This document shows positions 1-30,918 of a stretch of 30,918 nucleotides of DNA, in pieces. Under the pieces are notes generated by a model that did no database searches, was not told where the DNA came from, and saw nothing but the letters and a program-made list of their open reading frames with translations. Positions within the stretch are counted from its first letter, which is position 1. The number at the start of each line of letters is the position of its first letter. A program made the position numbers and the translations under genes. The stretch is from a virus (lineage: Duplodnaviria > Caudoviricetes), in IMG/VR virus record IMGVR_UViG_3300016476_001350, positions 1-30,918 of that record, one strand, 5' to 3'.

Positions 1-2
1 AT

Positions 3-611
3 AGTTTAAGCGTATCAAAAAGGACAATTGAACAATTGTCTAGAGATTTTCAAAGTAAAGTTAAAATTATAGTAAACAAAAATAATCGCGGTGCGGTGTT
101 TAATCATTATCATGCACTAAAGCACACAGATGAAAATGATATTATAATGCTAGTAGATGGTGATGATTGGCTTGTAAACAACAACACTATTTTTCATCTA
201 TATAACGATTTGTATCAACAAGGTGCAGAATTTACATATGGTAGTTGTTGGAGTCTAGTTGACAATATTCCATTAATTGCACAAAATTATCCTAGTGAAG
301 TTAAAAGAAATCGCAGCTATCGAAATCACAAATTTGCTTGGAACATGCCTTATACACATCTAAGAACATTTACTAAAAGGTTGTTTAAAGATGTAAGCGA
401 AGATAGATTTAAAGATAGCAATGGTAACTGGTTACGTGCAGGTGGTGATGGCGCACTGTTCTATGAAATGATTGAACGAGCTAATCCAGATAAAATTGTT
501 GCCGTTAAAGAAATCGTGTATAATTACAATGACCTTAATCCTTTAAATGATTATAAAGTTAACGGAGATGAGCAAACTAAAAATGCTCAAACAATTTTAA
601 ACAAAAAATGA
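3..611 (+). CDS. Glycosyltransferase family 2 (GT-A fold) protein, 5'-truncated by the window edge
   Basis: Frame is open from base 3, upstream of the TTG at 36. Motifs NKNNRGAVFN, IIMLVDGDDWL (DxD) and AGGDGAL are typical of GT2 domains. Confidence 0.8.
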   Translation, partial: SLSVSKRTIEQLSRDFQSKVKIIVNKNNRGAVFNHYHALKHTDENDIIMLVDGDDWLVNNNTIFHLYNDLYQQGAEFTYGSCWSLVDNIPLIAQNYPSEVKRNRSYRNHKFAWNMPYTHLRTFTKRLFKDVSEDRFKDSNGNWLRAGGDGALFYEMIERANPDKIVAVKEIVYNYNDLNPLNDYKVNGDEQTKNAQTILNKK

Positions 612-3151
612 AATATACCGTAATCATTCCAACAATGTGGCGTTGTCCACAAATAACGATTCCGTTTTTAGCGGAGTTAGCTGCATGTCCTCATGTTGAA
701 GAAATTATTGTGATAGACAATGATTCTTCCCGTATGCCTTCATATGTTCCTACTAAAAAAGTTACCGTATGGAGTTTTGAAAAAAACATCTACGTTAATC
801 CTGCATGGAACTTTGGTGTTAAAGAATCTAAAACAGATTTACTGTGTATCGTAAATGATGACATTGCATTTGACGTAAAAGTTTTTGAAAAACTAATTCC
901 ATATTTGACACCTGAGAACGGTGTATTTGGGTTGTGTCCAGGTGAAAAAGATTTTAATCAAATACCTGTTACTACTGGAACGATTGATATTGTTCCTTGG
1001 AATGGCGAACACACGTATGGTTTTGGGTGTCTATTCTTTTTACATAAAGCAAATTGGTTTCCAATACCAGATGGACTAGACGTTTATTACGGTGATAACT
1101 ATATTTTTGATTTACAGTTAGCAAGAGGTAAAACAAATTATCTTATTACTAACATGAAATTTAAAGGGCATTTTGCTCAAACTACAAGTGACACAAATAT
1201 TAGTGGCGGGTTCTTAGATCGCGAAACTCCCATATATCAAAGGATATCAGCAGAAATGAATAATCAAGAAATACTACAAAGAGAATACGTTGCAGCATGT
1301 AATACTATTAGTGATATTAATAAACATGTTCCAGTATTACATAGACTTGCACAAGAATGCGATAGTGTAGTTGAATTAGGTGTACGAACTGGTGTAAGCA
1401 CCAGAGCATTTTTACCCCTTAATGTTAAACTACGCAGCTATGATATAGAAGCAGATCATCGCGTGTCAGAACTATTCCTTGTTGCGAATATGCAAGGTAA
1501 AGACATGCAGTATATCATGGGGGATAGTTTAAAGATTGATATTGAACCTGCTGATATGATGTTTGTCGATACTGTACACAGTTACGAACAAGTGTCGGCT
1601 GAGCTCGCAAGACATGGACATAAGATACGCAAGTACATTGCTTTCCACGATACATTTGTATTTGGGTTAGGTCAAGAGAATGTACTAAGTGCTGTTATTG
1701 ATTATGTGATGGCAAATCCAGAATGGGAATTTTATCACTACGATACAGAAAATAATGGACTAACTGTTATTAAACGTAAGTTTGCTGTTGTATCAAATAA
1801 ATCTAATGCTCCTAAAAAAACTGTGTTGATTGCATTACCAACAAATAAAAATGTAGAGACTGATACACTTAAGAGCATTTATGATCAAATACTTCCGGAA
1901 GGTGTAGAGACTGAACTACAATTTTTCTACGGTTATCAAATTGATCAAATACGCAATTTGATTGCTGAGTGGGGTAAGCGTTATGACTACTTGTTCTGTG
2001 TTGACAGTGACATTGTGTTGCCTAACGATGCACTTGCACGTTTAATTGCCGCAGACAAAGATGTTGTTTCTGGACTTTATATACAACGTAAGCCAGGTCA
2101 TCACATTTTGGAAATTTATGAAGATACGCCAAACGGCGGCACACAAAATGCTAAGTGGGAAAATTTAAAAGGTCGTGGACTAGTTGAGATTGCTGGTTGC
2201 GGATTTGGGTGTGTACTTGTAAAAGGCGATGTATTGCGTAAGATGCCGTACCCACACTTTGTTTATCGTAGCGCATTAGATCATGCTTTTACTTTTAGTG
2301 AAGATGTTTACTTTTGTTTAGAAGCACGCAAGCATGGTTTTAAGATTTGGGCTGATACAAGTTTATTATGCGAGCATATTCATTCCATGCGTATGATAGT
2401 TGACTCCATGCCTCCACCTGTTATAACAAACACTGTTAACGAAAATCAAACACAAATTAGATCGTTAACTAAAAAAGAAACCCCATCAGAAGTACAGGTA
2501 TTAGCTAGATATCAAGAGATACAGCAAGGTATTGATTTACCTCCTGAGCACAAAGGATATCTACATATGTTAGCTACTCAACATAAAATTTATCCACGTG
2601 TAATTTATGATATTGGTTCTAGTGTTCTGCACTGGACAAGATACGCAAAACAACTTTGGCCTAATTCTAGAATTATCCCTTTCGAGGCAATGCAGTATGC
2701 AGGAAAATTTTACGAACAAAATGATATTACAGAATATGTAAACGAATTACTAACAGATCAAGATGGTAAGATTGTAAAGTTTTATCAAGATTTGTTAAAT
2801 CCAGGTGGTAACAGTTATTATCAAGAAACAACTGGCATGTTTAATGAAGATCATGCTGTAATGCGATCAGGTGTTACGTTAGATACGATTGTTGCTCAAA
2901 GAGGTTTTCCGTTCCCTGATATGATTAAAATGGATACACAAGGTTCTGAACTTGATATCCTTCGCGGTGCCCCAAATGTTCTGCGTCACGTTTACGACGT
3001 TATTGTTGAAGCACAGCATGTTGAATACAACAAAGGTGCACCAAACATCAACGAAGTTAGAAGTTTCTTAGAAGCTAATGGGTTTAGGCAAATTGCCCAC
3101 TTTGCTACTGGTAACGTTGATGGTGATTATCACTTTAAACGTATTAGGTAA
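608..3151 (+). CDS. Multidomain protein: GT2 + class I SAM methyltransferase (Methyltransf_24-like) + second GT-A domain + FkbM-family methyltransferase
   Basis: Domain 1: YTVIIPTM..IIVIDNDS..IVNDDI. Domain 2: VVELGVRTGVST..MFVDTVHSY..IAFHDT. Domain 3: YLFCVDSDIV..GCGFGCVLV..SEDVYFC. Domain 4: IYDIGS..IKMDTQGSELDILRGA. Confidence 0.8.
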   Translation: MKYTVIIPTMWRCPQITIPFLAELAACPHVEEIIVIDNDSSRMPSYVPTKKVTVWSFEKNIYVNPAWNFGVKESKTDLLCIVNDDIAFDVKVFEKLIPYLTPENGVFGLCPGEKDFNQIPVTTGTIDIVPWNGEHTYGFGCLFFLHKANWFPIPDGLDVYYGDNYIFDLQLARGKTNYLITNMKFKGHFAQTTSDTNISGGFLDRETPIYQRISAEMNNQEILQREYVAACNTISDINKHVPVLHRLAQECDSVVELGVRTGVSTRAFLPLNVKLRSYDIEADHRVSELFLVANMQGKDMQYIMGDSLKIDIEPADMMFVDTVHSYEQVSAELARHGHKIRKYIAFHDTFVFGLGQENVLSAVIDYVMANPEWEFYHYDTENNGLTVIKRKFAVVSNKSNAPKKTVLIALPTNKNVETDTLKSIYDQILPEGVETELQFFYGYQIDQIRNLIAEWGKRYDYLFCVDSDIVLPNDALARLIAADKDVVSGLYIQRKPGHHILEIYEDTPNGGTQNAKWENLKGRGLVEIAGCGFGCVLVKGDVLRKMPYPHFVYRSALDHAFTFSEDVYFCLEARKHGFKIWADTSLLCEHIHSMRMIVDSMPPPVITNTVNENQTQIRSLTKKETPSEVQVLARYQEIQQGIDLPPEHKGYLHMLATQHKIYPRVIYDIGSSVLHWTRYAKQLWPNSRIIPFEAMQYAGKFYEQNDITEYVNELLTDQDGKIVKFYQDLLNPGGNSYYQETTGMFNEDHAVMRSGVTLDTIVAQRGFPFPDMIKMDTQGSELDILRGAPNVLRHVYDVIVEAQHVEYNKGAPNINEVRSFLEANGFRQIAHFATGNVDGDYHFKRIR

Positions 3152-3706
3152 TTAAACAAGAACGCTGGAGATGATAATTTCTTCTCCAGCTTCATTTTTA
3201 ATTTTCCAAGCAATTTCCCTATTAGGACTACTTCCACTAGCTGTAACATACATTACCATGCTATTAGCTAACGGTGTTGATGGAGCAGCAGTTGCATTTT
3301 GTGTTAGAGAACTTTCTAACAAAACAGTACCTGTGCCATTTGGATCTAATACTAAGTTAGTGTTAGTAGTGACAGTGCTAATAGTGGCACCATCAATAAA
3401 AATATTCTCTACTGTTAAATTACCAATGCTGATGCCATTAGTAGTAGTGTTACCTCTTGTAGTTACTTCATCTAATGTAGTTGAAAGAGTAACATTGCCA
3501 TCTACGTTAACGTTACTACCATCAATATTTAGATAGAGCCATTTTCTTACACCATTCGTATCTGATGCCGCAATGGCATTGTCGTAAAGTGGTACACCAA
3601 GATCTGGTTCAGTATTTTCAAGATTAATAAATGAATATCTATTGGGATCTGCATTAGCTGGTGAATTTTTTTTAACTTTGCCACTAAGTCTTTGTATATT
3701 AGGCAT
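3152..3706 (-). CDS. Putative virion structural/fibre-associated protein
   Basis: T/N/G-rich. Contains TLDEVTTRGNTTTN and a partial copy of the fibre repeat (IDGATISTVTTNTNLVLDPNGTG). Last gene of the structural run. Confidence 0.6.
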   Translation of the reverse strand: MPNIQRLSGKVKKNSPANADPNRYSFINLENTEPDLGVPLYDNAIAASDTNGVRKWLYLNIDGSNVNVDGNVTLSTTLDEVTTRGNTTTNGISIGNLTVENIFIDGATISTVTTNTNLVLDPNGTGTVLLESSLTQNATAAPSTPLANSMVMYVTASGSSPNREIAWKIKNEAGEEIIISSVLV

Positions 3707-4037
3707 TTAAACTCTCCAACACGCTTAAAGTCATTTTTAATCTGCTGTTAGCACTAGCATAGGCATGTAGTGTACAGCTTTCTTCAACAACTAACTTGCC
3801 TGTTAAAACAGTTACAGCATCTTTTGTTAACACGGTAAACCCTTTAACAAGTTCAGTGTATACGCTATCTGTTCCAGTAATTGCAAATGTTACATCTGCG
3901 TTGTTTGATGCATCAACATTAGAAACTTGTGCCATCAAAATGATGGCAGTAATTCCTACTGGAGCAGTGTAGATTATCTGATCGTTAGTTGTTAAATCTA
4001 CTGTTACTGTTTTAAACGTATTAAGTGGTGTTGCCAT
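3699..4037 (-). CDS. Small beta-rich virion protein, likely paralogue of 12142-12450
   Basis: 112 aa. Shares the pattern L-T-T..(I/V)YT..G.TAI...N...V with the 102-aa ORF. Overlaps the next gene by 8 nt. Confidence 0.55.
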   Translation of the reverse strand: MATPLNTFKTVTVDLTTNDQIIYTAPVGITAIILMAQVSNVDASNNADVTFAITGTDSVYTELVKGFTVLTKDAVTVLTGKLVVEESCTLHAYASANSRLKMTLSVLESLNA

Positions 4038-4040
4038 ATT

Positions 4041-5597
4041 TTAACTCTCCAATGCTAATATGTAAGGTGTTAGTACAGCAAACAAACTTCTATCAAATGT
4101 TGTACCTGTAATTGTTCCAGTTGATCTATTAATAACTAATTCGCCACCAATTCTAAAATCACCTAGTTGATCTGTGCTAGTGAAGTATACTTGCCCAGCA
4201 CCATCTTCATCATCAACAATTTCATTTGCTTGTATTGGTACACCGCCTGCTTGTGGTAATGCAGTTGCTAAATTAGTACCTGATCCTAAATATTCAAATG
4301 TATGACTGCTTGCAGTAATTAGACTTCGTTGATAGAATGATACTGAAGTACTAGTATCTAAAATTTGTTTTAATCCAATTTCTAATGTAACAGTTGAGCT
4401 ACCACTAGATAACGGAGTAGAAGATAAAACAGTATAATAATAAGGATCACTAGCAAATTTTACTGCATCACCATAATTTGGTTTTTGAGATAAACCTGAT
4501 ATTACAATTGATTGTGTATTTGCATTATAATTACCACTTACTGTGCCACTATATAAAACAGCACTTACACCTGTAGCTTTTAATCCGTAATTACCAAAAC
4601 TTGAGTTTGAGTTAGTGATTGAACATTGGCCACCACTTTCACAAAGTACACTGATATCTGTAGCAATAGTAAAGAAAGAAACTAACTGTGCATAACCTCT
4701 ATTTTTAATATGCACACCTAAACCACCTGCATTAATTTGTGTAAATGAGTCAGTAACCATACTTCTTAAACCACTACAATGAGCGCCATCAATTCTCATA
4801 CCTGTGCCAGTAGTAGTTAAACTTGTACAATTTTGTATGTAAGGACTTCTAGTAATTGTACCAGCACTGCCGTTTGGATTGTAAGCTACAACAGCAGCAG
4901 GGCTAACATGATCTTTAAAAGTAAAACCAGTTATATAACAACCATTGTTTACATAAAACAAATCAGATGATGTGTTAGCTGGTCTAATAACAGTTGTTCT
5001 TAAGTTATCTCCAATCAATGATACGTCTGTGCCAATTGTTAAAGGATTAGTAATTGTATAATCACCGCTCTTTACGAAAATAGTTGCGCCAGTTCCAGCA
5101 GTTTGTAATGCTTTATCTATTGTAGCAAAACTTCTACCTAATGATTTACCGTCATAACTATCACTGCCGCTTTCACTAACATAGTAAACATTTGTAACAG
5201 AACCTGAATCGGTTGCTAGTACAAAATCTAAGTTAGTTGTACCTAATGTTATTGGGTTATTAGTTGTTAATTGCCAAATAGTATCCTTGTTTAGTGTACC
5301 TTCTTCAATTGGAATTTGAACACCTGAGCTAACTTTTTCGCTTGTGTCAAAATCAACTGCTCTTATCCATGTACCGTTGCTACCAGTTCCAAGAGTTCTA
5401 ACAAAGTAAACACCATTTTGTGCTTTGTTTGTTTGACTCTTAACTAACACTCTATCTCTCTTGGCAAGAGAAACACCATCAACTGTGTTAGGTGCACCAG
5501 TACTTAGGTTAGCTACATTTTCTACAGTTGCAACTCTACAACTATCTTTAAAGTCGCTATCAAGTAATTGATAACTTCTTGGTCTTGTTAATGCCAT
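4041..5597 (-). CDS. Tail fibre/spike-like protein with pectin-lyase-like beta-helix region
   Basis: N-terminal fibre domain KDSCRVAT..VDGVSL..DRVLVKSQT..QNGVY, then YYVSESGSDSYDGKS...FATIDKAL..IFVKSGDY, the usual entry motif of parallel beta-helix domains. Confidence 0.65.
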   Translation of the reverse strand: MALTRPRSYQLLDSDFKDSCRVATVENVANLSTGAPNTVDGVSLAKRDRVLVKSQTNKAQNGVYFVRTLGTGSNGTWIRAVDFDTSEKVSSGVQIPIEEGTLNKDTIWQLTTNNPITLGTTNLDFVLATDSGSVTNVYYVSESGSDSYDGKSLGRSFATIDKALQTAGTGATIFVKSGDYTITNPLTIGTDVSLIGDNLRTTVIRPANTSSDLFYVNNGCYITGFTFKDHVSPAAVVAYNPNGSAGTITRSPYIQNCTSLTTTGTGMRIDGAHCSGLRSMVTDSFTQINAGGLGVHIKNRGYAQLVSFFTIATDISVLCESGGQCSITNSNSSFGNYGLKATGVSAVLYSGTVSGNYNANTQSIVISGLSQKPNYGDAVKFASDPYYYTVLSSTPLSSGSSTVTLEIGLKQILDTSTSVSFYQRSLITASSHTFEYLGSGTNLATALPQAGGVPIQANEIVDDEDGAGQVYFTSTDQLGDFRIGGELVINRSTGTITGTTFDRSLFAVLTPYILALES

Positions 5598-8500
5598 TAA
5601 ACTCTTCCTACTACTACTTCAATTACACCTTCTGCACCATCAAAGTTTTCGAGAGCTTTGCCTATTACTGATCCATAAATTGGATTCGCTTCTGCACGTG
5701 CCTTGCCGTTGCCAGCTGATACCATCATATCACCTTTGCGAACTTGACCAACTACGCGACATGGAACACGACCTTGTAAACCGACTGCAACTGGATAATT
5801 ACCTTCTAACATGCTATTCATAGTATGAGCAGGATTAGTTGAAATAATACCTGCGACTCTAGTATCCATGTCTACCATACTAATTGTAACTTCTTCATTA
5901 CCTCCAAAACTTACAACCGTGCCTGGTGCGATTGGACTATCTGCAAGATACATTTCTGCTAAGTCAGCATTTTGTATACTTGTATTAGTTGCATAAACTG
6001 TTGCCCAACGCCCTGTTGTTGCTTTGCCAAGATTGATTGTACCATTTGATCCTGGGTAAACAGCGGCATTACTTACTTGCATAATCAAGTTACCGTTAAT
6101 AGTAACATTTGCAAGTTCTAGTTGATCATTAACTGCAATACTTGTGTTTAAATCAGTAATATCAGTTACAGTTGTAGTTGTAGTCAACAATCTAACATCA
6201 ATTGCATCGCCAACTTGTGGGGCTTCTGTAAATGTTAATGTTGTGCCACTTACACCGTATGCAGTACCTGGTATCTGTACGACACCGTTGATGCTTACTA
6301 TTATTCCTGCGCTAGTAGCATTTTCACTTAAAGTAAATGCCAATGTTGTTCCGTCACCACTGAAACTATCTGCTGTAATAGCAGTAAAGTTACCAGTTGT
6401 GTTCATCCATTCATCACCATCCCAAAACTCGTAAGTATGATTAGTTGAGTTATAGCGAAGCATACCTTCAACTTCATCGCCAGTTGGACGTTGACCTGTA
6501 GTACCTTTTGGTAATAATACTGATGTAGTAAACGCATCCATATCAAGAAGTACATTACTTGCTGGACTGTTAGTGCCAATACCAATTTGCCCAGTTGATG
6601 CTTTTACATAGAACAAGTTAGCATAACTTGCACTTACACTTGTATTACCGTTTATTATAAAGTCTGAACTATCACTGGCACTGTTTACAATTACGTAACC
6701 TGTTCCATTAGCAGTTATATTAATGTTGCCATTAGTGTTAGTTGAACTTATAGTGTTATCATCAATACGAATATTATCAGCGTTAAATTGACCAACAACA
6801 TTTGATGTGCCTGTTACAACATGTGTAGTACCATCAAATGTTAAGTTTGAACTATCCACTAATGCGTCATTTGCACCTACATAAACAACACGGTTAGTAG
6901 TTAAATCAGTTACAGCAAGTGTTGATGCAATTACTTCACCAGTACCATGTGGAGTTAAGCTAATATTATCATTGTTAGCTGTAGTGCTTATTACAGTACC
7001 ATCAACTCTAATGTTATCAATATTAAACTGACCTGTTACATTTGCAGTTCCAGTTACAGCTAATGTTGTACCATCAAATGTTAAGTTTGAACTATCCACT
7101 AATGCGTCATTTGCACCTACATAAACAACACGGTTAGTAGTTAAATCAGTTACAGCAAGTGTTGATGCAATTACTTCACCAGTACCATTTGGGGTTATAT
7201 TAATATTTCCGTTTGTATCAGTTGAACTTACTGTATTGCCATCTAATCTAATATTATCTGCATTGAATTGTCCAGCAACATTACTTGTACCAGTTACAAT
7301 TAGTGTAGTACCATCAAATGTTAAGTTTGCGCTTGTGATTAATTCTTTGTTATCACCTGAGAAGAACACCCTGTCTGCTGTTGCAGTATTGATAATAACG
7401 TTGCCAGTTCCATTTGGAGATAATGTAATGTTATCATTATTAGCAGTTGTGCTTACTGTAGTACCGTCAATCCTAATGTTATCAATATTGAATTGACCAG
7501 TTACGTTGCTTGTTCCAATAACAGCAAATACAGTTCCATTGAATGAAAGATTTGAGTTAGTTAGTAATTCTTTATTTGGCCCTGCATAGAATACTAAGTT
7601 TGCTGTAGCAGTATCAATCAATATGTTAGCTGTTGGATCAAGTAAAATATTACCAACGCTTGAACTAATTGTGTTACCATTAATTTGAATATTATCAATG
7701 TTTGCAATTGTTAAGTTGCCTAAACTTGTAATGTTTGGTTGGCTTGCACCAGTTACATTGTTAGCATATTGAACATTTAAGTTAGCAACTTCTGTTGTTG
7801 AGTTTACACTGAGTGGAGCAGTACCAGTTGATATGTTTGATATAAATGTTGCGGCTTTGATGTTACCGTATGTACCAGACATAGTTCCACCAACTGTTTC
7901 AGTTGCATCTACATAGTATTCTAATGCTTGTGTATCATTTGCCCAAACAAGTGCAGCTTGTTTATCGCTAGTTTTATAATAATGGAATATTAAACCTACA
8001 TCACGCCCATCATCTGTTGTTAGTGGAGCAAGATTAGCAGTAGTGTGTAAGTTAATTAATGAGTCTTCAACGATAAGATCATTTGTACCAACGTTTGTTG
8101 TTAAACCTTGAACTGTTAAGTTACCAATAACAGTTACGTCAGTATTGTTCATTGTAATAGCAACATTACCAGTACTTGACTTAATATCATTACCGTCAAC
8201 TTGCAAATCATTTTTAATAATTGTTGTACCTGTTGCAGCACCAATGTTAACTGCGGTTGCTGCTCCACCAACATTAAGTGTTGTGGCGTTTGCATTGAAT
8301 AGTGATGCTGAAGTTGATGTAGTAGTAATGTCGCCGCCATTAACACCTAAATCACCAGCAAGTACCATATTGGTACCATCAAACGTTAAGTTAGCTGTTG
8401 TTAATAGTTCTTTATTTGCACCTGAATAAAAAATTCTACTTGCTGTAGCTGTGTTTACAATAACGTTACCAGTGCCATCTGGTGTTACAGTAATATTACC

Positions 8501-9916
8501 ATTAGCGTTAGTTGAACTTAATGTGTTACCATCTAATCTTAAATTATCAGCATTGAATTGACCAACAACGTTTGCTGTTCCAGTAACAACTAATGTTGTG
8601 CCATCAAATGTTAAGTTTGAACTATCAACTAGTTTATCTGCACTGTTTACATATACAACTCTATTTTGAGTTAAATCAGTAACAGCTAATGTTGAAGCTA
8701 CAACAGTGCCTGTGCCATTTGGGGTAATATTAATATTACCATTCGTATTTGTTGAACTTACAGTATTGTCATCAATACGAATATTGTCGGCGTTAAATTG
8801 ACCACTTACGTTTGCAGTACCAGTAACAACTAAATTAGTACCATCAAATGTTAAGTTTGCACTTGTAGTTAATTCCTTATTATCACCTGAGAAGAAAACT
8901 CTATCTGCTGTTGCGGTATTAATAATAACATTACCAGTTCCATTTGGTGTTAGTGAAATGTTATCATTATTCGCAGTTGTACTAATAACAGTGCCGTCAA
9001 TACGAATATTGTCTACGTTTAATTGACCACTTACATTACTTGTTCCCGTAACTGTTAATACAGAACCATCAAATGTTAGATTTGCGCTATCAACAAGTGC
9101 ATCGTTTGCACCTACATAAACAACTCTATTCTGTGTTAAATCAGTTACAGCAAGTGTTGATGCAATTACTTCACCAGTGCCATTTGGAGTTATGTTAATA
9201 TTATCGTTATTTGCAAATGTTGTAATGCTTGTTCCATCAATACGAACATTATCTACATTGAGTTGACCGCTTACGTTTGCTGTACCTGTTACAACTAATG
9301 TAGTACCGTTAAATGTTAAATTAGCACTATCAACGAGTGCATCGTTTGCACCTACATAAACTATTCTATCAGTTGTTAAATCTGTTACTGCAAGTGTAGC
9401 TGCTACTACTTCACCTGAACCGTTTGGTGTAATGTTGATATTACCGTTTGAATTACTTGAACTAATTGTGTTGCCGCTAATATCAATGTTGCCTAAAGTT
9501 ATGTTAGCAACTTCCATTGCGTTAGCTTTGATATTTGCATAAGCTGTTACTGTAACAGCTCCACCGCTTTGACCATCACTTGTTGTAGTGATTGCCATCC
9601 AGCGATCATTAGTTTCATCCCATAACCAAGCAGCATTGTTACTTGTGCCACGTTCAATTAAAATACCAGCATCATTGCTTGGGGAACCAGTTTCACCTCT
9701 TGACAATACGATGACTGGATCAGCAACTAATGTGTTAGTTGTATCAACTGTAGTAGTTGTACCGTTAACTGTTAAGTTACCCGAAATAGTAAAGTCGCCT
9801 GAGTAGTTTAATGGATTAGAAAGCAATCCACCTGTAACGCTACCAGATACAAGTTTTGCACTTGCAACTACTGTAGAATCTGTAATTTGATTATTTTTAA
9901 TACGGGTAACAGCCAT
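5597..9916 (-). CDS. Long repeat-rich fibre protein (1439 aa) with C-terminal intramolecular chaperone/autocleavage (peptidase G2-like) domain
   Basis: Nine full 75-80-aa repeats carrying NL(T/S)F(D/N)G. C-terminus NADLAEMY..PGTVV..VAGIIST.PA..GLQGRVPCRVVG.V.KGD..IGKALE. Confidence 0.75.
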   Translation of the reverse strand: MAVTRIKNNQITDSTVVASAKLVSGSVTGGLLSNPLNYSGDFTISGNLTVNGTTTTVDTTNTLVADPVIVLSRGETGSPSNDAGILIERGTSNNAAWLWDETNDRWMAITTTSDGQSGGAVTVTAYANIKANAMEVANITLGNIDISGNTISSSNSNGNINITPNGSGEVVAATLAVTDLTTDRIVYVGANDALVDSANLTFNGTTLVVTGTANVSGQLNVDNVRIDGTSITTFANNDNINITPNGTGEVIASTLAVTDLTQNRVVYVGANDALVDSANLTFDGSVLTVTGTSNVSGQLNVDNIRIDGTVISTTANNDNISLTPNGTGNVIINTATADRVFFSGDNKELTTSANLTFDGTNLVVTGTANVSGQFNADNIRIDDNTVSSTNTNGNINITPNGTGTVVASTLAVTDLTQNRVVYVNSADKLVDSSNLTFDGTTLVVTGTANVVGQFNADNLRLDGNTLSSTNANGNITVTPDGTGNVIVNTATASRIFYSGANKELLTTANLTFDGTNMVLAGDLGVNGGDITTTSTSASLFNANATTLNVGGAATAVNIGAATGTTIIKNDLQVDGNDIKSSTGNVAITMNNTDVTVIGNLTVQGLTTNVGTNDLIVEDSLINLHTTANLAPLTTDDGRDVGLIFHYYKTSDKQAALVWANDTQALEYYVDATETVGGTMSGTYGNIKAATFISNISTGTAPLSVNSTTEVANLNVQYANNVTGASQPNITSLGNLTIANIDNIQINGNTISSSVGNILLDPTANILIDTATANLVFYAGPNKELLTNSNLSFNGTVFAVIGTSNVTGQFNIDNIRIDGTTVSTTANNDNITLSPNGTGNVIINTATADRVFFSGDNKELITSANLTFDGTTLIVTGTSNVAGQFNADNIRLDGNTVSSTDTNGNINITPNGTGEVIASTLAVTDLTTNRVVYVGANDALVDSSNLTFDGTTLAVTGTANVTGQFNIDNIRVDGTVISTTANNDNISLTPHGTGEVIASTLAVTDLTTNRVVYVGANDALVDSSNLTFDGTTHVVTGTSNVVGQFNADNIRIDDNTISSTNTNGNINITANGTGYVIVNSASDSSDFIINGNTSVSASYANLFYVKASTGQIGIGTNSPASNVLLDMDAFTTSVLLPKGTTGQRPTGDEVEGMLRYNSTNHTYEFWDGDEWMNTTGNFTAITADSFSGDGTTLAFTLSENATSAGIIVSINGVVQIPGTAYGVSGTTLTFTEAPQVGDAIDVRLLTTTTTVTDITDLNTSIAVNDQLELANVTINGNLIMQVSNAAVYPGSNGTINLGKATTGRWATVYATNTSIQNADLAEMYLADSPIAPGTVVSFGGNEEVTISMVDMDTRVAGIISTNPAHTMNSMLEGNYPVAVGLQGRVPCRVVGQVRKGDMMVSAGNGKARAEANPIYGSVIGKALENFDGAEGVIEVVVGRV
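6710..9480 (-). repeat. Intragenic tandem repeat array (225/240-nt units), two blocks split by a non-repeat insert; boundaries approximate
   Basis: Recurrent ccatcaaatgttaag-like DNA motif and protein unit NIRIDG.TISS...NGNI.ITPNGTG....NLTFDGT. Confidence 0.85.
6828..7188. repeat. Exact 121-nt direct repeat (6828-6948 = 7068-7188), period 240 nt
   Basis: Base-by-base identity read from the sequence. A 44-nt part recurs at 9135-9178. Confidence 0.9.
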
Positions 9917-9940
9917 TTTATATTCCTTGATTACTAGGAA

Positions 9941-9947
9941 TATTTAG
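9941..9947 (-). promoter_or_regulatory. T4-type late promoter core (CTAAATA)
   Basis: Lies 24 nt upstream of the 1439-aa gene start, followed by an AAGGA RBS. Resembles the T4 late consensus TATAAATA. Confidence 0.6.
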
Positions 9948-10010
9948 TAAAAACAGTCGTTTTTTAAAATTTGGCTATAATAGTATATTATTTGAAATTA
10001 TATACGCATA

Positions 10011-11663
10011 TTAATTTGCAGCCATAATTACCCAGTTTGTGCCATCACTAACAAGCGTTGCCCACTTACCAACTATGTTTGTAAGTATCGCAGTACCTGG
10101 TGTTGCGCTATCGATTGGTGCAACGTTAGAGCTTGCACTTACCAAAGTTTGAGCTTGCAATGTTTTGAATGTTACTTGGCGACCTGTATTTGTTGATGCG
10201 CTTGGTAAAGTAACTGTACAGCTTGATCCACTTTTATTAACAGTAACAAAATTTTCGCCGTCAGCTAACGTAAAATCTGTTGTCTTAGTTACTGGTGCAG
10301 TAGTTGCAAAATTATTGTTTACCTTTGTAGTTGCAGTAGTAACTTGTAATTGCGTAACCCCGTTAATGTTTACATTTGCTACTTCAAAAGTATCATCTAC
10401 TGTAATAGTAGTGTTAACATCACCAATAGTATCTAAACTTAATTCAGTACCTAAAGTAACATATCTAATATCAATTCTATCACCTGCAGCAGGTGCTTCA
10501 GTAAAAGTTAAAATAGTTCCACTTATACCATAAGCTAAACCAGGAGATTGCATAACACCGTTTAATGTTATAATTGCGCCGTCACTAGAAGTTGCTTGCG
10601 TTAAAGTAAAGACTGCGGTACTACCATCACCATTAAATGCTTCTGAAATACTGTAAATGACATCAACTGTTAATGTATTCCAATCAGTCCCCGTGTAATA
10701 CTCTAAAAGTTTTAATTCGTTGTTATATCTAAAATCTCCTTCAACAGGAGTAGGACGTTGACTTGTATCCCCTACAGGTAAACGTATAGAATTAGTAGCT
10801 TCAAATACAACTCTGTTTGTTCCAGTTGATGTAATATTAATATTACCACTTGTTGCACTAATTGTATTATTAGAAATAGTGATGTTACCAATCTGTAATG
10901 TAGTACCATCGAATTGAAGATCATCATCAGTTAATAGTTCTTTATTTGACCCAGTATATACTACTCTATTAGAAGTAGCTGTATCTAATAAAACATTACC
11001 TGTCCCGTTTGGGTTTAAATTAATATTTCCATTAGTTGCATCTGAACTTAATGTAGCAACATTCATTGTTGTTATAGTAGCTGTACCCAACAAAACTAAG
11101 TTTGATCCATCAAACGAAAAATCAGAAGTAGTTGTTATTTCATTACTTGGTCCAGAATAAAATACTCTGTTAGCAGCTATAGTGTTTGTATCAACAATAA
11201 CTTTACCAGATCCATTTGGATCTAAAACAATATCGCCATTGGTGTTTACAGATGTTAAGGTGTTTCCAGTTACACTTAAATTACCTAATCCTAAACTACC
11301 TACACTAAGTGTAGTTCCATCAAATGTTAAATTGGGACTATCAATTAATGTACCGCCTGGACCTACTAATAATACTCGAGTATCTGTTAGATAAGGTATG
11401 GCAACTTTACCTGTTCCGTGCGGTTGTAGTGTAATATTTCCATTACTTGCGTAAGTGGCAATATTGCTTCCATTTATTTGTAAGTTAGAACTAAAACGTG
11501 TTATACCGTTAATGTCTAATGCCACGTTTGGTGTAGCTGTGTTAACACCAATACGCATGTTGTTTACATCTAAATAAAGTAGATTTGTCTCAAAACTGAG
11601 GTCAACGCCTTGCCTTATTAAGTTCTCTCTGAGCATAGGTCCACCTATGCGGCCAATAGTCAT
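10011..11663 (-). CDS. Fibre/structural protein (550 aa) sharing repeat units and modules with the 1439-aa protein
   Basis: Three degenerate copies of the (L/F).FDG repeat, a PVGDTSQRP..FRYN module and an FNGDGST..FTL..NGVMQ.PG.AY module. GGAGG RBS upstream. Confidence 0.7.
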   Translation of the reverse strand: MTIGRIGGPMLRENLIRQGVDLSFETNLLYLDVNNMRIGVNTATPNVALDINGITRFSSNLQINGSNIATYASNGNITLQPHGTGKVAIPYLTDTRVLLVGPGGTLIDSPNLTFDGTTLSVGSLGLGNLSVTGNTLTSVNTNGDIVLDPNGSGKVIVDTNTIAANRVFYSGPSNEITTTSDFSFDGSNLVLLGTATITTMNVATLSSDATNGNINLNPNGTGNVLLDTATSNRVVYTGSNKELLTDDDLQFDGTTLQIGNITISNNTISATSGNINITSTGTNRVVFEATNSIRLPVGDTSQRPTPVEGDFRYNNELKLLEYYTGTDWNTLTVDVIYSISEAFNGDGSTAVFTLTQATSSDGAIITLNGVMQSPGLAYGISGTILTFTEAPAAGDRIDIRYVTLGTELSLDTIGDVNTTITVDDTFEVANVNINGVTQLQVTTATTKVNNNFATTAPVTKTTDFTLADGENFVTVNKSGSSCTVTLPSASTNTGRQVTFKTLQAQTLVSASSNVAPIDSATPGTAILTNIVGKWATLVSDGTNWVIMAAN

Positions 11664-11728
11664 GTCGCGACCTCCAACAATTCACCCAATGCATCGTGGG
11701 TGAGCCCCGGTTTGATATAATATTTATT
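11664..11728 (-). promoter_or_regulatory. Late promoter (AATAAATA) plus GC-rich structured 5' leader
   Basis: TAAATA at 11721-11726, hairpin TCACCCA-8nt-TGGGTGA, GGAGG, then palindrome GTCGCGAC abutting the ATG. Confidence 0.55.
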
Positions 11729-12140
11729 AGCGGTCAGTAGAATCAAATCCGTGGTAAACTTCAATAGTTTGTCCAAGATTTGGTGGAGAACTAAATTGTA
11801 GTGTACTTGTACTAACAGTGTAAGCAACGCCAGGATTTTGATGTACGTTGCCTACATAAACCTGTATCCCATTTGCATCGGCTGGAGTTTGAGACAAGGT
11901 AAAATTTTGCGTACCTCCATCACCTGTAAATGTATCTTTTGCTATTGTTATTTTTCCCCTGCTTGTTGGGTTAATCCAACTACCGCTTTGATATAATTCA
12001 AATCTACTAGTATCAGTGTTATATCTAAACGTACCGTTTACTGCAACGCTTGGTCTTTGACTAGTTGTACCGGTAGGAATAACGACACCAGTTGGTTTAT
12101 AGGTTCTAGCTATTTTTGGATATTTTATACTTCTACCCAC
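11727..12140 (-). CDS. Small virion structural protein (PxGTTxQRP module + Ig-like FxGDG module)
   Basis: PTGTTSQRP..GTFRYNTD and FTGDGGTQNFTL..VYVGNVHQNPG.AY, the same modules as in the two larger fibre genes. GTG start with GGAG upstream. Confidence 0.65.
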   Translation of the reverse strand: MGRSIKYPKIARTYKPTGVVIPTGTTSQRPSVAVNGTFRYNTDTSRFELYQSGSWINPTSRGKITIAKDTFTGDGGTQNFTLSQTPADANGIQVYVGNVHQNPGVAYTVSTSTLQFSSPPNLGQTIEVYHGFDSTDR

Positions 12141-12141
12141 T

Positions 12142-12450
12142 TTATACTCCTATATAACTTACTGTCATTGTTATGCTAGAAACTGCACTAGCTAAAGCTT
12201 GTACACTATCGCCATTTCCTAATATTAATCTTTCAGTATCTATTATGTAAGTGTCGCCTGCGGCTATTGGAACATCTTTATAAATTATGTTCACATTAGT
12301 AGCAAATGAACCAGATTGAACTAGATATATTGTAACAGTTCTATCACTCGCACTGTAATTACACAAGTACATAGTACTAATAGCTGTATTGCCAGTACTA
12401 GTATAAACTGCACTTGCACTTGTTGTTAGTGTTGTTTGACTTAACGCCAT
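12142..12450 (-). CDS. Small beta-rich virion protein
   Basis: 102 aa within the late structural run. Similar to 3699-4037. Confidence 0.6.
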   Translation of the reverse strand: MALSQTTLTTSASAVYTSTGNTAISTMYLCNYSASDRTVTIYLVQSGSFATNVNIIYKDVPIAAGDTYIIDTERLILGNGDSVQALASAVSSITMTVSYIGV

Positions 12451-12461
12451 TTAAAATTTCC

Positions 12462-13181
12462 TTAAAATATTAATCCAAATAATATTGCTTTTTGCCTACT
12501 CACTAATTCCCCTGTTGCACTAGTGTTTGTAAAATATATACCAGTGCCTGCATTGCCGGGAGTTTTTGCGTATATTACATTATTTCCTGCTACGGAGTCT
12601 GGATCAACTGTGGTGTTTTCAAACATTGCAGGGCTTTTAAAATACAATACACCAGCACCATTTGCTAATAATTCTAAGTTAGAATCTGCTTGTGTTACAC
12701 CAATTGCAGAACCAGTAAGATACATATTTTGTCCTACTATTACAGCAGATCCGTTCCAAACTAATTGATCGCTACCACCAAATACTCCATTATTAAACTG
12801 AATTGAAGTTAAAATCCCGCCTGGAGCACCTGCAACAATACCTGCATCAACATAACTTTTAGTTACTAAATCGCTAGCATTTAAAGGATCAGCAGCTCTA
12901 ATATTTCCATATGCGCTACCAATTTTTATTTCCCATACGTCCAATGCTTCGTTAAAAACAAAAGTTGAATTATCTAGTGATCCCCTATCTACTTCAATTC
13001 CTGAAGTTCCTCTAGTAACTCCAGATCCAATTTCCCCGTTGTTTAAAATAATTGTGTTATCTTCAATGGTACTGTTAACTGAAGAAACAGTTGCAGTTGA
13101 ACCTAATACAGTTAAATTGCCATCAAGTATAATACTTGGTGCAGAGATTTTATATTGATCGCTTACTCTTTTTGTTTCCAT
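12462..13181 (-). CDS. Virion structural protein
   Basis: GNLTVLGS..TIEDNTIILN.GE.G.G...SGIEVDRG module also present in the 1439-aa protein. CATAAATA at 13189-13196 just upstream. Confidence 0.65.
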   Translation of the reverse strand: METKRVSDQYKISAPSIILDGNLTVLGSTATVSSVNSTIEDNTIILNNGEIGSGVTRGTSGIEVDRGSLDNSTFVFNEALDVWEIKIGSAYGNIRAADPLNASDLVTKSYVDAGIVAGAPGGILTSIQFNNGVFGGSDQLVWNGSAVIVGQNMYLTGSAIGVTQADSNLELLANGAGVLYFKSPAMFENTTVDPDSVAGNNVIYAKTPGNAGTGIYFTNTSATGELVSRQKAILFGLIF

Positions 13182-13759
13182 GACGAATTATTTATGCTAC
13201 GTTTAAATTCCTCATAATCAATTTCTGTATAATTTGCTATTGATTTCCATTCGTTAGGAGTAAAGCTATTGTTATCCACGCATCTAATAAATTTAGATGT
13301 TGGAAATTGATCCCTCATAATGGTTTGAAATTGATTAATCCAATTCCCATAATAAATTTCTTTTTCAGTGATGGGTCGATAATTTGGGGTACCAGCATAA
13401 ACATTGTTTATCTTTCCTTCGTTGCCAACTAAATCAAACCCTATCAAATAAATTACTTTATGTTTATTTCTTCCAGCTAATGAAACTGCAATAGGGCCGC
13501 TTGAAAAGCCATAATTTATATCAATTTTTTTAGCAAATTTATTTGGTGTTGGATTTCTAGTCCAAAATTCATTTTTTTCTGCGTAATTTGAATTTTCAAT
13601 TTCTGTTGCCATTGGTCTATCAGTTGCAACTAATACGTCAGGTGTAAAATCCCTATACAGAGCATTGCATCCGTATATTTTACCGTGAGGTTTTAATAAT
13701 TTTAAATCAAGTTGCAATCTTGATTTACCATTGCCTAAAACAAATGCTATATTATTCAT
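13163..13759 (-). CDS. Maf/DUF115-like (sialyltransferase-like fold) putative glycosyltransferase
   Basis: AFVLGNGKS, IYGCNALY, PDVLVATD, SSGPIA and IYLIGFD motifs match the Maf/CstII-like pattern. Confidence 0.55.
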   Translation of the reverse strand: MNNIAFVLGNGKSRLQLDLKLLKPHGKIYGCNALYRDFTPDVLVATDRPMATEIENSNYAEKNEFWTRNPTPNKFAKKIDINYGFSSGPIAVSLAGRNKHKVIYLIGFDLVGNEGKINNVYAGTPNYRPITEKEIYYGNWINQFQTIMRDQFPTSKFIRCVDNNSFTPNEWKSIANYTEIDYEEFKRSINNSSWKQKE

Positions 13760-13763
13760 AATA

Positions 13764-13794
13764 TAAACCGCGTGTCATTATAACACGCGGTTTA
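13764..13794 (-). terminator. Probable intrinsic terminator after the 13813-14220 gene
   Basis: Perfect 12-bp inverted repeat TAAACCGCGTGT-7nt-ACACGCGGTTTA with a weak U tract. Confidence 0.6.
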
Positions 13795-13812
13795 ATAATT
13801 TTTAAAATTAAA

Positions 13813-14220
13813 TTAAGCTCTAGCAACAGCAACAGTATCTGGATTAGTTGCAACTGTAGCAGTTGAACCAACTAGATACTTGTTATCACTAAAGTCCCAT
13901 ACATACTTGTTATTGATGCGCTTTGCACGGAATGTTGATGAATTTGGAAGTGTGCAAGTAATTGACATTTCATTAGCACCTAAAGAACCGTTAGCCTTAT
14001 CAACTAGTGTACAAATTCCAGTATTAGTTCCATCAGTTACTTTAAACTTACGTGAACCTTTAGCTGCAAGTATACTACCGTTAGCATTTGCATTTGAGCC
14101 AATCTTAACACGTGGTTGAATTTGATTACCAGTTAATGATGTGAGACCACCTGTTAGACCTGTGCTGATACCATAAGTACCAACGTCTGCTGTAATTTTT
14201 TGTACTTTAAACTTTGCCAT
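13813..14220 (-). CDS. Putative virion protein (135 aa; start reassigned to MAKFKVQK)
   Basis: Strong AAGGAG RBS 7 nt before the ATG at 14220. The ORF-track extension to 14253 runs through the structured leader. Has its own promoter and terminator. Confidence 0.65.
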   Translation of the reverse strand: MAKFKVQKITADVGTYGISTGLTGGLTSLTGNQIQPRVKIGSNANANGSILAAKGSRKFKVTDGTNTGICTLVDKANGSLGANEMSITCTLPNSSTFRAKRINNKYVWDFSDNKYLVGSTATVATNPDTVAVARA

Positions 14221-14297
14221 TTTATTTCTCCTTTTGGGACGTTCTAGGTCCACCCGGCGGCTAAACCGAGAATCACAATTGTGATGAAGTATTTATG
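14221..14297 (-). promoter_or_regulatory. Late promoter (CATAAATA) plus structured GC-rich 5' leader
   Basis: TAAATA at 14290-14295, perfect palindrome ATCACAATTGTGAT at 14272-14285, and stems CUCGG/CCGGG and GGAC/GUCC before the RBS. Confidence 0.55.
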
Positions 14298-15096
14298 GGA
14301 TTATTGCAAATTTTAAAACAGAATTTTTCCATTCTGTAACATAGTTAATTGGTACACCTATATTTGAAAGTATTTCGCTAGTTTCTTTTATTTTGTGGAT
14401 ATCCCTTAATCTATGATGTTGGAAAGTTGGAAATTCTCGATCTTTTGTAAAATAAAATTTTTCATTTATATTTTGTTTTAAAATATATTTTTTATAATAA
14501 AACCAATCCATATATTCAGTGCCTAAAAAGTCGTCCCAGTCCTCTAATTTTCCAAAATTTTTAATAAGATAATTATAAAGTTCTTTTACTTCACTATTTT
14601 TCCAAATCCACGGACTTAAAGGGTGTGGATGAATATCATTTATATCTATAGGAAAAAAAGGTCGAGAATACTCAACAAATGCTTTACATTCATCTGCAAT
14701 TTCTATTATCTTAATTTTGTTTTCGTAGAAAAAATCCTCAAATTTAAAAAAATCATAAACAAAATCTTTACAATCGAATACAATAGTATATTCAGTTTTA
14801 TGATTTGCTGAAAAAATAACTTTATCAAGTTGCTGCTCAGACCAACCAACTAAGTTAGGACTATCTACTCCTAGCTTAATTTCATAATCCCAATCTATTA
14901 AAATTTCTTCTGCACAATTTTTAATAAAGTTTAATACTTTATCTTCTTCTACTTCTCTATAATGTTTGTTTAATTTTAGATTATATACTATTGTAATAGA
15001 TCTATCGCTTTTCCAAAATTGATTTAATAAAAATAAACAAATTTTTAAATTTGGAAGATCACAGTAAAACGTTACGATCAACAATCTATATGTCAT
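14293..15096 (-). CDS. Hypothetical protein, DUF6492-like/possible GT-A glycosyltransferase
   Basis: GWSEQQLDK followed by YTIVFDCKD (DxD-like). Visibly more AT-rich than its flanks. TTAAATA lies 5 nt before the ATG. Confidence 0.45.
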   Translation of the reverse strand: MTYRLLIVTFYCDLPNLKICLFLLNQFWKSDRSITIVYNLKLNKHYREVEEDKVLNFIKNCAEEILIDWDYEIKLGVDSPNLVGWSEQQLDKVIFSANHKTEYTIVFDCKDFVYDFFKFEDFFYENKIKIIEIADECKAFVEYSRPFFPIDINDIHPHPLSPWIWKNSEVKELYNYLIKNFGKLEDWDDFLGTEYMDWFYYKKYILKQNINEKFYFTKDREFPTFQHHRLRDIHKIKETSEILSNIGVPINYVTEWKNSVLKFAIIP

Positions 15097-15113
15097 ACTG
15101 ATATTTAATTCAT

Positions 15114-15143
15114 AAAAAAAAAAGGACAGTTTCCTGTCCTTTT
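15114..15143 (-). terminator. Intrinsic terminator after the major capsid gene
   Basis: Minus strand AAAAGGACAG-GAAA-CTGTCC followed by 10 T. Confidence 0.9.
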
Positions 15144-15166
15144 CTTGGAGTATATTTTCTCAAATA

Positions 15167-16366
15167 TTATGAGAATGTTACGTTTGAAATAGCTACTTCA
15201 CCCAAGTAGTCACCGGCGTTACCGAGGCTGCTTGCAGTGTTAGTAAGTTCAGTGTAAGCATAACGTGTCATAAATCCAACTACTGGTTCGAATGTTGATG
15301 GATTAAGAACAACACCTGAACTCATTAGAGGAATGTATGGGCAGTAGAATGCAGCAGCGTCAGCTTCGCTTGAACCCTTGTAACCAACTAGAACTGCTGT
15401 ATCGTCAGCAGCGTAGCTGTCAACGTATACACGCATAGCACCGTTAAGAGTACCAACAAACTTAGTGTTAGTTGGAGCTTCAAAAGTACCTTCAGTTGTA
15501 CGAGCGAAAGCAGAAGTTGTTGCGCTCTGGAGAATTGTAAGAGCCTGTGGACTTACAACTGCCCAGTTACCAGCACCACGACGTGTGCGGCTAGCAATCT
15601 TGTTTGCTACGCGGTTTACGAGAACTGCAAGAGCAGCGTGCTCGTCACCAACGAATGTAGCTGTACCGCTTACTGAAGCCTGGTTGAAAGTCTCTTCAGT
15701 TGCAGCTAGAGCGCGTAGGCTGTATAGGATTTCCTGGTCAATTTCAGCAGTGATTTCCTGAGCAAGAGCAGCCATAATTTCTGCTTCGATGTCAAGACCA
15801 TGCATAGCCTGTGCGTCCTGAGCAGCTTCGAATGTCCAGCTTGCGCTGAGCTTACGAGTCTTGGCTTCTACAGCCTGCTTTAGGATCTGTACAGACATCT
15901 TACGACCTGGAACACCTTCCATAGAAGCTGTTGAACCAGCCTTGTCGTCTGTGCTGTTTACACCTGATGGTGTACCTGAGTAGCCTTGAGCAATCTTGAA
16001 TGGGCTGAGTGCTTCATCACCAGCTACAGTGTCAGTGCCTAGTGGGCTTGAAGCTGAGCTTGTGAAGTTCTCTGCGTAACGAACGCGGAGTGTATGAATC
16101 TGACCAACTGGTCCTGTCATTGGCTGTACACCAACGATTTCGTTGGCGATAACAGTTGGCATAACACGACGGATTACTGGAAGAATCACACGGTTTAGAG
16201 TGGCGATGTTGCCTGCGGCAGTTACGCCAGCGGATGCGCTTTCTGCGAGATACTTCTTTGTGTTCTCGAGAACGACACCCATTGAGCTGCGACGATTACC
16301 AGCAAGACCTTCAAGTAGGGCTTCCTTGGTTTCGTTCCAACGGCTCTCAATTAGGTTCTGAGTCAT
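15167..16366 (-). CDS. gp23: Major capsid protein (T4 gp23 family)
   Basis: RRVMPTVIANEIVGVQPMTGPVG, VEAKTRKLSA.WT.EAAQD..A.HG.D, AAFYCPYIPL, F.PVVGFMTRY. Candidate gp21 cleavage site LAE42/S. Confidence 0.97.
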   Translation of the reverse strand: MTQNLIESRWNETKEALLEGLAGNRRSSMGVVLENTKKYLAESASAGVTAAGNIATLNRVILPVIRRVMPTVIANEIVGVQPMTGPVGQIHTLRVRYAENFTSSASSPLGTDTVAGDEALSPFKIAQGYSGTPSGVNSTDDKAGSTASMEGVPGRKMSVQILKQAVEAKTRKLSASWTFEAAQDAQAMHGLDIEAEIMAALAQEITAEIDQEILYSLRALAATEETFNQASVSGTATFVGDEHAALAVLVNRVANKIASRTRRGAGNWAVVSPQALTILQSATTSAFARTTEGTFEAPTNTKFVGTLNGAMRVYVDSYAADDTAVLVGYKGSSEADAAAFYCPYIPLMSSGVVLNPSTFEPVVGFMTRYAYTELTNTASSLGNAGDYLGEVAISNVTFS

Positions 16367-16384
16367 TGTTTACTTTTCCTTAAA

Positions 16385-17476
16385 TTACTTAAGTCCTGCC
16401 AAACGTCTCATCTCAGTAATATCTACTACGCTGAGATCTTGTGCTTTGGCATTACGATCACCTGTTACTTCTTTAACAGATTCATTGACGATCTTACGAT
16501 CAGTTCTTACACCAGTGCCATTCATTACAGCAGGTAAGTACTTTTGAAAAGCACCTTCTAACTTATCTGTATTGATTGATTCTAGTAAGCTTGCCATTAC
16601 AGCGGCTTTGTCAGCAGCTAGTGGCTTTAGCATTTCATTGAGTTTATCTTTTCTATTAATTGAATCTTTGATAATTGCAATTTCGCGGTCCTTAGACTCT
16701 ACTAAAGAAGTTGTTTGTTCAACTACCTTAGTTGCTTCCTCAAGCTTTGTTGCCATTGCAGCAACGTCATTCTTAAGTTTGCGAATTTCAGCATGTTCAT
16801 TGAGGTGTGTGGCTGAGAATTCACTAGCAAATGCCTCGAATAGACGACGACCAAAATTGTTCTCACGAGCAATCTTAATGTCTTCCTTGAGTTGAGTCAT
16901 TTCGGCTCTTACTGTAGTGGTAACAGCTTCCTTAACCATTGAAGAAGCACGGCGTACAAATTGTGCTTGTAGCGCCTCTAGCTTTTCTTTGGATTCAGCT
17001 ACCAGCTTAACCTTAGTGTTAATGAGGTCTTTCTTGTCCTCCGCAAATTCTGTAAGTTCTTCAGCAAGTGCTCTAACAACAAACTTTTCAAGCTTGGCTA
17101 GTCCTTCCTGTAACTTTTTGCGGTCTGCAACAAATTCAGCAATTTCCTTCTTTAGATTTTCACCTAGGAAAGCGTCAAACTTATTGGCCTTGTTCTTCAT
17201 TTCCATGACGAACTGGGCTCTATCTGCGACCAACTGGGCTCTTTCTTCTGAAAGCTTCTTAACTTCCTCTGAAAGAGTTTCTGTAACCATTTTATCAAGA
17301 GCTTCGACCATCACAGCCTTATCGTGTTCGTAACGGTTAGCGAACTCACTGCGTAGTTCACCTGCAATTTCCTGACGAGCCTCATTTAGTTTTGCGTCCC
17401 AGGCCTCTTGGATCTGGTTCTTAGACTCTTCATTCAATATGCCGCTATCGAACAAGCCTTTGATAGCATCGAGCAT
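16385..17476 (-). CDS. gp22: Prohead core scaffold protein (gp22-like)
   Basis: Helical coiled-coil E/K/A-rich protein with GRRLFEAF motif, located between the protease and capsid genes as in T4-like phages. Confidence 0.8.
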   Translation of the reverse strand: MLDAIKGLFDSGILNEESKNQIQEAWDAKLNEARQEIAGELRSEFANRYEHDKAVMVEALDKMVTETLSEEVKKLSEERAQLVADRAQFVMEMKNKANKFDAFLGENLKKEIAEFVADRKKLQEGLAKLEKFVVRALAEELTEFAEDKKDLINTKVKLVAESKEKLEALQAQFVRRASSMVKEAVTTTVRAEMTQLKEDIKIARENNFGRRLFEAFASEFSATHLNEHAEIRKLKNDVAAMATKLEEATKVVEQTTSLVESKDREIAIIKDSINRKDKLNEMLKPLAADKAAVMASLLESINTDKLEGAFQKYLPAVMNGTGVRTDRKIVNESVKEVTGDRNAKAQDLSVVDITEMRRLAGLK

Positions 17477-17489
17477 CTTATTCTCCTGA

Positions 17490-18116
17490 TTAGATTTTCA
17501 GTTCATTGATGAGGCGTTTTACAGCCTCTGTTACGTGCTTACGCACTTTTGGATCTGTTTCCATTTCGCCAGCCATAGATAAAATCTTATGACCACCGTA
17601 CATATTCATTAGCGATTCATAAACCGCTGTTGGATATGCATTTGGAGCAGAGGGTTGAGCAACAATGTCAACTGTTACAATTTCAAAATCGCTAACATGA
17701 CCTGTTCCTTCACTTACATTACCGCTACCGCGGCTGCTAACCCCAAGTTTGACTCCTGCATCTAACATAGCACGAATTAAGTTACCCATTGGGGTTGGCA
17801 AAATCTTTAGCTTACCACAACCAGCAGCACCATCCATCCACATTGTCTCGATCATGTGACTTACACGATCTAAATTAATACGCAAGTTAGTTGGGTGATC
17901 TACCTCACCCAACACACTATAACCTGACTTTATTTGTTCATTAATAGTACTAACTGCACGTCTAATTTCTGATTCTGGATAAATGCGCTCGTTAAAGTTC
18001 CTCTTGTTTCCTTCGATAAAAATACCTTTCATATAGAGGTTTTTACCATCTTCACTGGACTCAGTTACCATCTTTGCTTGATCGTAACTTAGATTCTCTA
18101 TGAGTAAAGGTTTCAT
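17490..18116 (-). CDS. gp21: Prohead protease (gp21, peptidase S77/U9)
   Basis: LYMKGIF..N.N.RIYP, LGEVDHP, LDRVSH, TPMG, LGVSSRGSG, DIVAQPSAPNA. Confidence 0.95.
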   Translation of the reverse strand: MKPLLIENLSYDQAKMVTESSEDGKNLYMKGIFIEGNKRNFNERIYPESEIRRAVSTINEQIKSGYSVLGEVDHPTNLRINLDRVSHMIETMWMDGAAGCGKLKILPTPMGNLIRAMLDAGVKLGVSSRGSGNVSEGTGHVSDFEIVTVDIVAQPSAPNAYPTAVYESLMNMYGGHKILSMAGEMETDPKVRKHVTEAVKRLINELKI

Positions 18117-18130
18117 CTTAGTTCCCTATC

Positions 18131-19021
18131 TTACATCTTCTTTAGGATGCTCTTGTCGTTTACGCCACCAGCTTCACTAGTCTTTGCACCGCTTTCCTTC
18201 TTGTTATAGAAGTCGCTTGCGCCCTTGTTTCCGCCTGGTTGATTAACACTACGTCTTGCTACTTCAATTTCGCCTTGACCTTTAGTGTAAGCATTGTTTG
18301 GCTTCTTGTAAGCTGTGTTGCCGTCTGGAGCAGATTCAGCGCCACCTTGTACTAAATTCTTTACAGTGCCGCCCATGTCGTTCTTCATGTTGTCAACAAT
18401 GCTCTTGCTGTTTACACTTGGCTTGTCACTAGAACCAGTTCCAACTGTTTGACCTTCGTTGTTTGCTGGATGCTTTACTTTTTCAACATATTCACGAACC
18501 ATACCTTCTTTTGGCATACCCATGTTGTCGCCGCCCATGTCTCCCATGTCGTCACCACCCATGTCCATATCCATACCAGCATGTTCTTCTTCGCCAGCTT
18601 CCTGACTCATTAACTGGTCAAATTCTGCCTTAAGTTCATCAAGGGCAGCTTCTAGATCAACAACACGATCTTCTAGTTCATCTTCGCCAGCTTCATTGCC
18701 CATGTCTCCAGCTTCGTCATCCATGCCCATTTCATCACCAAGCTCATCACCTGCGTCATCCATGCTCATGCCTTCTTCGTCGGCTTCAACATCGTCGATC
18801 ATATCGTCACTTGGATCACCACCGGCTTCACCAAATGCAGCTTCGTCAACTTTTTCTTCTTCGTCTTCTTTTTCTTCTTCTTCGTGCTCGTCTTCAGCAG
18901 CCATTTCGTTATAAATCTGGCGGCTTGTTTGAACTACGATATCGTGGAGCAACTCACGAGCTGCTTCTTCTTCGTCATTAATAATGTGCTCTATGAGAGC
19001 TTCAAATTGAGTCTTAGCCAT
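18131..19021 (-). CDS. Acidic low-complexity prohead core/internal protein (positional gp67-like); start reassigned to MAKTQ
   Basis: D/E/M/G-rich N-terminal half and N/K/G-rich C-terminal half. AAGGAG is 1 nt from the ATG at 19030 but 10 nt from the ATG at 19021. TTAAATA at 19056-19062. Confidence 0.6.
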   Translation of the reverse strand: MAKTQFEALIEHIINDEEEAARELLHDIVVQTSRQIYNEMAAEDEHEEEEKEDEEEKVDEAAFGEAGGDPSDDMIDDVEADEEGMSMDDAGDELGDEMGMDDEAGDMGNEAGEDELEDRVVDLEAALDELKAEFDQLMSQEAGEEEHAGMDMDMGGDDMGDMGGDNMGMPKEGMVREYVEKVKHPANNEGQTVGTGSSDKPSVNSKSIVDNMKNDMGGTVKNLVQGGAESAPDGNTAYKKPNNAYTKGQGEIEVARRSVNQPGGNKGASDFYNKKESGAKTSEAGGVNDKSILKKM

Positions 19022-19155
19022 GGCAAACATACTCCTTATCCATTGGATCTGCTAGTATTTAATGAATAAGAAGAAATCTACCCTGAAATAGGTAAATTTT
19101 GATCAATTTTGCTGTGTCAAGCTACTTATAATTTTGTTTTAACAATAAACAGCTA

Positions 19156-19386
19156 TTACAATCCGCCCATTTCAGGTGCTGGAGTTGGTGGAGCATACAT
19201 TTTTCTAACAAACGCCATTTCTTGCTCGTGCTCTAAAGCACGCATATCATTCATCTTACGCAAGCGATTAATTTGAGCCAATGTTAAACGAGTTTTACGA
19301 CTATCTTCATACTTAGGTATAGAATTATCTCTAGATAAATCTTGCATCTCTTCAGGTTGTTTAGCGAATAATTCGTTTAAAATCAT
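19156..19386 (-). CDS. Small head-module protein (76 aa; start reassigned to MILNELF)
   Basis: GGAG RBS precedes the ATG at 19386 and TTAAATA lies at 19403-19409. Positioned between portal and core genes. Motif DSRKTRLTL.QINRLRKM. Confidence 0.6.
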   Translation of the reverse strand: MILNELFAKQPEEMQDLSRDNSIPKYEDSRKTRLTLAQINRLRKMNDMRALEHEQEMAFVRKMYAPPTPAPEMGGL

Positions 19387-19411
19387 TGTAGTCTCCAAAT
19401 ACTATTTAACG

Positions 19412-21169
19412 TTAAGCCCCAGTTGGACCGGGTAAACCACCAGCACCAGCAGGAACACCAGCAGCGGGACTACCCATTGTTGGTTCAGCGCCAGGTACTC
19501 CGCCCTCTGCACCAGGTAATCCTTCAGCGCCTGGCAACCCTTCTTCACCTTCAAGTCCTTCAATTCCTTCAATATCACCTGAAATATCTCCTGGAGTAAT
19601 ACCAACATTGCGTAGATCAGTGCCTTCAACGTTTGGTGCTGCATCTGTACCAGCTTCTTCTTTCCACAACTTTTCGTTCTCTTTCATTTCAATCTCAGTA
19701 AGTCCAAGATATTTCTTGAGAACAAAACGTTTGCTTAAGTATGGAACTTCTGCTACTTGACCAAAATTACTAATACGACTAGCATCTAGATCAATTGATC
19801 TATAAGCAGCAAAGTTAAGAGGTTCACTTAATTTTAATTCAAATAAACTGTTGTCAACATTAAACCCACGCCATTGTAAGAATAATTTAAATTCACGATC
19901 TAAGTTACCTGCGATAAGTGTTTGCAATCCTTTGCAGTAGTTGTTGAATCTATTTTCTTGTATAAGTGCTGTAGTAACTTTGCCATCTGTGTAGGCCATA
20001 GTACCGTCGTCAGAACCAGTAGGCAAGTAGCTACTAGGGATCCTAAGACCTCTAAGCAACTTATTATTAAAATAACGTAAGTCATCAATTTGTCCTAAAT
20101 TTTCACCGCCTGGTAATGTCTCAACTTTAGAGCCACGACCTTCTGCTGTTTGCGGGAAGAAGTAGTCTTCATTGATGCTTAGCGGATTATACGTTGCATC
20201 CATAATGTTTTGTCCTCCACCAGTTAGTGTAGGTATTCTACGCTGATGAATTTCATTTTTAACACGTTCAACAAACTGCATAGCTAAGTGACTTGGCATA
20301 TTACCAGTATCAATATAAAATACTCTGCGTTCAGGAGCACGTTGAACTCTGTAAATTAAAATAGCATCTTCAAGCAATTCTTTTTGCTTATAGACTTTAA
20401 AAATGTTTTCTAATATGCTTATTCCAAAAGGCCAATTAGGATCTAAACCACTTGTTAAGCTAAGATGCATTATATTTTTTGCATCAATTGCACGTTCATT
20501 TTGTGCATTAGTAAAGCGTGAACCGCCAGTATATGGTTGATTAGGTAATGTATAACTGCCTGTTGGTCCACCAGTTTGCGGTGCTCTAATGTAGACATCG
20601 TTAGCTGTGTTAGTCGTAGCAGTCAAGTTCATAAAGTTAGGACTGAGATCTTTAATGAAATACATCTCAGGTTCTTTTCCATCGCTTTCGTTTACTACAA
20701 TCTTAGTAAGTTTAGCCATGTCAATCCAGTACAATTGAAATGTTTCTGGATCACGAATAAACACTTGATCACCATACTTTAACACGTTGCGTATCATTTT
20801 TGTGATACGTTTTTCCATTTCGTTTAAGTTGTACCAAGCTTTTAATTGCTCAGTAATGATATCATTTTCAGTTTTTGTAGGTTTATCTTTGTAATCAATA
20901 GTAAATGCAGTTTTAGTATCTTCTGTAGTTTGTGTACAAAAGTCTGCAATAATATCTAGAGCAGCATTAATTTCTGGATCCGTGTCCATGTTTTCGTACT
21001 GTGTATAACGTTCAATACGATTTGGATGTCCTGTATAAACATCTGGTAATGTACTGCCGTAATTCTTGTAACCAAATTCTGGCATAACGCCAGCATTATT
21101 ACTTCCACCACCTAAAGGGCTAAATCTTCCGTCTGTATTTGGTGTTCTAAAGTGCTTTTTATAAGCCAT
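19412..21169 (-). CDS. gp20: Portal vertex protein (T4 gp20 family)
   Basis: LLEDAILIYRVQRAPERRVFYIDTGNMP, EDYFFP..EGRGSKVETLPGGENLGQIDD.RYF..KL.RGL.IP.S. AATAAATA at 21188-21195. Confidence 0.97.
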   Translation of the reverse strand: MAYKKHFRTPNTDGRFSPLGGGSNNAGVMPEFGYKNYGSTLPDVYTGHPNRIERYTQYENMDTDPEINAALDIIADFCTQTTEDTKTAFTIDYKDKPTKTENDIITEQLKAWYNLNEMEKRITKMIRNVLKYGDQVFIRDPETFQLYWIDMAKLTKIVVNESDGKEPEMYFIKDLSPNFMNLTATTNTANDVYIRAPQTGGPTGSYTLPNQPYTGGSRFTNAQNERAIDAKNIMHLSLTSGLDPNWPFGISILENIFKVYKQKELLEDAILIYRVQRAPERRVFYIDTGNMPSHLAMQFVERVKNEIHQRRIPTLTGGGQNIMDATYNPLSINEDYFFPQTAEGRGSKVETLPGGENLGQIDDLRYFNNKLLRGLRIPSSYLPTGSDDGTMAYTDGKVTTALIQENRFNNYCKGLQTLIAGNLDREFKLFLQWRGFNVDNSLFELKLSEPLNFAAYRSIDLDASRISNFGQVAEVPYLSKRFVLKKYLGLTEIEMKENEKLWKEEAGTDAAPNVEGTDLRNVGITPGDISGDIEGIEGLEGEEGLPGAEGLPGAEGGVPGAEPTMGSPAAGVPAGAGGLPGPTGA

Positions 21170-21195
21170 TGCTGTTCCTCGATGTAGTATTTATT

Positions 21196-23472
21196 TTATA
21201 CAGCAAGCCTATTTGCTTGACGTTGCTCATGTACAAGTTTTTCAAAATTTGAATTCATATTTGCAATTTGTGAATTTAATCCTGCAATAAGGGATGCTTG
21301 TCCTTCATTCACTTTTAATAAGTTTTGCAGTACTCTGCTGTTATCTAACATTACACCGGATATTTCAAGACCTAACTTACCATCAGATCCTCGTTTTGCT
21401 GGTGCTACAATTTCATCGCTTGCTTCGGCAACTGTTACTATTTTGCCGCCTGGTCTATAAGGGAATATATCTCCCCTTGCTTGGGCTGGTGCAATAACAT
21501 CCTGTGGATCCTCTGCTTGTCGAGGTTCAGCAGCTACAGGTCGTGCTCTAGATGAAATGTCTTGATTTTCTTGTAGATATATTTCTTTGTCCGATTGTAG
21601 CAATTTGTTAGCTTTTGCATCTTTTATATAATCTGCGGTTATCTTCATATATTCAAGAAATTGCTCATCTGTTGCATTGTCTCTTCCCGTTCCAAAAAAA
21701 TCTTCTAAGGCATCACCTGCAAGTGCTAACCCTGAATATTTTTGAAAAGCCGTTAGTATTCCAGAAATGCCACCTTCGTCGATAAGTTGATTCCTAGTCT
21801 CTTCACGCAATGCTCTAACCATATCATCGCGTTCTTCATCACCAACTAAATTAGGATTAACAACAAACTTGTTTAAAGTCTCAACTAATTTGTCTTCTCT
21901 TTCAGGAGAAGTTTCAATTCTAATTAAATCCGCTGCTGCATTTATTTTTGTAACTAATTTTTCTAATGCATCTGACATCATTGGACCAGCAAGTGTTGCA
22001 ATAGATATAGCAACTTTTGACTGTATCACTGATAGCTGTTGTTTAGTTGCTTCTAAATTAACTATACCAGTAGTAATTTCATCTCTTGTAGTTTTAGCAG
22101 CAACCATATTTGCTTCTAAATCTTCAATACTTGTTTTTATTAGTTGCCCTGTTCCAAGAATTTGTTCGTGTACTCTTTCAAATTCTGTGAGATTCTTTGC
22201 GCCTAATGCACTATAATAAGCGTACTCTGAAGTCCTTAACGCTGCTGCCTTTAGGGCTTCATCTGGAATATTAGTAAGTGCTGTTACTATGCCTTTTTGT
22301 GCTTCTTCAGTAGAAAGTTGACCAGCTCTTAATTTATCTCTATAATCGCGTAATAGAGCAGCCACTTCAGGATTTGCTTGCTCCCACAGTGCTGTTTGCC
22401 CATCAAGCGCAGTTCCAACATCAGTATTATATTGTGACCAAAGTTTTGCTGCTTGTGGACCAAGTGTATCACCTACTATAGAGCTAATATTACCAAAAGC
22501 AGTAAATGCACCTTCAACTTCATTATTTTGTAGTTTTAATAGATAATTTTGATTTAACGCTTCAGATGCCGCAGCACGCGATGCTTCTTTTCTAGCTTTA
22601 GCATCTTTGCCGGTTATGTCAGCAATAATTCTTAAATTTTTTGCATAGTCTGCTGTTCTTTGTTGCACTTCCGCTGATGACATATTACTTAAAGTACCAC
22701 CAGTATATGTGATTGATTCTGCAAAATCTGTTAAGATGTTAGGTATTTCTTCTGTAGAGTATCCTAATCTATTAAATTGCTCTTCTGCACCAATTACTTG
22801 TTTTCTTAAACTTAGAATTTGCATACTTCCTGCTTTTGCAGATCCGCCAATTAGACGTAATGCATCTGAATTCTCAGTTACTAACTTAGTATATTGCCCA
22901 ATAGTAATACCTGATTCAAGAACTTGATTACTAAAAGTTGCTACGCCTTCCCCAAGTATTACACCTGATTGTGCTAATTCCTGTGTACGTTGACTAAATG
23001 TTTCTAACGCGCCAATTGCTGCACCGCCAACAAAAGAAATTCCTTCTAATACTGTACCAACACCGGCAGCTGCTGGCGCTAATGCAGGTGCAAGTGCTGC
23101 AATACCTTTTAATCCATCTTGTATTATTTGAACTGAACTTTCTAAAATTTGTTCAGGATTGATATTGCTAAATCCGTCAGCTAACGATTTTGCATGCCAT
23201 TTAAATTCAGAAGAAAGATTTCCAAATTCTTTGCGTGTTGATTTTGATGAAGTAGCTAATTCTTCTAATCCATCAGATGTTGTGCTGCTCGAACGATTTA
23301 AATCTTCAAGCCCGTCAGTTGAAGCAGATATTCCTCTTTCAATAGAAGAAATAGTTTTAGTACTTACTTTACTATTGAGTTCTGTAACTTGCAGAAGTCG
23401 ACGTAGAGTTTCTTCCTCTGCGGCATTATAAAACTCAACTTCTTCTTTACCAATTTTGCCTCTAACTGACAT
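21196..23472 (-). CDS. Tape-measure-like protein (758 aa; start reassigned to MSVRGK)
   Basis: Long helical A/S/L-rich protein with a glycine-rich hydrophobic stretch and C-terminal ARGDI...GG..VTVAEASDEIVAP motif. The ORF-track start at 23517 lies upstream of the TATAAATA promoter, so the ATG at 23472 is preferred. Confidence 0.6.
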   Translation of the reverse strand: MSVRGKIGKEEVEFYNAAEEETLRRLLQVTELNSKVSTKTISSIERGISASTDGLEDLNRSSSTTSDGLEELATSSKSTRKEFGNLSSEFKWHAKSLADGFSNINPEQILESSVQIIQDGLKGIAALAPALAPAAAGVGTVLEGISFVGGAAIGALETFSQRTQELAQSGVILGEGVATFSNQVLESGITIGQYTKLVTENSDALRLIGGSAKAGSMQILSLRKQVIGAEEQFNRLGYSTEEIPNILTDFAESITYTGGTLSNMSSAEVQQRTADYAKNLRIIADITGKDAKARKEASRAAASEALNQNYLLKLQNNEVEGAFTAFGNISSIVGDTLGPQAAKLWSQYNTDVGTALDGQTALWEQANPEVAALLRDYRDKLRAGQLSTEEAQKGIVTALTNIPDEALKAAALRTSEYAYYSALGAKNLTEFERVHEQILGTGQLIKTSIEDLEANMVAAKTTRDEITTGIVNLEATKQQLSVIQSKVAISIATLAGPMMSDALEKLVTKINAAADLIRIETSPEREDKLVETLNKFVVNPNLVGDEERDDMVRALREETRNQLIDEGGISGILTAFQKYSGLALAGDALEDFFGTGRDNATDEQFLEYMKITADYIKDAKANKLLQSDKEIYLQENQDISSRARPVAAEPRQAEDPQDVIAPAQARGDIFPYRPGGKIVTVAEASDEIVAPAKRGSDGKLGLEISGVMLDNSRVLQNLLKVNEGQASLIAGLNSQIANMNSNFEKLVHEQRQANRLAV

Positions 23473-23482
23473 AATATGCTCA

Positions 23483-23512
23483 CATAAATATAGATATACA
23501 CAAATATTTATA
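23483..23512. promoter_or_regulatory. Pair of face-to-face late promoters serving divergent genes
   Basis: CATAAATA on + (23483-23490) for the gp26-like gene, and a perfect TATAAATA on - (23505-23512) for the tape-measure-like gene. Confidence 0.75.
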
Positions 23513-23531
23513 GTCAAAAATAAGGATCAAA

Positions 23532-24365
23532 ATGTCAGCGTTAACAAAACACTTTAGACAACCAAAATTGTTTATTCAGCTACCAAGCAATGGAAAATGG
23601 TGGCCTGCAGGATCAATAAATTTGCCAGACAATAAAGAAATGCCCGTATTAAGTATGACAGGAAAAGACGACTTATTACTTAAAAATGCTGATGCGTTAA
23701 TGAACGGCAGTGCTACTGTTGATATGATTCAAAGTTGTTGCCCAAATATAAAAAATGCATGGGACATTCCTAGACCAGACTTAGATTACATTTTATTAGC
23801 AATAAGAATAGCAACGTATGGCCCAAACTTAAAATTAGAAAGCAAGTGTCCACATTGCAATTCCGTAAATGATAATGAAATTGATTGTCGTTGGATTATG
23901 GAAAATATACAGCAACCTGATTGGGAAAAGATGGCTACTATCAATGATCTTTCTTTTGAGTTAAGACCACTTAATTTTAAACAGATTAACTCATTTAATA
24001 TAGATAGTTACGAAGAAAATCGAATGATCCAACAACTATCGCAAGAGAATCTTACAACTGAGAAACGATCAGAAATAATATCCAACACAATGAGGAAAAT
24101 TGCAAAAAATGTTAATGAACGTTTAGCTCATAGTATTGCAGCAATTATTACTCCTGAATATGAAAAAGTATCAAATCATCTTGAGATTGCTGCGTTTATA
24201 ACGCAAGCAGATAAAGAAATGTTTGACAAGATTAAAAATATGATTAATGACTACGTATCAAGTTATAAATTACCAAAGTTAAATGCACAGTGCGAAAGTT
24301 GCTCAAAAACATACGAAACCTCAATTGATTTTGATCCTTCAAATTTTTTCGCACCAGGCTATTGA
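23532..24365 (+). CDS. gp26: Baseplate hub/tail assembly protein (T4 gp26-like)
   Basis: FRQPKLFIQLPS.G, DLDYILLAIRIATYG, two CxxC motifs (CPHC, CESC), and a C-terminus ..NFF. AAGGA RBS. Confidence 0.75.
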   Translation: MSALTKHFRQPKLFIQLPSNGKWWPAGSINLPDNKEMPVLSMTGKDDLLLKNADALMNGSATVDMIQSCCPNIKNAWDIPRPDLDYILLAIRIATYGPNLKLESKCPHCNSVNDNEIDCRWIMENIQQPDWEKMATINDLSFELRPLNFKQINSFNIDSYEENRMIQQLSQENLTTEKRSEIISNTMRKIAKNVNERLAHSIAAIITPEYEKVSNHLEIAAFITQADKEMFDKIKNMINDYVSSYKLPKLNAQCESCSKTYETSIDFDPSNFFAPGY

Positions 24366-24580
24366 CATTAGATAACGATCAGGTAATAAAATATCTTGAT
24401 GGTCTGGATAAAGAATCGTTATCACTCAAAGAAGATTTATTAAAAATGTGTTGGTATATGCGCGGTGGTTTATCTTATGATGATGCATTCTTACTTGATT
24501 ATCAAGAAAGAGAGTTGATATCTAATCTAATTAAAGAAAATATGGAAACAACCAAAAAGTCAGGATTGCCATTCTTCTAA
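24362..24580 (+). CDS. gp51-like baseplate assembly chaperone; possibly expressed as a -1 frameshift extension of the upstream gene
   Basis: WYMRGGLSYDDAFLL..QERELI resembles the gp51-type/GT-type helical extension. Only a TTG start, with no visible SD. Frame is open from 24335. Confidence 0.6.
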   Translation: MTLDNDQVIKYLDGLDKESLSLKEDLLKMCWYMRGGLSYDDAFLLDYQERELISNLIKENMETTKKSGLPFF

Positions 24581-25572
24581 TGTACAATATACATTGTCAA
24601 TGGCATCCACTCAAGAAGTGTATTGTTGGTAGAACTTATTATTCAAATTTCTTTGCCGATATTCCTGCTGCGGATGCACTAGCTAAAGTATGTGAAGAAA
24701 CAGAAGAAGATTTACAAAATCTCGTTGGCATCTTGCATCACTTTAACGTTGAAGTTATTCGCCCAAATTTAGATATCAATGATAAATTTATCAATTACGT
24801 CAATGTACCAAGACCTCCAATTGCACCTAGAGATTCACTGATAGTAATTGATAACAAAATTTATGAATTTGGGTTAGATCATCCAAGCATTAAAAAATGT
24901 ATTAATGACGACGTTAAATCATGTCCTTTTACTAGACATAGAAAAACAACTTTTAATCTAGCAACACCGTCCATAACTCAATTAGGAAAAGATATTTTGA
25001 TTGATACAAAATGTTTTACTAGTTGGGAAATACAATGGTTACAAAAACAATTACCAACACACAGAATAAACACGATATCAATTGGCGGTCACAATGACGG
25101 TAGTTTTATAATTTTAAAACCAGGTGTAATACTAAGTTTATCAAAGACAGTTGATTGGAAAACATTTTTCTCAAATTGGGATGTTATGGAAATTGATAGC
25201 GATGAAAATGAGTGGTTTACCGAGAGAAAAACTAATCAAGCTACGTGGTGGATACCTGGACAAGAAAATAACAACGCCCTAAAAGATTTTGTAAACAAGT
25301 GGTTAAATGATTGGGTAGGAAATATATCAGAAACAGTATTCAGTATCAATGCATTAATCATAGATGAAAAACATGTTGTTATCAATACACCAAGACAAGA
25401 TGTCATAAATTTTTTAAAGAAACACGATATAGAAGCAATTGTATGTCCTCAGAGACATCAATACTTTTGGGATAACGGAATACATTGCATGACACTTGAT
25501 TTATATCGAGAAGGAGAATTATTTGATCTTTTTCCAACTCGTGAAACACCATTTATGTGTAATAGATATTAA
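24580..25572 (+). CDS. Amidinotransferase-family (pentein) enzyme
   Basis: W.PLKKCIVGR, ETEEDL..L, PRD, GHNDG and C-terminal GIHCMTLD retain the Asp/His/Cys catalytic pattern of glycine/inosamine amidinotransferases. TAATG overlap with the upstream ORF. Confidence 0.8.
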   Translation: MYNIHCQWHPLKKCIVGRTYYSNFFADIPAADALAKVCEETEEDLQNLVGILHHFNVEVIRPNLDINDKFINYVNVPRPPIAPRDSLIVIDNKIYEFGLDHPSIKKCINDDVKSCPFTRHRKTTFNLATPSITQLGKDILIDTKCFTSWEIQWLQKQLPTHRINTISIGGHNDGSFIILKPGVILSLSKTVDWKTFFSNWDVMEIDSDENEWFTERKTNQATWWIPGQENNNALKDFVNKWLNDWVGNISETVFSINALIIDEKHVVINTPRQDVINFLKKHDIEAIVCPQRHQYFWDNGIHCMTLDLYREGELFDLFPTRETPFMCNRY

Positions 25573-25577
25573 TACTA

Positions 25578-25650
25578 TATTGTTGAGATGTACTACGTAC
25601 ATCTGTTCTGCGTGTTTACTTCGTAAACACTTGAACATTTTCTCATCAAT
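25578..25650. other. Branched inverted-repeat element with two triloop hairpins
   Basis: AGATGTAC-TAC-GTACATCT (25586-25604) and GTGTTTAC-TTC-GTAAACAC (25612-25630), the latter extended by TGTTC/GAACA. Confidence 0.7.
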
Positions 25651-25679
25651 TAATTTATAAACACAGTAAAAACAGTACT

Positions 25680-26170
25680 TCTATACGACTTAACCGCTTA
25701 AGCGACTTAAAGTATTCATCTAGATATGATGTCATACTTTTCCTGGAAACAGGAAAAGTATAGGAGGTCTTCATCTGAGTACTCCGACATACTGTGTTAC
25801 AGGAGATTTACAATGTTTATTGTAGCGGAGGCGGTCACCCGGTACCCCCTACTCCAGCTTTATGTGACGGAACTTCAACACGCCTTAACAAGCAAACGTG
25901 TATCTTAGTTGCGGTTGTATCTTTTTCACAGAGCCGCGATCATTTAGCCTAAAGTTAGAAGAACGCTTTGCGCTCTTCGTTAGCCTTACTGTGCCCAGCG
26001 TGACAATATCGGGGTGTCACCAACCTTCACGTAGTTCGGATGAAGGGCTATATAGCCTAATTTTAGCCTAAATGTGTGCTGTATCGAGTGAGAATTTATT
26101 GAGCCAGGGTCTTAATTTGTGAGCTATTGAGATGCCATAATGCAGTGTGTAACATACGTGTTATAAACAT
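25680..26170 (-). ncRNA. Candidate large structured non-coding RNA of unrecognised family; boundaries approximate
   Basis: No credible ORF, GC-richer than flanks, and at least seven stems. Several mismatches become G-U pairs on the minus strand. Directly downstream of the GIY-YIG gene. Confidence 0.5.
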
Positions 26171-27238
26171 TTATGTCAATTTTTTCTTACAGTTGTCAAA
26201 GTGATAGCGCAACATATTTCCTCTTCCGCCAGTTTTTTTGCAATGAGGACAAGTAACAGTTGACATTTTTTTGCCTTTGGCTGATTGAGACATGCGCTTT
26301 CGAGTCTCCTCAGATCGTTTAAGTCCTCGAACAGAATCTCCGACATTTTTCTTCCACTGTTCTTTTTCTTCTTCAGTCATGTTATAATGACATGGTTTGC
26401 CGTACATAGCATTATCTTTACCAACTCTTTTTCCTTTGTTGGCTTTTGATATTTTTTCACGTACTTCTTTTGGCCTAGGTTTACCATATCCAGGATGATC
26501 TTCGCCACTATAATGAAACGCTTCTGATAGTTTTTTCTTAATTAACGCGGCTTTCTCAAGCCCATATACTTCCTCAAAAGTCTTGCCTTTATTAAATGGT
26601 TCAACACCGTGCATTGGGTTGTTTTCTCCTACAAAATGGTCAGCTATCCATTGCTCATATTCTTTAGGAGTTTTGCACTTATTTTTCCATTGGTTTTTTT
26701 GGAGATTGTTTTCTAGCCAATCATTGAGTTCGTGACTTGATAGTTTGTGCATCCAATGTGTTTTTCCATCAGCGTACATTTCAAGCATCTTTTTTTGTAT
26801 GCGTAATCGGGTTTCTTCACTGTGTTCAGCAGGCGGAAGAAACTTAACGCTGTTAATTGCTTTGTTAAAATATTTTCGCTGGCCAGACGGAAGCAAAGTT
26901 CTAAGAACGTCTTCAGTAATCTGACGTTGCACTTCAGCGTAATGCAACGATCCTTTTGATTTGTGGAGAGTCAATATTTCAAACTTATAGTTTGCTTTGC
27001 CTTTCACAGCAATAGCTTCGTTTAATTCAGTTGAAGATCCAGTGTATTCACGCCAGTCAGATTCAGACCGAACATGCTTTTTATTTTTTCGATTTTTAAT
27101 TACTTTACGGCGAAGTTTTGTAAATTGCTTCTTGCCGATATACTCTCGCCCAGAATCTAACTCTGTAATGCGATATATAAATCCATACCATTCAGCAGGA
27201 TTAAATTCGTTTTGATATTCCCAATGACCAAGGTCCAT
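26171..27238 (-). CDS. GIY-YIG endonuclease with NUMOD3 repeats and C-terminal zinc-finger-like motif (Seg-like)
   Basis: GFIY..(10)..YIG, WREYTGSS, F.FEIL. NUMOD3-like HSEETRLRI, RPKEVREKISKANKGK, RSEETRKRMSQSAKGK. CPHC...HFDNC at the C-terminus. Confidence 0.85.
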   Translation of the reverse strand: MDLGHWEYQNEFNPAEWYGFIYRITELDSGREYIGKKQFTKLRRKVIKNRKNKKHVRSESDWREYTGSSTELNEAIAVKGKANYKFEILTLHKSKGSLHYAEVQRQITEDVLRTLLPSGQRKYFNKAINSVKFLPPAEHSEETRLRIQKKMLEMYADGKTHWMHKLSSHELNDWLENNLQKNQWKNKCKTPKEYEQWIADHFVGENNPMHGVEPFNKGKTFEEVYGLEKAALIKKKLSEAFHYSGEDHPGYGKPRPKEVREKISKANKGKRVGKDNAMYGKPCHYNMTEEEKEQWKKNVGDSVRGLKRSEETRKRMSQSAKGKKMSTVTCPHCKKTGGRGNMLRYHFDNCKKKLT

Positions 27239-27239
27239 A

Positions 27240-27281
27240 AAATGCTCCGATATTGTATTTATTTATAATATCGGAGCATTT
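27240..27281 (-). promoter_or_regulatory. RBS-sequestering hairpin containing a late promoter
   Basis: Perfect 15-bp inverted repeat (27240-27254/27267-27281). TATAAATA at 27260-27267 on the minus strand. GGAG SD lies in the ATG-proximal arm. Confidence 0.85.
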
Positions 27282-27287
27282 ATTGGA

Positions 27288-27461
27288 TTAGTCTTTTCTT
27301 TCTTCGTTGTAGACGTCTTCTAGCTTAGAAACAACATTTCCTAATTCGTCAATCAAATTAGAATATTGATCAACATTATCGCTGTTAAGTCGATCATGTA
27401 GGTTAGTCTGCAAATCGTCAATCTTTGAAAGTATACCTTGTAATCTCTCTAATCTGTTCAT
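27288..27461 (-). CDS. Hypothetical 57-aa acidic helical protein (not in the ORF track)
   Basis: Manual translation MNRLERLQGILSKIDDLQTNLHDRLNSDNVDQYSNLIDELGNVVSKLEDVYNEERKD*. Fills the gap and is co-oriented with its neighbours. Confidence 0.65.
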   Translation of the reverse strand: MNRLERLQGILSKIDDLQTNLHDRLNSDNVDQYSNLIDELGNVVSKLEDVYNEERKD

Positions 27462-27478
27462 TTCTTTTGGATTTCTCT

Positions 27479-27598
27479 TTATTTGGCAATTTGCTTCTTT
27501 ACTTGATTGATAAACTCCATGGCTTTATCTGTTGGCATATCATCAACGTCTATATAAAATTGCTTTTTGCCATCTGGCAGTTTAGTAACTTTTACCAT
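27479..27598 (-). CDS. 39-aa mini-protein resembling the portal clip segment
   Basis: MVKVTKLPDGKKQFYIDVDDMPTDKAMEFINQVKKQIAK*. The ATG is 1 nt after the upstream stop, with an AAGGA SD. 12/24 identity to portal F284-I307. Confidence 0.65.
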   Translation of the reverse strand: MVKVTKLPDGKKQFYIDVDDMPTDKAMEFINQVKKQIAK

Positions 27599-27599
27599 T

Positions 27600-27791
27600 T
27601 TATTCCTTCTTTGCGCTAAGAGCATTCTTAGCTTCTGTAATTTCCTTGCGACGTGTAGCAGCAAGCTTGCGGATCTCGTTTAGTGCCTTACGGGCACGAC
27701 CGGCAGCAGCTTTTACACCTTTTTCAGAGAACTTTGCATTCTCTTCTACATATACATTTAGCTGATTTAATAATTCGTTATGCGTATTCAT
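27600..27791 (-). CDS. Histone H1-like (Hc1-family) small basic protein
   Basis: EKGVKAAAGRARKAL.EI.KL...RRKEI matches the Hc1 N-terminal G.KAA..RARK motif. Confidence 0.7.
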   Translation of the reverse strand: MNTHNELLNQLNVYVEENAKFSEKGVKAAAGRARKALNEIRKLAATRRKEITEAKNALSAKKE

Positions 27792-28753
27792 ATATTTTTT
27801 TCCTTTTTAATTTCATTTTCAATCCAATAGTATAACGTTTTCATACCAGTTTCTAAAGATATTTTAGGTTGCCAACCAGTTAATTTTTTAATTAACGTGT
27901 TATCACTAGTTCTAGCGTTAACACCAATTGGGCCTAATTCATATTCAATTTCAATATTTTTGTTGCTTATATTAATTAATAATTTAGTTAAATCATTAAT
28001 TGATACATAGTTTTCGTTACCAACATTAACTGGTGTACAAACATTAAATTCTATAACTTTATCTAAAGCATCTAAAAAATCAGAGATAAACAGGAAACTT
28101 CGTATTTGTTTACCGTCACCCCAAATTTTTATTTTATTATTAGTGCTTTCTGCAATTTTTCGACATAATGCAGCAGGGCTTTTTTCTCTTCCTGTATTGT
28201 AATCGCAAAATGGTCCATAAACGTTGTGTATTCGAACTATTTTGTTATCCATATTATAATTATAATTAAAGCTTTGACACAACTTTTCCCCTGTTAGTTT
28301 TTCCCAACCATAACAACTATCAGGATTTGCGGGGTAAGCACTGTCCTCTGTTATCTTTAAATTGTCAATGTCTAATTGATTATGCTCTGGATAGACACAA
28401 GCACTACTTGCATATATTAAAGTTTGCTTAGAGTTTTTTAAAGATTGTAAAATATTAATAGTAATAGTTAAACTATTGCTCATAATATCAGCGTCATTCT
28501 CTTTGGTAAAGATGTAACCTGCTCCACCCATATCCGCAGCAAAATGATAAACTAAGTCCCAATTTTTATTTTTAACGTGTTCTTCAACGAACACCTTGTT
28601 GCGTAAATCCCCAACATAAAACTCGTCTGCTAGAGTATTATATTTTGATTTTCTAATATCAATACCGCACACGTAATCATTTATTAACTTATGTTTTCTA
28701 ATTAAATGATTTCCTATAAATCCTGAAGCTCCAAGCACTAATATTTTTCTCAT
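27788..28753 (-). CDS. NAD-dependent epimerase/dehydratase, GDP-mannose 3,5-epimerase-like SDR
   Basis: GASGFIG, AADMGGAGYI, YASSACVYP, YGWEK (YxxxK), GREKSPAALCRK, IWGDGKQ.RSF. Confidence 0.88.
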   Translation of the reverse strand: MRKILVLGASGFIGNHLIRKHKLINDYVCGIDIRKSKYNTLADEFYVGDLRNKVFVEEHVKNKNWDLVYHFAADMGGAGYIFTKENDADIMSNSLTITINILQSLKNSKQTLIYASSACVYPEHNQLDIDNLKITEDSAYPANPDSCYGWEKLTGEKLCQSFNYNYNMDNKIVRIHNVYGPFCDYNTGREKSPAALCRKIAESTNNKIKIWGDGKQIRSFLFISDFLDALDKVIEFNVCTPVNVGNENYVSINDLTKLLINISNKNIEIEYELGPIGVNARTSDNTLIKKLTGWQPKISLETGMKTLYYWIENEIKKEKNI

Positions 28754-30540
28754 GCTGGTTCTTTCATTTCAATATCGTTTGAATACATTGTAAATCCATT
28801 TTCTTTAACAACAGTAAGAATGTTGTTAACTCTGCTAGACAATTCATCTTTATGACTTACGAGGAAAATAGTTTTATTTCTTTCTCGGCTCATCTTTTTA
28901 AGTATAGCAATCGAAGATTCAACACCGCTAGTATCCATGCCGCTATCAATCATTTCATCAATAAACAATAGATTAATTGGTTGATATAGTCCTTCCCAAA
29001 CATCTCTAAATGCCCAACTTAAACTTAAAATAAGTCTGTTACGTTCACCGCGAGATAAGTTATCGAAATCTAAATCTCTGCCTAATTCTTCAATAGATAC
29101 AGATAAGTCGCTTTGAAATTTAACGTGATGTGGTAATCCAATTTGCTGTAAGTAATAATGTAATCTAGAATTTAGATAAGCAAGATTTTGATCAATAATA
29201 GTTTTACGGATAAAACTATCCTTATTTGTTAATAGTTTCAGCAGGAAATCTTGATGCTCCTTAACTTTTGTTAAAGCGTTCATATGTTCCCAACTGATTT
29301 CTTCGACTGCGGATATACGCATGTCAGCAATTTGTTCAATATATGGATCATCTTCTCCTAGCCTATGTTCTAACTGAGAAGTTAGTTTATCTATACTAGC
29401 ACGATGTTCCATGGCTTGTTCGATAGTATCGTAAAACACTTTTGGTGCTTTTCCAATATTGCCAATACTGGCGAGTATTTCTTCATACTCATCAGCTTGT
29501 GCTTGTAGTTTAACCATGTGCTTTTCGCTATCTTCTTTTTGCTTTAGTTTTCCAGTTAGGATTGTTTCCTGCTTTCCATCATGCAGTTTGCTACCACATG
29601 CAAAACATTTGTGATTCTGCAAGTCGGCAATTTCTTTTTGCAGCTTATCATATGCCTTTTCTTCTTTCGCAAAGTCTGCACGTAAGCTTTTAATCCACTT
29701 TTCTGCTTCTTGCTTGCGCTTTACTACGGTGTAGTACTCACTAAGTTTTTTATGATTTTCAATTTCAACTTCAACATCAATATCTTTTAAATCTTCTAAA
29801 GCTTGCACAAGCTTAGAGATGTCTTCTTCTCGCTTAGCTTCCCACAGACGTTGGCGCTTTTCAAGACTTTCAATTTGTTCTTGAATTTTTTTATTGCTGT
29901 CTTGTACAGCTTTAATTCTATATTCTTCTTCTGTAATAGAATCTTTTGTAAGTCTAATTAATTCCTTTAACTTTTCTGCTTTAGCAGACAATTGAGTAAT
30001 ACCTAGAAGCTGTTCAATAATTTCTCTTTGATCATTTGCTCTCATAGACAAAAATGGTTCAGTGTATGTGTTAAGAGCTAGAATGTGTTTGAACATTTCG
30101 TGACTCATACCCAGCAATTTTTCAATTTCTTTTTGAGTCTCTCTTGAATCACCTTGAGCATCATCATCTATTTCTTCAGCCGTTTTATCTTGTCCGTTGA
30201 TATAGAATTTAAGTACGTTAGGTTTTCTTCCTCGTTCAATTTTGTAATGATTGTTGTTGATCTCAAAGTCAACTGTAACTAACATATTTTTAGCGTTAGT
30301 TTTATTAATGAGATTTTCTTTTTTAATGTTAGTTAATGCCTGCCCATATAGGCCGTAACTCAAGGCGTTGATTATTGTAGTTTTTCCCGTGCCATTTCTG
30401 GAACCTGTGTCATCGCCACCCAGGTCTAGATTAGATCCTAACACTAGAGTTAACTGCTCTTGATCAAAATCAACGGCTTGAGTTTGGTTGCCTACACTCA
30501 TAAAATTACGAACTGTCAGTGTCTTAATTTTAAAGGTCAT
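28750..30540 (-). CDS. gp46: Recombination endonuclease ATPase subunit (gp46, SbcC/Rad50-like)
   Basis: NFMSVGN, Walker A NGTGKTT, coiled coil with CFAC zinc hook, signature LSRGE, Walker B LLFIDE, H-loop VSH. Confidence 0.95.
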   Translation of the reverse strand: MTFKIKTLTVRNFMSVGNQTQAVDFDQEQLTLVLGSNLDLGGDDTGSRNGTGKTTIINALSYGLYGQALTNIKKENLINKTNAKNMLVTVDFEINNNHYKIERGRKPNVLKFYINGQDKTAEEIDDDAQGDSRETQKEIEKLLGMSHEMFKHILALNTYTEPFLSMRANDQREIIEQLLGITQLSAKAEKLKELIRLTKDSITEEEYRIKAVQDSNKKIQEQIESLEKRQRLWEAKREEDISKLVQALEDLKDIDVEVEIENHKKLSEYYTVVKRKQEAEKWIKSLRADFAKEEKAYDKLQKEIADLQNHKCFACGSKLHDGKQETILTGKLKQKEDSEKHMVKLQAQADEYEEILASIGNIGKAPKVFYDTIEQAMEHRASIDKLTSQLEHRLGEDDPYIEQIADMRISAVEEISWEHMNALTKVKEHQDFLLKLLTNKDSFIRKTIIDQNLAYLNSRLHYYLQQIGLPHHVKFQSDLSVSIEELGRDLDFDNLSRGERNRLILSLSWAFRDVWEGLYQPINLLFIDEMIDSGMDTSGVESSIAILKKMSRERNKTIFLVSHKDELSSRVNNILTVVKENGFTMYSNDIEMKEPA

Positions 30541-30918
30541 TGTAAATGTCCATTAGTAATTTTTTATCAAATGTCCCGTTGTCTAAATTTGTTAATTGTT
30601 CTGATACAATTTGATCAATGCTTTCAAATTTTGTATCTGGGGTGTCTTCATATGAAGCTTCTAGGTTATTCTTGTCTTGAATAAGACTAATTTCTCTAAT
30701 ATCATAAGTCTTAGTAAATTCTTCTTTGATAAAGTTAGCCTCTTCAAAGCTGATATCAATATCTAAATTTACTCTCAGATACATTTTGCTTTTCATGATT
30801 TCATCTTTTCTGTCGATTAGGTCACTGAGTTTGATAGTTCTAAATTTTGGAGCATGTTCCCAGTTAATAAACTTAGGCTTGCCTCCCCATTCTAAGATCA
30901 TCATACCTCGGTCATCAT
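30530..30918 (-). CDS. gp47: Recombination endonuclease nuclease subunit (gp47, SbcD/Mre11-like), C-terminal part only
   Basis: Frame is open to the window edge (..DDRGMMILEW). Overlaps the gp46 start, in the usual gp47-gp46 order. Confidence 0.8.
   Translation of the reverse strand, partial: DDRGMMILEWGGKPKFINWEHAPKFRTIKLSDLIDRKDEIMKSKMYLRVNLDIDISFEEANFIKEEFTKTYDIREISLIQDKNNLEASYEDTPDTKFESIDQIVSEQLTNLDNGTFDKKLLMDIYNDL

Follow-up and report, generated by a model that had tools for sequence, protein, structure and literature searches.

An ORF-free gap in a fragment of phage DNA carries a real and, as judged by sequence comparison, conserved non-coding RNA of approximately 360 letters with two pseudoknots, whose conserved part runs from 26076 to 25715 on the minus strand. 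The RNA family is real and uncatalogued, and on comparative evidence it most likely represents a new form of RNA-primed origin: we assign a probability of roughly 0.55 to the reading that the element is a phage replication origin of the ColE1/T4 kind, with the RNA as primer precursor. Comparison of related elements established the fold, its minus-strand orientation, the identity of two repeats (R1 and R2) within each copy, a motif in the downstream tail, the synteny and the copy pattern.

Genomic setting and distribution of the element

The window, i.e. the whole stretch of 30,918 nt that was analysed, represents part of the genome of a large T4-like phage and encodes portal, major capsid protein, gp46-like ATPase and baseplate hub. 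Its major capsid protein shares 62-68% identity with those of Rak2-like jumbo phages, e.g. PA5oct, GAP32 and Phosso. The gap (25573-26170) is bounded by two converging units: a SegE-type GIY-YIG gene read on the minus strand and an operon on the plus strand. It is the longest gap between main genes, in agreement with a first-pass annotation, made from the letters of the window, that had described it as the only long non-coding stretch. The span proposed there for the RNA (25711-26170) encloses the conserved part but includes approximately 95 unconserved nt (26170-26077) and misses the hairpins at 25636-25586; conservation sets in near 26076. As that annotation had also remarked, no strong terminator separates nuclease and element (terminator scan, 0 hits). 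A promoter candidate at the nuclease stop codon is weak when taken alone (11 sites vs 6.4 in shuffles). The features of the locus are listed below.

26171..27238, minus strand: SegE-type GIY-YIG nuclease of 355 aa with a NUMOD3-type C-terminal tail (Pfam PF19835, E 3e-33; NUMOD3, E 6e-5)
26151..26179, minus strand: sigma70-like promoter candidate, TTGACA-17-TATGTT, overlying the nuclease stop codon (match 10/12)
25993..26076, minus strand: RNA 5' domain from the alignment, with closing helix 26048-26045/25996-25993 and helix 26020-26015/26005-26000 around a conserved loop
25911..25937, minus strand: H1, 25937-25934/25914-25911, with an inner 2-bp stem and an A-rich loop; preceded by a conserved AAAUG
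25878..25901, minus strand: H2 hairpin, whose loop 25890-25886 pairs with 25799-25795 (pseudoknot B)
25802..25868, minus strand: conserved core, with pseudoknot A (25868-25864/25838-25834), H3 (25855-25852/25805-25802), H4 (25849-25845/25831-25827) and segment X (25862-25858)
25770..25780, minus strand: R1, fixed ACTC followed by a variable 7-mer (AGATGAA in the window); predicted cis guide
25734..25761, minus strand: H6 hairpin between R1 and R2, with both-side changes at 7/11 pairs
25715..25725, minus strand: R2, fixed ATCT followed by the same 7-mer; predicted DNA target
25640..25712, minus strand: A/T-rich tract, predicted unwinding region (70% A+T, mild against the window average of about 64%)
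25586..25636, minus strand: two hairpins (25630-25612 and 25604-25586) with C-GAA-G and C-GTA-G loops; predicted single-stranded DNA signals

About 370 stretches in IMG/VR match a 16-base pattern from the core; 119 of them were retrieved, and three further patterns added 28, 18 and 29 loci; the family was found in many large lake phages. It faces a convergent baseplate-hub pair, its constant neighbour, in 74 of 93 loci, while gp46 lies upstream in 53 of 94. Because the place facing the baseplate-hub genes is kept in these 74 loci, the element appears to hold a fixed genomic position and does not look mobile.

The initial description as a large unrecognised RNA holds. Rfam 15 gave no match at the gathering threshold in the window or in six related loci (best E 1.6 in permissive mode), ARAGORN found no tRNA or tmRNA gene in the window, and blastn of the window element and of a relative (L057) against GenBank phages found none. 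In bacterial contigs, a loose pattern gave 120 loci, of which the 80 tested were matched only partially by the model, showing no bacterial copy. Literature searches gave no description of the element, and the accessible sections of the CBB genome paper make no mention of it. In the supplement of Fremin et al. (PMC10690425), the core motif is absent from six files; pieces of the element may still be among the candidates of that study. A group I intron was considered and rejected: Rfam gave no intron match, the adjacent gene converges on the element, no coding sequence is split, and only one subfamily shows a resemblance at the 5' end.

A covarying fold with two pseudoknots on the minus strand

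Covariation, proposed in the first-pass annotation as a check on its candidate, was found in a 46-sequence alignment, with both-side changes at 21 of 32 named pairs, in helices and in the two pseudoknots. The 32 pairs were formed in 90.7% of cells, compared to 78.4% in shuffled and 41-53% in slid controls; the helices had first been read from the same sequences, which favours them over the slid control. In an unbiased mutual-information scan, the highest-ranking pairs came from H1, H3 and H6. The four core and two inner pairs of H1 were formed in 46/46 sequences, and individual pairs had as many as 28 both-side changes; the core helices were paired in 96-97% of cells, each helix with both-side changes. 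Pseudoknot A joins 25868-25864 to the loop of H4, which has invariant bases. For pseudoknot B, the mean duplex was 7.4 nt, compared to 5.2 nt with swapped partners (maximum 5.7, 300 swaps). The 5' domain shows 10 distinct compensated stem variants.

All stems named at first reading are present in the window sequence, and relatives uphold several of them: the 12-bp stem at 25734-25761, which is H6, by covariation; ACACGUUU/AGGCGUGU, which is H2; GTGACA/TGTCAC, with 10 distinct stem variants; and, by eye, GCCC/GGGC. The small hairpin TACAAT/ATTGTA occupies a conserved place, but its sequence is variable. Three others fell away. The 5' partner of CCUUCAU/GUGAAGG is unconserved in the alignment, a local, covarying GGGGG/CCUCC helix takes the place of the long-range GUAGGGGGU/ACCUCCUAU, and GAAGAGCGC/GCGUUCUUC is an insertion unique to the window (1/19 aligned sequences). 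The hairpin insertion at 25978-25958 (minus strand), present in the window alone of these 19, has duplicated CTAAC flanks.

The orientation had been left uncertain, with G-U pairs gained on the minus strand and a GAAA loop favouring the plus strand. Read on the minus strand, the alignment contains 86 G-U versus 22 A-C cells, which bears out the first indication. The second does not stand as a plus-strand signal: the H6 loop (25745-25750) reads GAAA on the plus strand in the window but on the minus strand in its closest relatives, L294 and L305. The loop therefore looks inverted in the window genome, which suggests loop flipping in a perfect palindrome. Folding energy compared with shuffles was modest for the whole 481-nt stretch (z -1.2 minus, -1.8 plus) and stronger for the conserved 365 nt (z -3.2 minus, -2.0 plus).

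R1 and R2 carry the same variable 7-mer in almost every element

With anchors picked without regard to identity (8 of 146 elements lacked an anchor and were dropped), the R1 7-mer equalled the R2 7-mer in 132 of 138 elements, which carry 19 different 7-mers; shuffles gave a mean of 15.6 and a maximum of 29, and the elements are related, so that the matches are not independent events. Five of the six mismatches were mis-anchored and matched under another anchoring. The same match is seen by eye in distant subfamilies. Identity stops at the next base (0.21 vs 0.26 expected), and the two repeats lie about 55 bp apart (mostly 52-57 bp). Within 450 nt there is neither a third copy of the 7-mer nor a complement at a consistent place. 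An intron-type guide with an internal complement was rejected on this ground, and a target-site duplication because its halves would not keep changing in parallel. Identical repeats without a complement in the RNA are as expected if R1 pairs with the opposite DNA strand. A variable guide-like segment, for which the first-pass annotation had suggested looking, was thus found in the form of the 7-mer; its match lies approximately 55 bp downstream in the same locus.

Segment X (5 nt) follows the H6 3' arm and not the complement of the 5' arm at 23 of 28 wobble positions (23 vs 4; a weak test, as few clades and some wrong hairpin calls enter this count). A column-based version of the test gave 29, 9 and 5, values distorted by misaligned rows.

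Metatranscriptome contigs from seven RNA runs cover relatives of the nuclease gene and element of one locus (L070) and fade at R2. We rejected them as proof of transcription or of an RNA 3' end; the fading reflects strain divergence, because the probable DNA run shows the same fading and a contig of RNA origin continues with unlike letters.

Strand-specific hairpins downstream of R2

A GA-xy-GN(N)A-yx-GA mini-hairpin occurs within 170 nt after R2 in 110 of 139 elements on the sense strand, compared to 9 on the antisense strand and 0.85 in shuffled sequence. For C-GN(N)A-G hairpins in relatives, the corresponding numbers were 86 sense and 3 antisense, of 139. The tail loops comprise 22 triloops, 44 GNRA and 45 GNYA loops and lack the GNRA purine preference of RNA. 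Being triloops or GNNA loops without purine bias, the hairpins fit DNA rather than RNA; GNA mini-hairpins are stable in DNA. The GA-flanked motif recurs in the ColE1 record, at 1332 and on the strand of RNA II.

Copies in complete genomes and cultured relatives

Three copies, all on one strand, were located in the complete genome G003 (93, 218 and 311 kb); a nuclease gene accompanies one of them and is missing beside the other two. The R1/R2 match of the extra copies is only 6/7 and about 5/7, and two copies sit among co-directional genes. Two further complete genomes of about 340 kb (G001 and G002) have one copy each. In G003 (L399-L415), approximately 450 extra non-coding, hairpin-rich nt separate nuclease and element (92856-93308).

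At the syntenic locus, GAP32, PA5oct and Phosso have gaps of 660-1015 bp. The GAP32 gap sequence recurs in 72 phage records at 285 places, with 4-5 per record among the 45 records listed. GAP32 has five copies on one strand, 53-84 kb apart, and copy spacing is even both in GAP32 (P 0.0014) and in G003 (P 0.017). By eye, the 3' half of the GAP32 copies follows the same part order: a hairpin engaged in loop-loop pairing, a CCGUU segment that covaries with a CAACC loop, the first repeat, a G-rich hairpin, the second repeat, the A/T tract and GNA hairpins, with a GNA hairpin approximately 90-110 nt after R2 in 5/5 copies. In 19/19 cultured-phage copies, at least 6 nt are common to both repeats, which are spaced 49 to 87 bp apart. 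Phage Munch has CGTCAG in both repeats of one copy and CGTCAA in both repeats of three, and all 19 cultured copies agree at that base. The only match of the model in GAP32 lies inside one of the five copies and covers the core; it is partial and, at 22.5 bits, near noise (biased negatives reached 18.5-21.9 bits, and P-SSM7 gave a match of E 0.009). As the homology rests on synteny, feature order and this one match, we consider the multi-copy element of cultured Rak2-like phages a probable distant relative of the lake RNA.

The gaps of PA5oct and Phosso gave no model match and no clear repeat pair, and that of Phosso is single-copy by blastn. The 1-kb Phosso gap (L423:24760-26160) is followed by an RNase HI gene, and GNA-type hairpins read on the minus strand. 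In PA5oct, ncRNA004 (L453:831-1449) is a paralogue of the syntenic gap (126 nt at 82.5% and 32 nt at 100%); it starts after a sigma70-like promoter and ends approximately 50 nt before a shared downstream motif. It was annotated from RNA-seq and accounts for 0.02-0.08% of phage reads (Lood et al., parts of PMC7318152). Several short hypothetical ORFs are annotated in the PA5oct syntenic gap.

A putative RNA-primed origin

Under the origin reading, transcription by read-through from the nuclease gene or from a local promoter would allow the core to fold. The exposed R1 7-mer, perhaps aided by segment X, would pair with the template strand at R2 behind RNA polymerase and so form an R-loop. Cutting by RNase H or another activity would leave a 3' end from which the leading strand is extended into the A/T tract, and the displaced sense strand would fold into GNA-loop hairpins loading helicase or primase. 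The GIY-YIG gene may be a passenger or an optional accessory at the locus.

Several observations argue for this reading. R1 equals R2 in 132/138 elements across 19 7-mers, without a complement in the RNA, and in Munch both repeats change at once, copy by copy. The tail hairpins are strand-specific and of DNA type, with the same motif downstream of the ColE1 origin. Several evenly spaced same-strand copies are present in G003 and GAP32; three T4 origins lie near transcription strand switches, and the element faces convergent genes in 74/93 loci; and the RNase HI gene of Phosso adjoins the syntenic gap. Among the features of RNA-primed origins, a structured RNA upstream of an A/T tract appears to be present, and a single-stranded DNA loading signal is present by motif only. 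An R-loop-forming origin transcript had been the second option offered at first reading, and the repeat identity, tail hairpins and copy pattern speak for it.

Counted against an origin are the single copies in G001 and G002, the weaker R1/R2 match of the extra copies in G003, and RNase HI: tblastn with the Phosso protein as the one query found nothing significant in G001-G003. Strand skew gives the origin reading no support, since four-fold-site skew has no replication component in G001, G002 and GAP32 and a negative one in G003. Raw skew tracks gene direction, and the raw GC-skew minimum is near a copy only in G003 (91,460 vs 93,467). Moreover, a 7-bp R1-R2 hybrid is weak without help.

Alternatively, the element may be a free-standing large RNA with another job, such as scaffold or regulator of transcription or packaging, R1 and R2 being RNA elements for one protein or for alternative folds. 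Its elaborate conserved fold with invariant bases, the RNA-seq annotation of the PA5oct paralogue ncRNA004 and the single repeat sequence common to all five GAP32 copies are in keeping with such a role. We nevertheless regard it as unlikely, given that it leaves unexplained the strand-specific DNA-type hairpins outside the RNA, the even spacing and the per-copy repeat change in Munch, and that ncRNA004 contributes so small a share of reads.

A bolder form of the origin reading, which we hold to be decidedly unlikely, is a self-targeting origin. Here the core would hold out two guides, X (5 nt) and R1 (7 nt), that read their own template strand, while the invariant bases of the core would themselves generate the priming end by cleaving RNA or DNA, so that no initiator protein would be needed. 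The element would then represent an ancient, reprogrammable and RNA-guided initiator that Rak2-like jumbo phages, those of lakes and those of E. coli alike, have in common, and the GIY-YIG protein would be an optional nicking partner.

R1 and R2 could also act as iterons, recognised in duplex form by a phage protein, in an origin or other DNA site for which the upstream RNA is only a regulator. Direct repeats some five helical turns apart (mostly 52-57 bp) around a hairpin would suit this, and T4 oriE has 12-nt iterons (in parts of PMC3016281). Such binding sites seem quite improbable to us, however, as 19 variants change in lock-step, close relatives included, repeats differ between copies of one genome, and the spacing in cultured phages varies from 49 to 87 bp.

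The GIY-YIG nuclease is a frequent neighbour of the RNA

The preferred reading of the first-pass annotation was a nuclease-plus-RNA module by analogy with HEARO or omega RNA. Nuclease association was counted from 120 distinct RNA-pattern elements, nuclease-anchored and flankless loci being excluded; 17 of the 120 had too little flank. Among the remaining 103, a GIY-YIG stop lies less than 450 nt from the core in 65 and further away in 12, while 26 have none within 2.4-3 kb. Co-occurrence is hence frequent but not obligate. The closest relatives of the window RNA, L294 and L305, both belong to these 26, and searches with PF19835, run with a positive control, found no match in five fragments including the L294 and L305 contigs or in the complete genomes of GAP32 (with five probable copies), PA5oct and Phosso. 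Together with the two G003 copies that lack a nuclease, these counts go against the module as an obligate pair and indicate, at the level of sequence, that the nuclease is a frequent neighbour and not a required partner of the RNA.

That RNA and nuclease form a ribonucleoprotein, with the RNA directing nicks to R2 or to another site, is accordingly very improbable, for all that 65/103 elements lie close to the gene. RNA at E 0.01 or better was found in 22 of 49 nuclease-anchored loci (some short or redundant), the Y, G, Y and E positions of catalytic type are 99-100% conserved among 102 homologues, and anchor plus 7-mer occurs once per genome in 3/3 genomes tested. In addition to the elements without nuclease, the reverse is seen in cyanophage and Felixouna-type phages, where the nuclease family is present and three tested gave no full-length model match; and at L002:1424-1719 (minus strand) a distant copy of the element lies on the opposite strand, upstream of the nuclease gene.

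A PDB search with the nuclease returned nothing significant. The NUMOD3-type tail (26171-26830) distinguishes the window nuclease from most nucleases beside the element, which are tail-less and approximately 142 aa long, and similar RNAs adjoin different nuclease types (L290 vs L005). PHROGs (phrog_447) and many GenBank records carry the name 'NAD synthetase' for this GIY-YIG family; as the Pfam match is GIY-YIG, this looks like a propagated mislabel.

Least credible is a role outside replication, as self-processing ribozyme or as transcription stop/attenuator at the convergent junction: unpaired bases that are invariant within the nested pseudoknots, the convergent position and the alternative pairing allowed by X and the H6 arms would fit it, but there is no U-tract terminator and no Rfam ribozyme or intron match, and two G003 copies sit among co-directional genes.

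Relation to known systems

ColE1 uses an RNA primer processed by RNase H, with a downstream primosome site on opened DNA (parts of PMC3167613 and PMC5043065). The element resembles ColE1/pMB1, with its RNA II primer precursor and downstream primosome assembly site (n'-pas/ssiA), in its folded non-coding transcript followed, 100-150 nt on, by a GA-flanked GNA mini-hairpin motif on the sense strand. It differs in having two pseudoknots and a variable 7-mer repeat, in showing no RNA I-type control, and in residing in up to five copies on phage genomes of 320-360 kb. A model of the element found no sequence or model match to RNA II in the ColE1 record (L416). ColE1 RNA II has a G-rich coupling tract.

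T4 has at least five origins, with R-loops at two and three near transcription strand switches (in parts of PMC3016281). With the T4 origins oriF and oriG (R-loop) and oriE (iterons), the element shares a T4-like phage as bearer, putative multiple origins, a predicted transcript primer, A/T-rich DNA downstream and a position near strand switches. A conserved fold and matched repeats set the element apart; according to the same source, no motif is common to the T4 origins, and R-loop formation there does not depend on a particular sequence. What triggers a persistent hybrid is described as speculative even for ColE1 (part of PMC5043065) and is open for T4 (part of PMC3016281).

Like HEARO and the omega RNAs of IscB/TnpB, the element is a structured RNA that can stand beside a nuclease gene and has a short variable guide-like segment. 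In HEARO and omega-RNA systems an HNH or RuvC nuclease is tied to the RNA, and the systems are mobile and occur in varying contexts. Here, the nuclease is of GIY-YIG type and often absent, the locus is fixed, the match lies in cis 55 bp away, and there is no Rfam match. GOLLD, ROOL, OLE and raiA are large, pseudoknotted and in part phage-borne, as is the element; Rfam gave no match to any of them at gathering score or at E below 1.6 in the window and related loci, and we know of no paired repeat or single-stranded DNA tail in these RNAs. The resemblance to PA5oct ncRNA004 lies in its paralogy to the syntenic gap, the promoter before and the shared motif after it; it differs in that the element model has no match in PA5oct, and the accessible part of its source gives no structure or function (PMC7318152).

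How jumbo phages start replication is little described, and we found no passage on replication origins in the accessible part of a 2026 review (PMC13282480). The 19 matched 7-mer pairs form a natural compensatory series and predict exact RNA-DNA base partners. With a probable homologue in cultured E. coli phages, the origin idea is testable now; a new pseudoknotted RNA family of such size is valuable whatever its function.

Other genes near the element

The 330-aa gene convergent on the element (24580-25572, plus strand) belongs to phrog_25854 (function unknown), has no Pfam match and occupies the same place in L305; its motifs recall, as we presume, an amidinotransferase. The 277-aa baseplate-hub gene overlaps a 72-aa ORF and has a TTTTTTC run close to its end (24343-24349, plus strand). 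Upstream of the nuclease, 27600-27791 (minus strand) encodes a 63-aa histone H1-like Hc1 protein (PF07432, E 9e-12).

Follow-up and report, generated by a model that had tools for sequence, protein, structure and literature searches.

The question raised by this locus is why a large aquatic T4-like phage should carry, in addition to an intact portal gene, a separate open reading frame (ORF) of 39 codons whose product resembles one segment of that portal. The window, i.e., the whole stretch of 30,918 nucleotides that was analysed, holds a T4-like head module plus, all on the same strand, genes for gp47, gp46, an epimerase, the histone-like protein Hc1, the mini-protein, a 57-aa product and a GIY-YIG endonuclease. 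The CheckV completeness of the 30.9-kb record is 9%, which implies a jumbo genome. The features to be compared are the following.

27479..27598, minus strand: mini-protein gene of the portal-clip type, 39 aa, ATG start
19412..21169, minus strand: intact T4-type portal gene, 585 aa (Pfam PF07230, E = 7e-106)
20249..20347, minus strand: portal segment matched by the mini-protein, residues 275-307 (end of the stem helix, clip β1 and α6)

The ORF exists where the original prediction had placed it. The gapless match claimed there, with 12 of 24 residues identical between mini-protein residues 14-37 and portal residues 284-307 (nt 20249-20320), was borne out by alignment, and the basic pair just upstream of the aligned stretch was also found. 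A longer local alignment joins mini-protein residues 2-37 to portal residues 273-307. The Smith-Waterman score of the mini-protein against the portal is 74, a value that none of 20,000 shuffled sequences attained (maximum 56), and the match thereby passed the comparison with shuffled controls on which it had been staked; with all six frames of the window as target, none of 1,000 shuffles reached 74 (maximum 55). Placement on a T4-type portal independent of this genome is given by PF07230 (Portal_T4), which matches the mini-protein with an E-value of 1.9e-4 (20.8 bits, i.e., under the curated cut-off of 22.9) at just profile positions 207-232 of 433, and by the portal family PHROG 213 (E = 2.4e-4). 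The mini-protein is homologous to the clip β1-α6 segment; the full wing-stem-clip-crown fold of PF07230 portals (about 500 aa) is not present in its 39 residues. A 61-aa version with a TTG-extended start was ruled out, because the orthologs start at the ATG. At the DNA level 48 of 72 nucleotides are identical between the gene and the portal segment (16, 19 and 13 of 24 at codon positions 1, 2 and 3), and five of the ten degenerate codons for identical residues differ; the mini-protein gene is therefore not a fresh duplication.

In T4 the portal protein gp20 has its clip domain at residues 279-358 (PMC4493910). Mini-protein residues 3-34 align to gp20 275-305, and by extension of this alignment residues 17-39 correspond to gp20 288-310; the mini-protein thus covers the span of a 24-aa synthetic peptide, gp20 288-311, which is reported to bind the terminase gp17 and to inhibit packaging (PMC4493910). 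The profile of the family described below aligns to gp20 278-311 (E about 1e-6), which agrees with the earlier assignment of the segment to the strand-helix (β1-α6) of the gp20 clip. According to the same source, N291, M292, R295 and K296 of gp20 are terminase contacts required for packaging, the clip sheet is formed by strands of two adjacent subunits, and the portal assembles on the inner membrane (PMC4493910), which supports the clip as the terminase docking site in T4; the neck protein gp13 docks on the clip later (PMC9958956). That portals act as immune triggers, also part of the original prediction, is supported in the literature for Avs4 and Avs11 (PMC13581612; 10.64898/2026.08.25.746987) and for RAZR, which reads ring geometry (PMC13017515). 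For Avs sensors, recognition of entire folds via broad interfaces is described (PMC13581612).

The AlphaFold2 model of the mini-protein, based on a 62-row alignment, has strands at residues 2-6 and 12-16 and a helix at residues 23-38 (mean pLDDT 94), and an equal layout was predicted for a second family member (pLDDT 75). The first strand and the turn stand where the portal has the end of its stem helix. An N-terminal turn of the pattern D/E/N/S-G/D/N occurs in 55 of the 121 family members, at a place where portals have P-E. Judging from the models, the N-terminal strand and turn may be an adaptation to folding alone. A Foldseek search of viral and PDB libraries yielded no match at E ≤ 0.001, a result that carries little meaning for so small a model.

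The surroundings of the gene are as follows.

27788..30904, minus strand: gp47 (SbcD-like and truncated at the window end), gp46 (SbcC-like) and an NAD-dependent epimerase, all upstream of the mini-protein gene
27600..27791, minus strand: Hc1 histone-like gene (Pfam PF07432, E = 9e-12), the conserved gene that anchors a variable insertion site on its upstream side
27604-27608, minus strand: Shine-Dalgarno (SD)-like AAGGA within the final Hc1 codons, 5 nt ahead of the mini-protein ATG
27456..27598: module of 143 nt absent from one relative, which has 14 nt in its place
27288..27461, minus strand: 57-aa ORF downstream of the mini-protein gene, no significant family, retained in a relative without the mini-protein
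26171..27238, minus strand: homing endonuclease of the GIY-YIG type (SegE-like) that has NUMOD3 motifs and lies 240 nt downstream of the mini-protein gene

The Hc1 stop and the mini-protein start are 1 nt apart. The mini-protein gene had been credited with its own SD; AAGGA is indeed present, but it lies inside the end of Hc1, and a relative (locus L005) has the identical SD-stop-ATG layout before a different gene, so the SD is a feature of the site and does not count as support for the mini-protein ORF. From the tight same-strand packing we infer a common transcription unit with gp47 and gp46. The true portal lies 6.3 kb from the mini-protein gene, which sits among gp46, the epimerase and Hc1, away from the head module with its genes for scaffold, protease and capsid.

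Comparison with relatives shows that the end of Hc1 is a variable insertion site, followed by the mini-protein gene, another allele of it or unrelated genes. One contig of sequencing run X2 has the allele of the window, apart from a single synonymous change, and a low-depth contig of the same run (depth 2.9) has, after the first five codons, an allele of the P0020 type (assigned by eye from a loose end). At about 90% identity, a contig of run X4 joins position 27455 to 27599, so that exactly the mini-protein gene is missing, and in another contig the whole block is skipped. In contigs of runs X6, X7 and X8 and at the loci L004 and L005, Hc1 is followed by other sequence, the portal of L004 being 95% identical to that of the window. 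The gene is thus small, accessory and variable, as is expected of an anti-defence decoy.

Several further observations concern the window as such. The NAD-dependent epimerase gene (27788-28753) is itself a presence/absence module, as X4 and X5 contigs join 27791 to 28759. The homing endonuclease SegB is reported to amplify nearby anti-defence loci (PMC13096335); a tie between the SegE-like endonuclease 240 nt from the mini-protein gene and amplification of the SegB type is hypothetical. On the plus strand, positions 24580-25572 encode a 330-aa ORF that matches phrog_25854 and by eye resembles an amidinotransferase. The C-terminal tail of the portal (19412-19600) is rich in Gly and Pro and has short repeats. 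The major capsid protein (15167-16366) matches the small PHROG families 14392, 17311, 13936 and 12830 at short conserved segments, which suggests that stand-alone families of capsid fragments may exist too. A comparison of 10 proteins with all frames of the window revealed no other virion-fragment gene.

Stand-alone ORFs with the clip motif were retrieved by degenerate DNA scans of IMG/VR at 3 of 119, 4 of 120, 2 of 2 and 6 of 61 loci, and in metagenomes at 1 of 1; these loci overlap, the last four scans yielding eight distinct cores, and the remaining IMG/VR loci were mostly portals. A profile built from four sequences found seven proteins of 35-46 aa, among them a 39-aa ortholog (P0004) with equal start and length and 31 of 39 residues identical (79%). 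With the seven-sequence profile, 1.84 billion representatives yielded 331 matches at E ≤ 1e-3 (the best 150 of the 331 include true portals), and 117 short proteins were obtained with a profile of 62 sequences. After longer proteins, portals and broken portals had been dropped from the 235 proteins retrieved, 121 were left that are at most 75 aa long, contain the motif and lack the portal-flank motifs, which sets the family size at 121 or more. These proteins measure 34-75 aa (median 50 aa), 119 of them start with M, nearly all are singletons at 90% identity, and many family members are annotated with the PF07230 label. The profile search of small phage ORFs that had been proposed as a check of the peptide thus returned at least 121 stand-alone proteins, and the objection foreseen at the outset, that the ORF is a decayed fragment, largely fails against a conserved family with an intact 79% ortholog.

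In a control with 12 diverse portals, the only recurring small PHROG families were 12349 (8 of 12) and 23805 (7 of 12), both at the clip segment, while nine other families of unknown function had one match each; according to this control, excision among portal parts is specific to the clip segment, as far as profile matches can tell. In the non-portal family proteins the best PF07230 stretch is centred on about positions 203-236 of 433. Second codon positions are better conserved than third ones in the window pair and also in the pair formed by the mini-protein of contig G020 and its own portal (17, 21 and 10 of 24). Taken together, these sequences appear to form a family of portal-clip mini-proteins that is large, under selection and seemingly not yet described.

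Genomic context, available for 11 family members, places those with known context on T4-like phage contigs, though at varying positions, e.g., after regA (L211), beside a groES-like gene (L435, labelled by eye) or among small accessory genes (L499). Among the longer forms there are tandem copies and compact clip-like units in doubled form; others end in a membrane tail, one is fused to MazG and two are fused to pieces of the Gp23 capsid protein. In the latter (P0042 and P0052; by eye likewise P0087) the clip motif is joined to short pieces of the major capsid protein (Pfam Gp23), and the piece in P0052 presumably may correspond to the Gol region. A C-terminal hydrophobic helix marks the membrane-tailed L431 (3832-4077), P0153, P0179 and P0196; among these four, L531 (1498-1758) and P0106, two have an N-terminal leader that by eye is twin-arginine-like. 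Longer members that apparently keep further clip strands, several of them doubled, are P0009, P0010, P0014, P0022, P0029, P0033 and P0110, and likewise L169 (2989-3270) and L434 (3818-4132). The matches also include short broken portals (e.g., P0173 and P0182) and portals interrupted a short way behind the clip motif by inteins, some of which contain HNH domains (P0037, P0072, P0080, P0115 and P0128).

Other searches show how patchy the occurrence is. A protein search with the single sequence missed the family, its one candidate being the mini-protein itself, and the one locus from the corresponding locus search was rejected as a chance match inside a sigma-like gene. Regarding cultured phages, the 60 matches listed from a tblastn search (1,138 records, one place each) were portals, two of them labelled 'hypothetical' or unannotated, and two further tblastn searches, in which extra places in WPEC3 were left out, yielded no cultured phage with a mini-protein among the matches listed. 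The 'hypothetical' match in RsoM2USA proved to be its portal. None of the 80 loci kept from a locus search with the mini-protein alignment was stand-alone, and the ESM Atlas gave no usable match to the mini-protein. GTDB genomes, scanned with narrow patterns, gave no matches and then 31 (23 portals and eight chance matches), none of them a mini-protein; a bacterial origin is weakly excluded. Of 50 large contigs, 48 have a portal match, one is a known carrier and one (G020) additionally has a new mini-protein; 50 further large contigs gave 44 portals and no mini-protein. Overall, one mini-protein was newly found in 99 contigs searched without prior knowledge. Among three GenBank jumbo records, LR756511 has both portal and mini-protein. 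In G020 and G033 (91-92% complete) a T4-type large terminase was not found; the gene may have diverged, be split or lie outside the contig.

The residues kept and changed bear on what the mini-protein may bind. Across the 121 mini-proteins, conservation of F, D, V and G in the strand is 90-99%, and the equivalent of M292 is retained in 79%. The equivalent of P293 is found in 44% of the mini-proteins versus 98% of 122 portal cores; at positions 291, 295 and 296 the charge averages -1.13 versus -0.44, in a comparison biased both ways because the profile seeds carried D and the portal panel was enriched for D portals. The 64% frequency of D at the N291 position in mini-proteins is inflated, since all profile seeds had D; scans that allowed either residue, the patterns of which favour particular portal groups, found D there in 6 of 8 mini-proteins and in none of 58 portal cores. 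True portals with D at this position occur at 113 of the 119 loci of one IMG/VR scan and account for 31% of the D-enriched panel, so D need not abolish terminase binding. The mini-protein of the window has D20, M21, D24 and K25 at positions 291, 292, 295 and 296, two of the four being as in T4; these positions vary among true portals too.

The original prediction also held that the mini-protein copies the phage's own portal. With portals sorted into groups A-F (motif labels made in this analysis), mini-proteins score best against their own portal group in all three same-contig pairs. Among six contexts inferred by BLAST, two match the own group (L433 and L211), one does so partly (L434) and three do not (L431, L432 and L435); L226 and L169 were set aside as ambiguous. 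A low-power tree of 27 columns, with 35 of 98 mini-proteins and 35 portal cores, gave seven changes and did not reject a single origin (p-AU 0.405); it places the window subgroup nearer to portal group D than to its own group A, which counts against simple self-copying. The claim therefore holds for the best score but not for the tree, nor for the N-terminal hairpin, which is specific to the family and absent from portals.

The reading that we tentatively prefer, at somewhat short of an even chance, is that the mini-protein acts as a decoy that engages a portal-sensing protein of the host. The free-standing clip strand-helix would occupy the sensor before or during portal synthesis, and the added N-terminal strand, as modelled, would close a β-hairpin that replaces the sheet neighbours of the portal ring. 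Made together with the gp47, gp46 and Hc1 genes, the mini-protein would appear ahead of the late head genes. The strand-loop motif that is kept would be the part a sensor reads, the rest of the portal, probably needed to switch the sensor on, is lacking, and the acidic changes at the terminase contacts would spare the phage's own packaging motor. The decoy is preferred because of the accessory variation at the hotspot and the position outside the head genes, because the exposed strand-loop is retained and the terminase contacts are eroded, and because multivalent and capsid-fused forms occur, the tandem copies and Gp23 fusions fitting a multivalent bait. Several points speak against it: given the broad interfaces read by Avs, 39 residues may bind too weakly or might even activate (PMC13581612), a monomer offers no ring geometry of the kind that RAZR reads (PMC13017515), the sole experimental precedent, the T4 peptide 288-311, points to the terminase (PMC4493910), D at the N291 position is found in true portals too, and the mini-proteins are patchy, as the single new one in 99 contigs shows.

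The alternative that survives best, which we consider rather unlikely, is that the partner of the mini-protein is the large terminase or the neck protein gp13, an interaction that would idle the phage's own motor until proheads are ready, hide the motor from the terminase-sensing Avs1-3 or block packaging in co-infecting T4-like phages. Its residues 17-39 correspond to gp20 288-310, nearly the whole of the inhibitory gp17-binding peptide (PMC4493910), gp13 also docks on the clip (PMC9958956), and natural terminase inhibitors such as Gpi exist (10.1101/2024.04.22.590561). The retention of the M292 equivalent fits this explanation, but the equivalents of N291 and R295 are both D in the window protein and the family is shifted towards acidic residues. 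The best match to the own portal group in the three same-contig pairs can be taken in its favour as well; that very likeness, however, would make a weapon self-toxic, and a needed packaging regulator should not be missing from near relatives.

Still less probable is binding to the portal itself, in which the strand would displace the clip strand of a neighbour, cap free subunits and delay ring assembly or shield the portal from sensors. Such an exchange would suit a clip sheet to which two adjacent subunits contribute strands (PMC4493910) and a family whose strand motif is better conserved than any other part, and the membrane-tailed members would fit the assembly of the T4 portal on the inner membrane. 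The predicted hairpin, however, already covers one strand edge, a dominant-negative cap would be costly, and the gene is dispensable in relatives. Other explanations are, even jointly, very unlikely. Least likely of all is that the ORFs are short-lived, functionless portal scraps caught at a recombination hotspot, the clip segment merely being the easiest to detect, for although nearly all members are singletons, the site adjoins a homing endonuclease and supplies the SD, and some short matches are plainly broken portals, this debris would have to show an N-terminal turn common to 55 of 121 members and absent from portals, clean starts and stops with an intact 79% ortholog, second codon positions more conserved than third ones, tandem and fused architectures, and no recurring small PHROG families from the other conserved portal segments.

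Extended to the family, the decoy reading becomes a proposal that we hold more tentatively still: T4-like phages may repeatedly excise the immune-visible tip of the portal, stabilise it as a mini-fold of 35-50 residues, detune it from the terminase and deploy it, sometimes doubled, membrane-anchored or capsid-fused, as a self-derived decoy against bacterial pattern-recognition receptors. Several bacterial immune sensors are triggered by portals, which are conserved and cannot readily escape by mutation. If the decoy reading is true, it would represent a new route of counter-defence in which the bait is built from the trigger itself, and the conserved face would map what the sensors read. If the mini-protein binds the terminase instead, it would be a naturally occurring form of the inhibitory peptide already described, and a tool for studying the portal-terminase interface, which is still unsolved. 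In either case such genes are easily mis-annotated as 'portal'.

Regarding known systems, the query P0002 matched no family at E ≤ 0.1 in either PADLOC or NCBIfam, and no paper on natural stand-alone portal-clip genes was found among those that a literature search listed. The model for binding to the terminase is Gpi of PLE, a small natural TerL-binding blocker of ICP1 packaging (10.1101/2024.04.22.590561); unlike the mini-protein, it is encoded by a satellite against its helper, and the abstract that describes it states no homology to portals. PHROG families 12349 and 23805 (97 and 72 columns, function unknown) contain the same motif and match 35 and 25 of 62 family members, respectively, at E ≤ 0.01; compared at the profile level, both are unannotated and longer than the 39-aa form. 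The portal-sensing defences Avs4, Avs11 and RAZR represent the selective pressure proposed for the mini-protein. DSAD1 is a phage protein that competes with the tail tube, the trigger of DSR2, and occupies the trigger-binding site without activation; it is not known to be copied from a structural gene of its own phage. Among known anti-Avs proteins, those described for EVADES (the ligase ORF55 and ORF83) are unrelated enzymes and not trigger fragments. The closest relation is to the clip of T4 gp20 (residues 279-358; PF07230; PDB 3JA7 and 6UZC) and its peptide 288-311, as the mini-protein is the same sequence element with boundaries nearly equal to those of the inhibitory peptide; unlike gp20, it is a separate natural gene outside the head module, without wing, stem or crown, and with an added N-terminal strand and acidic residues at the N291 and R295 positions.
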